This document shows, in pieces, positions 1 through 64,000 of a stretch of 64,000 bases of DNA. Both the position numbers and the translations under genes were made by a program. The notes below the pieces were generated by a model. That model searched no databases and had not been told where the DNA came from. It worked only from the letters and a program-made list of their open reading frames with translations. The stretch lies in assembly GCF_000007005.1 (NCBI RefSeq), contig NC_002754.1. The stretch is one strand, 5' to 3'. Every line of letters starts with the position of its first letter. Position 1 is the stretch's first letter. This DNA is from Saccharolobus solfataricus P2 (GTDB taxonomy: Archaea > Thermoproteota > Thermoprotei_A > Sulfolobales > Sulfolobaceae).

Positions 1-1124
<1,124 letters not shown>

Positions 1125-1973
1125 TTGAAGATAGCCTTAGTAGTAGATATAATTAGACAAGAGGAGAAGTTAATAATAAAGGCATTAAATGAAAGACAAA
1201 TAGACTATGACGTAATTAACGTAGGCCAAGAACCTATCCCATTCAATAAAGCACTAAGCAAGTACGATGTTGGTATAATCAGACCAGTAAGTATGTATAG
1301 GGCTCTTTACTCATCTGCGATACTAGAGGCCGCCGGTGTACATACGATAAATTCAACAGACGCTATTGGCACTTGCGGAGATAAGATACTTACATATTCT
1401 AAACTATTTAAACATGGAATTCCAATACCGGACTCAATAATAGCAGCATCTCCAGATGCAGCTATGAAAGCATATGAGCAAATGGGATTCCCACTGATAG
1501 ATAAACCGCCTATCGGAAGTTGGGGAAGGATGGTATCTTTGATAAGAGATGTATATGAGGGAAAGACAATTATAGAGCATAGAGAAATGCTTAATAATTC
1601 AGCGCTAAAAGTACATATTATTCAAGAATATATCAAATACAAAGAAAGAGATATAAGATGTATAGTAATAGGTGATGAGCTATTGGGATGCTATGCAAGA
1701 AATATTCCACCTAATGAGTGGAGAGCAAATGTAGCATTGGGAGGAAATCCTACACCTATTCAGTTAGATGATAACATAAGAGAATTAGCTGTAAAGTCTG
1801 TAAAGTTAGTAAAAGGCGAATTCGTATCTATAGACATATTAGAGCACAAATCAAAAGGATATGTTATAAATGAGCTAAATGATGTTCCAGAATTTAAAGG
1901 ATTTATGCTAGCTACTGGTATCAATGTTGCCGAAAAGCTAGTAGATCACATCGTTAAGACCTACCGAGCTTAG
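1125..1973 (+). CDS. argX: glutamate--LysW ligase ArgX (RimK/LysX family ATP-grasp)
   Basis: [19 protein letters not shown] and [12 protein letters not shown] motifs. TTG start abuts the carB stop. Position after carB favours ArgX over LysX (inference from the known Sulfolobus arg cluster). Confidence 0.8.
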
Positions 1974-2547
1974 CCAGAAAAATATCGTGATTAGTCTCCT
2001 CTAATAGTCTTCTTATGGTATCAATCTTTTGTCTTAGTCCAGGGACCAAGGATTTAGGGTACTCGAAACTCCATAGAAGTTCATATAACTCTTCCATTAT
2101 ATTATATGTATTTTCGGCTTCATCTATTTTATTTTTCTTAAGTAACTCCAATACTCTTCTTCTCATCTCACCTATCGCGTCTGCTATTCCACTTATATAG
2201 TATATGTCTGGAATACCGAGTTCCTTAGAGAGCTTTAACTCAACATCAAAGTACAATGAAATCACTATAGAAGCCTCAGCTAGTTCTTGATACGCAGTTC
2301 CTACATCGCCATATAAAAGTTCTGGGAAACTATCTATAATCTTTTGAATTTCAGATACTTTAGAAATTGCAATCTGATACTTTTTTAATGCCTCTTCTTT
2401 TTTACCCTTGTGAGATAATGAAATTGTCTCCCCGCAATATCTTATTAATTCTCTAGCTAGCATCAATACTCTTTCTCTATTCTCAAATCTTTCTTGAAGT
2501 ACACCACTAATTGAATTAAGATAACCTTTAATTTTCTCAACAAGCAT
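1954..2547 (-). CDS. translin/TRAX family protein
   Basis: All-helical protein with YQELAEA and [17 protein letters not shown] motifs typical of archaeal translin/Trax. Confidence 0.8.
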
Positions 2548-2614
2548 AGTAATTCCACTATATCCGCACTTTTAACTCTATCCATTAATAGAAATTTACT
2601 TATACTTCTTAAAC

Positions 2615-3589
2615 ATGTTTATACATATGAAATCAATTAATAAGGTAGCCGTAATAGGAGCCGGGGTAATAGGCGTAGGGTGGACCACTCTTTTACTAGC
2701 GAAAGGTTATAAAGTAAATTTGTATACGGAAAAGAAAGAAACCTTAGAAAAAGCTTTAGCAAAAGTATCAGCTTATTTAGTTAATCTGAAAAATCTTGGA
2801 ATGATAAATGAAGAACCAGAATCCTACATAACAAATCTAACTGGAATCACGAAAATTGATGACGCAATCCATAATGTGGATTTTGTAATAGAAGCTATAA
2901 TTGAGGATTATACTGCTAAGAAGAATTTATTCAAACTACTTGATACTCAATTGCCTCAAGACATAATAATTGCGAGTAGCACTTCTGGTTTATTAATGAC
3001 TGAAATCCAAAAAGCTATGATAAGACATCCAGAAAGAGGAGTAATTGCTCATCCGTGGAATCCCCCACATCTATTGCCTTTAGTTGAAATAGTACCGGGC
3101 GAGAAAACGTCAAAGGAGACAGTAGATTTGACTAGAGAATTTATGGAAAAGTTAGATAGGGTAGTAGTGCTACTGAGGAAGGAAGTCCCCGGGTTTATAG
3201 GAAATAGATTGGCCTTCGCTTTATTTAGAGAAGCGGTGAATTTAGTTGATGAAGGAGTAGCCACAGTTGAAGATATAGATAAAGTAATGACAGCTGCCAT
3301 AGGTCTAAGATGGGCATTTATGGGGCCATTCTTAACTTATCATTTAGGTGGAGGTGAAGGAGGAATCGAATACTTCTTTAGTAAAGGATTCGGATATGGT
3401 GCAAATGAATGGATGCACACTTTGGCAAAGTGGGACAAATTCCCATATACTGCGGTCAAAAAGGTATTGGAGCAAATGAAAGAATACGAATTTATAAAAG
3501 GAAAGAGCTTTCAAGATCTATCTAGATGGAGAGACGAGAAGCTAGTAACAATTTATAAGGCAGTATATAAGGAAAAATGTAATTCATAA
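2615..3589 (+). CDS. 3-hydroxyacyl-CoA dehydrogenase family protein (lambda-crystallin/carnitine dehydrogenase-like)
   Basis: GAGVIG Rossmann motif, [26 protein letters not shown]. Alternative ATG at 2627. Confidence 0.85.
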
Positions 3590-3605
3590 TATTACCAATT
3601 TTAAC

Positions 3606-4142
3606 TTACTCTCTAAATTCTAAGATTCCTAAACTCTCAAGTAAACCAGAATCCGTTACATCAAATAGAATACAATCATCGTCTCCAGTATTTACATGGT
3701 AATGAATTTCATTTGCGGGCACTACGAAAACATCACCTGCCTTCCACTCTATCTTCTCCTTTCCGATAACCGAGTATCCTCGACCCCTAAAAACAAGATA
3801 TATTGACGCCATATTATGAGAATGGGGTTTAGTCGCAATTCCAGGTTTAATTAACTGGAACCCTGCCATCATCGTAGGCGTTAGTCCCCTATTTCTGCAA
3901 GTTGAAGGGGAGAAGAACATTATTTTCGCTACACCATTCTGTATCTTCCCAGACTCTGCAATTCTCTCTAATAGAGGCAACACTTTCTCAAATTTTATTA
4001 ATTTTGGTTTAACCTTCTCAGGGGGATTAGTGTACTCCATAAAAGTTACTACTTTTAGATCATCTTGTTCAATTTGTTTCACTAATTCTTCTACTTCTCC
4101 TTTTAATACATCTTGTTTGTCAACTCTTTTTAAAACTTCCAT
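3606..4142 (-). CDS. cupin domain protein (gentisate 1,2-dioxygenase-like)
   Basis: PHSHN...GRGYS and [16 protein letters not shown] cupin metal motifs. Confidence 0.75.
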
Positions 4143-4243
4143 ATGATGATTATGTTTAAACTGCTTAAAAAGATGACTATTATAAAATAGACATTATAAA
4201 ATAATTATAAGATTTGAATGGAAGCGAGAGATAGAAATGTGTT

Positions 4244-4795
4244 TTATTTTATAACTAGCAGTGTAATTAAAGCAGTAATAATTCCCGCTACTATTAGCTG
4301 AACCATTGTGCTAATCTTAGCTTTAATTCCCTCACCATAAAGCAACCCTAAAACTGCTAAACTTGATATCCCTACACCTAAGGATAGCATAGTACTATGA
4401 GAATATTCATATGCGTAAAGTACTAGCAAGCCTAAGAATGGAGAAATGCCATGGGCAATAGCAGCTAAGGCTGCAGCTATCCTTGCACTATAGTCATATA
4501 TAGTACCTTTTAGACTCTTTAGAACTTGCTTTTCTATTTTCTCTAATTCAGTTTTTTTCTCCCCCAGCTCTACTACTAGCGCATTCCATGTGGATGAAAT
4601 TGCAGTAGCTATTATCCCACTATATATCGATAAGGAAATACTGGTTAGGCCAATATGTGAGATCACGCCTGCCAACAAAATCGATAAGGTCAATAAAATA
4701 CCATCGAATGCACCTAACACTATATAGCGTCTAATCGAAGATTTTAATTCATATTTTACCACGTATTTTAACGCTTCATATAACTTATTTGCCAC
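4244..4795 (-). CDS. VIT1/CCC1-like membrane protein
   Basis: VLGAFDGIL first-helix motif followed by several hydrophobic helices. Confidence 0.65.
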   Translation of the reverse strand: MANKLYEALKYVVKYELKSSIRRYIVLGAFDGILLTLSILLAGVISHIGLTSISLSIYSGIIATAISSTWNALVVELGEKKTELEKIEKQVLKSLKGTIYDYSARIAAALAAIAHGISPFLGLLVLYAYEYSHSTMLSLGVGISSLAVLGLLYGEGIKAKISTMVQLIVAGIITALITLLVIK

Positions 4796-4835
4796 ATTCC
4801 AAATTAGGATTGAACTTTTATATTAGATTAATGCA

Positions 4836-5246
4836 GTGCTTTTGATGAATAGACAGATTCTCTTAGCGTTAGCACTACTAGTAATAGTAGTAATGGCCAT
4901 AGGAGTTTACGAGGGAAATAAATATAGAACAGAAATTAGTACAGTAGCGTTAGGTAGTCAGCAGACAGATGGAATGTATATGTTGAAGGTTAACGTGATA
5001 ATGAATTATGGACCATTTGGTGGAAAGTCTCCTCTATCCAATGCGGTGATTTGGGTCTATAAATATAATGGAACTACATATTCATTCTATACTTATAATT
5101 TCACTAACTCACAAGGGATAGCATCTTTTAATTTACCAGCAGGACAGTATAAGATCTTGGTAACACAGTTACGTTTAACCTATATAGTTAACTTAAATCA
5201 AAACGAAGAAGTTATAATTAACTATGCCTATTTAAACAGTGGATGA
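4836..5246 (+). CDS. membrane-anchored or secreted protein with carboxypeptidase-regulatory-like beta domain
   Basis: N-terminal hydrophobic helix, then TNSQGIASFNLPAGQYKILV beta-sandwich pattern. Confidence 0.6.
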   Translation: MLLMNRQILLALALLVIVVMAIGVYEGNKYRTEISTVALGSQQTDGMYMLKVNVIMNYGPFGGKSPLSNAVIWVYKYNGTTYSFYTYNFTNSQGIASFNLPAGQYKILVTQLRLTYIVNLNQNEEVIINYAYLNSG

Positions 5247-5298
5247 GGATTACGGGAGTACAACTGAGGAGAATGATGTAGTGGTCCTTCACTGATAA
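5236..5298 (+). ncRNA. box C/D guide sRNA with two predicted 16S rRNA guides
   Basis: Variant C box UGGAUGA 5240-5246, D' CUGA 5264-5267, C' AUGAUGU 5273-5279, D CUGA 5292-5295. Guides CGGGAGUAC and GUGGUCCUUC are complementary to recalled Sulfolobales 16S segments GUACUCCCG and GGAGGACCAC. Confidence 0.8.
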
Positions 5299-5329
5299 AA
5301 ATTTATTTTAATTCCCTTCTTTTATATTA

Positions 5330-5821
5330 TTGATGAGCATAAAAATAGATGTTGTAAGAATAGATATACCAGAAGGAACTAATGTAATTATAGGGCAGTC
5401 TCATTTTATTAAGACAGTTGAAGACTTGTATGAGACCTTATCGTCAAGTAGCCCGAATCTAAAGTTCGGCATAGCATTCAACGAAGCTAGCAGTAAAAGA
5501 CTTATAAGGTATGATGGAAACGATCAAGAGCTGATTAAGCTTGCAATTGAGAACGCAAAGAAAATAGGCGCAGGCCACGTTTTTGTGATCTACCTAAAGA
5601 ACGGTTATCCAATTAATGTCTTGAATAGAATAAAAAACGTAGAGGAAGTTGTTAGAATATTCGTAGCTACAGCTAACCCATTACAAGTTATAGTAGCTGA
5701 AACAGATCAAGGAAGAGGTGTAATTGGTGTAGTAGATGGGTACGCCCCATTAGGTGTTGAGTCCGAGGCTGATATACAAGAGAGGAAGGAGTTCTTGAGG
5801 AAGATCGGATATAAGAGATAA
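5330..5821 (+). CDS. adenosine-specific kinase family protein (DUF355)
   Basis: [22 protein letters not shown] and [25 protein letters not shown] motifs. Confidence 0.85.
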
Positions 5822-6202
5822 GGCTTTTTCCATCAACATATCAGAAACCTCAATTTCCCCTTTTAGATACTTAATTAAAGAGGCACAGAGCAAAATTATT
5901 GCTTGCAAAAATTTTTTGTCGTCCTTATTTTTTACCTCTCTCCATTTTTCCTCTATAATCTCATGACATTCCCAAAATCTCATTTCATAAAATAACGGTT
6001 TAAATGTACCACTGATCTCGGTAACCATAAATAATGGTTCGCCAATTAAGGATATAACCTTTCTAGGATCGTCCATTATATCTACTTCAACATATTTCCC
6101 TATCCTAACGTCTATTACATTGATGTTTTTACTCCTTAGAAATTTCTTTAGATCATCGTTAAATATTCCCTTCTTATAGAATAATAAAACCCTACCCAAC
6201 AT
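5750..6202 (-). CDS. DUF309 family protein
   Basis: [12 protein letters not shown] and [14 protein letters not shown] pattern. Overlaps the convergent gene by 72 nt. Confidence 0.7.
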
Positions 6203-6263
6203 TTACATTACACTCTATCTAATACAAAATATTTTTTACCCTTTAAGAGAAATAGCATAACAT

Positions 6264-7319
6264 ATGACTAAAGAAGCAGTACTGTATAAAAAAGAGGATG
6301 GTAGAATTCGTTGTTTGGCTTGTGCTAGAAAATGTCTAATAGGAGAGGGACAAGTAGGGTTTTGTGGTGTGAGATCAGTTAGAAATGGAAAACTATACCT
6401 TGATGTTTATGGGAAAATAGCAGCTGCTCATATAGACCCTATTGAGAAGAAACCTCTAGTACACTTTAACCCAGGTTCAAAGGTTTTCTCATTTTCAACA
6501 TATGGATGTAATTGGATGTGTATGTATTGTCAAAATTATGATATAAGCCAAAGGCGTAAAGCTGAGGGAGTAGAACTATCACCAGAAGAGATTGTTGAAC
6601 TGGCAATGGGGTACGATGTGGATGGAATGACATATACTTATAATGAACCGGCAATATTCTCTGAATTTGCACATGACGTTGGTATTGTAGCAAAAAGGTA
6701 TGGCCTATTTAATACTATGGTATCAAATGGGTATTGGACGCCAAATCTCGTGGACTATGTAAAGGACTTTCTGGATGCTGTTACAATAGACTTTAAGGGA
6801 AATGGGGAACAGAAGTTTTTAAGAAGATATACTGGCGCTACATCTGCGGAGCCCATTATCGAGACTGCGAGTGAGTTATCGAAAAAAGGGATTCATGTGG
6901 AAATTACAGACTTAATAATACCGCAAATAGGCGATGATCTACAAGCAGCAAAACAACTTTTAACTAAACTGTACGATCAACTAGGCGCAGATATACCGAT
7001 TCATTTCTTAAGATTTCACCCTGATTATAAATTAAATTATATACCGTGGACTCCAGTTGAGACACTGGAGAGGCATTATAAATTAGCAAAGGAACTAGGT
7101 TTCAAATTTGTTTATGTAGGAAATGTCCCTGGACATCCTTATGAGAATACATATTGCCCAAACTGCGGTAATTTAGTAATAAGAAGATATAGCTTCGATA
7201 TTTTGGAATGGCACCTCACTGAGGATATGAGGTGTAAGTTCTGTGGATATAAGTTACCTATAAGAGGAAAGTTATCTAGACACGCATTCAAGGAAAGATT
7301 CGAGCCAGTATTTATTTAG
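6264..7319 (+). CDS. AmmeMemoRadiSam system radical SAM enzyme (PFL-activase-like)
   Basis: N-terminal CLACARKC...[25 protein letters not shown] (CxxxCxxC), C-terminal CPNCG...CKFCG. Confidence 0.85.
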
Positions 7320-8070
7320 ACCTCCTTGAAAGGAACTCATTAACTCTTTTCTTCTCTTCCTCCGTTGCAAATGCGATACCCCATCCTAAACTTTCTAACG
7401 TTAAACCACTCAGTATTGGAGCGTCGTTACCATAATTTACTACAGTCTTTATTAATCTTATAGCTATTTGTGGCTTTTCGGCAAGTTTCAAAGCCAATTC
7501 CCTTACCTCTTTTTCAAGAGATGAAGGTTCTACAACTCTATTTACAAGGCCTATTCTCTCCGCATAATCGGCTTTTATTATATCACCTAACATGATAATT
7601 TCCATCGCTCTCCCTTTTCCAATTAGCCTAACCAATCTCTGAGTACCGCCGAATCCGGGATAAATTCCCAAATTAATTTCTGGTAATCCTAGTTCTGCAA
7701 TTTGGGAAGCAATTCTAAGGTCACAACTCAATGCTAGCTCTAAACCTCCACCTAGCGCATATCCATTTATCATGGCTATGGTAGGCTTAGGATACCTTTC
7801 AATATAATCCATTAGTTCTCTTCCCTTTATAGCAAATTCCCAAGCTTTAACTGGGTCTAAATCTTTAAACTGAGAAATATCAGCTCCAGCTGAAAAGGCC
7901 TTTCCAGAACCCGTAAATATAACAACCTTAATTTTATCATTGTCTACAATTTGCCTTAAAATATCTCCAATTTCCCTTATCATAATCGAGTTAATTGAAT
8001 TTAATTTGTCTGGTCTATTTAATACTATCCATTCTATTGGGGGTTCTTCTTTTGTAACTATTGTCTCCAT
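7312..8070 (-). CDS. enoyl-CoA hydratase, probably 3-hydroxypropionyl-CoA dehydratase (3HP/4HB cycle)
   Basis: Crotonase motifs [18 protein letters not shown] and [17 protein letters not shown]. Resembles the characterised Sulfolobales 3-HP-CoA dehydratase as I recall it. Confidence 0.75.
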
Positions 8071-8142
8071 TGATAGAAACCCTCAAAGAATATGATGCAC
8101 CGCAATATTTATCTTTTTAAGCTTTAAGTAGTAATAGTACAT

Positions 8143-8694
8143 GTGACTAGGAGAGATATAATAATATCAATAATATCAGCACTGCCACCGATAATAGGAA
8201 CTACTATTACATCGTTTATTATGAGTAGAAGATATGGAGATCTAAAAGAAGTAATTAAGTATGTAATAATAGGCTTACCAGTTACCTTAGCTATTACCTA
8301 TTACTTGATTCTAAACATATTTCCAAAATACGTAGATTACTTAATAGCAATTCCCGCGCTTTTACCATTACCAATCTCATTTCTCTTAACTAGAAATAAC
8401 ATTTCAATCAACTATAGTGAAGACTATATTGAGATAAAGTTTAAAATACCAATTAATATGACCTCCCATGATCCACATGAATTGTTTAATTATGTATTTA
8501 ATAAGGCATTAGGTAAAATTAGAAACCCTTATTACCATTATAAATTGTCTGCAGCTGCAAACTGCTCTGGACTAAAGGTATCTTATCAAAATGAGGATAA
8601 GTTAGTAATAAGAAGAAAATGCGGAGATATAGATATTAGAATTATAATCTCCTCTAAGAAAATAGCTGATATGGTAATAGATATCTCATATTAA
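8143..8694 (+). CDS. hypothetical membrane protein
   Basis: Three N-terminal hydrophobic segments then a soluble domain. GTG start. Confidence 0.55.
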
Positions 8695-9546
8695 TTTAAT
8701 TATTATTATACTTAAAAGTATTAACATTAGGTAAATATTTGAAAATATGAAGGATTTCATTGCTTCTTCCTTGGTTGGATTAAGTATTAACCTATAAGAA
8801 AGAAACAATAATAATGCACTTAAAACAGAAAACACTATAAGCGCTATAAGGCTAATGTAGTATCCCATCAAAAGTACAATAGGAATCATTAAGGCATTAG
8901 AAGTTGCTATTGCCCTTGCAGAAGTAGTTATACCGACCACAGCAGGTAACATTGGATAATGAGCGTTAATGTAATCCTCTCTATATTTTAGTGCCAACGA
9001 CCAGAAATGGCCTGGAGTCCACATAAATATTAGAAAACCTAAAAGAAATGCTTCTAAAGTTAAAGAATTAGTTAAAGACGTATAACCAGCCCAAGCTGCA
9101 GCACTACCAGCAAATCCACCTATTACTATGTTTAGCCATGTCCTAGGTTTCAATAGGATCGTATATACGAATACATATATTATTACCCCTAGTGCTATAA
9201 AGAAAGCAGTTAAAGCGTTATCTATAAAACCTAATGCTGTACCTAAAACTGCTAGAAGTGAGCCCACTACTATAACTTCTTTCCTACTGACATAGCCAAC
9301 TACTGTAGGTCTATTTGATGTTCTAGACATTACTTTGTCTCTATTTATTTCTATTCCACTATTAATTATCATTGCACCCATTGACGCTAATGTACCTCCA
9401 ATAAGCATAGGAATGATTGGTAAAAGTGAAATGCCGTGTTTGTACGCCAGAAAAGCCCCAGCAATTGCTGCCAAATCAAGAAGACTTACCACACCAAGTT
9501 TACCTAATTTTAAATAAGCCTTTATTTTCTGCTGTAAGCTCATCAA
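8686..9546 (-). CDS. ctaB: protoheme IX farnesyltransferase (heme O synthase)
   Basis: UbiA family: [32 protein letters not shown]. Confidence 0.9.
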
Positions 9547-9578
9547 GTTACAATTGTATTATAAGAATAAAAAAATTG

Positions 9579-10523
9579 TCATAAACATCCTTCCAATAAT
9601 AACACTAAATCTGAAAGGGCACCGTATGCAGCATTTATCGGACCTGCACCTGGACCTCTAATGATAATCCTCTGTATTTCATTTTGAATTTCTAGTGCAT
9701 TTTCAACTCCATCTATATAGTATAAGGGATCTTGAGGCCCTATAATTTGAGGAGAAACTTGAACTACATAGTTATCTGCATAGGCTATTAGTTTTATTTT
9801 CTTACCTTCGCTTTTAGCCCTTCTAATCTCCTCATTAGTAATCTCAGTTATTCCCTTGAATTTGAAATCACCTAATTTTAGACTTCTGTTCATAATAAAG
9901 TTGGATAAAATTGTCAGTTTTGCTGCTGCATCGAATCCATTAAGATCTAAAGTTGGGTCTTCCTCTGCATAGCCTTTCTCTTTTGCCTCTTTCAAAGCTT
10001 CATTAAAACTTAATCCTTCATAAATTCTGGTTAAAATGTAATTTGTAGTACCATTAAGAATTCCCCTAATCCTAGAGACTTCAGCCACTGGTTGAATCCT
10101 AAAAAGATTAATAGAAGGAGTACCACTCATTACAGTTCCTTGAAATCCAATTTTGGCACCAGTTTTCTCAGCAACTTCAAATATCTCTCTAAACTTTAGG
10201 GCTAGCGGTGCTTTATTGACTGTTATTACGTGAATTTTTCTTGATAATGCCTTTATATAAGCACTAACAGATGGCTCACCGTCTTTATAATTAGGTACTG
10301 ACATATCGACTATTACATCAGGGTTTATATAATCAATCGCCTCTAAGACAGTCAATTGCTTATCTGGAGAAAAATTCTCCTTATCTCCGACCATTAGTCC
10401 TTGCCTAGTTATTATTCCTGCAATCTCAACACCTTGCAATATTGGATAGTTATCTTTCTTTTCATGTAATAGCCTTCTAAATGCCTTTCCAACATTACCA
10501 TATCCAATTAAAAGTAACTTCAT
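9579..10523 (-). CDS. hom: homoserine dehydrogenase
   Basis: GYGNVG, TVNKAP, GILNGTTNYIL, GYAEEDPTLDLNGFDAAAKL. Confidence 0.92.
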   Translation of the reverse strand: MKLLLIGYGNVGKAFRRLLHEKKDNYPILQGVEIAGIITRQGLMVGDKENFSPDKQLTVLEAIDYINPDVIVDMSVPNYKDGEPSVSAYIKALSRKIHVITVNKAPLALKFREIFEVAEKTGAKIGFQGTVMSGTPSINLFRIQPVAEVSRIRGILNGTTNYILTRIYEGLSFNEALKEAKEKGYAEEDPTLDLNGFDAAAKLTILSNFIMNRSLKLGDFKFKGITEITNEEIRRAKSEGKKIKLIAYADNYVVQVSPQIIGPQDPLYYIDGVENALEIQNEIQRIIIRGPGAGPINAAYGALSDLVLLLEGCL

Positions 10524-11194
10524 CTAATCACCATAGTATTATATTCTCTCTTTCCATTACACACTTTTTCTAATAAATCTGCTACACGATCTACTGCATA
10601 CTTGACCAGATTTTCATCAATATTAGGGACTCCAGCTCCAATTATAACAACGTTTTTAACGTTTAAGGTTATACTAGTCAAGACTGAATCTCTATGAGGA
10701 TATATGTGAAGAACCTTACCTTCATCATCAACTAGTATTGGTATTCCCTTGTCTAGTTTTTCCTTTTTTTTACCTAACCCTAAAAACTCTTCATTACCCT
10801 TAGACATGACCAAATGCAAATCACCTACGATCTTATCCCTATCATATAAACCTATGGGAACTAAAGTTTCGGCACTCACTATGTTTCCTATGTCAACAAC
10901 TATATTAATTCTAGGAAGTTTATTCCCTCTAGCTAATCTCCTTCTAAGAGCCTCACCACTAGGCCTAGTTTTAGTTGGATCTATCCCTATCCTCCAATAG
11001 AAGTCCCTATAAGCCCTAACTACTGGGTCATTTCTTAAGGACTCTACATCTTGAGAAGCATACTTTTCTTCAAGATTTCTAATTATATCATCCAACGTAT
11101 CTAGAGGTCTTTTAGCGTCTACATTACTCACTTCAGTCATTGCTACAAAAACCCCTAGCCTTCTAACATCCTCAGAAATACTAAGTCTTTTCAT
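10520..11194 (-). CDS. B3/B4 tRNA-binding/editing domain protein
   Basis: RAYRDFYWRIGIDPTKTRPSGEALRRR and LPRINIVVDIGN motifs. Confidence 0.85.
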   Translation of the reverse strand: MKRLSISEDVRRLGVFVAMTEVSNVDAKRPLDTLDDIIRNLEEKYASQDVESLRNDPVVRAYRDFYWRIGIDPTKTRPSGEALRRRLARGNKLPRINIVVDIGNIVSAETLVPIGLYDRDKIVGDLHLVMSKGNEEFLGLGKKKEKLDKGIPILVDDEGKVLHIYPHRDSVLTSITLNVKNVVIIGAGVPNIDENLVKYAVDRVADLLEKVCNGKREYNTMVIR

Positions 11195-11582
11195 AAGGAA
11201 AAGATATTAATAGCCTGGCTTTAAGGATTCCCCTAATTTGGCCTAATTTATTGTTTAACTCAACAAGCTTCCTTTTCTCTCCCTTTACAGCTATGGCCTC
11301 TATACATATCTTTTCACTAACGTGTAAGTGCAATGTAGAAATTATACTATCGTTATATTCATGCTGAATTTCAGTTAACGCTTCAGATGCTTCCTCATGA
11401 TCATATACCAGATTTATAATACCATAGATGATCTCATTGCCGTCCCTATTCTCATCTAGATAATTCCTCAAAGCTATCTGAAAGATCTTGGATCTATCGG
11501 GTATACCTTTTCGTATAATGAAATCCTCTAGTTCCCTATAAAGTTCTTTTGGCAAAGATATACTTATCTTTTCAGCGCTCAT
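11181..11582 (-). CDS. NikR-family nickel-responsive regulator
   Basis: N-terminal ribbon-helix-helix (KISISLP), C-terminal IQHEY...STLHLH...CIE Ni-site pattern. Confidence 0.8.
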   Translation of the reverse strand: MSAEKISISLPKELYRELEDFIIRKGIPDRSKIFQIALRNYLDENRDGNEIIYGIINLVYDHEEASEALTEIQHEYNDSIISTLHLHVSEKICIEAIAVKGEKRKLVELNNKLGQIRGILKARLLISFPYEKT

Positions 11583-11616
11583 TGATATTATATACTCAAG
11601 AGAGTATTAAAGTAAT

Positions 11617-12948
11617 ATGTTTAAATACATTAAAAAAGCTGAAGAGCTAGGAGCCAGTTTTGCCGATATTAGATACGAAAGAGTAATAGCAAATGAAGTA
11701 ACCATTACAGAGGATAGAAAATACGTAAGTCACGGAGTAGATGAAGGTTATTCGATTAGAGTAATTTATAATAGAAATTGGGGATTTAAAGCAACTGATA
11801 AGATTACTGAAAACGAGATAGAGGATACCATAAATCACATATATGGTGACGAAAGAGTTAACATCGTATATTTGCCTTCAAAACATGATACTATAAAAAT
11901 TGGTAAGGATATTAACAAAAATGAAGAGGAAAAAATCAACGATTTGCACAAAGTCGCGAGCCAAGTTAATACCCTTCATCCTAGTATAAAATCATATTCC
12001 ATAAAATATTATGATGAAATTTTTCATAAGGAATATTATAGTTCAGAGGATAGAGAAATAATAGCTGATGGGAGCTCCTCTAGTTTATCTATTTTAGTTG
12101 TTGCAAGGGAAGGAGATGTAACTGTTGAGGTGTCAGAGATATTAAGCACTCAAATGGGTTATATATTTGACGTTTTTGATATAAATCAAGTATTAGCTAA
12201 TCTTCAGAAGAGAATCATAAATCAATTAAAGGGAAGTACACCTAAAGCTGGTGAGTATCCAGTAATTTTAGCTCCAGAGGTAGTAGGGATTTTTACACAT
12301 GAGGCTATAGGGCATTTGAGTGAGGCTGATGTAACATTAAACGGATCGCTATATAAATTAAGGAACAAGAGAATAGGAGATGAGTTCTTAAACATCTCTG
12401 ACCTTCCCGCTATGGATCATCCTCAGTCTAGTCTCGTATATTATGACGATGAAGGAGTTGAGGGAAGAGAGGTAAAAATTATCGAGAATGGTATTCTAAA
12501 AGAGTTTATGACTGATAGATACTATTCAGCATATCTGGGGCAACCTCCTACTGGAAACGCTAGGGCACAAAGCTATAGAAACTTCTCATTAATCAGAATG
12601 AGAAACACTTACATGAAGCCTGGGGACGCTAGTTTAAATGAATTATTTGAAGGAATAAAGGAAGGATATTATTTGGTTTCACCTATAGGTGGTGAAACGA
12701 GTAGTAATGGTACGTTTCAGTTTGCAATTCAAGAAGGTTATAGAGTAGAAAACAGCGAGATAAAAGAACCATTAAGAAATATTGGGATTTCTGGCAATAC
12801 AATAAGTACTCTAAACGCGATTGAGATGATTTCTAAGGATTTTGGAATGTCTTCAGGCTTTTGTGAAAAGAATGGGCAAACAGTTCAAGTTAGTAATGGA
12901 GGTCCACATATTAAAGTGAAAAAGCTTAAGGTGGGAGGCTATGTATGA
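11617..12948 (+). CDS. tldD: TldD metalloprotease
   Basis: HEAIGH (HExxxH), DDEGV, GNARAQSY, RMRNTY and a C-terminal Cys (GFCEK). Confidence 0.9.
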   Translation: MFKYIKKAEELGASFADIRYERVIANEVTITEDRKYVSHGVDEGYSIRVIYNRNWGFKATDKITENEIEDTINHIYGDERVNIVYLPSKHDTIKIGKDINKNEEEKINDLHKVASQVNTLHPSIKSYSIKYYDEIFHKEYYSSEDREIIADGSSSSLSILVVAREGDVTVEVSEILSTQMGYIFDVFDINQVLANLQKRIINQLKGSTPKAGEYPVILAPEVVGIFTHEAIGHLSEADVTLNGSLYKLRNKRIGDEFLNISDLPAMDHPQSSLVYYDDEGVEGREVKIIENGILKEFMTDRYYSAYLGQPPTGNARAQSYRNFSLIRMRNTYMKPGDASLNELFEGIKEGYYLVSPIGGETSSNGTFQFAIQEGYRVENSEIKEPLRNIGISGNTISTLNAIEMISKDFGMSSGFCEKNGQTVQVSNGGPHIKVKKLKVGGYV

Positions 12949-14191
12949 AAGACTAATCTCAAGAGCTAAAGCTATGGGGATCTCGTTAGAAATTTTTTCT
13001 GTTAAAATGAGAGAATATACTATAGCTAAAGATAAGTTCTACGTTCCAATTATTGTGGAAGAGACAGGCTATGGGATAAGGCTAATTGATGAGAAATATA
13101 GGATCGGTTATATATACACTAAAAAACTTAACGATAACGTGTTAGAAGAAGCCTTAAAAATAGCCAAATTGGGAGAATCGGATAAGGCTAATATATTGCC
13201 ATCGAAACAACCAGTAAAAAGAATTAATGAGAATCAAATAAATGAGGATGTAGTACAAGATACAATTAAAGATCTAATAGAATTAGAGGAAAAGGTAAAT
13301 CTTACTTCGGCTTCAGCATCTGCAATAAACTATGAGGTTTCTATATTCAATACTGAAGGAGTTGAGGTGAGTGAAAAACGAGGAGTACTTTCAGTACAAG
13401 CTTCAGCTAATGATGGCAATAATTCCCCAGAAATTTATGAATATCTAATAAAAAGAGATTCAAAGATATCGCTTGAAAAATTAAAAGCGTCAATAATTGA
13501 GAAGGTAAAAATAATGAAGAAAAAAGAGAGAATAGATCCCAAAGGATATGATGTAACTTTTACACAAAAGGCATTAGACTCGTTATTTTCATCATTATTC
13601 CCATCGCTGTTTTCTGCTAGAAACTTCTATAAGGAAACTAGTCCATTTAAGTTAGGAGAACTAGTAAATGAGAATCTAGAAATAATTGATGATCCTTTGA
13701 ACCAATCATTACCTTTTAGTAGATCTTTTGACGATGAGGGAAATCCATCAAGAGTGAGTAAAGTTATAGAAAGTGGTTTAGTGAAGAGACCATTAACTAA
13801 CACTTACTGGGCTACAAGAATGTCTGTCGAAAATACCAGTTCAGCATCGAGAAATCTAGATTGGGTAGTTCCTTCATATTTCATACCGCCTCATGTAGAT
13901 TTTTCAAACATAATTTTTGACTATAAAAACACTGAATCTAATATTGAGGAAAATAGCGTAATTGTGGATCAGCTAGAAGGGATAGATACTGCAGATTTAA
14001 GTTCAGGTAACTTCAGCCTTGTAGCAAATGTAAGTTGGCTAAATAGAAAAGATGAGAAAATAGGACTAGAAGAACTGCTAATTACTGGAAATCTTAAGCA
14101 GTTGCTCAAAAATATTGTGAGTACTTCCAAAAATATTGAGAACTATGGAAAAGTAGTCAGTGGAAAATTAAAGGTAAGAGGTCTTTCATTA

Positions 14192-14200
<9 letters not shown>
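12941..14200 (+). CDS. tldE: TldE/PmbA partner subunit
   Basis: Overlaps tldD. Has FDDEG and SGNFSL motifs and lacks HExxH. Confidence 0.85.
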
Positions 14201-15953
<1,753 letters not shown>

Positions 15954-15971
15954 TTAACAAGAAAATATACT

Positions 15972-16027
15972 TGTCGATGATGAGTCAAGAAAAATGATTT
16001 GATGATTTTTGAGGTGATCTCTGAATA
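15972..16027 (+). ncRNA. box C/D sRNA whose D guide is complementary to the 16S rRNA 3' end
   Basis: C AUGAUGA 15977-15983, D' AUGA 15994-15997, C' UUGAUGA 15999-16005, D CUGA 16021-16024, with canonical spacing, in an intergenic gap. Confidence 0.8.
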
Positions 16028-16063
16028 AAGTTATTTAAAGGAGTAGGAAAAGAGTGTATAGGA

Positions 16064-16576
16064 ATGACAGAACAGACTATTTTAATGGGTAATTTAAATG
16101 AAGTAGCTAAAAAGGCGGCTCAATGGCTAATTAATAGGAAACCCATCAAATCGATAATTGATTGGGGAATTTCATTTTCTTTATGGCCACCTCACTTTAC
16201 TACATCTTGTTGTGGTACGGAATTTGGAGCTTTCGCAGCTGCAAGATTTGATGCAGAGAGATATGGGATGTTGCCATTCTCCTCTGCTAGACAATCAAAT
16301 ATACTTATACTGGAAGGTACGCTAAGTAGAAAAATGGGTAGAGCAGCGAGAATTGTTTATGACCAGATGCCAGAACCAAAATACGTTATCGCCCTTGGAG
16401 CGTGTATACTCGAAGGAGGAATCTTTTGGAATTCTTATAATACCGTGCTTCCCTCAGATATTGGAATACCAGTTGATTTATACGTTCCGGGATGCCCAAT
16501 AAGGCCAGAGGCTGTAGCTAGAGCAGTATTAATGTTACAGAAGAAGATAAGAACTCAAGGAGCCCTTAAGACATAA
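16064..16576 (+). CDS. nuoB: NADH-quinone oxidoreductase subunit B (NuoB-like)
   Basis: TTSCCGTE, SARQS, EPKYVIALGAC, VDLYVPGCPIRPE. Confidence 0.9.
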   Translation: MTEQTILMGNLNEVAKKAAQWLINRKPIKSIIDWGISFSLWPPHFTTSCCGTEFGAFAAARFDAERYGMLPFSSARQSNILILEGTLSRKMGRAARIVYDQMPEPKYVIALGACILEGGIFWNSYNTVLPSDIGIPVDLYVPGCPIRPEAVARAVLMLQKKIRTQGALKT

Positions 16577-17757
16577 ATGTTATTTACATTAGTGTGAGTA
16601 TATCCTGTTTTTATAACAGCTTTATGGCTTTCTAGCAATCCATAGCTATTATGAGTCTCCAATGCATTATTTATCTCATCCTCTCTTATTTCCATGTCAG
16701 AACTGACCTTACAACCAGCATATTCTGAGTTACCGTCGATCCCATCAGTAGCGAAACCTAAAAGTTCAAATCTATTTCTTTTTTTAGCATATTTAAGGAA
16801 AGATAAACATACCTCTCCATTCCTTCCACCTTTCCCTGCCTTTCCTTGAATTGTAACTTCAGGCTCTCCACCAACCAATAAATAGTAAGGTCTCCTAAAA
16901 GGTATATTGTAGCTCTCTGATGAATTATAAATCGAGGCGATAATAGCTCCAACATCTCTCGCCTCTCCTCTGATTTCAGAAGTAAGAATGAAAGAGTTCA
17001 CCAGAGTATTCGCAAGCTTCCTAAGCACCTCCATGTTATCTAAAATTATGTAATTTTTTACGATTCTAGAGAAACTCTTAGGAGTCTCTGTTAAATACTT
17101 AGAGTATTTCTCCAACCCTATAGCTTTTAAAATTTCTAACGCATCATCATTACTAGAATTATCAATACTAGTAAGACCACTCCCAATACTACTAATGTCA
17201 TTACCTGGGACATCACTAACAATAAATGATACTATAGGGATTTTATCTTTTACATATTCAAGTATTTTACCACCTTTTACCTTAGATAGATGTTTCCTTA
17301 CTATATTTATTTTATTAATCCCCAATCCAGAGGTTACGAGCACCTTGTTAATTATTTTTAACTCATCTAAGGGTATTTCAGAATACTCAACTAGTGCAGA
17401 TGCACCCCCAGAAATTGCAAATATTACTAAATCGTAGTCTTCATTAGCTAGTAACTCTATCATCCTTTTCCCAGCCTTTATGCTGTTCTCGTCTGGCAAA
17501 GGGTGGCCAGCTTCTATAACATCATTTTCTTTTCCGTTAGTACCCTTTGGTGTCACTATTAATTTAGCCTTTAGCTCCATCCTCTCTCTGAAGAATCTCG
17601 CCATAGGTAGAGAGGCTTTCCCTATTGAAATTAGTATAGGTTTTTTAAATGGAATCTTTTCGTTGTTAAATAGAAGAATATTATTATATACCCTAACTTT
17701 CTCTTGTAAAGCCTTATAGGGATCTGTATACTCTAATATCTTATCAACAATATCCAT
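16555..17757 (-). CDS. glycerate 2-kinase (MOFRL family)
   Basis: IGKAS, AGHPLPD, ISGGASAL, GGRNGE, TDGIDGNS, TGYTHTNVNN. Confidence 0.9.
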   Translation of the reverse strand: MDIVDKILEYTDPYKALQEKVRVYNNILLFNNEKIPFKKPILISIGKASLPMARFFRERMELKAKLIVTPKGTNGKENDVIEAGHPLPDENSIKAGKRMIELLANEDYDLVIFAISGGASALVEYSEIPLDELKIINKVLVTSGLGINKINIVRKHLSKVKGGKILEYVKDKIPIVSFIVSDVPGNDISSIGSGLTSIDNSSNDDALEILKAIGLEKYSKYLTETPKSFSRIVKNYIILDNMEVLRKLANTLVNSFILTSEIRGEARDVGAIIASIYNSSESYNIPFRRPYYLLVGGEPEVTIQGKAGKGGRNGEVCLSFLKYAKKRNRFELLGFATDGIDGNSEYAGCKVSSDMEIREDEINNALETHNSYGLLESHKAVIKTGYTHTNVNNIYVLRAP

Positions 17758-17759
17758 AA

Positions 17760-18098
17760 TTATCCATTCTCTTTTCTATATTCCTTATATAATAAGGATG
17801 CTACTTTTCTTCCCTCTTTACTTAGGTCATAATAAATTCCGTTGGGCTTATGATCTAGTTCTCTAGCTTTAACTTTTAACCACGGCTTTATAGATGACGT
17901 TACAGATTTTTTTAGTGAACCTTTAAATCTAATCAAATATCCCAGTTCTTCTAGTTTTTTACAAGCTTCTTCTATTTGAGCCATATCGTATTTTGCTATC
18001 CATCCGCTTTCTCCTAAAAGTCTCCTCGCCATGTACCAAGGATTATCAGGACCGTATTTGTAAATATGAATTAAGATTTTTTTCATCAATTCATCCAA
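17760..18098 (-). CDS. hypothetical winged-helix protein (DUF2250-like)
   Basis: [13 protein letters not shown]...[10 protein letters not shown]...YYDLSKEGR pattern. Confidence 0.55.
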
Positions 18099-18729
18099 TT
18101 ACTAGCACCTGGTCGCCAATTACTTTGCTAACTTCCTCTATTTCCTCCCCTATCTTAATTTTTATATCAGTGCCATTATTTTCTATAACTTCAAGTACTA
18201 CCCCGGGTTTTAATCCTAGCCGTGTAGCCTCTCTCAAAATCCATTCTTCCTCTCTTACTATCATTACAACCTTATACTTACCAGCAATATTTATTTCAGA
18301 TAGTTTCTTTCCACTCACTTTTATCCTATTTCCTATTGGATGTCCATGAGGACAAGTTGTGGGATAACCAAGTAATCTATCTATTCTCTCCAATATATCA
18401 TCTGGCCAAATGTGTTCTAGCCTGTGTGCTAACTCGTGAGCTCTTATCCAGTCAACCCCAACTATGTCCGTTAATAAACGTTCACTAAGTCTATGAGACT
18501 TAATTAGTCTTTCCGCAATTCTCTTTCCCTCTTCAGTTAACTTTATTTTTCTATCATTAGTTCTCTCTACCAATCCTAATTTTTCCAATTTGTTTAACGC
18601 TTTACTTATTGTTCCTGGTGAAATGTTAAAAATAGAAATTAATTCTGACACTTTAGCACTACCCTTAATTTCCTCTATCTCATACATCTCTTTTAAGTAA
18701 TTTTCTAAAGGTTCCGAAAGTTCAACCAT
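18091..18729 (-). CDS. DtxR/MntR family metal-dependent regulator
   Basis: [33 protein letters not shown] and a FeoA-like C-terminus. Confidence 0.9.
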
Positions 18730-18733
18730 ATGT

Positions 18734-18970
18734 TTATATTGTGACTCTTGTTTTTATACTCTCAACAAGGTTTGATGCTCTTTCATCCTTAGCGAAAACT
18801 TCTATTAATGCGTTTACCGTTTTTCCGCTTATACCTTCCTTTTGTAGAGTTAACTTTATTTTATAAATGGCTTCATCAACTGCTGCAGATATATGATCGT
18901 GTAATTTAGTTTCTATCTCAAAACCATATACCTTAGCTATTGCATAAAACTTCTGTAGCTCAGACCCCAT
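18734..18970 (-). CDS. small hypothetical protein
   Basis: 78 aa ORF, first of a tightly packed same-strand run with the DtxR gene. Confidence 0.55.
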
Positions 18971-19066
18971 TTCACTATAACTTTATCCTCAAATCAAAAA
19001 TAAATCTTAGGTTCTAACTACGAACAACCAAAATATTAATATAAAAATTTATCAATATAATTAACT

Positions 19067-19486
19067 GTGTACAAGGTCATTTTTAGAATTAAAGGAGGAT
19101 ATGGAACATCATTTAGAGAATTAAGACAAGCTGGCTTCACTCCAATTTATTTTAGAAGAGATAAAGGTGAGGAATACTATGTAACTATATTTACGGGTAA
19201 AGATTTGAGTGAGGTAAAGGAGGCAATTCTAGACTTATCTTACTATTTGTCTAAATGGGGGAAATATGGTGATCATAACTTCGCAACAATATATGAAGTA
19301 AAGAATCAAAATTTAGGCAAGGTAGCCGGAGGTGCACTAGGTGCACTTGCAGGATATTATCTTGGCGGATTGGCTGGACTAGTCATAGGTGCACTTGGGG
19401 GAATATTTTTAGGTGAGTTAGTAGATATTGAAATGGGAGAAAAATTAGTTGGTGTTTTGGGATGGCCCATGTCAATAAGCAGATAA
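19067..19486 (+). CDS. hypothetical protein with C-terminal glycine-zipper helices
   Basis: GKVAGGALGALAGYYLGGLAGLVIGALGGIFLG repeats of GxxxG. Confidence 0.6.
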   Translation: MYKVIFRIKGGYGTSFRELRQAGFTPIYFRRDKGEEYYVTIFTGKDLSEVKEAILDLSYYLSKWGKYGDHNFATIYEVKNQNLGKVAGGALGALAGYYLGGLAGLVIGALGGIFLGELVDIEMGEKLVGVLGWPMSISR

Positions 19487-19875
19487 GAAAGAGGCTTGTA
19501 AGCATATCACTAGGGATATTATTATTAACGACTTCGATATTTTTACTCATAAAGACTGGAATAAATAGCGAACAATTACAGTCAGCATTATTTTTTGGAA
19601 TAAGTCCCATTCTATTCTATATGTTGGGAATCATATTCGGACTAGAAAGGATAGTATTTGGGGTAACCGGGAGTGAAAAATTATTTAGATTATTAGCAGG
19701 TGATGGTGAGCTCTATTATACCGCTCTCCTAGGAGTATTTTTCATATTCATAATTTCCGGAGTACTAATTCTAGCATACACACCATTAATAGCTGGAATT
19801 ATTGAAAAAGTATTAGAGCTCATCAATGGATTAAGTTTCTTTGCTCTTTCGGCGACATTGTTTATGAGATCTTAA
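19462..19875 (+). CDS. hypothetical multi-pass membrane protein
   Basis: Four hydrophobic segments. Overlaps the upstream gene. Confidence 0.6.
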   Translation: MAHVNKQIRKRLVSISLGILLLTTSIFLLIKTGINSEQLQSALFFGISPILFYMLGIIFGLERIVFGVTGSEKLFRLLAGDGELYYTALLGVFFIFIISGVLILAYTPLIAGIIEKVLELINGLSFFALSATLFMRS

Positions 19876-20560
19876 TACAATTTATTACCTCCCAAGGTCC
19901 TAATTCCTTCCTTTCAACTACTTTTAATGAATTCTCTTGAAGTAAATTAATATAGTAATCATAGTGCCTTAAATTAACTTTCCACCATCTTGACAGTGTT
20001 TTACCTATTATCGAATTTACGTTGGCTAAAACTGCGATACTACATTTACCATTAGATTTAAGTACTCTAGACATTTCTCTTATAGCAAAAGATGGATTAG
20101 ATAACATATGTAAAACTAGTGTAGAAGAAATTCCGTCGGCGATTCCAGACTTGAGAGGTAGATTATTAGCATCAGCCCTTACTGCTATCACCCTAGTCCT
20201 CTTTCTTTTCATATACATTAAAAACCGTAAAGATACATCAATACCAATACAAGTCTTACAATTCAGAAAATCAAAAATCTTACCTGTACCAGTTCCTACA
20301 TCGATTATTAAATCGCCATCTATAAACTCACCAATTTCTCTGAGAAAGGATGTATAAGTTTTACCAGAAGTGATCAGCAATCCTAACGGAGCCCATATAC
20401 TTTCGTAAATAGGAATTACTCTTGATAATAATTTATCGACCTCGACGTCTTTCAATAGGAAATCATAAATTTGGCCTCCAATTATACCAAATTTGTGACC
20501 TTTTTCACACTCTAACTTCTCATTTACATCACTTCTATCAATAGGGCAAGAGAATATCAC
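19862..20560 (-). CDS. class I SAM-dependent methyltransferase
   Basis: N-terminal CP..C..H zinc-ribbon-like segment, IDVGTGTG, ADANNLP. Confidence 0.85.
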   Translation of the reverse strand: MIFSCPIDRSDVNEKLECEKGHKFGIIGGQIYDFLLKDVEVDKLLSRVIPIYESIWAPLGLLITSGKTYTSFLREIGEFIDGDLIIDVGTGTGKIFDFLNCKTCIGIDVSLRFLMYMKRKRTRVIAVRADANNLPLKSGIADGISSTLVLHMLSNPSFAIREMSRVLKSNGKCSIAVLANVNSIIGKTLSRWWKVNLRHYDYYINLLQENSLKVVERKELGPWEVINCIKIS

Positions 20561-21279
20561 AATATATAACTAAAAATCAACTTTATTAAATCTCTGTTAG
20601 TAAGAATTTTAACTTTGTTCTTAACTCTAGTTTTAACTATTAGACTACCAACATTCCTCCCTATCATTAAATTTATCGCATAACTTAACTCACTATTATC
20701 GTCTGCAGTAACTAAATTTACATTCATAATTTTTTCAACTATTGTATTTCCAGTTACTGAGTCATAAGAATAAGCTATATCTCTTGCACTAACTATGCCT
20801 AATGCAATCCCATTAACAATTGGTAAGTGTCTGATATTGTTTTTAAGCATAGTTTCAATACAAGTTGAGATCTTCGTAAAGGGCTGTACTACAATCGCAT
20901 CTTTACTGATACCTTCTACACTTCCCTTTACCGAACTCCAGTTAAAAGATCTTACAACATCCTTTTCAGTTATAATATATTTTCCTCTATATAGTACAAA
21001 GTCTGAGCTCTCACCAATCATCGTTCCTACTATACTTTTAATGTAGTTGTCCTCGACATATACTGGCCTTCTTAACTTTAACTCGTTTAGCCTTACTTCT
21101 AATCTATTTTCCAAAATTTGCCTAATAGCGTTCTCTATTGTAAAAACTCCTATTATATTGCTGGAATTACTTACTACTAATCTTCTCACGTTATTTCTCC
21201 TCATGAAGAATAAAGCGTCCGTTACATACGCATTAGGATCCAACGATATAATTTCAGCTCCATTAATCTGAACTGACAT
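20557..21279 (-). CDS. CBS domain protein
   Basis: Repeated CBS modules (NIRHLPIV...GIVSARDI; NVGSLIV). Confidence 0.85.
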   Translation of the reverse strand: MSVQINGAEIISLDPNAYVTDALFFMRRNNVRRLVVSNSSNIIGVFTIENAIRQILENRLEVRLNELKLRRPVYVEDNYIKSIVGTMIGESSDFVLYRGKYIITEKDVVRSFNWSSVKGSVEGISKDAIVVQPFTKISTCIETMLKNNIRHLPIVNGIALGIVSARDIAYSYDSVTGNTIVEKIMNVNLVTADDNSELSYAINLMIGRNVGSLIVKTRVKNKVKILTNRDLIKLIFSYIL

Positions 21280-21772
21280 TTTTAACTCCTAATACTTTCA
21301 TCAAATTATAAAGGGTTAGTAATAAAGCGTTATCTGATGTTACCTCTACTTTCACATTATCCAATATTAAGGCTCTATTCGTCTTTTGACACTCTTTTTT
21401 TATATCGTTTATAACTTGTTTACTTATGGCTTCAACTTCATTTACGTTATTGATAATGTATTTCTTACCTATATCCACATTCGAAAAACCCTCTACAAGG
21501 ATAACATCTACTGGGAGAAGTGTAATTAAGGTAAGGGAGGATACAGAAGGCATAAACAGAACTGACTCTTCTTCGCCCTCTTGAAATAGAATTAGATCAG
21601 ATCCAGAGTTTCTATATCTATAAGTATCCTTTCCTGCTAAGTCCAACTTGTGATGAGAATGCTTAACCACTGCAACCTTTAAGTTGTCCTTCTTAATCTC
21701 TCTTAATACGCTCTCAATAACACTTGTCTTTCCCGTATCTTTTTTACCTATAATATGAAATATGCATGCCAT
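21263..21772 (-). CDS. mobB: molybdopterin-guanine dinucleotide biosynthesis protein B
   Basis: GKKDTGKT P-loop, VAVVKHSHH, GKDTYRY, ILVEGF. Confidence 0.88.
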   Translation of the reverse strand: MACIFHIIGKKDTGKTSVIESVLREIKKDNLKVAVVKHSHHKLDLAGKDTYRYRNSGSDLILFQEGEEESVLFMPSVSSLTLITLLPVDVILVEGFSNVDIGKKYIINNVNEVEAISKQVINDIKKECQKTNRALILDNVKVEVTSDNALLLTLYNLMKVLGVKNVSSD

Positions 21773-21805
21773 ATCATATATTAATGTGGGGTAAAATATT
21801 AAATT

Positions 21806-22975
21806 GTGGCACTAATTCCAGTTGAAGAGGCTAGAAAAATAATAAGCAATACTAATTTTGAGGTAAAGAGAAGAGAAAAGTACGTTGAAATCTTTCAAGC
21901 ACTAGGTAAAATAGCAGTAGAAGATATACTTGCAGTAAAAAGTATGCCCGAAAGATCATTATCAGCAATGGATGGATATGCAATCAAATATGATGACTAT
22001 CTAAAATATGGAAAGTTAAGAGTCGTAGGAAAACTATATCCAAGCACGTCAAATATTCCAGAATTAAAAGAAGGAGAAACCTATTACGTAACCACCGGTT
22101 CACCTTTACCACTATATGCTGATAGTGTAGTACCAGTTGAAAATTCTAGACTTGAGGGAGAGTATGTTATATTTAAAGGAGAGGTAAAAAAGGGTAAGAA
22201 CATAAGGGAAGAGGGAGAAGACATTAACATAGGACAGATAATAATACAAAAAGGTACTGAAATAACTCCCTATTATTTAGGAATTCTAATACAACAAAAA
22301 ATCTTTCATGTTAAGGTTTCAGATTTAAAGTTTACAGTTTTTGCTAATGGAGACGAAATAACTAGCTTTGAAAATCCACAGAAAAATAAGATTATAGATT
22401 CCATCTCACCGATACTGATCAAAATTCTCGAGAAATTCGGTAGTGTGAAATATATGGGAGTTGCGAAGGACGATTTAAATGATGTAACGGAAAAAATTGA
22501 AAAATCATTAGAAATTTCGGATGTAATAATATCTGTAGGAGGATCATCGGTTGGCGAAAAAGATTACGTAAAAAAGGCCGTAAATAAACTGGGAGAGGTG
22601 CTATTCGATGGCGTATCCGTAAATACAATTAAGAGAGGTAGTGTGGGCAGAATTCAAGGAAAACCAATATTGATATTACCAGGACAAGTAGTATCTGCTA
22701 TAACTGCGTTTCATGAATTTGGTCTTTCAGTATTGTCTAATATATTAGGTACTAATCTAAAGAAGTTTATAAAAAGTACTCTTGTAGAGGACATCTATGT
22801 TAATCACTCTATGGATTCAGTATACCTATTTAATGTTAAGGGGAACTCAGCATTTCCGCTTAGATGGGGCGTAGGTTTGTACAGCGAATTAGCTAAAGCT
22901 AATGGATTTGCAATTCTCAAGAGAGGTTTAACTTATAAGAAAGGGGAAGAAGTTGAGTTACAACAACTCATATGA
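21806..22975 (+). CDS. moeA: molybdopterin molybdotransferase
   Basis: SAMDGYA, TGSPLP, NIREEGED, GGSSVGEKD, ILPGQVVSA. Confidence 0.9.
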   Translation: MALIPVEEARKIISNTNFEVKRREKYVEIFQALGKIAVEDILAVKSMPERSLSAMDGYAIKYDDYLKYGKLRVVGKLYPSTSNIPELKEGETYYVTTGSPLPLYADSVVPVENSRLEGEYVIFKGEVKKGKNIREEGEDINIGQIIIQKGTEITPYYLGILIQQKIFHVKVSDLKFTVFANGDEITSFENPQKNKIIDSISPILIKILEKFGSVKYMGVAKDDLNDVTEKIEKSLEISDVIISVGGSSVGEKDYVKKAVNKLGEVLFDGVSVNTIKRGSVGRIQGKPILILPGQVVSAITAFHEFGLSVLSNILGTNLKKFIKSTLVEDIYVNHSMDSVYLFNVKGNSAFPLRWGVGLYSELAKANGFAILKRGLTYKKGEEVELQQLI

Positions 22976-23537
22976 TGTTATAATACTAGCTGGGGGACTA
23001 TCGAAAAGATTTGGAGCTGATAAATGTTGCTTCGAGGTAAATTCAAAGACAATGTTGGATAGGTTACTAGAGCAATTTGACAATCCCATTGTGGTATCAA
23101 GATCGCCTAGGAGAATAAAAAAGGGAATTTTAGTTATAGAGAAGGGTGAATATGAAGGACCAGTTAAAGGTGTTAGAGAAGGATTAAAATATGTAAGGAG
23201 AGATAGAGTTTTTATCACTGGATGCGACTTTCCGTTCCTCATTAAAAATTTAGTAGATTATGTATGTAGCAAACCATATGACATCGTAATTCCATTTGAT
23301 CATAGACCACAGCCACTGTTAGCTTGTTATTCCACAGAACTGCTTAATAAAAACATTGATAAAATTAATGGACTTGTAGAGCTGATTGAACTCTCTAGCT
23401 CAGTATATTTTATCGGTACTGAAGAACTATTAAAGATAGATCCTTTTCTTTATAGTTTGATTAATATCAATAGTATAATAGATCTAATTTATCGTCCAAT
23501 TAGAATAAAAACGAAATCAAATTTTATTCTTAGATAA
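22953..23537 (+). CDS. mobA: molybdenum cofactor guanylyltransferase
   Basis: IILAGGLSKRFGADK, GPVKG, GCDFPF, NINSIIDL. Confidence 0.88.
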   Translation: MSYNNSYDVIILAGGLSKRFGADKCCFEVNSKTMLDRLLEQFDNPIVVSRSPRRIKKGILVIEKGEYEGPVKGVREGLKYVRRDRVFITGCDFPFLIKNLVDYVCSKPYDIVIPFDHRPQPLLACYSTELLNKNIDKINGLVELIELSSSVYFIGTEELLKIDPFLYSLININSIIDLIYRPIRIKTKSNFILR

Positions 23538-23790
23538 GTGAAAATACATTCTTGATATAGAGACCAAGGTTTTACAATAAAAAGTTCATTAGCAAAACAT
23601 ATTCTCTTTTTAAAGAAGAATAAAAAATTTCTAAAGTAATACGGTAATATATTTAAAGATTTATGGTACTATACTTTGCCATAATGAATTAAGATCATGA
23701 TTGGCGTAACTTTTTTTCGATAATATTCTACTAAGATTTCATAAGGAATGCTTATTAGGTATTTCATTGTGAATTTCTATCAGATACAAA

Positions 23791-23859
23791 ATGGCCAAGA
23801 AGAAGAAGGAGCAAGGTGGGCAACAACAACAGAGTGGCGGAGAGCAGAAAAAGAAATAA
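23791..23859 (+). CDS. candidate 22-aa Lys/Gln-rich micro-protein MAKKKKEQGGQQQQSGGEQKKK
   Basis: ATG 23791 to TAA 23859, translated by hand. A purine- and GC-richer island within an AT-rich gap. Confidence 0.4.
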   Translation: MAKKKKEQGGQQQQSGGEQKKK

Positions 23860-23924
23860 CGGGCATCAAACCTATATTATAGTAAAGTATTAAAGTTAAT
23901 CCCTTTTTTACCTCCTTATATCCT

Positions 23925-24593
23925 ATGAAAATTTGTGTGTTATACTCCGGAGGGAAGGATAGTACTTACGCGTTGCATTGGGCAGTTTTCAAAGGATTTG
24001 AGGTTGTCTGCCTAATAACGCTAATACCGAAAAGAGAAGATTCTTGGATGTTCCAATATCCTAACGTGATTTATACTAAATATCAGGCTGAAGCCATGGA
24101 TTTTAAGTTAATTACCTTCGGGACTTCAGGAGAGAAAGATAAGGAACTAGAAGATCTCAAAAAGGCGTTATTACAAGCTAAAAATGAAGGTGCTGATGGA
24201 ATAGTTAGCGGAGCGTTACTTTCCGATTATCAAAGATTAAACATAAGCATAATAGCCGAAGAATTAGGACTAAAGACATATACTCCGCTTTGGAGAAAAA
24301 GCCAAGAAGAATATATGCGATGGTTAGTAAAAGAAGGATTTAAGTTCATAATAACATCAGCCTCCGCCTATGGTTTTCCATTCGATCTAGTAGGTAAGGA
24401 AATCACTACAGAGGATGTGGAGAAAATTATTGAGAGAGCAAGAAGATATGGGTTCAATCCTGCATTTGAGGGTGGAGAAGCTGAAACTTTTGTAACTTAC
24501 GCTCCACTTTTCAAAACACAATTAAGGGTAAATGGTAAATTAAAAAGAATAAGTGAGTACGAATGCAGATACGAAATAACGGATATACATTAA
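23925..24593 (+). CDS. diphthine--ammonia ligase (Dph6)
   Basis: YSGGKDS PP-loop, [24 protein letters not shown]. Confidence 0.9.
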
Positions 24594-25798
24594 AAAATTG
24601 CAGATTTATTGTAAACTATGATAAAATATTGGAAAACGTGAACATAGTAATACAAAATGGATATATAAAAAATGTAGGAAGGGAAGTTGAGGGAGATGAG
24701 GTAGATTGCTCAGAATACATTGCAATACCAGGGCTAGTTAACGCACATACACATACTCCAATGATAATATTGCGTGGATATTATGACGATGCCGAATTAA
24801 CAGAATGGCTAAAAAAGATATGGGAATTTGAAAAAGTTTTCAAGCTAAATGAGATGAACATAGCCTCAGAGTTGGCTATAATGGAAATGTTATCAAAAGG
24901 TACAACAGCTTTCATAGACATGTACTTTAATCCTGAAGGAGTAAAAGAAATTGCAGAAAAGTATGGAATAAGGGCCTATGCTGGTTATACGTTTCTAAAC
25001 AGTTTATTCGAGCCTCATGAGATAGATAAGAAACAAAGACAGCTTAAAACAAGTGAACTGTTTAAACCAATTGTGAACGTACATAGCATTTATTCAACAT
25101 CTATAGAAACATTAAAATTGGCTAAACAAATTGCAGAGGAAACAGACACATGGATTCACATCCATGTATCTGAGACCAGAAGCGAGATTTATGAGATAAA
25201 GAAAAAATATGGCAAGTTCCCAGTAGAGTTATTGAATGAGCTAGGAATCGTAAAAAATGCTCAGTTAGTCCATTTAGGATGGATAGCTAATTGGGAATTA
25301 CGATATGTGAACCAAGCAACTCATTGTCCTACATCGAATATGAAACTTGCTACCGCAGGTTTCTTTCCATTTAAAGAATTGATGGAAAATGGAGTAAACA
25401 TAACCATAGGTACAGATGGAGCAGCGAGTAATAACTCGTTAGATATGTTTAGAGAGATGAAAAATGCAGTATTGCTCCAAAGACATTCGTATTGGGATGT
25501 TGGAGTAAAGGCATTTCATGCATTTAGGGCAGCAACAGAAAATGGATACAAACTTATTAATTTAAAAGGAGGAAGAATAGAAGAAGGTTACATTGCTGAT
25601 ATAGTATTATTAAAGAAGGACAAATTATATCCGCTAAGGAAGGATAGGATTCTATCAAACATTGTTTATTATACCGTAGGTGAATATGTAGGTAAGGTTA
25701 TAGTAAATGGAAGAATAGTTTACGACGAAAAAGTAGAAAGGGAATTTGATAAGAGAAGAAGAGAATTACTTAAGCTTTTGGATGAGATTATATCCTAG
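24563..25798 (+). CDS. amidohydrolase (MTA/SAH deaminase-like)
   Basis: [35 protein letters not shown]. Confidence 0.85.
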
Positions 25799-26650
25799 AC
25801 CGTATGGGAATGAAATAGCCAAAGATAGACCGGGTATTAAATTCAATAAATATTTCTTTGGACCTTTATAATAATAGACACCATAACCTATGAGTGGTAG
25901 ATAGAGGAAAGTTAAGGGATGGAAAATAACTGATAAAATTGCTAATATATAGTAACTACCATAATATGAATAGCCCGTCAAAAAGGTAAAATCTGTAAGA
26001 CCGTCGAACATAAGCATAATGTCGTATTTACTCCTCCAAAGATTTCTTCTAGCTTCAGCGACTGAAGAAGATAAATTAAGCCTTGCGTGAACCTTATTAA
26101 GATGCAAACATCTGCCCTCGGCGGGTTCTACTTTATATCCAGTTTTTTTTAATTTAGCGTAAAGCCAAACATCCTCATCTCTTTCATATCGTTCATCAAA
26201 GTAACCAATCCTCTTAATTACCTCTAGATTAAGCCCTGCGCATCCTAGATTAGGATTATTTTCGGATATAGATAATGGTTTTTCAATTTCCTCTTCTGAA
26301 TAAGCATAATGAATCCAAGTATATGCAACTCCTCTTTCCAGTTTATTTATAATATTATTAGAATAATTCTTAGGTATAACAACATCACTATCTAGCATGA
26401 TCACATATTTATCACTGGCTAACGAAAGCATCTTATTACGTAATCTAGCCATGTTAACCTTTGTCATTCTCTTATCCTTAATATAAACTAATTTATCTTT
26501 CAATTCTTGAAAAAAGTTGTAGATATCTGCTCTCTCACTATTATCATAAATTATCACTTTATCAACTGATTGTAATAATGCGGAATTTACACTTCTTTTA
26601 ACCCATTCAAGCTTATCATTAGGACCCACTGGTATTATAATCTCAACCAT
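25766..26650 (-). CDS. glycosyltransferase family 2 with C-terminal membrane segments
   Basis: IIIPVG start, MLDSDV (DxD), GYFDERY...EDV, hydrophobic tail. Confidence 0.85.
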
Positions 26651-26669
26651 TCAGAAGTAATAATGGAAT

Positions 26670-27737
26670 ATGAAGAAAATAAAGGTTGCAGTAATAGCCC
26701 ATGGCTTAGGGATGAGTATGGGCTATAGTGGTGAGGGAAATATATATAAAACTTTTTTTGAAATGCTAGAGGAAAGAAAAATAGATTATACTGCAATAAG
26801 CTTTGCAAAGCCTTACAATACATCAATACCCTCAGTGTATACGTTACCCTTCCATTTGCCAAAGCTGGATAAGTATCAAAGATTATTAACCTATTATACA
26901 GCAAAAAAAGTAAAACCGGATTTGTACCTTAACGCATCCGGAGTTCCAATACCACTATCCAAAATAGCTCCACATATAGTTTATGCGGGAGCGCCTTCAA
27001 TAGCTAACCTACCTAGCAAGTATACTAGATCCCTATTTTGGAAACTTTATTTATTACCGTTTCGTCTTGTCATCAATAAAATAAAGGAAGAGGGGAAGAG
27101 GGCAAAGATAATAGCAAACTCTCGTTATTCTGCAAAGGCGATAGCTGAAGTTTACGAAATAAGTGAACCTAAAGTAATATACCCACCAGTGGATGTAGGA
27201 TATTTTCAGAGAGCATATAATGAGGAAAAAAGGGAAAATTTCTTCGTCACAATAGGAAGAATAGAAAGGGGGAAAATGCTTGAAAACTCAATCCTCCTAT
27301 CAGCTAAGAGTGGAGTTAAGGGGGTAATCATTGGTTCATTAAATGAAAAAGACTATCTGAAAAAGCTAATTAACCTTAAGAGAGAACTTAATGCTGATAT
27401 AGAGATTATAACTAATTTACCAAGGGAAGAGCTACTTAAAGTACTCTCTAAGGCTAAAGTGTATTTCCACGCAACGATAGGAGAGCATTTTGGGGTACCA
27501 GTTGTAGAAGCAATGGCAAGTGGAGTTATCCCAATAGTACCTAAAGAGAGTGGAGCTTACGAAGTAGTTCCGGAATTCTCGTATTCTGACATAGAAGAGG
27601 CCGTAACTCTATTAAAGAGCTTATTAGAGAAGGAAAACGTGGAGTTAAGAAGGGAATTAAAAGATAGGGCTCTAAATTTCAGTAAGGAAAACTTTAAGCG
27701 TAAAATATTTAATGAAATTTCTTCTATAATTTTCTAG
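26670..27737 (+). CDS. glycosyltransferase family 4 (Alg11-like)
   Basis: [39 protein letters not shown]. Confidence 0.85.
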
Positions 27738-29703
27738 CAGTTACAACAGTAAACTTTTCCTTTAAAAGTTCTTCATAAGAGTGGTCCATCATGTCCTTAG
27801 AATACTCATTAACTACTGGGGACAACTCCTTAAACTCCTCCTCAGTCAATTCTCTATATTCGTACATCGGAACTCCAATTTTCTCCTCAAACAATTTCTT
27901 CGCGTATTCCTTGGCTTCTCCTTTTAACTTATTAACAATCCCTATATACTCTTCATTCTTTAATGAATCATATTCTTCACTAGAAATTAAACCTTCTAAG
28001 AATAGCGCTTTTATTAGTCTCATCACCTCATACTTAGGTGGTTGTAATCCTAACTTTGATGGGGAAACTTTACCTCTTATGTATATCCTACCCCCTACCA
28101 TTCCCGTTCCTACAAAATTTCCTACTGGTTCTCCATTGTATCCCTTACCAAACACTATTATTGAACCTCCAGCCATATATTCTCCTAGATAATCATCGAC
28201 AATACCGCCTATTATGAGATATGGTCTTTTATCCTTATATTCTCTCATCTGAATACCGACTCTATTCCCGGCATTACCCTTAACGAAAATCTTACCGTTC
28301 TGAAAAGTCTGAGCTAAAACATCTCTTGCATCGCCGTAAATTACTACCTTCCCTCCATGCATGGTATCGCAACAATCATCAGCGACATTTCCATAAACAT
28401 AAAACTCATTACCCTCATTTAAGTTTGCCATAGCGTTTCCGATCACACCATAAAGGTTAATCCTCAAATTATTTATACCTCTAGCAGGTAGATTTATCCC
28501 AATATATCTATGACCTAAAACATTGGCAACTGTTATTTCCCTCTTTCCTTTTTCAGCTAACTTAAGGATCTCATAATTTAACTCCTTATACCCTATATTA
28601 TAGGCATTAATATCATACTTTTCTGGAACCATTATTGGGGGAGGAGAAAATGTCTTTAACTCTTCATTGCTCCTACCGTACGATATGACTCCCTTTTTGT
28701 AAGACGCTATAAAATAAGAACCGGGTTTGAGCGTCCAAACTTTGGCCTTAGGGCTTACTTCCCTAATCTCATTCTCCTCACTTGCTATATAATAATACGA
28801 ATCATCCTCACCAACTATGGCCGGCCTAAATTTAGATCTATCAGCAATAGCTATCAAATATAAATCATCACCAGAATCATAACCAATAACTGCAGTAAAT
28901 GGACCATCAAGTCTAGCGTTTCTATATAGATAATCAACGTCTTTAGGTAAGCCATCGAATCTTCTAGATGGATTAATTAGAATCTTTACCGCTTCTTCAA
29001 CAGTTAAGCCTTCTGCGATGAGTTCCTCAAATAAGAAAGCCAATACTTCACTGTCAGTTCCTACAAAACTATTTAACCCCCTTGAGTTTAGATATTCAAC
29101 GTTTGCGCCAAATGAGCTAACATCACCATTATGTACTATAGCAATATTAAATGAGGAAAAAGGATGAGACCAAAATGGATAATAACCAGGAGAATTCGTG
29201 GGCTGTCTAGTATGTGCTAACCATAAATCACCCTCGATTTCCTCAACACGATATTGTTCAGCTACATCTCTAGGATATCCAACACCCTTATAAACATGAA
29301 GAGAACTACCAACGCTATATACTCTGCCTTTCCTCTCTTTACCATTCCACATAATCTCATTTATATTCCTTATAGCCTTCCTAACTTCATTTATATCGCC
29401 TAAAGCAATTAGATTACAATCACACAAATTCGAATACTTACTTACTAACTCAACATTCTTAACTTCTATACCATACTTACTAAATACCTCCTTTAGTTCA
29501 CTTGGGTTTCCATTATAAAATGCTTTAATAACATAATAGTTTCTTTTTTCTAAATTAAATACAGCAAATCCTGCACCCTTATCACTACCCCTATATCTAA
29601 CTCTATCTATTGCTCTTACAACTAAATCGCCTTTAACTTTAGGGGCATCTCTTTTCCTTAAGATCCCAAAAACACCACAACCAGAAGGATAATAGTCAAC
29701 CAT
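27724..29703 (-). CDS. glutamate synthase subunit: class II glutamine amidotransferase fused to GXGXG beta-helix
   Basis: N-terminal CGVFG, AHTRQPT, HNGD and TDSE, then GXGXG repeats ([11 protein letters not shown]-like, GTGMVGG). Confidence 0.85.
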
Positions 29704-31946
29704 TATAAAGACCCCGCTGGTTTTATTCTAAGTGCTTTCCTTATAGAATGATTCAAATTGATAGAACGTAATAACTCCCTATTACCAGTCAAGGTGGATT
29801 GGACACTATAAACTCCAGCTGCACCAGCAAGCAATGCTATTTCCTTCTTCATTCCAGTTATGAGACTGAAGGCTTTTTCTTTCAAATTACCCTTATTTCC
29901 CTCACCTATGGCTTTTTCTAAAATAAAGTAAGGCATTATGACAGAATCCGCACCTAATAGAATCAATTTGAAAGCGTCTGCAGAATGTCTTAGTCTGCTT
30001 GATTTAGCTAAAATATCATAATGATTTCTAACACCCACTTCCTTTAATTTGGTATCTAAAGCACTAACAACCAATTCTAGATCACTATTTCCGCTGTCCT
30101 CATCAATTATGAACCCTTGAACACCCATTCCAATAACTTCATCTATTACGTTCTCATCCGCGGGTATCAAGAGATACGAGTTTTCATAAATCTCGTTCCT
30201 ACTCCACCTAGCGATACCTCTTCCATCACTACTTATGAAAACTTCTGCGTACTTGTCAATAGTTTCGTAATCGAAAACTGCTGAAGACAACGCTAGGGCA
30301 CTCCAACTGAACGCTTCCTTATACTCTAAAGGAGCTTCAGTGATGTCAAAAATTATTGGAAGGGATAAGTATATCTCTCCACCTTTAAGATAAAAGGAAG
30401 TATCTACGTCTTCCCTATAAGGATCTATTGAAGGCCTAGTAACTTGAGCTCCATCAGATCTGAGCCAATCAATTATTCTAGCTGGTTTCTCCACATCTGG
30501 TGGTGCAGTACTTCCCATGCTAGTTATTACTGGATTTCCCTTATTCATCAATTCGTGCATATAAGCAATAATTCTCCTATTCCACAATTCACCCAATTTA
30601 GGATTCGCTTCATCCTCTGTACCGTCAATTCCTAGAGTTTCTAAAGTATCTTTACTCAAACCATGCCCGTAAAGGAGATCTCTTCTACCCCTAAGCTCTC
30701 TAATATTATTTAACCCTAAATTGTCTAAAATATTGGCTAATTCAAGAGAAAACCCATTAATAAAATTAACTAACATCTTAACTCCAAACTCTGTATCAAC
30801 TACTCTAGTTCCATCAATCTTTGCAGTCAAACCTGTAGGACATGAGCCTACATGACACTTATGTACCATGACACAGCCCATGGCAATTAAGGCTCCAGTA
30901 CCAACACTTACTATATCAGCACCTAAAGCAAATAGTTTGGCAGCATCCGTAGCTGACGAAACCCTACCAGCAGCTATGATAGTAAACTTATCCCTAAGGC
31001 CTTCTCTCCTTAAAATCTTGTCAGCTGAGGCTATAGCTAGCTCTATTGGTATGCCAACGTTATCCCTTATAACAACAGGTGTAGCACCCGTCCCTGCTCC
31101 ATGTCCATCTATTATAACACCATCAGCCCCCATTCTGGCAATACCAGACACTATATAAGGAATGTAGTTAGTTGCTGCCACTTTAACGAAAACAGGCCTT
31201 CCAGTGGCTTCTTTTAATGCCTCTATTCTTTGCCCAAGATCCTCAATGGAATAAATGTCATGGTGAGGTGCTGGAGATATGGCATCTATACCGATTGGGA
31301 TCCTTCTAGTTAAAGATATTGGCTCAGTAACTTTATTGCCTGGTAAATGACCGCCAATTCCAGGCTTAGCTCCTTGCCCAATTTTTATTACAACCCCCAT
31401 ACCAGCAGTTAAAACTCTAATATCAACGCCGAATCTAGCTGAGGCCCACTGTACAAAAATCCTCTTATGTTTAGCAACTTCTGGGTGCAGACCACCTTCT
31501 CCGGTACCAGCTAGAGTTTCAGTCAAATCAGCCGCAGTGGCAATTGCTATATTTGGATTACCACTCAACGCTCCATAAGACATATCACCTAGATATAATG
31601 GAGACTTCATGTAAATTCCAGAAAATTCTAGCTCTAGATTTGCCTTAGGGGTCAAAGATATTGAAGTTGCTTTATCGAGCTTAAATCTAACCTTGTCTAA
31701 TACTCTTAAAGAGTTCATGTCCTCATTAAATATTTTATAAGGCTTTCCTGTTAAAGAGAGATATCTGATGTGTTCTACCTTTTCCACAGTCCAAAATTCG
31801 TCATTAAATTGTTTTGGTATTGGTAGATATTTGTTGTATACGAGCAATCTAACCTCATGATAACTGTAATGAAATATATTATATAACTGTTTATGAGAAA
31901 TTCTACTGTAAAGTATGGTTCCCAATTTATTATATTCTATTATCAT
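29703..31946 (-). CDS. glutamate synthase FMN-binding subunit with duplicated degenerate C-terminal barrel
   Basis: [43 protein letters not shown] (3Fe-4S). Real start may be TTG 31847 after GAGGT. Confidence 0.85.
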
Positions 31947-32211
31947 GAAACTATCTCTTAAGTTCGGAAATCAAACCTCATATTAACGCCAATCAAAACT
32001 AATTACTAAATAGTCTATGAAATTTATGAATAGTTTTTAATCAATGCCTTCAACAATAGAAAGAGTTATGTGCATATTCATCAATATATAAAAAGAATTC
32101 TGCTATACAAAAAAGGATCTCAATACTTGATATTATATAAAAAAATTATAGAAATAATGAAATATAATAACAGATAGTGAAATTTTTCTTAACAACTTTC
32201 AGATAAAGAAG

Positions 32212-32292
<81 letters not shown>

Positions 32293-32337
32293 AGTTTCAC
32301 TACAAATTGTTTATAAAGGTTTATTTTAAGCTTTCTG

Positions 32338-32395
32338 ATTATCAGCTTTTCCAGCGATAATCATCAAATCATTGGACCCTCTCATCATCATAATC
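32338..32395 (-). ncRNA. box C/D sRNA directly upstream of tRNA-Gly
   Basis: On the minus strand: C AUGAUGA 32391-32385, D' AUGA 32372-32369, C' UUGAUGA 32367-32361, D CUGA 32345-32342. TATA-like TTTTTAAA at 32418-32411. Confidence 0.8.
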
Positions 32396-32459
32396 TAATT
32401 TACTCTTCACTTTAAAAAGGCGAGACTTTCTGTTGGGTTTACTATTTAAAGACAAAAAT

Positions 32460-33716
32460 TTAATCTCTTCTAATCGCATCGATTGCCGTAAGTCTCGCAG
32501 CTTTCCAAGCTGGGTAAATACCAGCTATTAAACTTACAGCAACTGCTACTACTAATGCTATTAAAATGGCTTCTATTGAAATAACTGGTTTAAATGTGAA
32601 GGCCGATGAAGATGCGGCTGTTCCAAATCTGCCAAAACCACCACCTCCTCTAAATCCACTTGAGCTAACAGTTGTTGAGGTACCAGATGCAGACTGTGAT
32701 GTTATTGCTGATAAAAGATCAATAAATGACGTACCCACTAAACCTACCAATATACCAACTATGCCCCCTATTAGCCCTATTATTCCAGATTCTGCTAAAA
32801 AAACTAATAGAATATCTCTAGTTGTCAGACCTACTGTTTTCATTATACCTATTTCTCTTATCCTCTGATAAACTCTACTTAACATTATTGCCATTATTCC
32901 TACAGCACCTACGAAAAGAGATATTGATGCAACTGATATTAATAGAAAACTAAATCCAGATGTTATAGTAGATACTGTATTGATTAACTGTTGAACCGAG
33001 ATAACACTTAACTGATTACCATATATTTCTTCAATAAGGTTTACCACGTTATTAACATCATTAACTGATTGAGCATTTATTATCAATTCGCTATACGAAG
33101 TTCTGTTTAGAATTGCCATTGCCTCGTTCAAGGGTAAAAATATAGACGTTTCAGAATTAGATAGAGGATTAGCACCAGATGGAGATAGTACCCCTACAAC
33201 TTCTAATGCTACACTATTACCCCTTGAAACTTGAACAGTAATTATATCCCCTGGTGAGAAGAAAATCCCTGGAGCTGGATTCGCTACTTCTGATCCAATT
33301 ACAGTTTCTGGAGAAGTAACTGGAGGATAAACTGACCCGCTTTCCAGTAACACTTGGCCAAGAAGTGCTGACAAGTTATCTATTCCAATGATACTAACCC
33401 CTATTGGTTGCCCCTCAACATTCATTTCCCCGAAACCGCTAACTACTGGATAAACTGCCTTAATCCCCGGCAAACTCGCTATAGTTGCTACGGTAGCTTG
33501 AGTTAAGCTAGCGCCACCCCTAGGTAAAACTAAAATTGTACTAGGTCCCAACGACTCCACAACTGATAAGACTGATTGACTTACACCTTGTGTAAAAGCA
33601 ACTAGTACAGTCACACTAGCTACTCCTATCATCACTGATATTATAGCTAAAATCGCTATCGCTTTCCTAGATACTAACCCCTTATATGCTAGCCATAAAA
33701 TATCTAATGAATTCAC
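32460..33716 (-). CDS. ABC transporter permease (MacB/FtsX family)
   Basis: MIGVASV first TM, large extracellular domain, RIREIGIMKTVG, AGIYPAWKAA. Confidence 0.9.
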   Translation of the reverse strand: MNSLDILWLAYKGLVSRKAIAILAIISVMIGVASVTVLVAFTQGVSQSVLSVVESLGPSTILVLPRGGASLTQATVATIASLPGIKAVYPVVSGFGEMNVEGQPIGVSIIGIDNLSALLGQVLLESGSVYPPVTSPETVIGSEVANPAPGIFFSPGDIITVQVSRGNSVALEVVGVLSPSGANPLSNSETSIFLPLNEAMAILNRTSYSELIINAQSVNDVNNVVNLIEEIYGNQLSVISVQQLINTVSTITSGFSFLLISVASISLFVGAVGIMAIMLSRVYQRIREIGIMKTVGLTTRDILLVFLAESGIIGLIGGIVGILVGLVGTSFIDLLSAITSQSASGTSTTVSSSGFRGGGGFGRFGTAASSSAFTFKPVISIEAILIALVVAVAVSLIAGIYPAWKAARLTAIDAIRRD

Positions 33717-33722
33717 TATTAA

Positions 33723-36278
33723 TCACCTTCTTTTTCTTAATAATACTATCACTAAGACTACAACTACGATTATTACAATTATTATACCTAATATGTCAAT
33801 TAGAGATATGTGAGAATTATTACTACTTCTTGAGAACGAGATGAAGAAACTAGAAGAACTATTTGAGACTTGTAGTGTGATACTTGAATTTGAGTGTATA
33901 ACTTGTCCAATGTCATTAGTATAAGTATACTCTATAGGAATAACATAAGAACCTGGCTTAGTGGAGTTAAGTATTCTAAATGCAAAGGTAAATGTTGATG
34001 AGGTATCCGAACCTAAATTACCTACATAATAAGTGTTTTGACCTATTACCACAACGCCTCTAGGTGGAAATACCGTAACTGTGAGACCGTTAGCAGGACC
34101 AGTACCAAAATTATAGATGGTCGCTGTAACTGAAACTATGCCACCTCTTACTGCAACCGTAGGAACTGAGGAAACACCAGTTATTATAATGTTAACTGAA
34201 CCTGCAGCTAGACTATTAATAACTTCTTGAGCTTGCTTTAATTGTCCAGCCTGATAATACGATATACTAGCGCTTATACTAATTATTCCAGCGCTCTGAG
34301 TATATACTTTGACGGGAATATCTAATCTTTGCAAAGGTTGAAGCGAGGGTAGAGTTATTGTCGTTGTATTAATATAAAGTGTTCCTTGAGAGGCTAATGA
34401 TATGGTAACGTTATACAATGGTTGATTTACTGTGTTTTGTATTATGATCGTTGCATCCTCTACTTGACCAGTTAGTAATGTAGAAGAATTGAATTGAATT
34501 AAAATTGGTATAGTTGGTGAATTGATCTGTATAACGTAAACTGGAACTGTAATTTGCTCTTGTCTTTCTATATTACCTTGGTAATAAACAATCGATATTG
34601 AGATAGAATAACTCCCAGAGCCTTGTGCGTAAACAGTTATAGGTAATTCGTATTTAGAAGTAGGTTTGAGAGACGGTAAATTAAACGCTGTAGCATTAAC
34701 GTAAACTGGTGACGAAAGGGTAATTGATAGATTGTAAAGGGTAGTATTTAACGAGTTTGTCAATACAAGATACGTAGTTGTAAACGAATTTGGTGAAATT
34801 ATCCCTGGGTTTAAAGAGGCGATAATAGGGGTATTTGGTGAAATTAGAGGAGAAACGTAAAGGCCTATCTGTTGTTGATACTGCGACTGTTGATAAACTG
34901 AATTTAAATACGATATTGAAATAGTGAACTGTACAGGAGCTCCTTGATAAGTAGATGGAACATAAACTTCTAAAGGTATTTTAACCGATTGAGTTGGAGA
35001 TAGTGATTGAATTTTAGGCAAGTTATTAAGGATGGATACTTGTTGAGAGGAAACGGAAAGGGATAGATTGTATATACTTCCAGATCCTAGATTTAATATA
35101 ACTAGAGTAATATTGTTAACTTCTCCTGGATATAATAAAGAGGTTTCAGGGTAAACTTCTATATTCGGTTGACCCATAAGGAACATAGTAAATGACATAT
35201 ACTGTAATGTATTTACAACTACGCCGTTACCTTCTATAGTGCTCCAAATTATCTTTAAAGGAATTGTATATGCACCTAAAGATACATTACGAATATTAAT
35301 AGTAAAAGATACCGTGAACTCCTCATAAGGTTGCAGTGGTCCCCCATTGATGTAAACAGAATTTCCACCAGTTATATTAGTAAAGCCATTTGGTAAAATA
35401 AGTTGAATTGAATAGCTACTTACTGAAATGGGACCGGTATAAATTAACTGAAGAGTTATTGGAACTCCTAATTGATATGAACCAGCAGGTAAGATAACGT
35501 AAGGAGTTATTAGCTTCCCTCCAACAGTCTGATTACTGTTAATTGTAATTGTCACATTAAGCGAATGATATGTGCCATATACGAAGGCTGTAAGTGGTAT
35601 TTTATATGTACCAATTGTCGCATTATTATAAATATTTGCTATTGCTTGAACATTAAGTGAGGAACCAGCGCTAATAATTGGTATATTTATCTCTTTAGTT
35701 ATGAATTGTAATGGATATGTTGAGTTTAAGAACAAGGCTACGTTATTGGCAGTAACAGTTCCAGTGTTGTATATTACTAAATTTATTGGAACGTACTGTT
35801 CACCTGGAAATACTGTACCGCTAGTTTGAGCTATTGCAGAAAGTTGTACATATCCAAGAATAGGAATTTGCACTGTAATTATCTGCGATTGCTCTGCTCC
35901 GTTTTCTAGATATGTTGCTTGCAGATAGAAATTATATACACCTAAAGGTATATTAGGTGTAATATTTCCAATGAATACAAGTGAATATTGTTGATTGGGA
36001 AACATTGAGGGAAGAATGTATGTTTGTGTAGACGGATAAACTATAAAAGGACCACTTTCTATTGGAGAAATTTCCACATTTGTTATATTCCCATTTCCGT
36101 GATATACTAAATTTACTTGTAACTGTACTAATCTTTCCCCCGGAGTTACATAAGGTGTAGAAGAAAGCCATTGTGAAGATGCTGAAAAAGACGATTGTGT
36201 GGCAGAGGATGTTAATGGAATAAATAACAACGACACTAAAAATAGTGATATAGTAATAATGGAGAATATTTTACTCAT
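33723..36278 (-). CDS. large secreted, C-terminally anchored multi-Ig-like protein (COG1361 S-layer domain)
   Basis: Signal peptide, repeated beta-rich modules (N.G...A.N, G.Y.IPL..Y), C-terminal TM helix plus RKRR. Confidence 0.75.
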   Translation of the reverse strand: MSKIFSIITISLFLVSLLFIPLTSSATQSSFSASSQWLSSTPYVTPGERLVQLQVNLVYHGNGNITNVEISPIESGPFIVYPSTQTYILPSMFPNQQYSLVFIGNITPNIPLGVYNFYLQATYLENGAEQSQIITVQIPILGYVQLSAIAQTSGTVFPGEQYVPINLVIYNTGTVTANNVALFLNSTYPLQFITKEINIPIISAGSSLNVQAIANIYNNATIGTYKIPLTAFVYGTYHSLNVTITINSNQTVGGKLITPYVILPAGSYQLGVPITLQLIYTGPISVSSYSIQLILPNGFTNITGGNSVYINGGPLQPYEEFTVSFTINIRNVSLGAYTIPLKIIWSTIEGNGVVVNTLQYMSFTMFLMGQPNIEVYPETSLLYPGEVNNITLVILNLGSGSIYNLSLSVSSQQVSILNNLPKIQSLSPTQSVKIPLEVYVPSTYQGAPVQFTISISYLNSVYQQSQYQQQIGLYVSPLISPNTPIIASLNPGIISPNSFTTTYLVLTNSLNTTLYNLSITLSSPVYVNATAFNLPSLKPTSKYELPITVYAQGSGSYSISISIVYYQGNIERQEQITVPVYVIQINSPTIPILIQFNSSTLLTGQVEDATIIIQNTVNQPLYNVTISLASQGTLYINTTTITLPSLQPLQRLDIPVKVYTQSAGIISISASISYYQAGQLKQAQEVINSLAAGSVNIIITGVSSVPTVAVRGGIVSVTATIYNFGTGPANGLTVTVFPPRGVVVIGQNTYYVGNLGSDTSSTFTFAFRILNSTKPGSYVIPIEYTYTNDIGQVIHSNSSITLQVSNSSSSFFISFSRSSNNSHISLIDILGIIIVIIVVVVLVIVLLRKRR

Positions 36279-36969
36279 TCTGTATCACCTCTTTTTCAAC
36301 TAATCCATCTCTAATATATACGATCCTATCCGCATATCTCATCATATCTGGGTCGTGAGTAGCCATTATAATAGTTACCTTTTTTTCTTCATTCAACTTC
36401 TTCATTAACTCCACTATTGCCTCACCTGTTTTCGAATCTAGATTTGCAGTCGGTTCGTCTGCAAGCAATATCTTGGGATCATTGGCTAAGGCTCTAGCTA
36501 TTGCAACTCTCTGTTGTTGACCTCCGGATAATTCATTAGGCTTTTTATTCTTAAGTTCTAACATACCGGGTATCATGGACAGAATCTCTTCTGCTTTCTC
36601 CCTCCTTTTCCATACGGGGATCCCTATAGCTGCTAAAGCTAATTCCACGTTCTCAAGAACTGTCAGATACGTAATTAAATTATATGACTGAAATACAAAA
36701 CCTATATATCTTCTTCTAAAAATTGCTCTCTCATCTTCATCAAAATTCGTAACATCTATTCCATCTATTATTATTTTACCAGCACTAGGTGAATCTAAAA
36801 GGCCTAGCAAATCTAAAAGTGTGGTTTTGCCAGATCCAGAAGGACCAGCAATAACCAAGAATTCTCCTTTATTTACTTTCAAAGTTACTCCTCTTAATGC
36901 AACGTATTCAATATTTTTAGTTTTGTATACTTTCTTTAAATCCATAGCATCGATTAAGATATCGGTCAT
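36271..36969 (-). CDS. ABC transporter ATP-binding protein (LolD/MacB type)
   Basis: GPSGSGKTT, LSGGQQQRVAIARAL, LLADEPT. ATG 36969 preferred over the track start 37011. Confidence 0.92.
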   Translation of the reverse strand: MTDILIDAMDLKKVYKTKNIEYVALRGVTLKVNKGEFLVIAGPSGSGKTTLLDLLGLLDSPSAGKIIIDGIDVTNFDEDERAIFRRRYIGFVFQSYNLITYLTVLENVELALAAIGIPVWKRREKAEEILSMIPGMLELKNKKPNELSGGQQQRVAIARALANDPKILLADEPTANLDSKTGEAIVELMKKLNEEKKVTIIMATHDPDMMRYADRIVYIRDGLVEKEVIQNE

Positions 36970-37365
36970 ATAATCGACTCTATTGGCTCCCTCTAAAAAA
37001 TCTTTTGGCAATAGATGCTAGTGTAGACTAGAGTTTTGTTAATTTAGTATAAATCATTTAAAGTATCCGTTTATCTCCAATTTAACATATGATTTAGCTG
37101 TCATCAAGAAAGAAGATGTCACAATTTTTAATCTTTTTCAGAAACTTTGTTACGTAGTTGGGGCATTTGGTGAGACTGCTATTCGAGGAATTTAAACTAA
37201 GTTTCAAACTAATGAAATTGTTGTCAATACTTGCGGGCAATATAAAATACGCCAAAGAGGGAATAGTATTACGTTTACGAAATAGAAGGACGATAGGAGT
37301 AATGTAAAGGAACGTTACATACGTGCTTTAGACAATATAATTGAAACGCGCATTAATATTGAGGA

Positions 37366-37383
37366 TGTGGGGGATACCCCACA
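37366..37383. repeat. GC-rich perfect hairpin TGTGGGG-GATA-CCCCACA two nt beyond the 3' end of tRNA-Phe
   Basis: 7-bp inverted repeat with a 4-nt loop, read directly. Confidence 0.6.
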
Positions 37384-37384
37384 G

Positions 37385-37458
37385 TGCCGCCGCGGGGACT
37401 TGAACCCCGGACAACCCGGTCTTCAGCCGGGCGCTCTCCCGGGCTGAGCTACGGCGGC
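37385..37458 (-). tRNA. tRNA-Phe (GAA), no intron, CCA not encoded
   Basis: GCCGCCG/CGGCGGC acceptor stem, CCCGG-CTGAAGA-CCGGG anticodon arm, GGTTCAAGTCC T loop, upstream AAAAGTTAAAAAG promoter. Confidence 0.97.
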
Positions 37459-37510
37459 ATAATAATAATATAGATATGACTTTTTAACTTTTATTGTCAT
37501 TACTTCTAAC

Positions 37511-37589
37511 GGGGATCTGGCGACACCCTTGGAGAACCCTAAATATTTAGGGATTCGATGAATTAGGGTCTCCAGAGATCCCCACAGTA
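37511..37589 (+). ncRNA. candidate structured RNA (long hairpin followed by ACA; H/ACA-like or 5' leader)
   Basis: GGGGATCT 37511-18 pairs with AGATCCCC 37576-83, then ACA 37584-86. Inner stems TGGAGA/TCTCCA and ACCCTAA/TTAGGGT. Confidence 0.5.
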
Positions 37590-37599
37590 GGTGACGGAA

Positions 37600-38142
37600 A
37601 TGAAGATTTTAATAGTTACCCTAACTTACATTGAAAAATCAATAATAGATGAAATTGTTAATAATCTTTCAAGCTATGGATTAGAAGTTGATATATTGTT
37701 AGATAGTAGGAAATATCTTCCTATTTCTGCCTTTAATTGGGAAAGATTGCAATACGACGCTGAAAAAGTATTGAGCTTCCTTAAGTCAATACACGACTTT
37801 AACTATGACTCAATAATATTCTTAGCAGATTCCGACGGCTATATTGATGGTTATAATTTTGTATTTGGATTAACTATAGATAATTTTGCCATTATTTTTC
37901 TGCATAGATTACGAGAAGAGTTTTATAACAGAAAACCAGATTTAGATTTGTTTATGAAAAGAGTAGTTAAGGAAGTAACTCACGAAGTAGGTCATACATT
38001 AGGGCTAAGTCATTGTAATACAACCGGTTGTGTTATGAATTTCAGCAATTCAGTTGAGGATGTAGATAAAAAACAAGCTAAGTTTTGTAAAAATTGCGCA
38101 CATAAAATAGAAAAATTATCTAAATATCTACAACAAAAGTAA
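37600..38142 (+). CDS. amzA: archaemetzincin zinc metalloprotease
   Basis: HEVGHTLGLSHC (HExxHxxGxxHC), CVMNFSNS, FCKNC. ATG 37600 or GTG 37591. Confidence 0.9.
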   Translation: MKILIVTLTYIEKSIIDEIVNNLSSYGLEVDILLDSRKYLPISAFNWERLQYDAEKVLSFLKSIHDFNYDSIIFLADSDGYIDGYNFVFGLTIDNFAIIFLHRLREEFYNRKPDLDLFMKRVVKEVTHEVGHTLGLSHCNTTGCVMNFSNSVEDVDKKQAKFCKNCAHKIEKLSKYLQQK

Positions 38143-38539
38143 TAACATAACCGCTTTCTGTTTTTTCTATTGATAACTGATGATAAGTCATTGCTTTTAC
38201 TACGGTTCTTCTCTCATGTATTTTATCGTTAAATCTTTCTCCCCATGCTTTTCCTTCTAAAGTTATAGAATCTTGATCTATCATAAGATCGAATTTACTG
38301 AAGATCATTAATTCAGAATCATAATAATATAGAAGTTCCTCTATCCATTTATATAACAAATTTTCCAAATCATATCCATTTAAATAAATTTCACGATATT
38401 CTACAGGTCTTACTTTCGAGGTATCAGTAATTACTTCAAAAACTCCTAACGCAGCATTTGAGAATGCCTCTTCCAAGGATCTACCATACGATTTAATACC
38501 GACATCTGCTGTATGTTCAAAGAATTCAAACTGCCTCAT
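38120..38539 (-). CDS. archease
   Basis: FEFFEHTADVGI, VKAMTYHQL, C-terminal VVDI. Confidence 0.93.
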   Translation of the reverse strand: MRQFEFFEHTADVGIKSYGRSLEEAFSNAALGVFEVITDTSKVRPVEYREIYLNGYDLENLLYKWIEELLYYYDSELMIFSKFDLMIDQDSITLEGKAWGERFNDKIHERRTVVKAMTYHQLSIEKTESGYVITFVVDI

Positions 38540-38587
38540 ATAACTTTATAACATTTCTTCGCATTAATAGTTATTTGATGATATAAC

Positions 38588-38683
38588 ATGGGAGGAAGAC
38601 AAAAGACAACATTATTTATGACAAAAGAAGTTAGAAAAGAAAAGAAGACTAGTCAAACTAGTCCTCAACCCTCTTCAAAATAA
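38588..38683 (+). CDS. candidate 31-aa basic micro-protein MGGRQKTTLFMTKEVRKEKKTSQTSPQPSSK
   Basis: ATG 38588 to TAA 38683, translated by hand. Fills the gap between archease and cedA2. Confidence 0.3.
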   Translation: MGGRQKTTLFMTKEVRKEKKTSQTSPQPSSK

Positions 38684-38813
38684 ATTTGCTTATTACTAGC
38701 AGAACTAAAACGAGCAGAGTGGTGTAAATAATAACGTAATTGTTTTTTGAATACACAAAGGCTAGGATACTATCTATTATTATAAGTATTATCATTAGAT
38801 TACTGCTTTTCAC
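38658..38813 (-). CDS. cedA2: CedA2 small membrane protein of the Ced DNA-import system (not in ORF track)
   Basis: GTG 38813 with AGGTGA SD. 51 aa MKSSNLMIILIIIDSILAFVYSKNNYVIIYTTLLVLVLLVISKFILKRVED, two hydrophobic helices, directly after cedA. Confidence 0.75.
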   Translation of the reverse strand: MKSSNLMIILIIIDSILAFVYSKNNYVIIYTTLLVLVLLVISKFILKRVED

Positions 38814-38823
38814 TTTCCATCAC

Positions 38824-39627
38824 CTAAAACAAGTCTAATGGAAATGGAACTCGACCACTTGAGCCTCCGATTGCATTGCCTAACCCTAGTGATATGCCAG
38901 CTAAAATACTTAAATAAAGCATGGGTATTATTATAAATACAATTACTAGTTCTGGAACTACACCAGCTATAGTCTCAACCAACGTGTTTACATCGGTAAT
39001 CGTAGATAATTGAGATCCTATTTGAGAAAGCGTAATAGAGGACATTTCTTGCATGAAAATTGGTAAATATGGCAAACCGATATAAAATATAATTGCAGAC
39101 GATATTAAAGTCCCTCCTACTCCCTTTCCCATTCTAAAAGGAAGTGATAGTAAAAGAATACCAATTGCTATAAGTATCATGTACGATTGTTGTATAAATT
39201 CTCCTAGATCTATAAAAAATTGTAATAAAAAAATTATATCAGTAATAAATGAGGAAAACTGAAGTACTGGATCTGCAAGAAGGGCAAGAGCCATTGATAT
39301 CTTCTCAGTCGTAATAATATAATATAAACTCTTAACTTGAATAAGCGCGCTAAACATATTAGCTTGTAATTGTAAAATTGACGAAAAGAAACTACTCCAA
39401 TCTACTCCAAGTAAGCTTTGAATTTGGCCTATCGCAAAAATTATAATACCATAAATGTTTACCCATACAGCGGCATATATTGCATCACTCATCATTCTTG
39501 GTCCCCATTTTTTTAAGCCATAAATAGGAATTGGCAAGCCGTAAAATAACGTACCAACCGCATATGTTAATGTCGCTATATTCATCGCTATGTATAATAT
39601 ATAGAATGGAGAATATCCACTGCTCAT
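38824..39627 (-). CDS. cedA: CedA DNA-import membrane protein (VirB6-like)
   Basis: Multi-pass protein, GTLFYGLPIPIYGLKKWGPRMMSDAI and LLSLPFRMGKGVGG. ATG 39627 overlaps the cedA1 stop (ATGA). Confidence 0.8.
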   Translation of the reverse strand: MSSGYSPFYILYIAMNIATLTYAVGTLFYGLPIPIYGLKKWGPRMMSDAIYAAVWVNIYGIIIFAIGQIQSLLGVDWSSFFSSILQLQANMFSALIQVKSLYYIITTEKISMALALLADPVLQFSSFITDIIFLLQFFIDLGEFIQQSYMILIAIGILLLSLPFRMGKGVGGTLISSAIIFYIGLPYLPIFMQEMSSITLSQIGSQLSTITDVNTLVETIAGVVPELVIVFIIIPMLYLSILAGISLGLGNAIGGSSGRVPFPLDLF

Positions 39628-39866
39628 GATCCCACTTGTGAAGCTAGATAAGTTATTAATGAGAACACTGTTGTTCCTAATGCAATCCAAAACGCTGCTA
39701 ATATCGCATCTTCTATCAAATCTTGGCCAGTTCTTTTAATTCTGAAAATAGGTATTGGCGCGCCCCTTAATGCCCATCCAACGGCCCACGCTAATATAAA
39801 AACGCTCCAAGCAACCTCAGTAACTTGTGTGTCTAGATTTTGTACAAATTGAACTATATTAGCCAT
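39624..39866 (-). CDS. cedA1: CedA1 pilin-like protein (VirB2-like)
   Basis: AWSVFILAWAVGWALRGAPIP...GQDLIEDAILAAFWIALG two-helix pattern upstream of cedA. Confidence 0.8.
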   Translation of the reverse strand: MANIVQFVQNLDTQVTEVAWSVFILAWAVGWALRGAPIPIFRIKRTGQDLIEDAILAAFWIALGTTVFSLITYLASQVGS

Positions 39867-40435
39867 CACTTATCGTTGATATTTTTTTCTTTTAATGGCT
39901 GAGAGTTATGTGAAACTGATGATAGATAGTCCAGAATTAATTTCACTATATTATTAATGTCTATATTTGAGGTATTTATAACTAAATCGAATACCGATAA
40001 ATCATTAATATCGATACCATAGAATTTGTTAAACCTTTTATAATGCATGTATTCTCTTCTAATAATTTGCGAGACTGCTTCGACATATGATATTTTATCC
40101 CTAATAGCTATTCTATTTGCCCTGATTTTAAGTGGTGCCCACAAATATATTGCAACATCAGTATATTCTCTAAATATCCAGCCTGCAATATGTGACTCTA
40201 CGATAAGGTTTCTCTCCCTTAATACATATTCGTGAATCTTTTTATCAACCATCTTATCAATATCAAAATTGGATTCTGCAACCCTATTCAAATTTATGAT
40301 ATCTAATCCCATGCTTTGAGCGATATCTCTGAAAATTTTTCCGGCTGATATAAATTTATATGATAGTTCGTTTGCGAGCTTTATTGCAACTGAGGTCTTA
40401 CCACTACCTGGAGGACCGCTTATTATAATTATCAT
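39866..40435 (-). CDS. cmk: cytidylate kinase
   Basis: [33 protein letters not shown]. Confidence 0.93.
39890..39917 (-). promoter_or_regulatory. putative ced promoter inside the cmk 3' end: AGTTTC DNA-damage-responsive hexamer plus TTAAAA TATA
   Basis: Minus strand AGTTTC 39917-39912 and TTAAAA 39895-39890, about 25 nt above the cedA1 ATG. ANTTTC is the reported Sulfolobus UV-inducible promoter motif. Confidence 0.45.
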
Positions 40436-40476
40436 CCAATTTCTTCCTCATTAAAATTAAAAATTATAAAATTATC

Positions 40477-40743
40477 TCATTGAAGTTGTTGCCTTACAGT
40501 AGCTTTGATTAGTTGAGTAAGGCAAGATGAGCACAAGTATCCGCCAAAAGGCCTTTCTGGTCTCTTCTCTGACTTACTATATTTATGCAAAAAGTTAGTT
40601 TTTACACCATGTAAAGGTTTCTTACATATAGCGCATATCGCAATATCGTTTCTCTTTCTTTCATAATGTATAACAGTCTTTCCACTTGGCAACTTTACAT
40701 AAACCCTCCTAAGTGACCTAGAGCGTAAAGCTGGTCTAGGCAT
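40477..40743 (-). CDS. rpl34e: 50S ribosomal protein L34e
   Basis: [28 protein letters not shown]. Confidence 0.95.
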
Positions 40744-40756
40744 ATCTTAATCTATC

Positions 40757-41206
40757 CTATCTTGTTTTTAAATTTGATCTTAAAGATAGAGGGGTAAATA
40801 AGATATAAGATGCTATAAACTCAAAGAGAGACCCGTTGAGCATTAAATACATATTACTACTACTCTTCGCTGTAAGATAAGGTATATAGAATGGCAGATA
40901 TATATTAGTATTTAAGTAATTCAATATAATTACAAGATCAACTATATAAACGCCCACTAATATCATTGAACGCAAAAACATATAATATCTAACAGAAGAG
41001 ATATAGGATTCTAGCTCTTTAGAAATTTTCTTGTAAGCCTTTTCTCTTCTTTTCGACGAGGCTATATTCTTTAACCTCTCTTCGTACTTTTCGACGAGGC
41101 TTATCTTATTGATTATTTTCCCATAAAAATAATACTTGTAGATCAAATAAACAACAAAATTCGAGAAAAGCGAAATCAAAAAAATGTATATTGTATTTAA
41201 CTCCAT
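40757..41206 (-). CDS. DUF106/EMC3-like (Oxa1 superfamily) membrane protein
   Basis: TM, coiled coil, two TMs, in the conserved position between adk and rpl34e. Confidence 0.65.
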   Translation of the reverse strand: MELNTIYIFLISLFSNFVVYLIYKYYFYGKIINKISLVEKYEERLKNIASSKRREKAYKKISKELESYISSVRYYMFLRSMILVGVYIVDLVIILNYLNTNIYLPFYIPYLTAKSSSNMYLMLNGSLFEFIASYILFTPLSLRSNLKTR

Positions 41207-41210
41207 ACTT

Positions 41211-43210
<2,000 letters not shown>

Positions 43211-43226
43211 AATTTACTCAAAAAAA

Positions 43227-43661
43227 TTACTCAGTTGGGCTTAATATTACTTCTCCTCCCATCTCCTTCACTTTCTGTATTGCCTTATTAGTAGCCTTAC
43301 CTACTTTTATAGTAACGGGAATACTTATACTACCTCCACCAAGTAATTTATTATACCCTAACTCGTTTAAGTCTACTATCTTTTTTCCATCCATTTCCTT
43401 AATTTTTATATAACCACTTTCTAATAACTCATTTAATTTCCTCAATGAAATAGCGCTTGTTAACTTTGTAGTTGGATTTCTGAATCCGTGCTTACCATAC
43501 CATCCTTTGCCATATTTAACTAACCATGACCATTTCTCCTTGTGCATACCAATTTGCCTACCACCTTGTGAACCTCTATCTCTATGCTGCCCTCTAATAC
43601 CCCATCCCATTGTTCGTGATCCTCTCATTTTTCTACTCTTTTTCTCTCTTCTTACTACCAT
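43227..43661 (-). CDS. rpl15: 50S ribosomal protein uL15
   Basis: RGSRTMGWG, GKHGF, YNKLLGGG. Confidence 0.95.
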   Translation of the reverse strand: MVVRREKKSRKMRGSRTMGWGIRGQHRDRGSQGGRQIGMHKEKWSWLVKYGKGWYGKHGFRNPTTKLTSAISLRKLNELLESGYIKIKEMDGKKIVDLNELGYNKLLGGGSISIPVTIKVGKATNKAIQKVKEMGGEVILSPTE

Positions 43662-43663
43662 CC

Positions 43664-44140
43664 TTACACCATCCTCCTCATTAATTCGTTTATCTTATCT
43701 CCCCTATATCCAAACTCACCTTTATTTTTATAGGGCCTTTTAACACTCCCCTTAAACCCTCCTCTAGGTGGATGCAAGCGAATAGGCAACTTGAAATATT
43801 CATCAAGTTTATGTAAGTAAATTTTACCCTCATACAATTGTTTTACCATTGCATCAATATTTTCTATCTTCAACACTTCTTTCACATAACTATCCGAAAC
43901 CTTATCCCCTTTTACCGTTTCAAGTCTATTTATAATTAGTAGCTTTAAAGTATCTGGATCTATCTCACCCCATGTAATATATGGAGAAACTTTATTCAGC
44001 ATACCAAGTATTTGAGACGTTTTTGGATATACCATGGTATTGAAATTATACCTTAATCTCAACATATTTAATGTTTCATTAATATACCAAGGGGCCTTCG
44101 CCCAACCTCTAATCCTAATTATGCCTAATAACTCCACCAC
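43664..44140 (-). CDS. rpl30: 50S ribosomal protein uL30
   Basis: IIRIRG, LHPPRGGFK, FGYRGDKINEL. Confidence 0.95.
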   Translation of the reverse strand: MVELLGIIRIRGWAKAPWYINETLNMLRLRYNFNTMVYPKTSQILGMLNKVSPYITWGEIDPDTLKLLIINRLETVKGDKVSDSYVKEVLKIENIDAMVKQLYEGKIYLHKLDEYFKLPIRLHPPRGGFKGSVKRPYKNKGEFGYRGDKINELMRRMV

Positions 44141-44146
44141 TTCTGC

Positions 44147-44791
44147 TTACCTCTTCCTAACCCAATCCTGTAAAGTAACAAATTTATATGTATTATAAAG
44201 TGCACTGTATCCAGCTCTAACAAAATTCTCTGTAGTTCTAGTCTCACCCTTTGTGGTAGACCAAGCATCCTTTATACCAGCATAAGTTAACAAGGTCTTT
44301 AGTACGCTTCCAACCACTAATCCAGTACCTTTAGGTGCAGGCAATAAGTCAACTTCTACACTGCCCGCCTTACCAACTACCTTAAATGGCAAACTATGTG
44401 GCTCACCACATGTACACTGCCAGCTACCACACCCTCTTCTTACTGGTATTATATTCATCTTAGCATCCCTAATTGCCTTCTGAATTGCAACCCTTAACTG
44501 TTTAGCTTTTCCAGTTCCTATACTGACATATCCATCCATGTTGCCCATTATAACTAGAACTTTATATCTAGATATTTCTCCTGCATCAGTTTGCTTCTGA
44601 ACTACTTTAATATCTACAACTTCATATTTTAGTTTAGGTAGTAGCACGTCTACAATTTCTGGTTCAGTAATAGGAAGATTCCTATCAAATAGTTCCTTTA
44701 TAGATGATATTTTTCCTTCCTTTACTAGACTACCTATAGAGGTTCGTGGTTTCCATTCTTCTATATTTAAACTTGGTACTTCCTCTGCCAT
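44147..44791 (-). CDS. rps5: 30S ribosomal protein uS5
   Basis: WKPRT, QKQTDAGE, VRRGCGSWQC, PAPKGTGL. ATG 44791. Confidence 0.96.
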   Translation of the reverse strand: MAEEVPSLNIEEWKPRTSIGSLVKEGKISSIKELFDRNLPITEPEIVDVLLPKLKYEVVDIKVVQKQTDAGEISRYKVLVIMGNMDGYVSIGTGKAKQLRVAIQKAIRDAKMNIIPVRRGCGSWQCTCGEPHSLPFKVVGKAGSVEVDLLPAPKGTGLVVGSVLKTLLTYAGIKDAWSTTKGETRTTENFVRAGYSALYNTYKFVTLQDWVRKR

Positions 44792-44792
44792 T

Positions 44793-45392
44793 TTAACCAC
44801 CAGAAGATTTAATCTTATTTAATATTTCCTCAAAATGAGAAGGCAAGTTCTCGGGGTTTAGTCCCCTTTGTAAATACCTTGAAAACAATTTACTATATAA
44901 GTCCGAATTCTCAGATTTTAACTTCTCAGCATACTTTGCTATATGCTCTCCCTTTATTCTATCATTTTCTATACTTATGTCGCCTATCGGAATTTTCAAT
45001 CCAGCATCAATTGCACCTTTTATCACATAAAACACCCTGTTACCCTTAGATGGTACATGAAGCCCAATATCCGCCACGCACTCAGTTACACCTCTCTTTA
45101 TAGCTCTTAAGCCTGCTAAATATCCGGTCAGGTATGCAGCTGGAGTGTTATTTTCATCACCCTTCCATCCGAACTTTTTAGCAAGTTCAGCTGAATGAGC
45201 ACTAGCAATCATAATATCGCCTTTAGGATCGATTTTTGCAATCTGGACTATAACGTATTTGTTTGTTATTCTTACAATAAACCTTGTTTGTTTACTTATA
45301 ACATAGACATATCTTTTATAGTAGTTAGTTTTTCCTTCTCTTCTTCTTCTGGGTTTTACCTTATAATTAGGACCATTGGCCAATTTATTCAC
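44793..45392 (-). CDS. rpl18: 50S ribosomal protein uL18
   Basis: [29 protein letters not shown]. Confidence 0.96.
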
Positions 45393-45844
45393 CCTTTAAT
45401 TTTCCCCATTTGTATTAGGACATTTCTGACATCAGAAACTCCCTTATAGTTGCCGCCTTTCGTTTTTAAGTATAATTCCCTGTAAGTATGTCTATCAATA
45501 ACCTTATGATCTCTCAACCACTTTAGATAAGCTCTTATTTTTCTTACCCTTTTAACCCACATTTGTTTACTATTAGCCCTTGCTCCCTTCTTGCCTTTTC
45601 TGCTCCCTGACTTCTTTCCTTCGCTCTTAAGGCTCCTCTTCTTTCGCCTTTCCTTTAATCTACCACCGCTTATTCCAACCTTTTTTAGGACTATAATCTT
45701 ACCATCTTTTATTAAATTTCTAATTTCATCTCTGGTTAATGAGCTTTGAACATCCTCAATGTAATCCTCAACGACCTTAATTCTGTTTATACCTACCCCT
45801 GCAATCGATGCTGCTAATCTTTTTTGCGCTTTCAAGTTAGTCAT
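45389..45844 (-). CDS. rpl19e: 50S ribosomal protein L19e
   Basis: [34 protein letters not shown]. Confidence 0.96.
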
Positions 45845-46257
45845 GTAACTACACCCTCATTACTTACTTTCAGACCCAATTCCCTAGCTTTATTTAGAAT
45901 TTCAAGCCTCTTTTTAAAACCAACTGAAGAAGATATAGTTACAATAACGTTGTCCTTTTGGTTCTGAACCTTAACTAGTTCATTAACATTATGAACTATA
46001 ACTTGCCTTAATCCACTTGGGTGGAATCCCCTAACCTTTTTAGGTAATCTATAACCTACACTCACTATTGCTGGGAATCCCCTAACTTTCAATCTAGTCT
46101 TATTATCTCTTCCATATGGTCTTCTCCATTTTTCTTGTCTTCCTAATCTGTAGAACTTATCAGAATCATACCGCAAGAACTTAGGCTTCTTTGCCTTAAG
46201 CTTCTGCCTTATTACATAAATCTTTTTCCTATACGACTGAATTCTTCCTTCGGTCAT
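45841..46257 (-). CDS. rpl32e: 50S ribosomal protein L32e
   Basis: [28 protein letters not shown]. Confidence 0.96.
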
Positions 46258-46799
46258 TCAATCACCTCTTTTTTATAGATGAAAATTCCATCCGAGAAGA
46301 TACGTCTATCAAAACCAGATATCTTTGAAGCCGACTCGATATTAGCTGCAGTCTGAGCAACAGCCTCTAAATTCGGACCCTCCACAACTATATCTTCACC
46401 CTTCACGGTAACCTTGACGCCTTCCAATATTTGTGCCCTTCTAGTATTCTTCTCACCTATTAGATTAGTTATTTGAACTTCATTCCCTACTACCTTTACA
46501 GATGTTGGAAAGTGCGTATATATAATTTTAAGGTAATATCTATAACCCTTTGTTACGCCAGTTATCATATTTTTAATGTGACTAACTATACTATAGAAGA
46601 CAGCCTTTTTTCGTCTATTAGCAAAAGTAGTCTCTAGCACTATTTTATTCCCATCTAAACTAATTTGTATACCCTTTGCAAAGCTGAAATCTTTAACTAC
46701 TTCACCTTTAGGTCCCTTTATCTTAATTATTGACCCCTTTAGATCAACAACAACATTTTTCGGGATTTCGATTTCTTCCCTCAAAATTACTATCTGCAT
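46254..46799 (-). CDS. rpl6: 50S ribosomal protein uL6
   Basis: [35 protein letters not shown]. Confidence 0.96.
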
Positions 46800-46808
46800 T
46801 AAAACACC

Positions 46809-47210
46809 TCAATACACGTATCCTAGTGCTACCCCACCTATTCGCAATCTTGCAGCTTCTTTATGGGACATTACACCTTTAGATGTCGAAACAATAATTA
46901 TGCCTATCTCTTTCGATGGTAGATAACGTCTAACGTAATCTGGCAACGCAATCATCTGTCTATAACTAAGAGGATATCGTGGAGTTATTGGACCGCACTT
47001 ATTAACTCTTCCTAACAACTGTACTGTTATCTTTCCCCATCTTCCATCATCAATATATTCAAATTCTCCTACATAACCTTCCTTCTGCATAACTCTTAAA
47101 ACATTTATTACTAATTTAGATGCTGGCATTATAATAGCTTGTTTATTCCTTCTCATCTCATTATTATATATGGACGTTAATGCATTTGCCAACGGATTCA
47201 CGAATACCAT
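46809..47210 (-). CDS. rps8: 30S ribosomal protein uS8
   Basis: [25 protein letters not shown]. Confidence 0.96.
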
Positions 47211-47216
47211 GACCTA

Positions 47217-47381
47217 TCACCAATATTTCCTAAATCCTAATTCATACGCGACTTCTCTAAAACACTGCCTACACAAATAAATCCCATATTTTTGAATTAC
47301 AGAATCCTTACTTCCGCATCTTTGACAAGATTGAACTCCTTTTCCATACTTTCTCTCAGCCGGAGGCTTATATTTACCCAT
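47217..47381 (-). CDS. rps14: 30S ribosomal protein uS14 (not in ORF track)
   Basis: Translated by hand: [54 protein letters not shown], Cys4 zinc finger, GGTGA SD. Confidence 0.96.
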
Positions 47382-47386
47382 TTCAC

Positions 47387-47926
47387 TCACCCTTCTACCA
47401 ACTGTACATTAAAATTATTTCTTAAAAACTCCATAGCTTCCTCCTTCGTAACCCTATGCCTCTTTGGAATTTTAGCCTTCTTTCTTCTCCTTCTAGAAAT
47501 CCTATAGCCAGCCCTCTCAAGTGTAATAGCTATATCCATTCCGAATATACCTATTTCTGGATCATATCTTGCACCGGGCAAAATTACATGTTCCGCAATG
47601 CCAAAAGATACGTTACCATAATCGTCAAAGCTACTCTTCTTTAATCTGTATCCTATAGCTTCTAATACCTTTCTTAAGAATTCCTCAGCTTGTGCACCTC
47701 TCAAAGTCACTTTAACTCCAATTTCTTGACCTTTTCTAATTCCAAACTCCCTTATAGTCTTCTTGGAAATAGTATATACTGGTTTGGCTCCCGTTAGCTC
47801 TTGTAAAAGTTGATAAGCTTTTTGCAACCTATCTCCAGACTCACCTAGTCCTATGTTAACAGTAACCTTGCTTAATTTAACCTTCCTCATTGGATTCTGG
47901 CTAAGAGGTAAAGTAGACTCTGCCAT
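47387..47926 (-). CDS. rpl5: 50S ribosomal protein uL5
   Basis: [31 protein letters not shown] 47926. Confidence 0.96.
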
Positions 47927-47927
47927 T

Positions 47928-48647
47928 TTAATCAACTCTCAAGTCAGATTTTTCCCTACCTATACTCATTACGTTCATAATATTAGTCTGATAAGTATTA
48001 CCGTCCCTACTTTCTAAGGTTATCACACTGTATTTTCTAGACTTAAACTTACTCAAATTTATATTCTTAACAATACCGTGAATACCGACGTTTCTACCTC
48101 CTACGAAAATCGCATATGATCTTTCTGAGATAGTGAATGAATCTAATATTTGTTGGCTAGGTAATTCGATCTTTAACGTCATAAGCGTTTTGAAATTCTT
48201 GGCAGTCTCTTTATCTACAAGGATATTTCTTCCATCCTCTAGATTAAGCTGAATTCTTCCTTCCTTTATCGTAGTTTTATTTATAATTCTAACGTACTTA
48301 TACCGGGCCTCATCAGCAGATATCTTGGAAAATCTCATGAACCTAACATTATCTGGAAGAACCCTAAAATATAGGTCAGCAGAGGGAATTGAAACAATAT
48401 CCATAAGTCCAACAGGATACTTATAGTCTTTCCTTACCTTACCATCCACTAAAACTTTGCCATCAAATATTATATGCTTAGCCTCTCTTATCGTCCCCGC
48501 AAGTTTCAGATAATCTCTAATTACAACAGCTAAAGGTATGCTTTTCTCAATAGAGTGAGGTCCAGCATTAGGTCTAACCGTCCACTTATATTGTTTTTTA
48601 CTTATCATTAAAAACCAAGGTGCTTCAAATCTTGTTATATGCGCCAT
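47928..48647 (-). CDS. rps4e: 30S ribosomal protein S4e
   Basis: [29 protein letters not shown]. Confidence 0.96.
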
Positions 48648-48654
48648 TTTTCCA

Positions 48655-49014
48655 TCACTTCTTAGATTTTTCTAACTTTTCCCGTCTTCTTGGATCACTC
48701 AGATCTAGCTTAGTTATCATCACTTTAGACGCATGAATCCACACATATACTGGTGTTCCATCAACTTTTTTTCTCGTTATTCCTTCTATTGCTAATCTTC
48801 CGGTCTTAGTATTAACTTCAACTACCTTTCCTTCTTTACCACTATTACCTCCTCGCATTACCCTAACAGTATCTCCTTTTCTTACTCTAATACGTTTTAT
48901 ACCATATTGAGACGCAATATCATCAGATACTTTAGCAACTAGTAGCTTCTTTCTTTGATGCAATGGTAAAGTATATAGTAATTTCCTTTGTTTAGAAGGT
49001 TTAAGAGATACCAT
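48655..49014 (-). CDS. rpl24: 50S ribosomal protein uL24
   Basis: [24 protein letters not shown]. Confidence 0.96.
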
Positions 49015-49019
49015 ATCTC

Positions 49020-49436
49020 TTACACCACCAATGTAGCGAGACTAGCTATTTTTGGCCATCTCTCAGCTGCTTCTCTCGCTATCGGTCCCCTAACCTCAGT
49101 ACCTTTTGGTGTTCCATCTGGATTTATTATAACTACTGCATTATCCTCAAAAGAAATCCACGTACCATCGGGTCTTCTATATGGCATTCTTTGTCTCACG
49201 ATTACTGCTCTAAACTTCTGTTTTCTAACCTCTGGCGTTCCTTTCTTAATTGACACCATAACCATATCAGCAATGTTAGCAAATGGAACTCTTCTTAAAA
49301 CACCTCTATAACCATATACGCCAATTATCATAGCTTCCTTTCCTCCACTATTATCAGCAACGTTAACTACCGAATAATGTTGGAGAGCTGGCGTTAAACC
49401 TTTTCTGGATCCTAAAACTTGAATCTTTTCTGACAC
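49020..49436 (-). CDS. rpl14: 50S ribosomal protein uL14
   Basis: [37 protein letters not shown]. Confidence 0.96.
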
Positions 49437-49437
49437 T

Positions 49438-49782
49438 TCAACTCACCTTGCCTAATACAACAAAACTTATAGATTTAGAAAGAGGTCTACATTCGCCTAT
49501 TATAACTTTATCTCCCTCTCTAACATTAATACATGGCGGTACATGGGCATGGATCCTACTTCTCCTCCTTTCATATCTCTTATACTTCGAGTCATAGTAT
49601 AAGTATTGCCTTTCTATAACTGCAGCTTTAGTACCTCTATACTTTACAATTACTCCTTCTAATGTTATACCCCTAACTCTCAATGATCCATGATAAGGAC
49701 AATCTTCATCTTCACATACCTTCTCGGGAATAGTAATATTAGGTATTCCCGGGTCCTTTACCGTCTTTCCCTTAGATACCAT
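49438..49782 (-). CDS. rps17: 30S ribosomal protein uS17
   Basis: [28 protein letters not shown]. Confidence 0.96.
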
Positions 49783-49791
49783 CTAACCCAC

Positions 49792-50031
49792 CTAAATTCT
49801 TTTCCAAGGTTTTCTTACCAGCTTATAGCCAGCTATTATAAAAGACTTACCTTTAAAAGTTATCTCAAATATACCATGAGCTTTAAATATCCTTATAAAC
49901 TTGTTCTTCTCTTCTAATTTAATCAAAAACGTTTTTTCCGTCTCTAATACAATAACACCTTCTCTAGAAATTAGAAAAGGATCCGTATACCATAAAATCT
50001 TTATTCTAGAATTAATGTAATCTAAAATCAT
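49792..50031 (-). CDS. rnp1: ribonuclease P protein component 1 (Rpp29/Pop4)
   Basis: GVIVLETEKTF motif, conserved position between rpl29 and rps17. Confidence 0.8.
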   Translation of the reverse strand: MILDYINSRIKILWYTDPFLISREGVIVLETEKTFLIKLEEKNKFIRIFKAHGIFEITFKGKSFIIAGYKLVRKPWKRI

Positions 50032-50047
50032 ATAACATATAAAAATA

Positions 50048-50269
50048 CTATTTATTCTCTACTTTTTCTCTTTTAACTTTTTTCTTCTCACTTAAAACTG
50101 TTAATATTCTTGCTATATCTTTTCTTGTATTTCTAATACTTGCAGTATTCTTTAAAGTTCCCATTCTAGATTGTACTCTAAGTTTTATTAGCTCTAACTT
50201 TAATTCATCTAACTTCTTCAACAGATCTCCAGTTTCCATTTTTCTTAATTCTTCGGGATCTACCGTCAT
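50048..50269 (-). CDS. rpl29: 50S ribosomal protein uL29
   Basis: [27 protein letters not shown]. Confidence 0.95.
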
Positions 50270-50955
50270 TCTTTCTCACCCTCACTTTTCTCCTCACTTT
50301 TTTGTGACGATTCTTCAATAAAAGTCACATTAGTTACTGACACTTCTTGAGGTACGGAAGGAGACTCTTTCAAATTAATTTTATCTTCAATCTTAAGTGG
50401 TTTAGTTATAACTACTTCAACACCAAATATTCCAGGTTTCAGCATCGCTATAGCTATGGCTCTATCTATCATTTTCTCTAATTGCTGTCCGCTTTTGTAT
50501 ACAATACCTTCTTTTAATTTCTCATATCTAGCCCTCTCCGTAGTAAGCTTGCCACTTATTATTATTTCTGCGCCTAGTGCTCCAGCATTCATAATTCTTC
50601 TCATTGATATAAAAGCTGCTCTTCTAAAATGGTATCCCTTTTCTAAGGCTATTGCTAACCTAAATGCCATTACTCTAGCATTAAGCTCTGGGTTTTCTAC
50701 ATTTGTTATTGTAATTTGTGGATTCTCTAGACCAAAAACTTTTTCGAAAATTTGCGCCAGCTGTTTTATATTTCTTCCACCCCTTCCTATTATCATTGAA
50801 GGCCTTCCTGCATATATTATAACTCTAGTTCCAATTGGAGTTTTCAAGACTTCTACTCCTGCATATTCTGCGTTATAATATTGCTTAGCTAAATACTCAT
50901 CAATCTTGACTTTCACTATAGACTTTTCAAGGAAATACCTCTTAATGTTTGGCAT
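50266..50955 (-). CDS. rps3: 30S ribosomal protein uS3
   Basis: KH domain [28 protein letters not shown]. Confidence 0.96.
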
Positions 50956-50956
50956 A

Positions 50957-51430
50957 TTACTCCACCTCCTCTAAGATTACTTCAATATTAGATGTCCTTC
51001 TATACTTTGCAGTAGCCCTCCCAAAAGCTCTTGGCATGTATCTTTGTAATGTTATACCTTTGTGGGCAGCTATATGTCTTATAATTAATTTATCAACATC
51101 TAGCCCTTTATTAGTCGCATTAGCCTCCGCATTTTCTAATACCTTCAACACTTGCCTTATAGCTTTCTTTGGATATCTACCAGCTTTTATTTTCCACTTG
51201 GCAGATATATTAGACTTGTGTGATGCACCTTTATTATATCTCCAGAAAGGTAAGGCTTCCTTCTCCTCTAAAACTCTATTTAGAAAATCTTTCGCATCAT
51301 TAAGATACATTCCCCTAATAGCTTTACAAACATTATAAAGATCTCTTATAGATTCAGGAACATCTCTTATTACAGCCTTTGCAATTTTTAACTCGTCAAC
51401 ATCTAATTGAGGATACTTCCAACTAGCCAT
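50957..51430 (-). CDS. rpl22: 50S ribosomal protein uL22
   Basis: [21 protein letters not shown]. Confidence 0.96.
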
Positions 51431-51436
51431 AATTGA

Positions 51437-51859
51437 TCATCCTTTCATTGCTAAGAATAAACTTGATCTCGTAGCCTTTAATCCTGGTTCTCCATGTTCA
51501 ACTTTCTTAGTTGTTATTGAATACTCTCCTAGATAATGACCTATCATCTCCGGCGTAACCGTAAACTCAACAAATTCCTTTCCGTTATATACAGCCATTT
51601 TAAGACCAATTAGCTCTGGCAATATAACTAAGTTTCTGACATGTGTCTTAATGGTTTTATTAAACTTTCCTTCTCTTCTGTACTTCCTTACTTTCTCTAG
51701 CAAGTGTCTTTGCGCATCAGTAAATCCACGCTTTAATGATCTTCTTTGCCTTGAAGGCAATAATTTGATAAACTCATCCATTGGCATATTTAGTAACTCA
51801 TCTATACTCTTACCTCTGTATTTAAAGTTCTTCCATTCAGGTGGTATTTCTAATGACAT
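51437..51859 (-). CDS. rps19: 30S ribosomal protein uS19
   Basis: [27 protein letters not shown]. Confidence 0.96.
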
Positions 51860-51894
51860 CTATTATCACCTATTCCCCTTTTCATTTATAAAAT

Positions 51895-52611
51895 TCACTT
51901 ACCCTCCTTCCTACCCGTTCTCCTTGCTGCAATATGACCAACTTTTCTGCCTGGAGGAGCATTTCTAGATACCGTAGAAGGCCTACTTACACTCTGATGT
52001 AGCCCACCACCGTGAGGATGATCAACCACGTTCATTGCAACGCCCCTCACAATAGGCCATTTCTTAGCTTTTACTTTGTACTTCCAATAATTAGCTCCAG
52101 CCTTTAATAGTGGTTTTTCTATGACTCCACCTCCGGCTACTATACCCACAGTAGCTCTAGCCTTATTCGAAACTGCTTTTATTTTATCTGAAGGTAATCT
52201 AATTAGCACCCTATCACCGCTTTTGCCTACTACTACCGCATACGAACCGGCACTTCTAGCGTATTTACCTCCATCTCCAAAATTTTCTTCAACGTTACAT
52301 ACTATTGTACCCTCTGGTGCATCGCCTATTTCTATAACGTTGCCGTTAGCTATTGGAGATCCCTTACCAAATTCTATCTTCTGATTAACAACAAGCCCTT
52401 GAATCGCTTGCATTAAAAACTTAGTTCCATTTTCTAATTTCACTAAAGCAACGGGTGCATTCATACCTGGATTATGCACTATGTCTATTACCTTGCCTAT
52501 AAAATGCCCAAAAATGTTAGGATATCTTACCTTACCTATTCTTAACCAGCCTGGATTTCTAAAAGTTGGAGAACCCTTGCCTGCCCTTTGCTGTAACAAA
52601 TTCTTACCCAT
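51895..52611 (-). CDS. rpl2: 50S ribosomal protein uL2
   Basis: [27 protein letters not shown]. Confidence 0.97.
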
Positions 52612-52622
52612 TTTATATCACC

Positions 52623-52868
52623 TCAAAATATGCCCAATTTATGGGCTATATCACTTGCCTTATATTCTGGTGCTAATTTTACATATGCCTTCTTGTAACC
52701 TTGAGGTGTTATAACTACGTTGACTTTTACCACCTTAACGTTAAATAATCTCTCTACAGATTTCTTAATGTCGTCTTTAGTATCACTCTTATCTACTATT
52801 AATGTAAGCGTATTATAGGACTCAATAAGTTTTAATGCCTTCTCTGTAGCTAAAGCCATTTGAATCAT
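52623..52868 (-). CDS. rpl23: 50S ribosomal protein uL23
   Basis: [25 protein letters not shown]. Confidence 0.95.
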
Positions 52869-52869
52869 T

Positions 52870-53673
52870 CTAACTCACCACTCTCTTACTTAATCGTTCG
52901 TCTAAAATCTTTATACTACTTTCGGTATAAATAGTAAGTCTACCCGGATGAGCTCCGGGAGCCAAATGAATAACGCTTACGTCTTTAGCATTAACTACAT
53001 CAACTCCAGCTAAGTTTCTTGCAGCCTTAATTATTGGGGAATTGCTGTCATGTACAATTATTAACGGACCTATTGGTTCCTTATACTTTCTTCCCCTCAT
53101 TTTGCCCTTTCCAGCCCTTATCCTAATCCTTTCTTTCACTCTCTCTACATCATCGTAAACACCTATTTTCTTTAAAAACTCTTCCACCTCACTTGTGGTT
53201 TTTAGATTAACAATATCGTCAGTTACTACTATAGGGAAACGTACTGAATCTTTAAATACATGTCCCCTAGCTCTGACGAAAGCTATGTCCGCTGTAGCGC
53301 TTAGTGCACTAATTACAGCTAATCGTTTCTCCTTAACGTTTGCCTCTTCTGCAAGTTTTTTGTTTACTGAGGGGGGAAATGCTAATCTTCCGCCTACGGT
53401 ATTAGGTGCTAAGGCAGCTTCACCAGAATTTTTAACTCTAGGAACTCTGGCCATACCAAGATTTATTCCAAAACTCTCAGCTGATGTCCTTTTGCCTGCA
53501 TTAGGATCTCTACCTTTTGGTTGTAGCGAATGTGTAAACTCAGCTATAAATACTCTTCTTATTAGGTCTTTTCTTACTGGAAACGAAAAAATAATGGGTA
53601 ATTCAACCTCTTTTATTCTATTTCCATCTTTATCCAAAATATCAGACTTCTTCTTAACTAGCTCTAAATACAT
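52870..53673 (-). CDS. rpl4: 50S ribosomal protein uL4
   Basis: [34 protein letters not shown]. Confidence 0.96.
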
Positions 53674-53679
53674 TCACTT

Positions 53680-54735
53680 TCACCCTTGTTGACTTAAAAG
53701 GTTAACATAAGTTATCTTAGGAGGATTTTCAAAAACATAAGAAGGCCTAACGGGTTCTCTTAAGAATATTGGCCTCTTCTTTGAACCTAATATTGAGCCT
53801 TCTAACAAAACATATGTGTTCCTTACTATTCCATATCTTACAAAACCACCTGCAGGATTTATCTCTTTAGGCTCATCACCAATTTTTATAATCCTCTTAT
53901 TATATTCAGTTCTCCTATGAAAACCTAACTGTCCAGGCTGAGGCGTATAACTAGGTGTTCCTAAAGATGGACCTCTAGTACCTATTTTCCTACTTCCTTT
54001 TCTATGCTTATGCCACCTAGGTAATTCTACCACACTATATCTTTTTATCACACCAGCAAAACCCTTACCCTTAGTAACTCCTACCACATCTATTAGTTGA
54101 CCCTCTTTGAAAACGTCTCTAATTGTGATTTCTTTTCCTAGAATGTTTAATGCATAGTCCAATTGTGATTTCTTTTCTCCTCCACCTATCTGAATCTCTA
54201 CTAAATCTGGCGCTTTTTTACCTAATGATGGTATCTTCCTAGGTTGAGTGGAGACCAAAAGCCTAAAGTAGACTATTCTATCTAGGTTAGATTTGATAAG
54301 ATCCAACTTAGTATTAAATCTTTCATCGAACTTCTTTTTACTTTCATCATCTTTCAAAAAAGATGAAATTGAATGAATTCTTCTCGTAATATCCAAGAAC
54401 TGTAAAGAGGAGGAAGACCAATACTCTGTTATTACGTTTGGTTCGCCTTTACCGTCAATTGCATAAGCTCTTAACGCCAACGGTATAATTGGAGGTACTT
54501 CTAAGACTGTAACCGGCATATATATCTCTTTACCATTAGTAGGAGAGTTAGGCCAATCGTCAATCATAAAAACGTGTGTCATGCCAACCTTATATCCTAC
54601 AAAGCCTAACAATTTTGGATTCTGTGAATTTATTTGAGGCCATGTTCTAGGTGTTGGTAATAACTCGGATGATCTTTTTCTAGGTCTAAGACCAGCTGAC
54701 CCACGTCTAGGTGAGGCTAACTTTCGATGACCCAT
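53680..54735 (-). CDS. rpl3: 50S ribosomal protein uL3
   Basis: PRRGS, GYKVGMTHV, TKGKGFAGVIKR, GQLGFHRRTEYNKR. Confidence 0.97.
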   Translation of the reverse strand: MGHRKLASPRRGSAGLRPRKRSSELLPTPRTWPQINSQNPKLLGFVGYKVGMTHVFMIDDWPNSPTNGKEIYMPVTVLEVPPIIPLALRAYAIDGKGEPNVITEYWSSSSLQFLDITRRIHSISSFLKDDESKKKFDERFNTKLDLIKSNLDRIVYFRLLVSTQPRKIPSLGKKAPDLVEIQIGGGEKKSQLDYALNILGKEITIRDVFKEGQLIDVVGVTKGKGFAGVIKRYSVVELPRWHKHRKGSRKIGTRGPSLGTPSYTPQPGQLGFHRRTEYNKRIIKIGDEPKEINPAGGFVRYGIVRNTYVLLEGSILGSKKRPIFLREPVRPSYVFENPPKITYVNLLSQQG

Positions 54736-54785
54736 TCTTAATCCCCACTAATTGCTATTTCACCTATCACTCAAGCATTATAAAT

Positions 54786-55535
54786 CTAACTTAACAGAAG
54801 GTTTAGAATAGACAGAGAATAAGCTAATGCCTCTTCCGCCCTAATATCTGAAACTCCTTGTTTAATAACAAAGTTATACGACTTATCTAAGTATTGCTTA
54901 CCTAATCTTTGTAATAGATTTCCAGTTGGTGGTCCAATCATCAAGGTAAGGCCATATTTATTGTACAAATTGGTTAGCTGTTCCTTAGCTTGTAAGGGAT
55001 TTTTCCCACTCCTACTAGCAATTATAAGATTATCAAAATTAAATACCTTTTTAAAGTCTATAAACTCATTTTTTACTCCAGTATAATAGAAACCACGATA
55101 GTCGATATAACCAGCTTTTAGTGAGTCAGTAATTAAAATAGTCTTCGATGATGAATTTAATTTCTTGTTCAGACCAAAATCACCCTTATATCCTAATCTT
55201 ATCTCACCTTCAACAGCTTGTTTAAAAATAAAGTGATACGGTATCCCTAGTGGACTCATTAAACCAACTTTCTTCAAATTACGACTAATAGGAACGTATT
55301 TTTTAAGATACGGTGGTAAAAGAGCATATTTAGTAATATCTGTAATTATTTTTTCTAGTTTTCTAGAATTTAGGGAATCTGTTATCCAGTAAATTTTATT
55401 CACTCTAAATGTAGTTGTGACTCTAAGTATAAATGAAAGTTTTAACGTAACTTCAAGAAGAGAATTTTCAACATCAAATATAGATAAAAAAAGGACAACA
55501 TTTAAAGGTTTGTAACGTGGAAAAGGAAACATCAT
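54786..55535 (-). CDS. putative SPOUT RNA methyltransferase (DUF171/SPOUT1-like)
   Basis: PPYLKK, IRAEEAL and the conserved position upstream of rpl3. ATG 55535 overlaps the ileS stop (ATGA). Confidence 0.7.
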
Positions 55536-58500
55536 GTAGACTTCTTTATCCCTATTATATAAGATTCCCCTTCTATATCCCAATCCATTGTAATATCTCC
55601 CTTAGCTTCACCTAGAATTATGTTACTAGCCCTTGTCTCACTCTTAATAAATTCCTCCCATTTCTGAATAGTTTTTACTCTTTCTTCTGGTACCTTCATG
55701 CTAATCTCAATATAATCTAAAACATTTAGTTTTAGTTGTTTCCTCATGAATTGTATCCTCCTTATAATGTCCCTAATTAATCCCTCTTCCTCTTCACTCT
55801 CCGAAATTTCCTTACTTATAACCACAATACCCTTACTAAATTTAGATGAAATGAATCCTTCAACTGTTTCTTCTGAGATAATCACATACGAAGCATTAAG
55901 TATTATATCAAAATTATCTATCTTAGCGACATGCTGCTTTTTATTAAGTATATCCATAGCTATTATATCTCTATTATTCTCAATATATTCTACTATTTTT
56001 GGCGACATACTCTTATATTCCTTCCCTATGATCGACCTATTCGGCTCGACCTTATATTTACTGAAACTCTTAAATCCTTCTATTTTGCTTATTTCTATAT
56101 CTTTAGCGTTTAGCATAGATATCAAGACATCTTTTATTCTACCAACCTTAGCCAATGTATCCTCGTTTTCTATGAAGATATAAACTTTAGCCAATGGCCA
56201 TCTTAATTTTATTCCAGCTTTAGCTCGAGCGTTCAACGAAGCCTCGTTTATTTCTCTAGCAACTTCAAAGGCTCTTTCCAATTCATTATCGATAAATCTC
56301 TCATCATAATTGATACTAGATTCCATTGAAACTGATTCTTTAGCATTAACTACAAAGGATTTATATATTTTTTCAGAAATAAATGGAATTATAGTAGAAG
56401 CTAATATAATCCATTGTTTTAATATATAATAAAGAATATAATACATTGCTATCTTATCTTGAGTATTAGCTTCTATCCACGCCCTTTTTCTTATTAGCCT
56501 TATGTAAAACCTACTGACATCCTCAATTAGAAAGTTTATCAAGTAATTAGTCATTTCGTGAACCTTGTAATCCTTCATGGATTCATTTACTTTCTTTAGC
56601 ATTGAGTTAAACCTTGATAATATCCATAAATCCTCTATCTTAGCATATTTTATAATATCATCAAGAGTATACTTATCGGGTTCAAAGTTATCTAAATTCA
56701 TATACATTGACGCGAAGACGAATGTGTTCCAAATTATTTGTAAATCCCTTTTAGTTAGCTCTAACGCTTTCCATGAAAATTTTGCATCTTCCCATGTAGT
56801 ATTCCTAAGTAACCATAAACGTAATATGTCTCTCCCATATTTTTCAACTACTACTGAAGGTTCAACATAATTACCTAGACTCTTATGCATTTCTCTACCT
56901 TGTTCGTCTAGCATAAATCCATGAACCAATACAGAAGTATATGGAGCTCTATCTAGTAATATTAGCCCAGATCTAAGCAAACTAAAGAACCAACCCCTCA
57001 ACTGATCATGACCTTCTAGAACTAGATCTACTGGACCTAACTCCTTCCACTTCTCTTGCCAATCTTTACCTAAACTAGCAAAGAAAGCCACACCACTATC
57101 AAACCAAACATCTGCAACATCAGGGATTCTCTTAGCAACTCCACCACACTTGTTACATTTTACCCTTACATTATCTATCCACGGTCTATGTAAGTCATTA
57201 GGGACTGGATCTATTGCTATACTCTCTAATTCTTCTTTACTCCCAACTACCATAACATTATTACACCTTTCACAGATCCATATGGGAAGAGGAGTTCCCC
57301 AGAACCTTTGTCTACTTATAACCCAATCTCTGAGTTCCTTAACCATGTTAGATATTCTGGATTTACCCCAATCTGGAATCCAGTTTACTTTCTCTATTTC
57401 ATTGAGCATTTTATCTTTTATTTTTGTAACTCTTATGAACCATTGATCAATAGCTCTAAGTATTAGTGGAGTCTTACATCTCCAACATACCGGATAACGA
57501 TGAACTATTTTCCCTTCAAAGAACAACGTATTTTTAGATTTCAAATCGCTAATTATCGCCTTAGATGCGTCCCTAACTTTCAATCCTTTATATTTTCCAC
57601 CTTCTTCAGTAAATTCTCCTCTATCGTTAACGAACATCACTACTGGAAAACCGTATTTCTGACCTACCGTGAAATCCTCTTCTCCATGTCCAGTAGCACT
57701 ATGAACTAGACCGGTACCATCAGTTAATGTGACTATATTACCAGCATCAACGACTTGATGAAAGTCATCTAATTTAGTCTGGGCACTAACAAACTCTCTT
57801 AGGGGATGCTCGTACTTTATTCCTATTAACTCACTACCTTTATAGGTTCTGAGTATCTTATAATTAGTTATACTTGCCTCTTTCATAACAGCTTCTACAC
57901 GATCCTTTGCAATTACGAGTATCTCACCATTAACCTCTACATCAGCATAATCATAGTCCTTATTTATCATTACAAAGACATTAGATGGTATAGTCCATGG
58001 TGTGGTAGTCCATATTAATAGATATCTGTTTTTCTCACCTTTGATTTTAAATTTGACATAAATGGAGGGATCCTCTAAGTCTCTATACTCAGACACCTCA
58101 TAATCTGATAGAGTCGTTTCACATCTAGGACACCAATGCAATACTGCAGTGCCTTTATCTAGCATCCCTTTTTCATAAGCTTTCTTAATTACACTCCATG
58201 AAGAGCTTATATAAGAAGGGTCTAATGTATAGTAAGGCCTCTCCCAGTCCATAAAGACTCCAACGTTCTTGAAGTTCTGTGTCATTTTATCTGCATTGGA
58301 TAATGCAAACTCTTTGCATTTATTAATGAAAGTTTCAACTCCGATTTTATCTATAATCTCTTGCTTATTTGATATTCCAAGTAGTTTTTCAGTTGCAACT
58401 TCTATAGGTAATCCATGTGTATCATATCCTGGCTGGTCATGAACCCTTTTGCCCAGAACCCTCTGATAACGCAGTATGCAATCCTTTATCACCTTATTCC

Positions 58501-58681
58501 AAATCGTCCCTATATGAGGAGTAGGACTTGAAGGGTATGGAGGACCATCTATAAATAGAAACTTTTCCCTTCTTTTGCTTACAATATCTTTTAGTTTATT
58601 GTAAATTTTATTCTCTTCCCAATACGAAATTATTTCTTCTTCAATCCTCTTAGGATCATAATTACCAGTAAGGGGCTTGAT
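55532..58681 (-). CDS. ileS: isoleucine--tRNA ligase (true start upstream of the track ORF and non-canonical)
   Basis: DGPPY...PHIG HIGH motif at about 58549-58508, [31 protein letters not shown]. Frame is open from 58699 with no in-frame ATG/GTG/TTG until 58492. The start given (ATC 58681) is a guess. Confidence 0.9.
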
Positions 58682-58711
58682 AACGGCAGATAATTCAACT
58701 CACCATACCCT

Positions 58712-58761
58712 ATTAAACTTGACAAGTTTATAAAAATTAAACTTCGTTGTCAATTAAACTT
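58712..58761. promoter_or_regulatory. ileS upstream region: 17-bp palindrome TAAACTTG-A-CAAGTTTA plus three ATTAAACTT direct repeats
   Basis: Palindrome 58714-58730. Repeats start at 58712, 58736 and 58753. Minus-strand TTTTATAA adjoins the palindrome. Confidence 0.45.
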
Positions 58762-58780
58762 TACATTATATACGTTCACG

Positions 58781-59791
58781 TTACATATATTTATAAATTT
58801 CATCCACCATATCCTTTAACTTAGCACTACCACCAACATCCTCCGTTAACTTATTCCCACTTTTGTAAGTCTCTATTATCGCATTCTCTAAAGACTTTGA
58901 TGCCAGAATGTATTTATTCTCCTTAGATAACTCATACATTCTACTAAGCATCATGGAAACAGATAATAGAAATGCCGTAGGATTAGCTATCCCTTTTCCC
59001 GCAATATCAAAAGCAGCTCCATGAACTGGCTCGAACATAGATTTCCTATCTCCAATATTTGCAGATGGTGCTAGACCTAAACTTCCCGCTATTTGGCTGG
59101 CCTCATCGCTTAAAATATCACCATAAACGTTACTAGTTACTATTACATCAAACCGAGTTGGATCTCGTACTAAATTAGCTGCAGCTGCATCAACATACAT
59201 CTCCTCAAAATTCACCTTACCTTTCAAAATTTCTCTGCAAACACTAGCGAAAAGTCCGTCTGTAACTCTCATAACATTAGCCTTATGGACGCATGTAACT
59301 TTACGACGTCTCATTAAAGCATAATTTAATGCCACGTTAACTATTCTTTTAGAGGCAAACTCAGTAGTTACTTTAATAGCTATTGTGACTCCAGTAGATG
59401 TAACGAATTCAAACCCCTTATATAGATCTTCTGTATTTTCCCTGACGATTACTAAATCAACGTTCGGATATTTCGACTGAACATTAGGCAGTGATTTAGC
59501 CGGTCTAATATTAGCGTACATATCATACATTTGCCTCAATTTAACTACAACATCCATTGCGGTCTCTCCAACCGGACCTTTTAGAATCATATCCGCCTTT
59601 TCTATAACGTCTAAGGTGTGTCTAGGTAAGGCTTCACCATATTTATTTAATGCGACATCTCCAGCTTCAACTTCAATTAAGTCTATATCAAGATTATATT
59701 TCTCTATTAACTTAGCTATAATTCTTTTACTTCCCTCATATAACTCAGGGCCTATTCCATCACCAGGAATTACAGCTACTCGAAAAGTCAT
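58781..59791 (-). CDS. leuB: 3-isopropylmalate dehydrogenase (beta-decarboxylating dehydrogenase)
   Basis: PGDGIGPE, LRQMYDMYANIRP, VRENTEDLY, VHKANV, YGDILSDEA, FEPVHGAA. Confidence 0.85.
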   Translation of the reverse strand: MTFRVAVIPGDGIGPELYEGSKRIIAKLIEKYNLDIDLIEVEAGDVALNKYGEALPRHTLDVIEKADMILKGPVGETAMDVVVKLRQMYDMYANIRPAKSLPNVQSKYPNVDLVIVRENTEDLYKGFEFVTSTGVTIAIKVTTEFASKRIVNVALNYALMRRRKVTCVHKANVMRVTDGLFASVCREILKGKVNFEEMYVDAAAANLVRDPTRFDVIVTSNVYGDILSDEASQIAGSLGLAPSANIGDRKSMFEPVHGAAFDIAGKGIANPTAFLLSVSMMLSRMYELSKENKYILASKSLENAIIETYKSGNKLTEDVGGSAKLKDMVDEIYKYM

Positions 59792-59803
59792 ATGTAAAGA
59801 AAA

Positions 59804-60391
59804 CTAGTCTAGCTTAAAACCTTTTGATCTCATCTTATTTAATATCTCCTCTAAGAGACTAGAAGTATATTGAGATGTACGCTTTATAACACTCCACTCG
59901 TACTCTAGAATTCTAACAAGTTTTTCCAAATCTTCACCTTTGTATATATCTAATCTAGTATAATTCACTAGAAAATCAACCGAAATGTAATCTCCCCTAT
60001 TATATGCTCTAGTTAAGTTAGAATTTATTTCCAAATCTAGCGGATTTATGGTAAATATTGACGGATCAGTACTAGAAGTTTTCATACACTCAGCGTAAAT
60101 GACATTCAGATTCTTGAGAACTGGAACGTTATAATCACTATCTATACTAAAGGTTAGTTTATCTAGCATGGAAAGGATGAAAAACGTTGTATCTAAGGTT
60201 ACATGTATAGAACATTTATTATTTTTTTCAAGATTAGAATAAGTTAGTGTGCTCTTGTATATTTTAGACCTAAGTTCATTTGCTTCAACTATTATGCCAA
60301 GTGGTTTTATTATAGGTTTTATCCCTGAAGTACCAACTAACACTTCGTATATTCCATCATGAGGAAAGAACATTTTTAAAAACTTCTTCAT
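59804..60391 (-). CDS. DUF447 family protein (split-barrel)
   Basis: GIYEVLVGT...PLGI...TYSNL and AYNRG pattern. Confidence 0.6.
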   Translation of the reverse strand: MKKFLKMFFPHDGIYEVLVGTSGIKPIIKPLGIIVEANELRSKIYKSTLTYSNLEKNNKCSIHVTLDTTFFILSMLDKLTFSIDSDYNVPVLKNLNVIYAECMKTSSTDPSIFTINPLDLEINSNLTRAYNRGDYISVDFLVNYTRLDIYKGEDLEKLVRILEYEWSVIKRTSQYTSSLLEEILNKMRSKGFKLD

Positions 60392-60400
60392 AAATGACTT

Positions 60401-61867
60401 GTGCTATTGCATTATCTAAAAACCTTATCTAATTACGGTGAAATAATAACGGGATCGAAGAATGAAACAAAATTAGTGAAAGAAATTAGAAAAATACTAG
60501 AAGATAATAGTGACGAAATTAGATTAATCCCAATTAGAGTGCTCAATTGGGAACAGAAAGAACTAATATTTGAATGCGAGTCAAAATTGATAGATGCCAT
60601 TTCGCTACCCTATTCTTTGTCTACCGAGATTGAAGCAGATGTAGTAGATAACTTTAAAGATTGTAATGGTAGAAATTTAATTAAAGTTAGAATCCAAAAT
60701 CTCTATGAAATAAATAAATTGTATATAGAGGCAGTAGAGAATAATTGTTTAGGAATTATCTTTTCACTAGACAATGAGAAAAGAAAATTCATGATAAAGT
60801 ACGGAGATCTTCTAAGTCATAAACCCAGTTATCCACCACCAATACCAGCATTTTATGTTAAAGAGAACGATTTTCCCTATATAAAGGGTAAGTGCAGAAT
60901 CTCGCTGAAAACTGACTTAAACCCTTTTGCGACAGGTTATATCGTAGAAGCCATAAGAAATTCTAGAAATGAAAATAAAATAATACATATTACTGCACAT
61001 CACGATCATTGGTTTATAGGGGAGAGAGACAATCTTTTAGCAGTAGCTTTATTAAGACAATTTAGGTCTAATATCTATGAAACCCATTTAATCTCATTTA
61101 CTGCAGAAGAATCCGGCTCTTTCAATTTCTCAACATTCTCATGGTCTCACGGTTCTAGAGAATTTTTGAAAAATTACAAAAACGTTGATGATATTCTGCT
61201 TAACATCAACATGGATAATATAAGTGAGGAAAGTTTAGTTTTAAAAACTGTACCTGGACTTCTAGAACTCTCTAGAAAATACTTTAAAAACGTTGTTGAA
61301 AGTCCAGAAATTTATAGCGATGGGTATTCATACATAAAAGCTGGAATTCCAAGCATTACAATAGAGAGTTTAGGAAATATCCACTATCATGGGGAATACG
61401 ATATTATAGAAACTGATAAACCAAATGTATTTTCAAATGTAACTACAATATTAGATACAATTAATAAAATAATTAATGAAAATATAGAGTATAAAACACA
61501 TGAAATGAGAGACCAACTTAAAAACAATCTTTGGGAATTACCAGCAGAACTAAAATCATACTTAGTGAATGTGAAGGACATACTCGATAAAAATTATACG
61601 GAGGTGTATAGAAAAATAGTAAAATTATACGGAGGCATACTAGCGTTTAATCAACCTTATTCTAAAGTTGAATTATTTCACAAAATTAAGGGACTAAATA
61701 TAGCAAGAAAAAATGATGTTTGTATTGAGGATCTAGGATGTATTAAGAGACTAAGAAATGATGAAATATATAATAGGTTTTACTTATATTATATTAATGA
61801 ATTAAAGGAATTAATAACTACAGAATATATTAATCAGCTTTATTTTATATTAAAGAAATTCTTCTAA
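60401..61867 (+). CDS. M28 family zinc peptidase with PA-like domain
   Basis: ITAHHDHW, DN, FTAEESG, NMD, SDGYSY, HYH motifs. Confidence 0.75.
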   Translation: MLLHYLKTLSNYGEIITGSKNETKLVKEIRKILEDNSDEIRLIPIRVLNWEQKELIFECESKLIDAISLPYSLSTEIEADVVDNFKDCNGRNLIKVRIQNLYEINKLYIEAVENNCLGIIFSLDNEKRKFMIKYGDLLSHKPSYPPPIPAFYVKENDFPYIKGKCRISLKTDLNPFATGYIVEAIRNSRNENKIIHITAHHDHWFIGERDNLLAVALLRQFRSNIYETHLISFTAEESGSFNFSTFSWSHGSREFLKNYKNVDDILLNINMDNISEESLVLKTVPGLLELSRKYFKNVVESPEIYSDGYSYIKAGIPSITIESLGNIHYHGEYDIIETDKPNVFSNVTTILDTINKIINENIEYKTHEMRDQLKNNLWELPAELKSYLVNVKDILDKNYTEVYRKIVKLYGGILAFNQPYSKVELFHKIKGLNIARKNDVCIEDLGCIKRLRNDEIYNRFYLYYINELKELITTEYINQLYFILKKFF

Positions 61868-62578
61868 TTGCTTAAGACTGGATAACACGAAGTCTGCATA
61901 AAGTTCGGCGTCCTTCACTTTACCTTCTCTGTCTATTAGCACACTAATCATATTAGCCTTCTTAGCTGCTAAACAATCTTTTACTGGTTCATCTCCCACA
62001 AAAACACACGAACTAGGCTCCACTGAAAGCTTTTCGCATGATATTATAAACGGCTCTAGATTAGGCTTTGGTCTAATACCCCCCTCTCCAGCTATCAATA
62101 TCAAATCGAATTTATCTATTAAAGGAAAAGTTCTTAATCTACTACTTTTATTCCCGCCTTCTCCATCACTATTTGTAACTAGACCAAGTTTATATCCCTT
62201 ACTATCTAGATATTCTATTATTTCCTTTGCATCTTCATAAGGTTCAGTTTGACTTGCAATTGACCAATACAAACTAGTCCAATCATAGAGCTGAGACTTA
62301 TCTATGTGAACGATGTTTAATGATTTTAGAATATTTTCCCACCATTTATTTCTATTATACTCTCCTTGACTATCTAATTTCCGACTTTCCTCTTCTACTA
62401 ATTTTCTAATTATATTTATGTTAATCTCTTGTTGATAATTTTCCTTTATGTAAGTATATATATCCTTACTTACTGCATCTAATGCCTCTTTCGCCTTAGA
62501 ACTAAAGTCAACTAATGTATCATCAAAATCAAAAAGCACTGCCTTTACATTGTTAAATAATTTGTAATTAATTGACAA
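61850..62578 (-). CDS. HAD-superfamily hydrolase
   Basis: FDFDDTL, LVTNSD, KP, FVGDEPVKD. Confidence 0.9.
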   Translation of the reverse strand: MSINYKLFNNVKAVLFDFDDTLVDFSSKAKEALDAVSKDIYTYIKENYQQEININIIRKLVEEESRKLDSQGEYNRNKWWENILKSLNIVHIDKSQLYDWTSLYWSIASQTEPYEDAKEIIEYLDSKGYKLGLVTNSDGEGGNKSSRLRTFPLIDKFDLILIAGEGGIRPKPNLEPFIISCEKLSVEPSSCVFVGDEPVKDCLAAKKANMISVLIDREGKVKDAELYADFVLSSLKQLEEFL

Positions 62579-62584
62579 TTTGAC

Positions 62585-64000
62585 TCACGACAAGAAATCT
62601 TCCACTTTTGGCAATTCTTTAGGTAACCCTTTCCTCTCTCTAATCTTAGTAACTACATCCAGTAAGATACTATCTGGAACTGGAGCCCATCTGCTAAACT
62701 CAGTACCCCAGAATGCTCTACCTCCAGTGGAACCTCTTAGCTCACTTGCCATATCATATGACTCCGAAACGGGGATCTCAGCAGTTATCCTAGACATGTT
62801 AGCTATTTGAGAAACATCAAGGATTTTACCTCTTTTTCTAGTTATGACTGCAGTGACGTTGCCTATAAGATCTGCAGGTACTCTTATATCTAGTTTCTGT
62901 ATTGGCTCTAGTAAAGTCGGCCTTGAAGTTAAGAATCCAGCAAATATAGAGTTTCTAACTGCAGGATATATCTGTGCTGGTCCTCTATGGGCTGGATCTT
63001 CGTGTATTACAGCATCATGTAGGATAACCTTAACTCCCCTAATTGGCTCATGAGCTAAAGGACCTTCTTTCATAGCTAACCTAAATCCTTGAAGTACTGT
63101 ATCCATAACTTCCCTCAAGTGCTGCACGCCACTAGTTAAATCTACAAACACGTTAACGTTTTCATCTATTGCAATAATCCTCTTAGCCTCATCATAGTCC
63201 CAACTGGCTTCATCTCTTAATATCTTTGCCATTTCTTTGCTATCCATATCCTCCCTTATCGTACCATTACTTATTAGCTCTATAGTCTTGTCATTCAAAG
63301 GCTCTACACTCAAATAGAACTTATTATGCTTATTTGGAGACTTCCCTTCAAATACTTGACTCTTGGCTCTTATACTTTCCCTATAAACAACAATTGGCGG
63401 AGTAGTAACTACATCAATACCGTAATTTTCACGTAATAATTGTAATGATACCTCCAAATGTAAGAAACCCATTCCAGATAGCAAGTATTCTCCAGTTTCT
63501 TCATTTATCTTAACCACTAAGTTTGGATCTTCGATACTAAGCTTCCTCAATGCATCAATCATCTTAGTTAAATCTTTAGGATTCTTAGGCTCTACAGCTA
63601 TAGTAACCACGGGCTCAGATATGTAATGTAATCTTTCAAAACTTCCTTGGACATTACTGAAACCAACAGAAATTGCTGTCTCTCCGGATCTGGCCCTGTC
63701 TAAACCTAATACTGCCGCAATATTGCCTGCTGGAATTTCCTCCGCAAGTTCTCTAGTTGGACCCATGTATAAGCTTACTTGAAGTATCCTCTGTGAAGTC
63801 TTAGCGTTAACTAACCATAATTCCTCACCAGATCTAAGGGTACCTGAGAATACTCTACCTGTTGCCACTAACCCTGCATGAGGATCAACCTTCATATCGG
63901 TTATCATAAATACTATGGGACCATTCGGATCAGCATTTAACATTGCTTTAGCTAATTCATTATCTAGATCCCCTTTCCAGATTTTTGGAATCCTATACTT
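62585..64000 (-). CDS. fusA: translation elongation factor 2, 3' part (5' end outside window)
   Basis: [29 protein letters not shown] (diphthamide His), [10 protein letters not shown]. Frame continues to the window edge. Confidence 0.97.

Follow-up and report, generated by a model that had tools for sequence, protein, structure and literature searches.

A box C/D sRNA of Saccharolobus solfataricus with a conserved guide complementary to the 3' end of 16S rRNA

The gap between the Sua5/TsaC gene and a nuoB-like gene of Saccharolobus solfataricus P2 contains the motif GAGGTGA, enclosed by sequences that resemble the boxes of archaeal C/D sRNAs. This raises the question of whether the motif serves the nuoB-like gene or belongs to a separate small RNA, and what such an RNA might do at the 3' end of 16S rRNA, to which the motif is complementary. 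The window, which is the whole stretch of 64,000 nucleotides analysed here, corresponds to positions 558,001-622,000 of the + strand of NC_002754. The coordinates are based on tRNA genes, since the window tRNAs at 32217-32292 (-) and 37385-37458 (-) are SSOt28 and SSOt29, giving an offset of exactly 558,000. The gap of 128 nt between Sua5 and nuoB reads ...cuugucG AUGAUGA GUCAAGAAAA AUGA UUUG AUGAUUU UUGAGGUGAUCU CUGA auaaag..., and the following features were assigned in and around it.

14859-15935, - strand: Sua5/TsaC gene, the divergent upstream neighbour and synteny anchor
15946-15951, + strand: TATA box TTTAAA of the sRNA gene, a predicted promoter element 30 nt 5' of the transcript start at 15976
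15976-16026, + strand: box C/D sRNA of about 50 nt with four boxes, the 3' end being approximate
15977-15983, + strand: C box AUGAUGA, an exact match to the RUGAUGA consensus, invariant in five Saccharolobus species
15984-15993, + strand: D' guide GUCAAGAAAA, 10 nt, an orphan guide varying among Saccharolobus species
15994-15997, + strand: D' box AUGA, a degenerate CUGA, with GA retained in all Saccharolobus orthologues (AUGA, UUGA, UCGA)
16002-16008, + strand: C' box AUGAUUU, an RTGAKWD box located exactly 12 nt before CUGA in nine species
16009-16020, + strand: D guide UUGAGGUGAUCU, 12 nt, whose core at 16010-16019 pairs with nt 1487-1496 of 16S rRNA
16021-16024, + strand: D box CUGA, an exact consensus match, invariant in nine species
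16034-16039, + strand: TATA box TTTAAA of the nuoB-like gene, conserved and located 30 nt 5' of the ATG at 16064
16064-16576, + strand: solitary nuoB-like gene (PF01058), the downstream neighbour, outside the sRNA

The spacing from TATA box to start is 30 nt for both genes, counted to the transcript start for the sRNA and to the ATG for nuoB. Because its ATG stands at this distance from the TATA box, the nuoB mRNA appears to be leaderless. The TATA box of the sRNA gene is kept in the Saccharolobus orthologues, and a T-rich TTATTT around the nuoB TATA box may act as the terminator of the sRNA. The nuoB-like gene has Sua5 on one side and, on the other, a convergent MOFRL/glycerate-kinase-like gene, which overlaps its 3' end. 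Since it is solitary between these two genes, it is not located in a nuo operon, and this solitary, apparently leaderless arrangement is kept across the Sulfolobaceae.

The motif, which precedes nuoB, is identical to the Sulfolobus Shine-Dalgarno (SD) consensus, so that it could be read as a cis element of this gene, serving as SD sequence, leader or promoter, with the boxes being coincidental. However, it is located 47 nt before the ATG of what appears to be a leaderless mRNA, and the TATA box of nuoB intervenes. Across genera, between 38 and 149 nt separate the guide from nuoB, whereas CUGA and the box 12 nt upstream keep a constant spacing to it. For these reasons, a role of GAGGUGA as SD or leader element was rejected, and the explanation by a cis element as a whole is hardly credible. 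The earlier note had already considered that the motif might be merely an SD or leader sequence of nuoB, not conserved together with the boxes. In the orthologous loci, motif and boxes are co-conserved.

A discrete transcript from this site is on record. The published ncRNA 21, at P2 positions 573976-574016 (+), which are window positions 15976-16016, was reported with neither a class nor a named homologue, and was found with an FPKM of ~140 in both SmAP1/2 co-purifications (supplementary table). The same table labels ncRNA 24, the sR20 homologue, as C/D box. ncRNA 21 belongs to the trans-encoded ncRNA set of Wurtzel 2010. The published end at 16016 is short of the D box. That the RNA might already be contained in a published Sulfolobus set, as had been raised in the earlier note, thus proved right, since ncRNA 21 coincides with the sRNA. 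The homologous unit is missing from the set of 61 RNA-seq sRNAs of S. acidocaldarius, though its DNA is present, and the sRNA sequence is not contained in the Xu 2012 supplements. Given the tRNA-based offset of 558,000, other published ncRNAs also fall within the window, namely ncRNA 22/23 (~23770-23907, both strands), ncRNA 25 (37546-37581, +), which is labelled H/ACA, and ncRNA 26 (38577-38744, +). None of these had an Rfam match at gathering thresholds.

The RNA encoded between Sua5 and nuoB is a four-box archaeal C/D sRNA, otherwise ordinary, which was previously unclassified, is new among the C/D sRNAs and is absent from Rfam. Only two sites in the 64-kb window show the four boxes at archaeal spacing, namely this sRNA and the Rfam-validated sR20 at 32342 (-), and the pattern was obtained in 0 of 100 first-order Markov simulations. 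The earlier note had placed a box C/D sRNA with four boxes at this site, which is borne out, and its C, D' and D boxes are retained. Its C' box, taken as UUGAUGA at 15999-16005 (UGAUGA at 16000-16005), was replaced by AUGAUUU. The latter register is preferred because it gives a D guide of the canonical 12 nt, compared to a spacer of 15 nt in the UGAUGA register, because it forms the same module as in sR20, and because it is in register in nine species. The D' spacer is 10-11 nt long and, at 10 nt, falls below the canonical 12. The module of D' box, loop and C' box (AUGA, UUUG, AUGAUUU) shows the box pattern of a K-loop, in which the GA dinucleotides are kept and the boxes are degenerate. Degenerate D' and C' boxes are common in archaeal C/D sRNAs.

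Rfam contains no family that reaches the gathering threshold for the sRNA, the best score being 19.9 bits compared to a threshold of 44 for sR20. With relaxed thresholds, weak matches to several archaeal sR families were obtained at 15973-16026, which involve the boxes only. A terminal stem was not found beside the C and D boxes, and the fold is not better than that of shuffled sequences (z = 0.66). The lack of a stable fold or terminal stem is usual for Sulfolobus sRNAs. The sR20 gene (RF01140; window 32340-32394, -) has the same architecture, with a near-identical AUGA-UUUG-AUGAUUA module followed by a 12-nt D guide, while its guides are unrelated to those of the sRNA. This sR20-family sRNA (50 bits) is located 47 nt from the tRNA gene at 32217-32292 on the same strand, and both may form one dicistronic unit.

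Orthologous Sua5-nuoB spacers were compared from S. islandicus, Sulfolobus sp. E5-1-F, an S. caldissimus-like strain, Sulfolobus sp. A20, S. acidocaldarius SUSAZ, a Metallosphaera, an Acidianus-like contig and the Sulfolobaceae RB850M. At the syntenic site, all nine species (9/9) contain, in register, RTGAKWD, N-TGAGGTGATC-K and CTGA. Guide positions 2-11 together with CUGA, which are 14 contiguous nucleotides, are invariant in the nine species from at least four genera, and the lineages keeping N-UGAGGUGAUC-K-CUGA are Saccharolobus, Sulfolobus, Metallosphaera, the Acidianus-like contig and the unclassified RB850M. The parts that vary are guide position 1 (U/G), position 12 (U/G/A), the D' guide and the flanks. 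Also the U-run, comprising the four bases 5' of the guide core, occurs as UUUU, UUUG, UUUA, UAUU or GAUA. In Sulfodiicoccus, the synteny of Sua5 and nuoB is lost, and no element was found within the locus.

For the target, the rRNA operons of S. solfataricus (L126, L130; LT549890) and S. islandicus (L125, L127, L129, L132) were read. In all of them, the 3' end of 16S rRNA is ...GCGGCUGGAUCACCUCA, followed by the spacer UAGUUACAAACUCCCC, which starts with UAGUUAC. The length of the S. solfataricus 16S rRNA of 1496 nt agrees with SSOr03. Guide positions 2-11 (UGAGGUGAUC) form 10 contiguous Watson-Crick pairs with the terminal GAUCACCUCA-3' of the 16S rRNA, and guide position 1 (U) faces a G, which is the one U-G pair. 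The last 10 nt of the 16S rRNA, GAUCACCUCA, are unique in the 7-kb operon, where GATCACCTCA also occurs once. Guide position 5 is G16016, and the N+5 rule selects C1490, the C of GGAUC, which is the seventh nucleotide from the 3' end of the 1496 nt, lies inside the anti-SD sequence and is equivalent to C1533 of E. coli. Guide position 11 is a U in the Sulfolobaceae, whose 16S rRNA ends with CUCA (S. acidocaldarius, Saccharolobus), and the 16S rRNA ends with CUCC in all six non-Sulfolobus archaea of a published alignment.

A contiguous match of 10 nt is reached by about 2% of random 12-mers anywhere in the 7 kb, and by a mismatch-tolerant score the D guide was not distinguishable from shuffled guides (103/1000). 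The contiguous match is the informative measure, and the case is carried by the position at the terminus and by the conservation. For the D' guide, the complement in the whole pre-rRNA operon never exceeds 7 nt, so that a target in the pre-rRNA was rejected, the best matches being at chance level.

Three proposals of the earlier note, namely that the D guide pairs with the anti-SD end with one U-G pair, that the +5 rule selects the C of GGAUC and that the D' guide lacks an rRNA match, are in agreement with these results on the 16S rRNA of the species itself. A fourth, that the U-run could pair with precursor sequence beyond the mature end, was rejected. S. solfataricus and S. islandicus share the spacer UAGUUAC but not guide positions 12-15, the U-run varies, and the first spacer position would give a U-U mismatch. 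Different guide positions over an identical spacer imply that pairing past the mature 16S end is not under selection.

The locus is probably best understood as an independently transcribed C/D sRNA of ~50 nt with one working guide, which directs 2'-O-methylation of C1490. This explanation builds on demonstrated boxes and spacing, promoter geometry, a transcript, exact complementarity to the 16S end and invariance of the pairing nucleotides across genera. The most likely role of the conserved guide, which is complementary to the final ten bases of 16S rRNA, is to direct a single ribose methylation at this tail. By analogy to its family, the sRNA would assemble with L7Ae, Nop5 and fibrillarin, with the terminal C and D boxes forming a K-turn and the internal AUGA/AUGAUUU pair forming a K-loop. 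The D guide alone would then be at work. A helix of 10 bp between its positions 2-11 and the ten terminal nucleotides of 16S rRNA would bring C1490 in the anti-SD to the fibrillarin site, where it would be 2'-O-methylated. The D' guide, short and rich in A/U, would be a drifting spacer whose role is purely structural.

For S. solfataricus C/D RNPs, it was shown that substrates of at most 10 nt are recognised, that position 1 stays unpaired and that the spacers are 12 nt long (PMC7229835). The footprint of conserved positions 2-11 agrees with this substrate limit, and a 12-nt spacer with invariance of exactly these positions is what characterises an ordinary methylation guide. A single functional guide located upstream of box D has been described in the same work for S. 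solfataricus sR1, which has a different target from the sRNA. A literature search found no modification map that covers the final 7 nt of Sulfolobus 16S rRNA.

The origin of the gene is illuminated by sR15 (Rfam RF01146; Sac-sR15), which shares the intergenic position between Sua5 and nuoB with the sRNA. In comparison, the sRNA has no match to RF01146 and lacks the 5' half of sR15 (GUGAUGA-GGAACC...). Outside Saccharolobus, the guide unit is located 11-12 nt 3' of sR15, as found for S. acidocaldarius, Metallosphaera, RB850M and the Acidianus-like contig, and a match to RF01146 confirms sR15 in locus L089. The composite arrays (L089 3833-3925; L090 3770-3860; L001 3845-3935; L092 3830-3925) consist of sR15, a halfmer-like unit comprising a C-like box, the 12-nt 16S-tail guide and CUGA, then 3-4 nt and a further C-like box. 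This last box is AUGAUGA, UUGAUGA or GUGAUGA, and a weaker GUGAGGA in the Acidianus-like contig; in the four loci, no D box was found 12 nt 3' of it. The published Sac-sR15 RNA stops before the halfmer unit, and neither of its guides has a predicted target (NP/NP).

In Saccharolobus, the gene resembles a fusion of the sR15 3' half with the 16S-tail guide unit, as judged from the sequences. The ancestral sR15 D guide (CAUAGGCGCU) appears to have decayed into the present D' guide, for which S. islandicus contains the form GAUAGGGAAAAU. The 16S-tail guide alone stayed intact, which marks where selection acts.

The 16S processing stem, formed by the 5' leader GGGAACCAAGGG and the spacer CCCUUGGUUCCC, is visible in L126 (reverse strand of 1401-8400), and in other genera the sR15 D' guide opens with GGAACC, which is the leader-strand sense of this stem. 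A pairing of the sR15 guides with rRNA spacers was rejected. In the operons tested, extended species-matched complements were not found, only short or G-U-rich matches, and the core of the sR15 D guide, CAUAGGCGC, is complementary to Saccharolobus 23S rRNA over 9 nt.

A history of this kind would also be compatible with a relic of the sR15 cluster that is in decay, still transcribed and no longer functional. The resemblance of the Saccharolobus RNA to the sR15 3' half with the downstream unit fits this explanation, as do the degenerate D' guide and D'/C' boxes and the likeness of the S. islandicus D' guide GAUAGGG... to the sR15 D guide CAUAGGC... of RB850M. However, the invariance of 14 contiguous nucleotides in nine species from at least four genera, amid a fast-evolving intergenic region, is difficult to reconcile with decay. 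Conservation extends to the C box and the promoter, and the RNA is expressed. A non-functional remnant is thus very unlikely.

For a methylation guide of this sequence, a precedent is provided by sR26 of Pyrococcus furiosus, the model sRNA of the Carlomagno laboratory. Its D guide is CGGAGGUGAUCU-CUGA, so that GAGGUGAUCU-CUGA is common to both RNAs. From this likeness, sR26 is predicted to have the same 10-bp footprint on GAUCACCUC(C/A) and to select the same N+5 cytidine. Both RNAs differ at guide position 11, which is a G in sR26, suiting a 16S end of CUCC, and a U in the sRNA, suiting CUCA, in a comparison that did not include the Pyrococcus 16S rRNA itself. Further, the D' guide is functional in sR26 (GUGAUGGGCGAA), whereas it is an orphan in the sRNA, and Rfam revealed no overall sequence homology between the two. 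A natural target of sR26 was not found to be named in the sR26 literature. A full-text search with the guide sequence returned the sR26 paper only, and a search with the 16S-tail sequence returned nothing relevant. The sR26 RNP was shown to methylate the matching substrate in vitro, with poor turnover of substrate D, whose slow release depends on substrate D' (PMC4836650). Guides with this sequence may therefore linger on their target.

The question arises whether the RNP acts on the tail other than by methylation, and the earlier note had suggested that it masks the anti-SD or chaperones 3' processing rather than acting as an ordinary guide. In such a non-catalytic or dual role, the sRNP would hold the 16S 3' tail in late 30S assembly, either by masking the anti-SD or by timing the 3'-end cleavage beside the CUCA/UAGU junction, with methylation being secondary or absent. 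The helix indeed stops exactly at the mature 3' terminus, beside the 3' processing site, and the behaviour of sR26, which has the same guide and frees substrate D slowly and only with D' occupied, would suit a holding role. In addition, the second guide of the sRNA is an orphan, and in four lineages (three genera and RB850M) the unit is located directly 3' of the orphan sR15 (NP/NP). However, the sR15 guides lack extended complements to the rRNA spacers, pairing beyond the mature end is not selected, and conservation is limited to positions 2-11, which is the footprint of the catalytic mode. A literature search returned no paper that ties C/D RNPs to the anti-SD.

Eukaryotic snoRNAs of the U3/U14 type are C/D RNPs which chaperone processing by pairing with pre-rRNA. 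Their pairings are extended, are located outside the box-adjacent spacer and involve precursor or distant sequences. For the sRNA, no extended pairing of the U3/U14 type was found in the pre-rRNA operon, and no conserved pairing with precursor or spacer sequence of the U3 kind was found when S. solfataricus was compared to S. islandicus. The masking or chaperone idea is without positive support in this analysis, and a holding role is considered rather unlikely. The 12-nt spacer, the invariance of positions 2-11 and the in vitro methylation by sR26 instead speak for an ordinary guide.

Beyond the Sulfolobaceae, guides to the 16S tail also seem to be present in other archaea, as far as complementarity can tell. 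In Nanoarchaeum equitans, the D guide of sR13, GAGGAGGUGAUA, and the D' guide of sR20, AGGUGAUCCAGC, are both complementary to their own 16S end, GCUGGAUCACCUCCU; the sR20 D' guide was set against its own 16S sequence GCUGGAUCACCU (PMC4644070, Additional file 1). These two RNAs would select neighbouring nucleotides, not the equivalent of C1490, and both are listed as NP, for no predicted target, in the target table (PMC4644070). Ignicoccus hospitalis sR305 also has a guide complementary to its own 16S 3' end and is listed as NP (PMC4644070). 16S-tail guides may be systematically under-called. The candidates recognised are those of the Sulfolobaceae, Pyrococcus sR26 and Nanoarchaeum sR13 and sR20. 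A more far-reaching proposal holds that such guides are overlooked and widespread in thermophilic archaea, and that the sRNP dwells on the anti-SD of the nascent 30S subunit, where it would couple methylation to 3' maturation and keep immature subunits off SD-led mRNAs. This proposal is speculative and, as a whole, is regarded as improbable.

For S. solfataricus, the favoured explanation, a guide for methylation of C1490, provides a predicted function for the unlabelled transcript ncRNA 21. It further predicts a specific ribose methylation inside the anti-SD, where mapping based on reverse transcription cannot reach. A possible benefit of the modification would be a steadier exposed 3' tail or a steadier SD:anti-SD helix at 80 °C. 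With one small gene and one conserved guide, the locus offers a clean genetic handle on the role of the methyl group in SD-dependent initiation, tail stability and 30S maturation. The significance of the finding is moderate and rests on the predicted methylation site and on the wide recurrence of the guide logic. Since the same logic is encountered in three distant lineages, and was left without a target in a large survey, modification of the anti-SD tail may be a general and under-recorded trait of the ribosomes of hyperthermophiles.

Follow-up and report, generated by a model that had tools for sequence, protein, structure and literature searches.

The window, a stretch of 64,000 nucleotides from Saccharolobus solfataricus P2, carries on its minus strand the gene ileS, which was identified as that of a class I isoleucyl-tRNA synthetase (IleRS) by the Pfam domains tRNA-synt_1 and Anticodon_1 of its homologues and by its HIGH signature (Table 1). 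The segment used for the IleRS tree (the first 560 residues from F-x-D-G-P-P-Y) was 93% identical to the IleRS of S. islandicus, and no other aminoacyl-tRNA synthetase gene is present in the window. A first-pass annotation had noted that this essential gene lacks a canonical start codon upstream of its HIGH motif, and re-reading of the sequence bore this out: after TGA 58702-58700 the ileS frame runs through 69 codons without ATG, GTG or TTG, the first being GTG 58492, and a protein begun there would lose the motif, as H-I-G-T (58516-58505) lies upstream of it. Codon usage alone gives such a run a chance of P ~0.06, so that it is unremarkable in itself and the key point is the lack of a start upstream of HIGH. 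Past the TGA the frame reads GTT GAA TTA TCT GCC GTT ATC AAG..., and the canonical-start ORF in the ORF listing of the window is 55532..58492 (986 aa). Public databases store exactly this gene both with 986 aa (from GTG 58492) and with 1049 aa (M for ATC 58681), which implies that annotators met the start problem and left it without a solution. The problem is systematic, as public IleRS entries either have 979-993 aa and lack HIGH or begin at arbitrary ATC, ATT, ATA or CTG codons. An in-frame non-canonical start farther upstream was rejected, since the frame is already closed at GGTGR or ahead of it, by TGA in the window and by TAA or TGA in relatives.

Table 1. Features of the ileS start region in the window (positions in the 64,000-nt stretch)
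Feature	Position	Strand	Remarks
TATA box TTTTTATAAA of the ileS promoter	58727..58736	-	-32..-23 from the first G of GGTGA
Mini-ORF ATG GTG AGT TGA, frame 0	58695..58706	-	only GTG-NNN-stop kept outside Saccharolobus
17-nt element GGTGA-GTT-GAA-ATTATC-T	58688..58704	-	consensus GGTGR NNY RRA ATTATC Y; predicted ileS mRNA 5' end, putative start/recoding site
GGTGA, SD core	58700..58704	-	contains the conserved GTG 58703-58701; SD calibration on window genes
TGA in the ileS frame	58700..58702	-	closes the frame upstream; TGG in other lineages
ATT ATC, two frame-0 Ile codons	58689..58694	-	ATT 5 nt past GGTGA; proposed near-cognate start and hungry-codon sensor
Frame 0 from ATT: ATT ATC TGC CGT TAT CAA GCC CCT TAC TGG TAA	58662..58694	-	dead-end product if no shift
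TTA TCT, first conserved ileS-frame (+1) codons	58688..58693	-	TTA 6 nt past GGTGA, modal SD spacing
ileS CDS, TTA to stop	55532..58693	-	IleRS frame; homologues with Pfam tRNA-synt_1, Anticodon_1, DUF5915
ATC, start in the 1049-aa database model (MKPLTGNY...)	58679..58681	-	ATT there in S. islandicus; near-cognate not conserved
HIGH-type signature CAT ATA GGG ACG (H-I-G-T)	58505..58516	-	sequence
GTG, first canonical in-frame codon	58490..58492	-	start of the 986-aa database model, without HIGH

The mini-ORF described earlier just upstream was found as stated (minus strand: ATG 58706-04, GTG 58703-01, AGT 58700-98, TGA 58697-95); it is out of frame, and a +1 shift would be needed to enter the ileS frame from it. 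The SD motif GGTGA was likewise confirmed at 58704-58700 on the minus strand. ATG 58706 is confined to Saccharolobus, and the conserved start-like codon is the GTG within GGTG. The pattern GGTGR-N5-ATTATC was present in 24/24 distinct Sulfolobales-type loci examined (11 named taxa and metagenomes, window included), and in all 24 the ileS frame is +1 relative to GTG and to ATT-ATC. From ATT to FxDGPPY the distance was 136, 139 or 142 nt, so that the +1 phase is constant despite 3-nt indels. The element pattern occurs once in the window, against 0.09 occurrences expected. Across 21 lineages GGTG (+1..+4) and ATTATC (+11..+16) are invariant and further positions are restricted (+5 R, +8 Y, +9 R, +10 A, +17 Y); positions -8..-1 and those from +18 onward are variable, conservation beginning sharply at the first G. 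The in-frame TGA of the window reads TGG in other lineages because this codon is the GR end of GGTGR. Counted from GTG, the third codon is TGA, TAA or TAG in 20/25 loci, CGA in 4/25 and TAC in 1/25, the last being Aramenus, with a sense codon where most other loci close the GTG frame.

The composition of the element was compared with codon usage and with its variation among lineages. Both ATT and ATC are decoded by tRNA-Ile(GAU), and among Ile codons in the window ATC makes up only 10% and ATA 55%. The Leu codon of the element is always TTA (43% usage) and the Ser codon always TCY (33%), and at 16 four-fold sites ileS codon 2 ends in T in 14 and in C in 2, never in A or G, for which 49% would be expected. 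The frame-0 reading from ATT varies in length and sequence among lineages. One A-to-G substitution in TTA would yield TTG, a canonical start at ideal spacing, and this was never seen. On this pattern the constraint evidently is on nucleotides and not on amino acids, and ileS, by the same comparison, is a gene without a normal start codon that begins inside a conserved 17-nt signal.

The SD motif was calibrated on 18 SD-led genes of the window, in which GGTGR is followed by a spacer of 4-6 nt (mode 6) before the start codon; in one of them the identical GGTGAGTTGAA precedes GTG. Applied to ileS, this spacing would put ATT (spacer 5) or TTA (spacer 6) in the P site; both stand at SD-compatible spacing, neither is canonical, and the SD would coincide with the very 5' terminus of the RNA. 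Pairing of an SD at the extreme mRNA 5' end is unproven in Sulfolobus. Relative to the first G of GGTG, the 21 lineages share a T/A-rich box at -30..-23 and an AT-rich stretch at -12..-9, and start codons of the non-SD genes of the window show similar TATA geometry. As the element lies 22-23 nt past the TATA box, it is predicted to form the 5' terminus of the ileS transcript, and the TATA box is centred ~26-27 nt upstream of this predicted 5'-terminal start region, as in leaderless or very short-leader genes. From this promoter geometry we infer that ileS transcription starts at GGTG.

Three nested lineages have regained a canonical in-frame start. The starts of L082 (GTG) and HS-7 (ATG), together with ACG in L003, align with the TTA position, and in Metallosphaera the loss of one base brought the GTG of GGTG in frame, after which ATTATC decays; this deletion suggests that GUG itself may be an active start. 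In the IleRS tree the basal Sulfodiicoccus lineage carries the element, which makes it ancestral to the Sulfolobales clade in that tree.

A related arrangement was found in the clade with Thermofilum pendens. There the same 5'-terminal GGTGR, 21-27 nt past a TATA box, opens separate short upstream ORFs, and a normal ileS with SD and ATG follows downstream. A first class of these ORFs (5 loci) reads GTG-x-CCY-ATT-ATY-... (M-x-P-I-I...) with the synonymous changes CCT/CCC, ATC/ATT and CGC/CGT, and another type (6 loci and T. pendens) reads ATG-x-CRC-CAA-ATT-x-stop (...R-Q-I-x-stop); T. pendens has a 7-bp hairpin and a U5 run after its ORF. At the sequence level these ORFs have the marks of leader peptides, namely the P-I-I and R-Q-I-x-stop cores, synonymous variation and a fixed stop position. 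At the window locus, unlike in these separate ORFs, ATT ATC come after the stop codon. Ile codons evidently are the conserved core in all three architectures, and by this comparison the upstream ORFs are homologous to the element. They point to a family, previously undescribed, of Ile-codon upstream ORFs that precede ileS in other Thermoprotei.

Conservation, phase and the shared Ile-codon core point to a built-in recoding switch, probably isoleucine-sensing, and not to an error. Tentatively, and at less than an even chance, we favour a model in which, in this Saccharolobus and nearly all Sulfolobaceae, non-canonical initiation is followed by a +1 shift at AUU-AUC to yield IleRS, and the shift senses the supply of Ile-tRNA. 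The transcript would start at GGUGA (58704). The near-cognate AUU (spacer 5) would reach the P site by one of two routes, either from the 5'-proximal GUG, which would place the ribosome in frame 0 on a two-codon mini-cistron ending at UGA, or by pairing of GGUGA with the 16S 3' end. AUC (Ile) would then be the following frame-0 codon, and IleRS would be made only if the ribosome moved +1 (AUU-A-UCU) and continued with Ser-Ala-Val-Ile-Lys-Pro-Leu.... Because the competing frame-0 event decodes an Ile codon, the shift would be favoured when Ile-tRNA(Ile) is scarce, so that scarcity would yield more shifting and more IleRS in a homeostatic loop. A stop lies between GUG and AUU AUC in 20/25 loci, which means that there the Ile codons could be read in frame 0 only by (re-)initiation on AUU. 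Initiator tRNA on AUU cannot re-pair on UUA, and the shift would thus be of the non-slippage, Ty3-like kind; we know of no documented case of such a shift in archaea or at an initiation complex. Slightly more doubtful is the wider proposal that Sulfolobaceae gauge Ile-tRNA(Ile) by the ribosome, an AUU-bound ribosome lacking Ile-tRNA at AUC moving +1, and that the device arose when an ancestral leaderless leader peptide with Ile codons, which the Thermofilum clade still has as a separate ORF, was fused to the main ORF. Comparative data favour two readings already raised in the first-pass annotation, a +1 frameshift from the mini-ORF or re-initiation; the shift itself we infer, as we do the transcription start, the P-site codon at initiation and the sensing of isoleucine. 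The earlier suggestion of autoregulation by a weak start or recoding event is upheld in spirit, though it had overlooked the ATT-ATC Ile codons, the upstream ORFs of Thermoprotei and GTG as the conserved start-like codon.

An unlikely alternative is a +1 shift as in prfB or antizyme, in which a leaderless mRNA would be started at GUG (AUG-GUG in Saccharolobus), one codon would be read and a slow stop codon or CGA in the A site would promote the shift at AGU-U-GAA, giving M(V)S-E-L-S-A-V-I-K.... This would agree with the promoter geometry that sets the 5' end at GGUG, with a frame-0 stop that differs (TGA/TAA/TAG) but is fixed in position, with the T at +8 kept at four-fold sites, with the rare CGA (1.0 per 1000 codons) in four loci and with the in-frame GTG that Metallosphaera fixed through its one-base loss. 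The P-site codon, however, varies (AGT, GGT, ATC, GTC, AGC, ATG, GGC, GTT, GAC, GTA) and would permit no +1 re-pairing, the stop is followed by A, which favours termination in eukaryote-type systems, and Aramenus has the sense codon TAC at the stop position. The invariant ATTATC-Y would moreover be left without a role, and there would be no link to isoleucine. As a separate observation, CGA in place of the stop in four loci suits a frameshift site with a slow third codon equally well as, or better than, the AUU-AUC model.

Initiation without any frameshift appears quite unlikely. Here the SD GGUGA would set the P site on the in-frame UUA (spacer 6), de novo or by position-dependent re-initiation after the GUG mini-cistron, whose stop lies directly upstream. 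The spacer of 6 is the modal one in the genome and also that of the window gene in which the same SD region leads to GTG, and the GTG, ACG and ATG of the reverted lineages stand exactly at the TTA position. UUA, on the other hand, has two mismatches to AUG and, to our knowledge, does not serve as a start codon anywhere; nor would this reading account for the invariance of the A that precedes TTA and of the C in ATC, or for the Ile-codon core of the homologous upstream ORFs.

Initiation at a near-cognate codon before K-P-L (ATC 58681 or GTT 58684), an option of the first-pass annotation and in essence the database model, is improbable; it would perhaps be leaderless from a proximal AT-rich box, with the element as a separate regulatory site in RNA or DNA. 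RefSeq-type annotation does use ATC here and ATT in S. islandicus, a canonical codon stands nearby in S. tengchongensis and Sulfolobus sp. C3 (GTG) and in L081 (ATG), and a further AT-rich stretch is found at -12..-9. The codon itself varies, however, being ATC, ATT or ATA in some lineages and GTA or GTT in about half, and such a start would have neither an SD nor a consistently placed TATA box. Nor would it explain the invariant element and the constant phase that this keeps with the ORF across 3-nt indels. Between the element and the ATC position lie 10, 13 or 16 nt, in steps of 3, and substitutions there fall at ileS third positions, which suggests that the stretch before the ATC position is already translated in the ileS frame.

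Very improbable is a 5'-terminal hairpin of GGUGR, a 6-nt loop and UUAUC that would serve as an SD mimic or as the target of a protein, whether IleRS or some other regulator, with the Ile codons incidental. Pairing of GGUGA with UUAUC (G-C, G-U, U-A, G-U, A-U) is possible, A or G at +5 would both pair with U, and some leaders of the Thermofilum clade contain GGUGG-AAUGUA-CCACC or CCGCC. The predicted stability of -1.0 kcal/mol at 37 C, however, becomes +4.4 at 75 C, leaving the hairpin unfolded at growth temperature; UUAUC, the weakest of eight possible partners, is used exclusively, the class-1 upstream ORFs exchange ATC for ATT, a change that is synonymous yet weakens the stem, and no start codon would be supplied. 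A sequencing or assembly indel, also suggested earlier, is refuted, and with decay to a pseudogene as the other form of this explanation it has next to no probability left, since 24 distinct loci, in complete and independent genomes from 11 named taxa and in many metagenomes, show the identical out-of-frame layout, the ORF is intact over 1055 codons, and this essential gene was met with no second copy of ileS.

Three further candidates were rejected or disfavoured. Transcriptional slippage was set aside as the element has no homopolymer run, and a bulge-helix-bulge (BHB) mini-intron or a gene-60-like hop as inspection by eye showed neither BHB geometry nor take-off and landing codons that match. 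An operator at the DNA level is disfavoured, as the element lacks palindromic symmetry and nothing about a DNA site would call for a fixed reading phase.

Almost nothing is known of how Archaea regulate their aminoacyl-tRNA synthetases. Our literature search found nothing relevant on Sulfolobus ileS frameshifting, upstream ORFs, locus tags or the element, and no description of leader-peptide control in Archaea; ileS entries are absent from the supplements of PMC10883916, PMC8448881 and PMC10663502, and Saci_0599 is present in PMC10653856 with expression values only. Recoding in archaeal cellular genes so far comprises only Sec/Pyl read-through and one -1 frameshift (PMC8211752), and a 2021 review of archaeal recoding includes no case of the present kind. 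An essential and universally present gene must here use a non-standard event across a whole family, including S. solfataricus, S. islandicus and S. acidocaldarius. These three are genetically tractable model organisms. If the AUU-AUC model were true, ileS would be the first cellular archaeal gene with a programmed +1 frameshift and the first aminoacyl-tRNA synthetase gene under hungry-codon frameshift control.

The proposed switch resembles several known systems in part. As in prfB (RF2) and antizyme, an essential or regulatory gene would have its main frame reached by an early +1 shift, with a stop at or near the shift site, an SD-like GG-rich element just upstream and a shift rate tied to the supply of what the gene product provides. 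Unlike prfB, the element has no slippery CUU-U-type P-site codon, and its GGTGR overlaps the codon before the stop (spacing -1), whereas in prfB the SD lies ~3 nt before the P-site codon. The event would also differ from both in taking place at codons 1-5 of a 5'-terminal mini-cistron, or at initiation, and in sensing Ile-tRNA at AUC instead of a release factor or polyamines. For Archaea, documentation is confined to -1 frameshifting in fucA1 and to viral cases (PMC8211752, PMC1616953). The likeness to infC (IF3) lies in a conserved near-cognate AUU at SD spacing in a gene of the translation apparatus, with a canonical start avoided although one mutation away. In contrast to infC, ATT at spacer 5 is here always in phase 1 relative to ileS, so that no protein could start from AUU without the +1 step, and the factor sensed would not be an initiation factor.

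With the leaders of ilv, thr and pheST the ileS leaders would share a very short 5' ORF with cognate codons (I-I or Q-I) as its core; in the window, unlike in leader-peptide systems, the Ile codons stand behind a stop and overlap ileS out of frame, and, unlike in attenuators, there is no terminator or antiterminator. At 75 C the first 40 nt were predicted to form no stable structure, and the element in the window is not followed by a U-tract. Closest to the proposed step is the +1 shift of Ty3, with AUU-A-UCY matching its non-re-pairing P-site tRNA, limiting frame-0 A-site codon and fixed +1 codon (UCY); Ty3, however, shifts during elongation with a downstream stimulator, and ileS would do so in a (re-)initiation complex with an upstream SD. 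Rfam searches gave no relevant match, T-box included, in the window at 58400-58900 (E<=10) and none in ten outgroup loci (E<=0.5). As with the T-box leaders of bacterial ileS, the leader would carry a cis element that reports the status of tRNA-Ile; unlike a T-box, this element is only 17 nt long and unstructured at growth temperature, so that sensing would go through decoding and not through binding of the tRNA by a riboswitch.

Read on the minus strand from 58706 downward, the ileS start region is ATG GTG AGT TGA ATT ATC TGC C..., preceded by TAATAGGGT, and the codons of the IleRS frame are TGA (58702-00), GTT, GAA, TTA, TCT, GCC, GTT, ATC, AAG, CCC and so on. All statements of the first-pass annotation on this sequence were correct on rechecking: no ATG, GTG or TTG occurs in frame before the GTG at 58492, 69 codons on; a start there would lose the HIGH motif, as this GTG directly follows H-I-G-T; and the upstream mini-ORF is one base out of frame, the IleRS frame being reached from it by a +1 shift. 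From codon usage, a 69-codon run without a canonical start has a probability of about 0.06, so not the run itself but its placement ahead of the catalytic motif and the pattern in relatives give it significance. Public databases hold the window gene twice, as a 986-aa product starting at this GTG and lacking HIGH, and as a 1049-aa product in which M replaces an ATC codon. The nearest public IleRS, from S. islandicus (92% identity in an N-terminal search, 93% over the tree segment, i.e. the first 560 residues from F-x-D-G-P-P-Y), was deposited with 980 and 1049 aa in different strains. Annotation of the N-terminus is inconsistent family-wide, with gene-caller N-termini very unlike one another, among them truncated 979-993-aa proteins without HIGH and 'starts' at ATA, ATT or CTG. 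Stygiolobus and several metagenomic enzymes were called at 979-993 aa, that of A. manzaensis from ATA and that of Sulfolobus sp. C3 from CTG.

Coordinates of features in the window and in the Thermofilum pendens Hrk5 locus (L151, CP000505)
Feature	Coordinates	Strand	Basis
17-nt element	58704-58688	minus
Mini-ORF ATG-GTG-AGT-TGA	58706-58695	minus	sequence
HIGH-type motif H-I-G-T	58516-58505	minus	sequence
ATC replaced by M in the 1049-aa record	58681-58679	minus	database record
GTG start of the 986-aa record	58492-58490	minus	database record
Inverted repeat TTGACAA...TTGTCAA	58753-58747 and 58726-58720	minus
AGTTTAAT, three copies in the ileS promoter	58760, 58743, 58719	minus
Gene with ileS-identical SD and spacer	~49447-49434	minus
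Conserved gene order	53680-61867
T. pendens upstream ORF	L151 1096-1122
T. pendens hairpin	L151 1117-1134
T. pendens TTTTT	L151 1140-1144

Comparison with the DNA of S. islandicus, S. tengchongensis, Acidianus manzaensis, S. acidocaldarius, Sulfurisphaera ohwakuensis, Stygiolobus caldivivus, Sulfodiicoccus acidiphilus, Sulfuracidifex tepidarius, Sulfolobus sp. C3, Sulfolobaceae RB850M, Ca. Aramenus and 80 metagenomic loci led to GGTGR-N5-ATTATC in every Sulfolobaceae-type locus (24 distinct sequences, window included). A sequencing indel, proposed earlier as one cause, can be discarded because the same out-of-frame layout recurs in 24 distinct loci and the missing start is not strain-specific. 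In these loci the ATT lies 136, 139 or 142 nt from the F-x-D-G-P-P-Y codons, so that the IleRS frame is always +1 to ATT and GTG despite 3-nt indels. In a position-by-position nucleotide profile of 21 lineages (+1 being the first G of GGTGR), +1 to +4 (GGTG) and +11 to +16 (ATTATC) were invariant and R +5, Y +8, R +9, A +10 and Y +17 restricted, with near-random composition at -8 to -1 and from +18 onward. The element pattern has one match in the 64-kb window (0.09 expected). Read in the IleRS frame it is TGR-NNY-RRA-TTA-TCY: Leu is encoded only by TTA (43% of the window's Leu codons) and Ser only by TCT or TCC (together 33% of its Ser codons). Where the codon before RRA is four-fold degenerate (16 cases), it ends in T 14 times and in C twice and never in A or G, which together make up 49% of such sites. 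As the lineages are not independent, these tallies are indications rather than P values. In the GTG frame (frame 0) it reads GTG-NNN-(TGA/TAA/TAG)-ATT-ATC, with a stop of fixed position and varying identity in 20 of 25 loci, replaced in four by CGA, of the rarest codon class in the window (1.0 per 1000), and in Aramenus by TAC. ATT and ATC are the Ile codons decoded by tRNA-Ile(GAU); ATA is never used, though it is the commonest Ile codon of the window (55%). Constraint at the nucleotide level and in frame 0 is suggested by these patterns. A single transition from TTA to TTG would suffice for a canonical start, in frame and ideally spaced, and was never observed, so selection is acting against such a start.

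Upstream of the first G, a T/A box at -30 to -23 and an AT-rich stretch at -12 to -9 (21 lineages) have the geometry expected of a canonical archaeal promoter for a transcript predicted to start at this G; in other window genes a TATA-like peak precedes the ATG by an equal distance. Conservation sets in abruptly at this G, consistent with an RNA 5' end at that base. In the basal lineages Sulfodiicoccus acidiphilus (L065/L066) and L087/L088, which keep the full element, annotators placed the start at an in-frame ATG that precedes GGTGG by 11 nt; lying only 13-14 nt past the TATA-like box, this ATG probably precedes the transcript start. A 7-bp inverted repeat flanks the ileS TATA box, and since its left arm is not kept in S. 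islandicus, it may be a strain-specific operator or a coincidence. The window shares the gene order DUF447 - isocitrate/isopropylmalate dehydrogenase family - ileS - Methyltrn_RNA_3 - rpl3 with every Sulfolobaceae locus. About 75 nt separate the end of the dehydrogenase gene from the element, which follows it on the same strand, so that read-through transcripts with an internal element are possible.

Ribosome placement was calibrated on 18 SD-led genes of the window, in which GGTGR and a spacer of 4-6 nt (4 nt in two genes, 5 nt in four, 6 nt in ten) precede ATG, GTG or TTG. For ileS, a spacer of 5 leads to ATT (frame 0) and one of 6 to TTA (IleRS frame); as an alternative to SD placement, the 5'-proximal GUG is compatible with a leaderless mode. 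In one SD-led gene, which has 138 codons and lies within the ribosomal-protein region, the identical GGTGAGTTGAA precedes a normal GTG; this gene offers a natural control for reporter experiments with ileS. A 5-bp hairpin GGUGA/UUAUC is possible, with predicted energies of -1.0 kcal/mol at 37 °C and +4.4 at 75 °C.

In the IleRS tree the Sulfolobales clade (support 100/100) splits first into the element-bearing Sulfodiicoccus lineage and the rest, so the element is ancestral to the clade. It is missing from three nested lineages. In Metallosphaera, one missing base brings the GTG of what was GGTG into frame (GTG + 6 nt + TTA/TCA TCT), and the first G and ATTATC have decayed; in L082/L003 the upstream gene now abuts and GGTGA + 6 nt leads to GTG, or to ACG in L003, exactly at the TTA position; and Sulfolobales HS-7 has ATG at that position. 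Thus both candidate entry points, the +2 GUG and the +12 codon, became a canonical start somewhere, and the constraint on ATTATC vanishes once such a start is gained. The ACG of L003 (MAG contig CAYRZA010000038.1), which lies about 20 nt before locus position 1370 and stands at the SD-defined start (GGTGA + 6 nt) where the sister lineage L082 has GTG, could be a MAG error or a further non-canonical start of ileS.

Other Thermoprotei start ileS with a normal SD and ATG, GTG or TTG, followed by G-x-[IV]-[GK]-K-L, and this start aligns with the Sulfolobaceae TTA. In one clade, which includes T. pendens, the same GGTGR lies 21-27 nt past a TATA box, precedes the real start by about 65-115 nt, and opens short ORFs of variable phase in two classes that interleave in the tree. 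Class 1 (five distinct loci: L102, L105, L120, L125, L129) reads GTG-x-CCY-ATT-ATY-CGY/CAC/TGT... (M-x-P-I-I-..., 10-14 codons), with only synonymous core differences (CCT/CCC, ATC/ATT, CGC/CGT). Class 2 (six loci and T. pendens; listed are L101, L109, L113, L121, L139 and L151) reads ATG-x-CRC-CAA-ATT-x-TAR (M-x-R/H-Q-I-x-stop) with a fixed stop position. By chance, partly estimated, about 0.3 class 2 core and 0.01 class 1 motif matches are expected in the scanned sequence. The T. pendens ORF, GTG GTG TTG ACC CGC CAA ATT GCT TAG, has its stop inside a perfect 7-bp hairpin (GCTTAGC/GCTAAGC) followed by T5, an attenuator-like arrangement. A CCTAGT(T) motif is found 20-35 nt ahead of the main start in several of these leaders. 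Ile codons thus form the conserved core of three different 5'-terminal mini-ORF architectures before ileS, none of which is covered by an Rfam family in the window or outgroup loci.

The window ileS begins within a deeply conserved, promoter-proximal 17-nt element in which the start-like codons GUG, AUU and AUC share a frame from which the coding frame of the protein is offset by +1, an arrangement under purifying selection and evolutionarily linked to Ile-codon leader ORFs. We are highly confident that it is no artefact but a conserved signal for recoding or for a non-canonical start. For the route to the +1 frame we infer that ribosomes would enter in frame 0 by one of two routes: they bind the SD directly, or they start leaderless at GUG, terminate at once and re-initiate while tethered by the SD. 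The near-cognate AUU would then occupy the P site, and a delay in the reading of the A-site AUC by Ile-tRNA would let the ribosome move by +1, yielding Met-Ser-Ala-Val-Ile-Lys-Pro-Leu...; scarce charged tRNA-Ile would then induce IleRS homeostatically. This specific mechanism is tentative and may well be wrong. We prefer it as it alone assigns a role to each conserved base (SD, spacer length, A-U-U, A-U-C, Y) and accounts for the avoidance of a canonical start and for the gene's identity; its weakness is that re-pairing of the initiator tRNA cannot take part in the shift, and we know of no similar step at an initiation complex. Among the rivals, a prfB- or antizyme-like shift at the stop or CGA codon has the CGA substitutions and Metallosphaera in its favour, yet leaves ATTATC without explanation. 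Another rival, initiation directly on UUA, would agree with the 6-nt spacer. A further one, the downstream ATC start of the databases, does not account for the invariant element.

The cases given in a 2021 review of recoding in Archaea are limited to Sec/Pyl read-through, the -1 frameshift in fucA1 of S. solfataricus and viral examples (PMC8211752; PMC1616953), and the ileS element is absent from a genome-wide survey of frame transitions (PMC3711429); our literature search on it found no paper. Its occurrence in an essential gene of tractable model archaea makes it of high interest. The nearest analogues are prfB and antizyme (+1 autoregulation), infC (AUU start), bacterial leader peptides and Ty3-type non-slippage frameshifting, and the element lacks some defining features of each of them.
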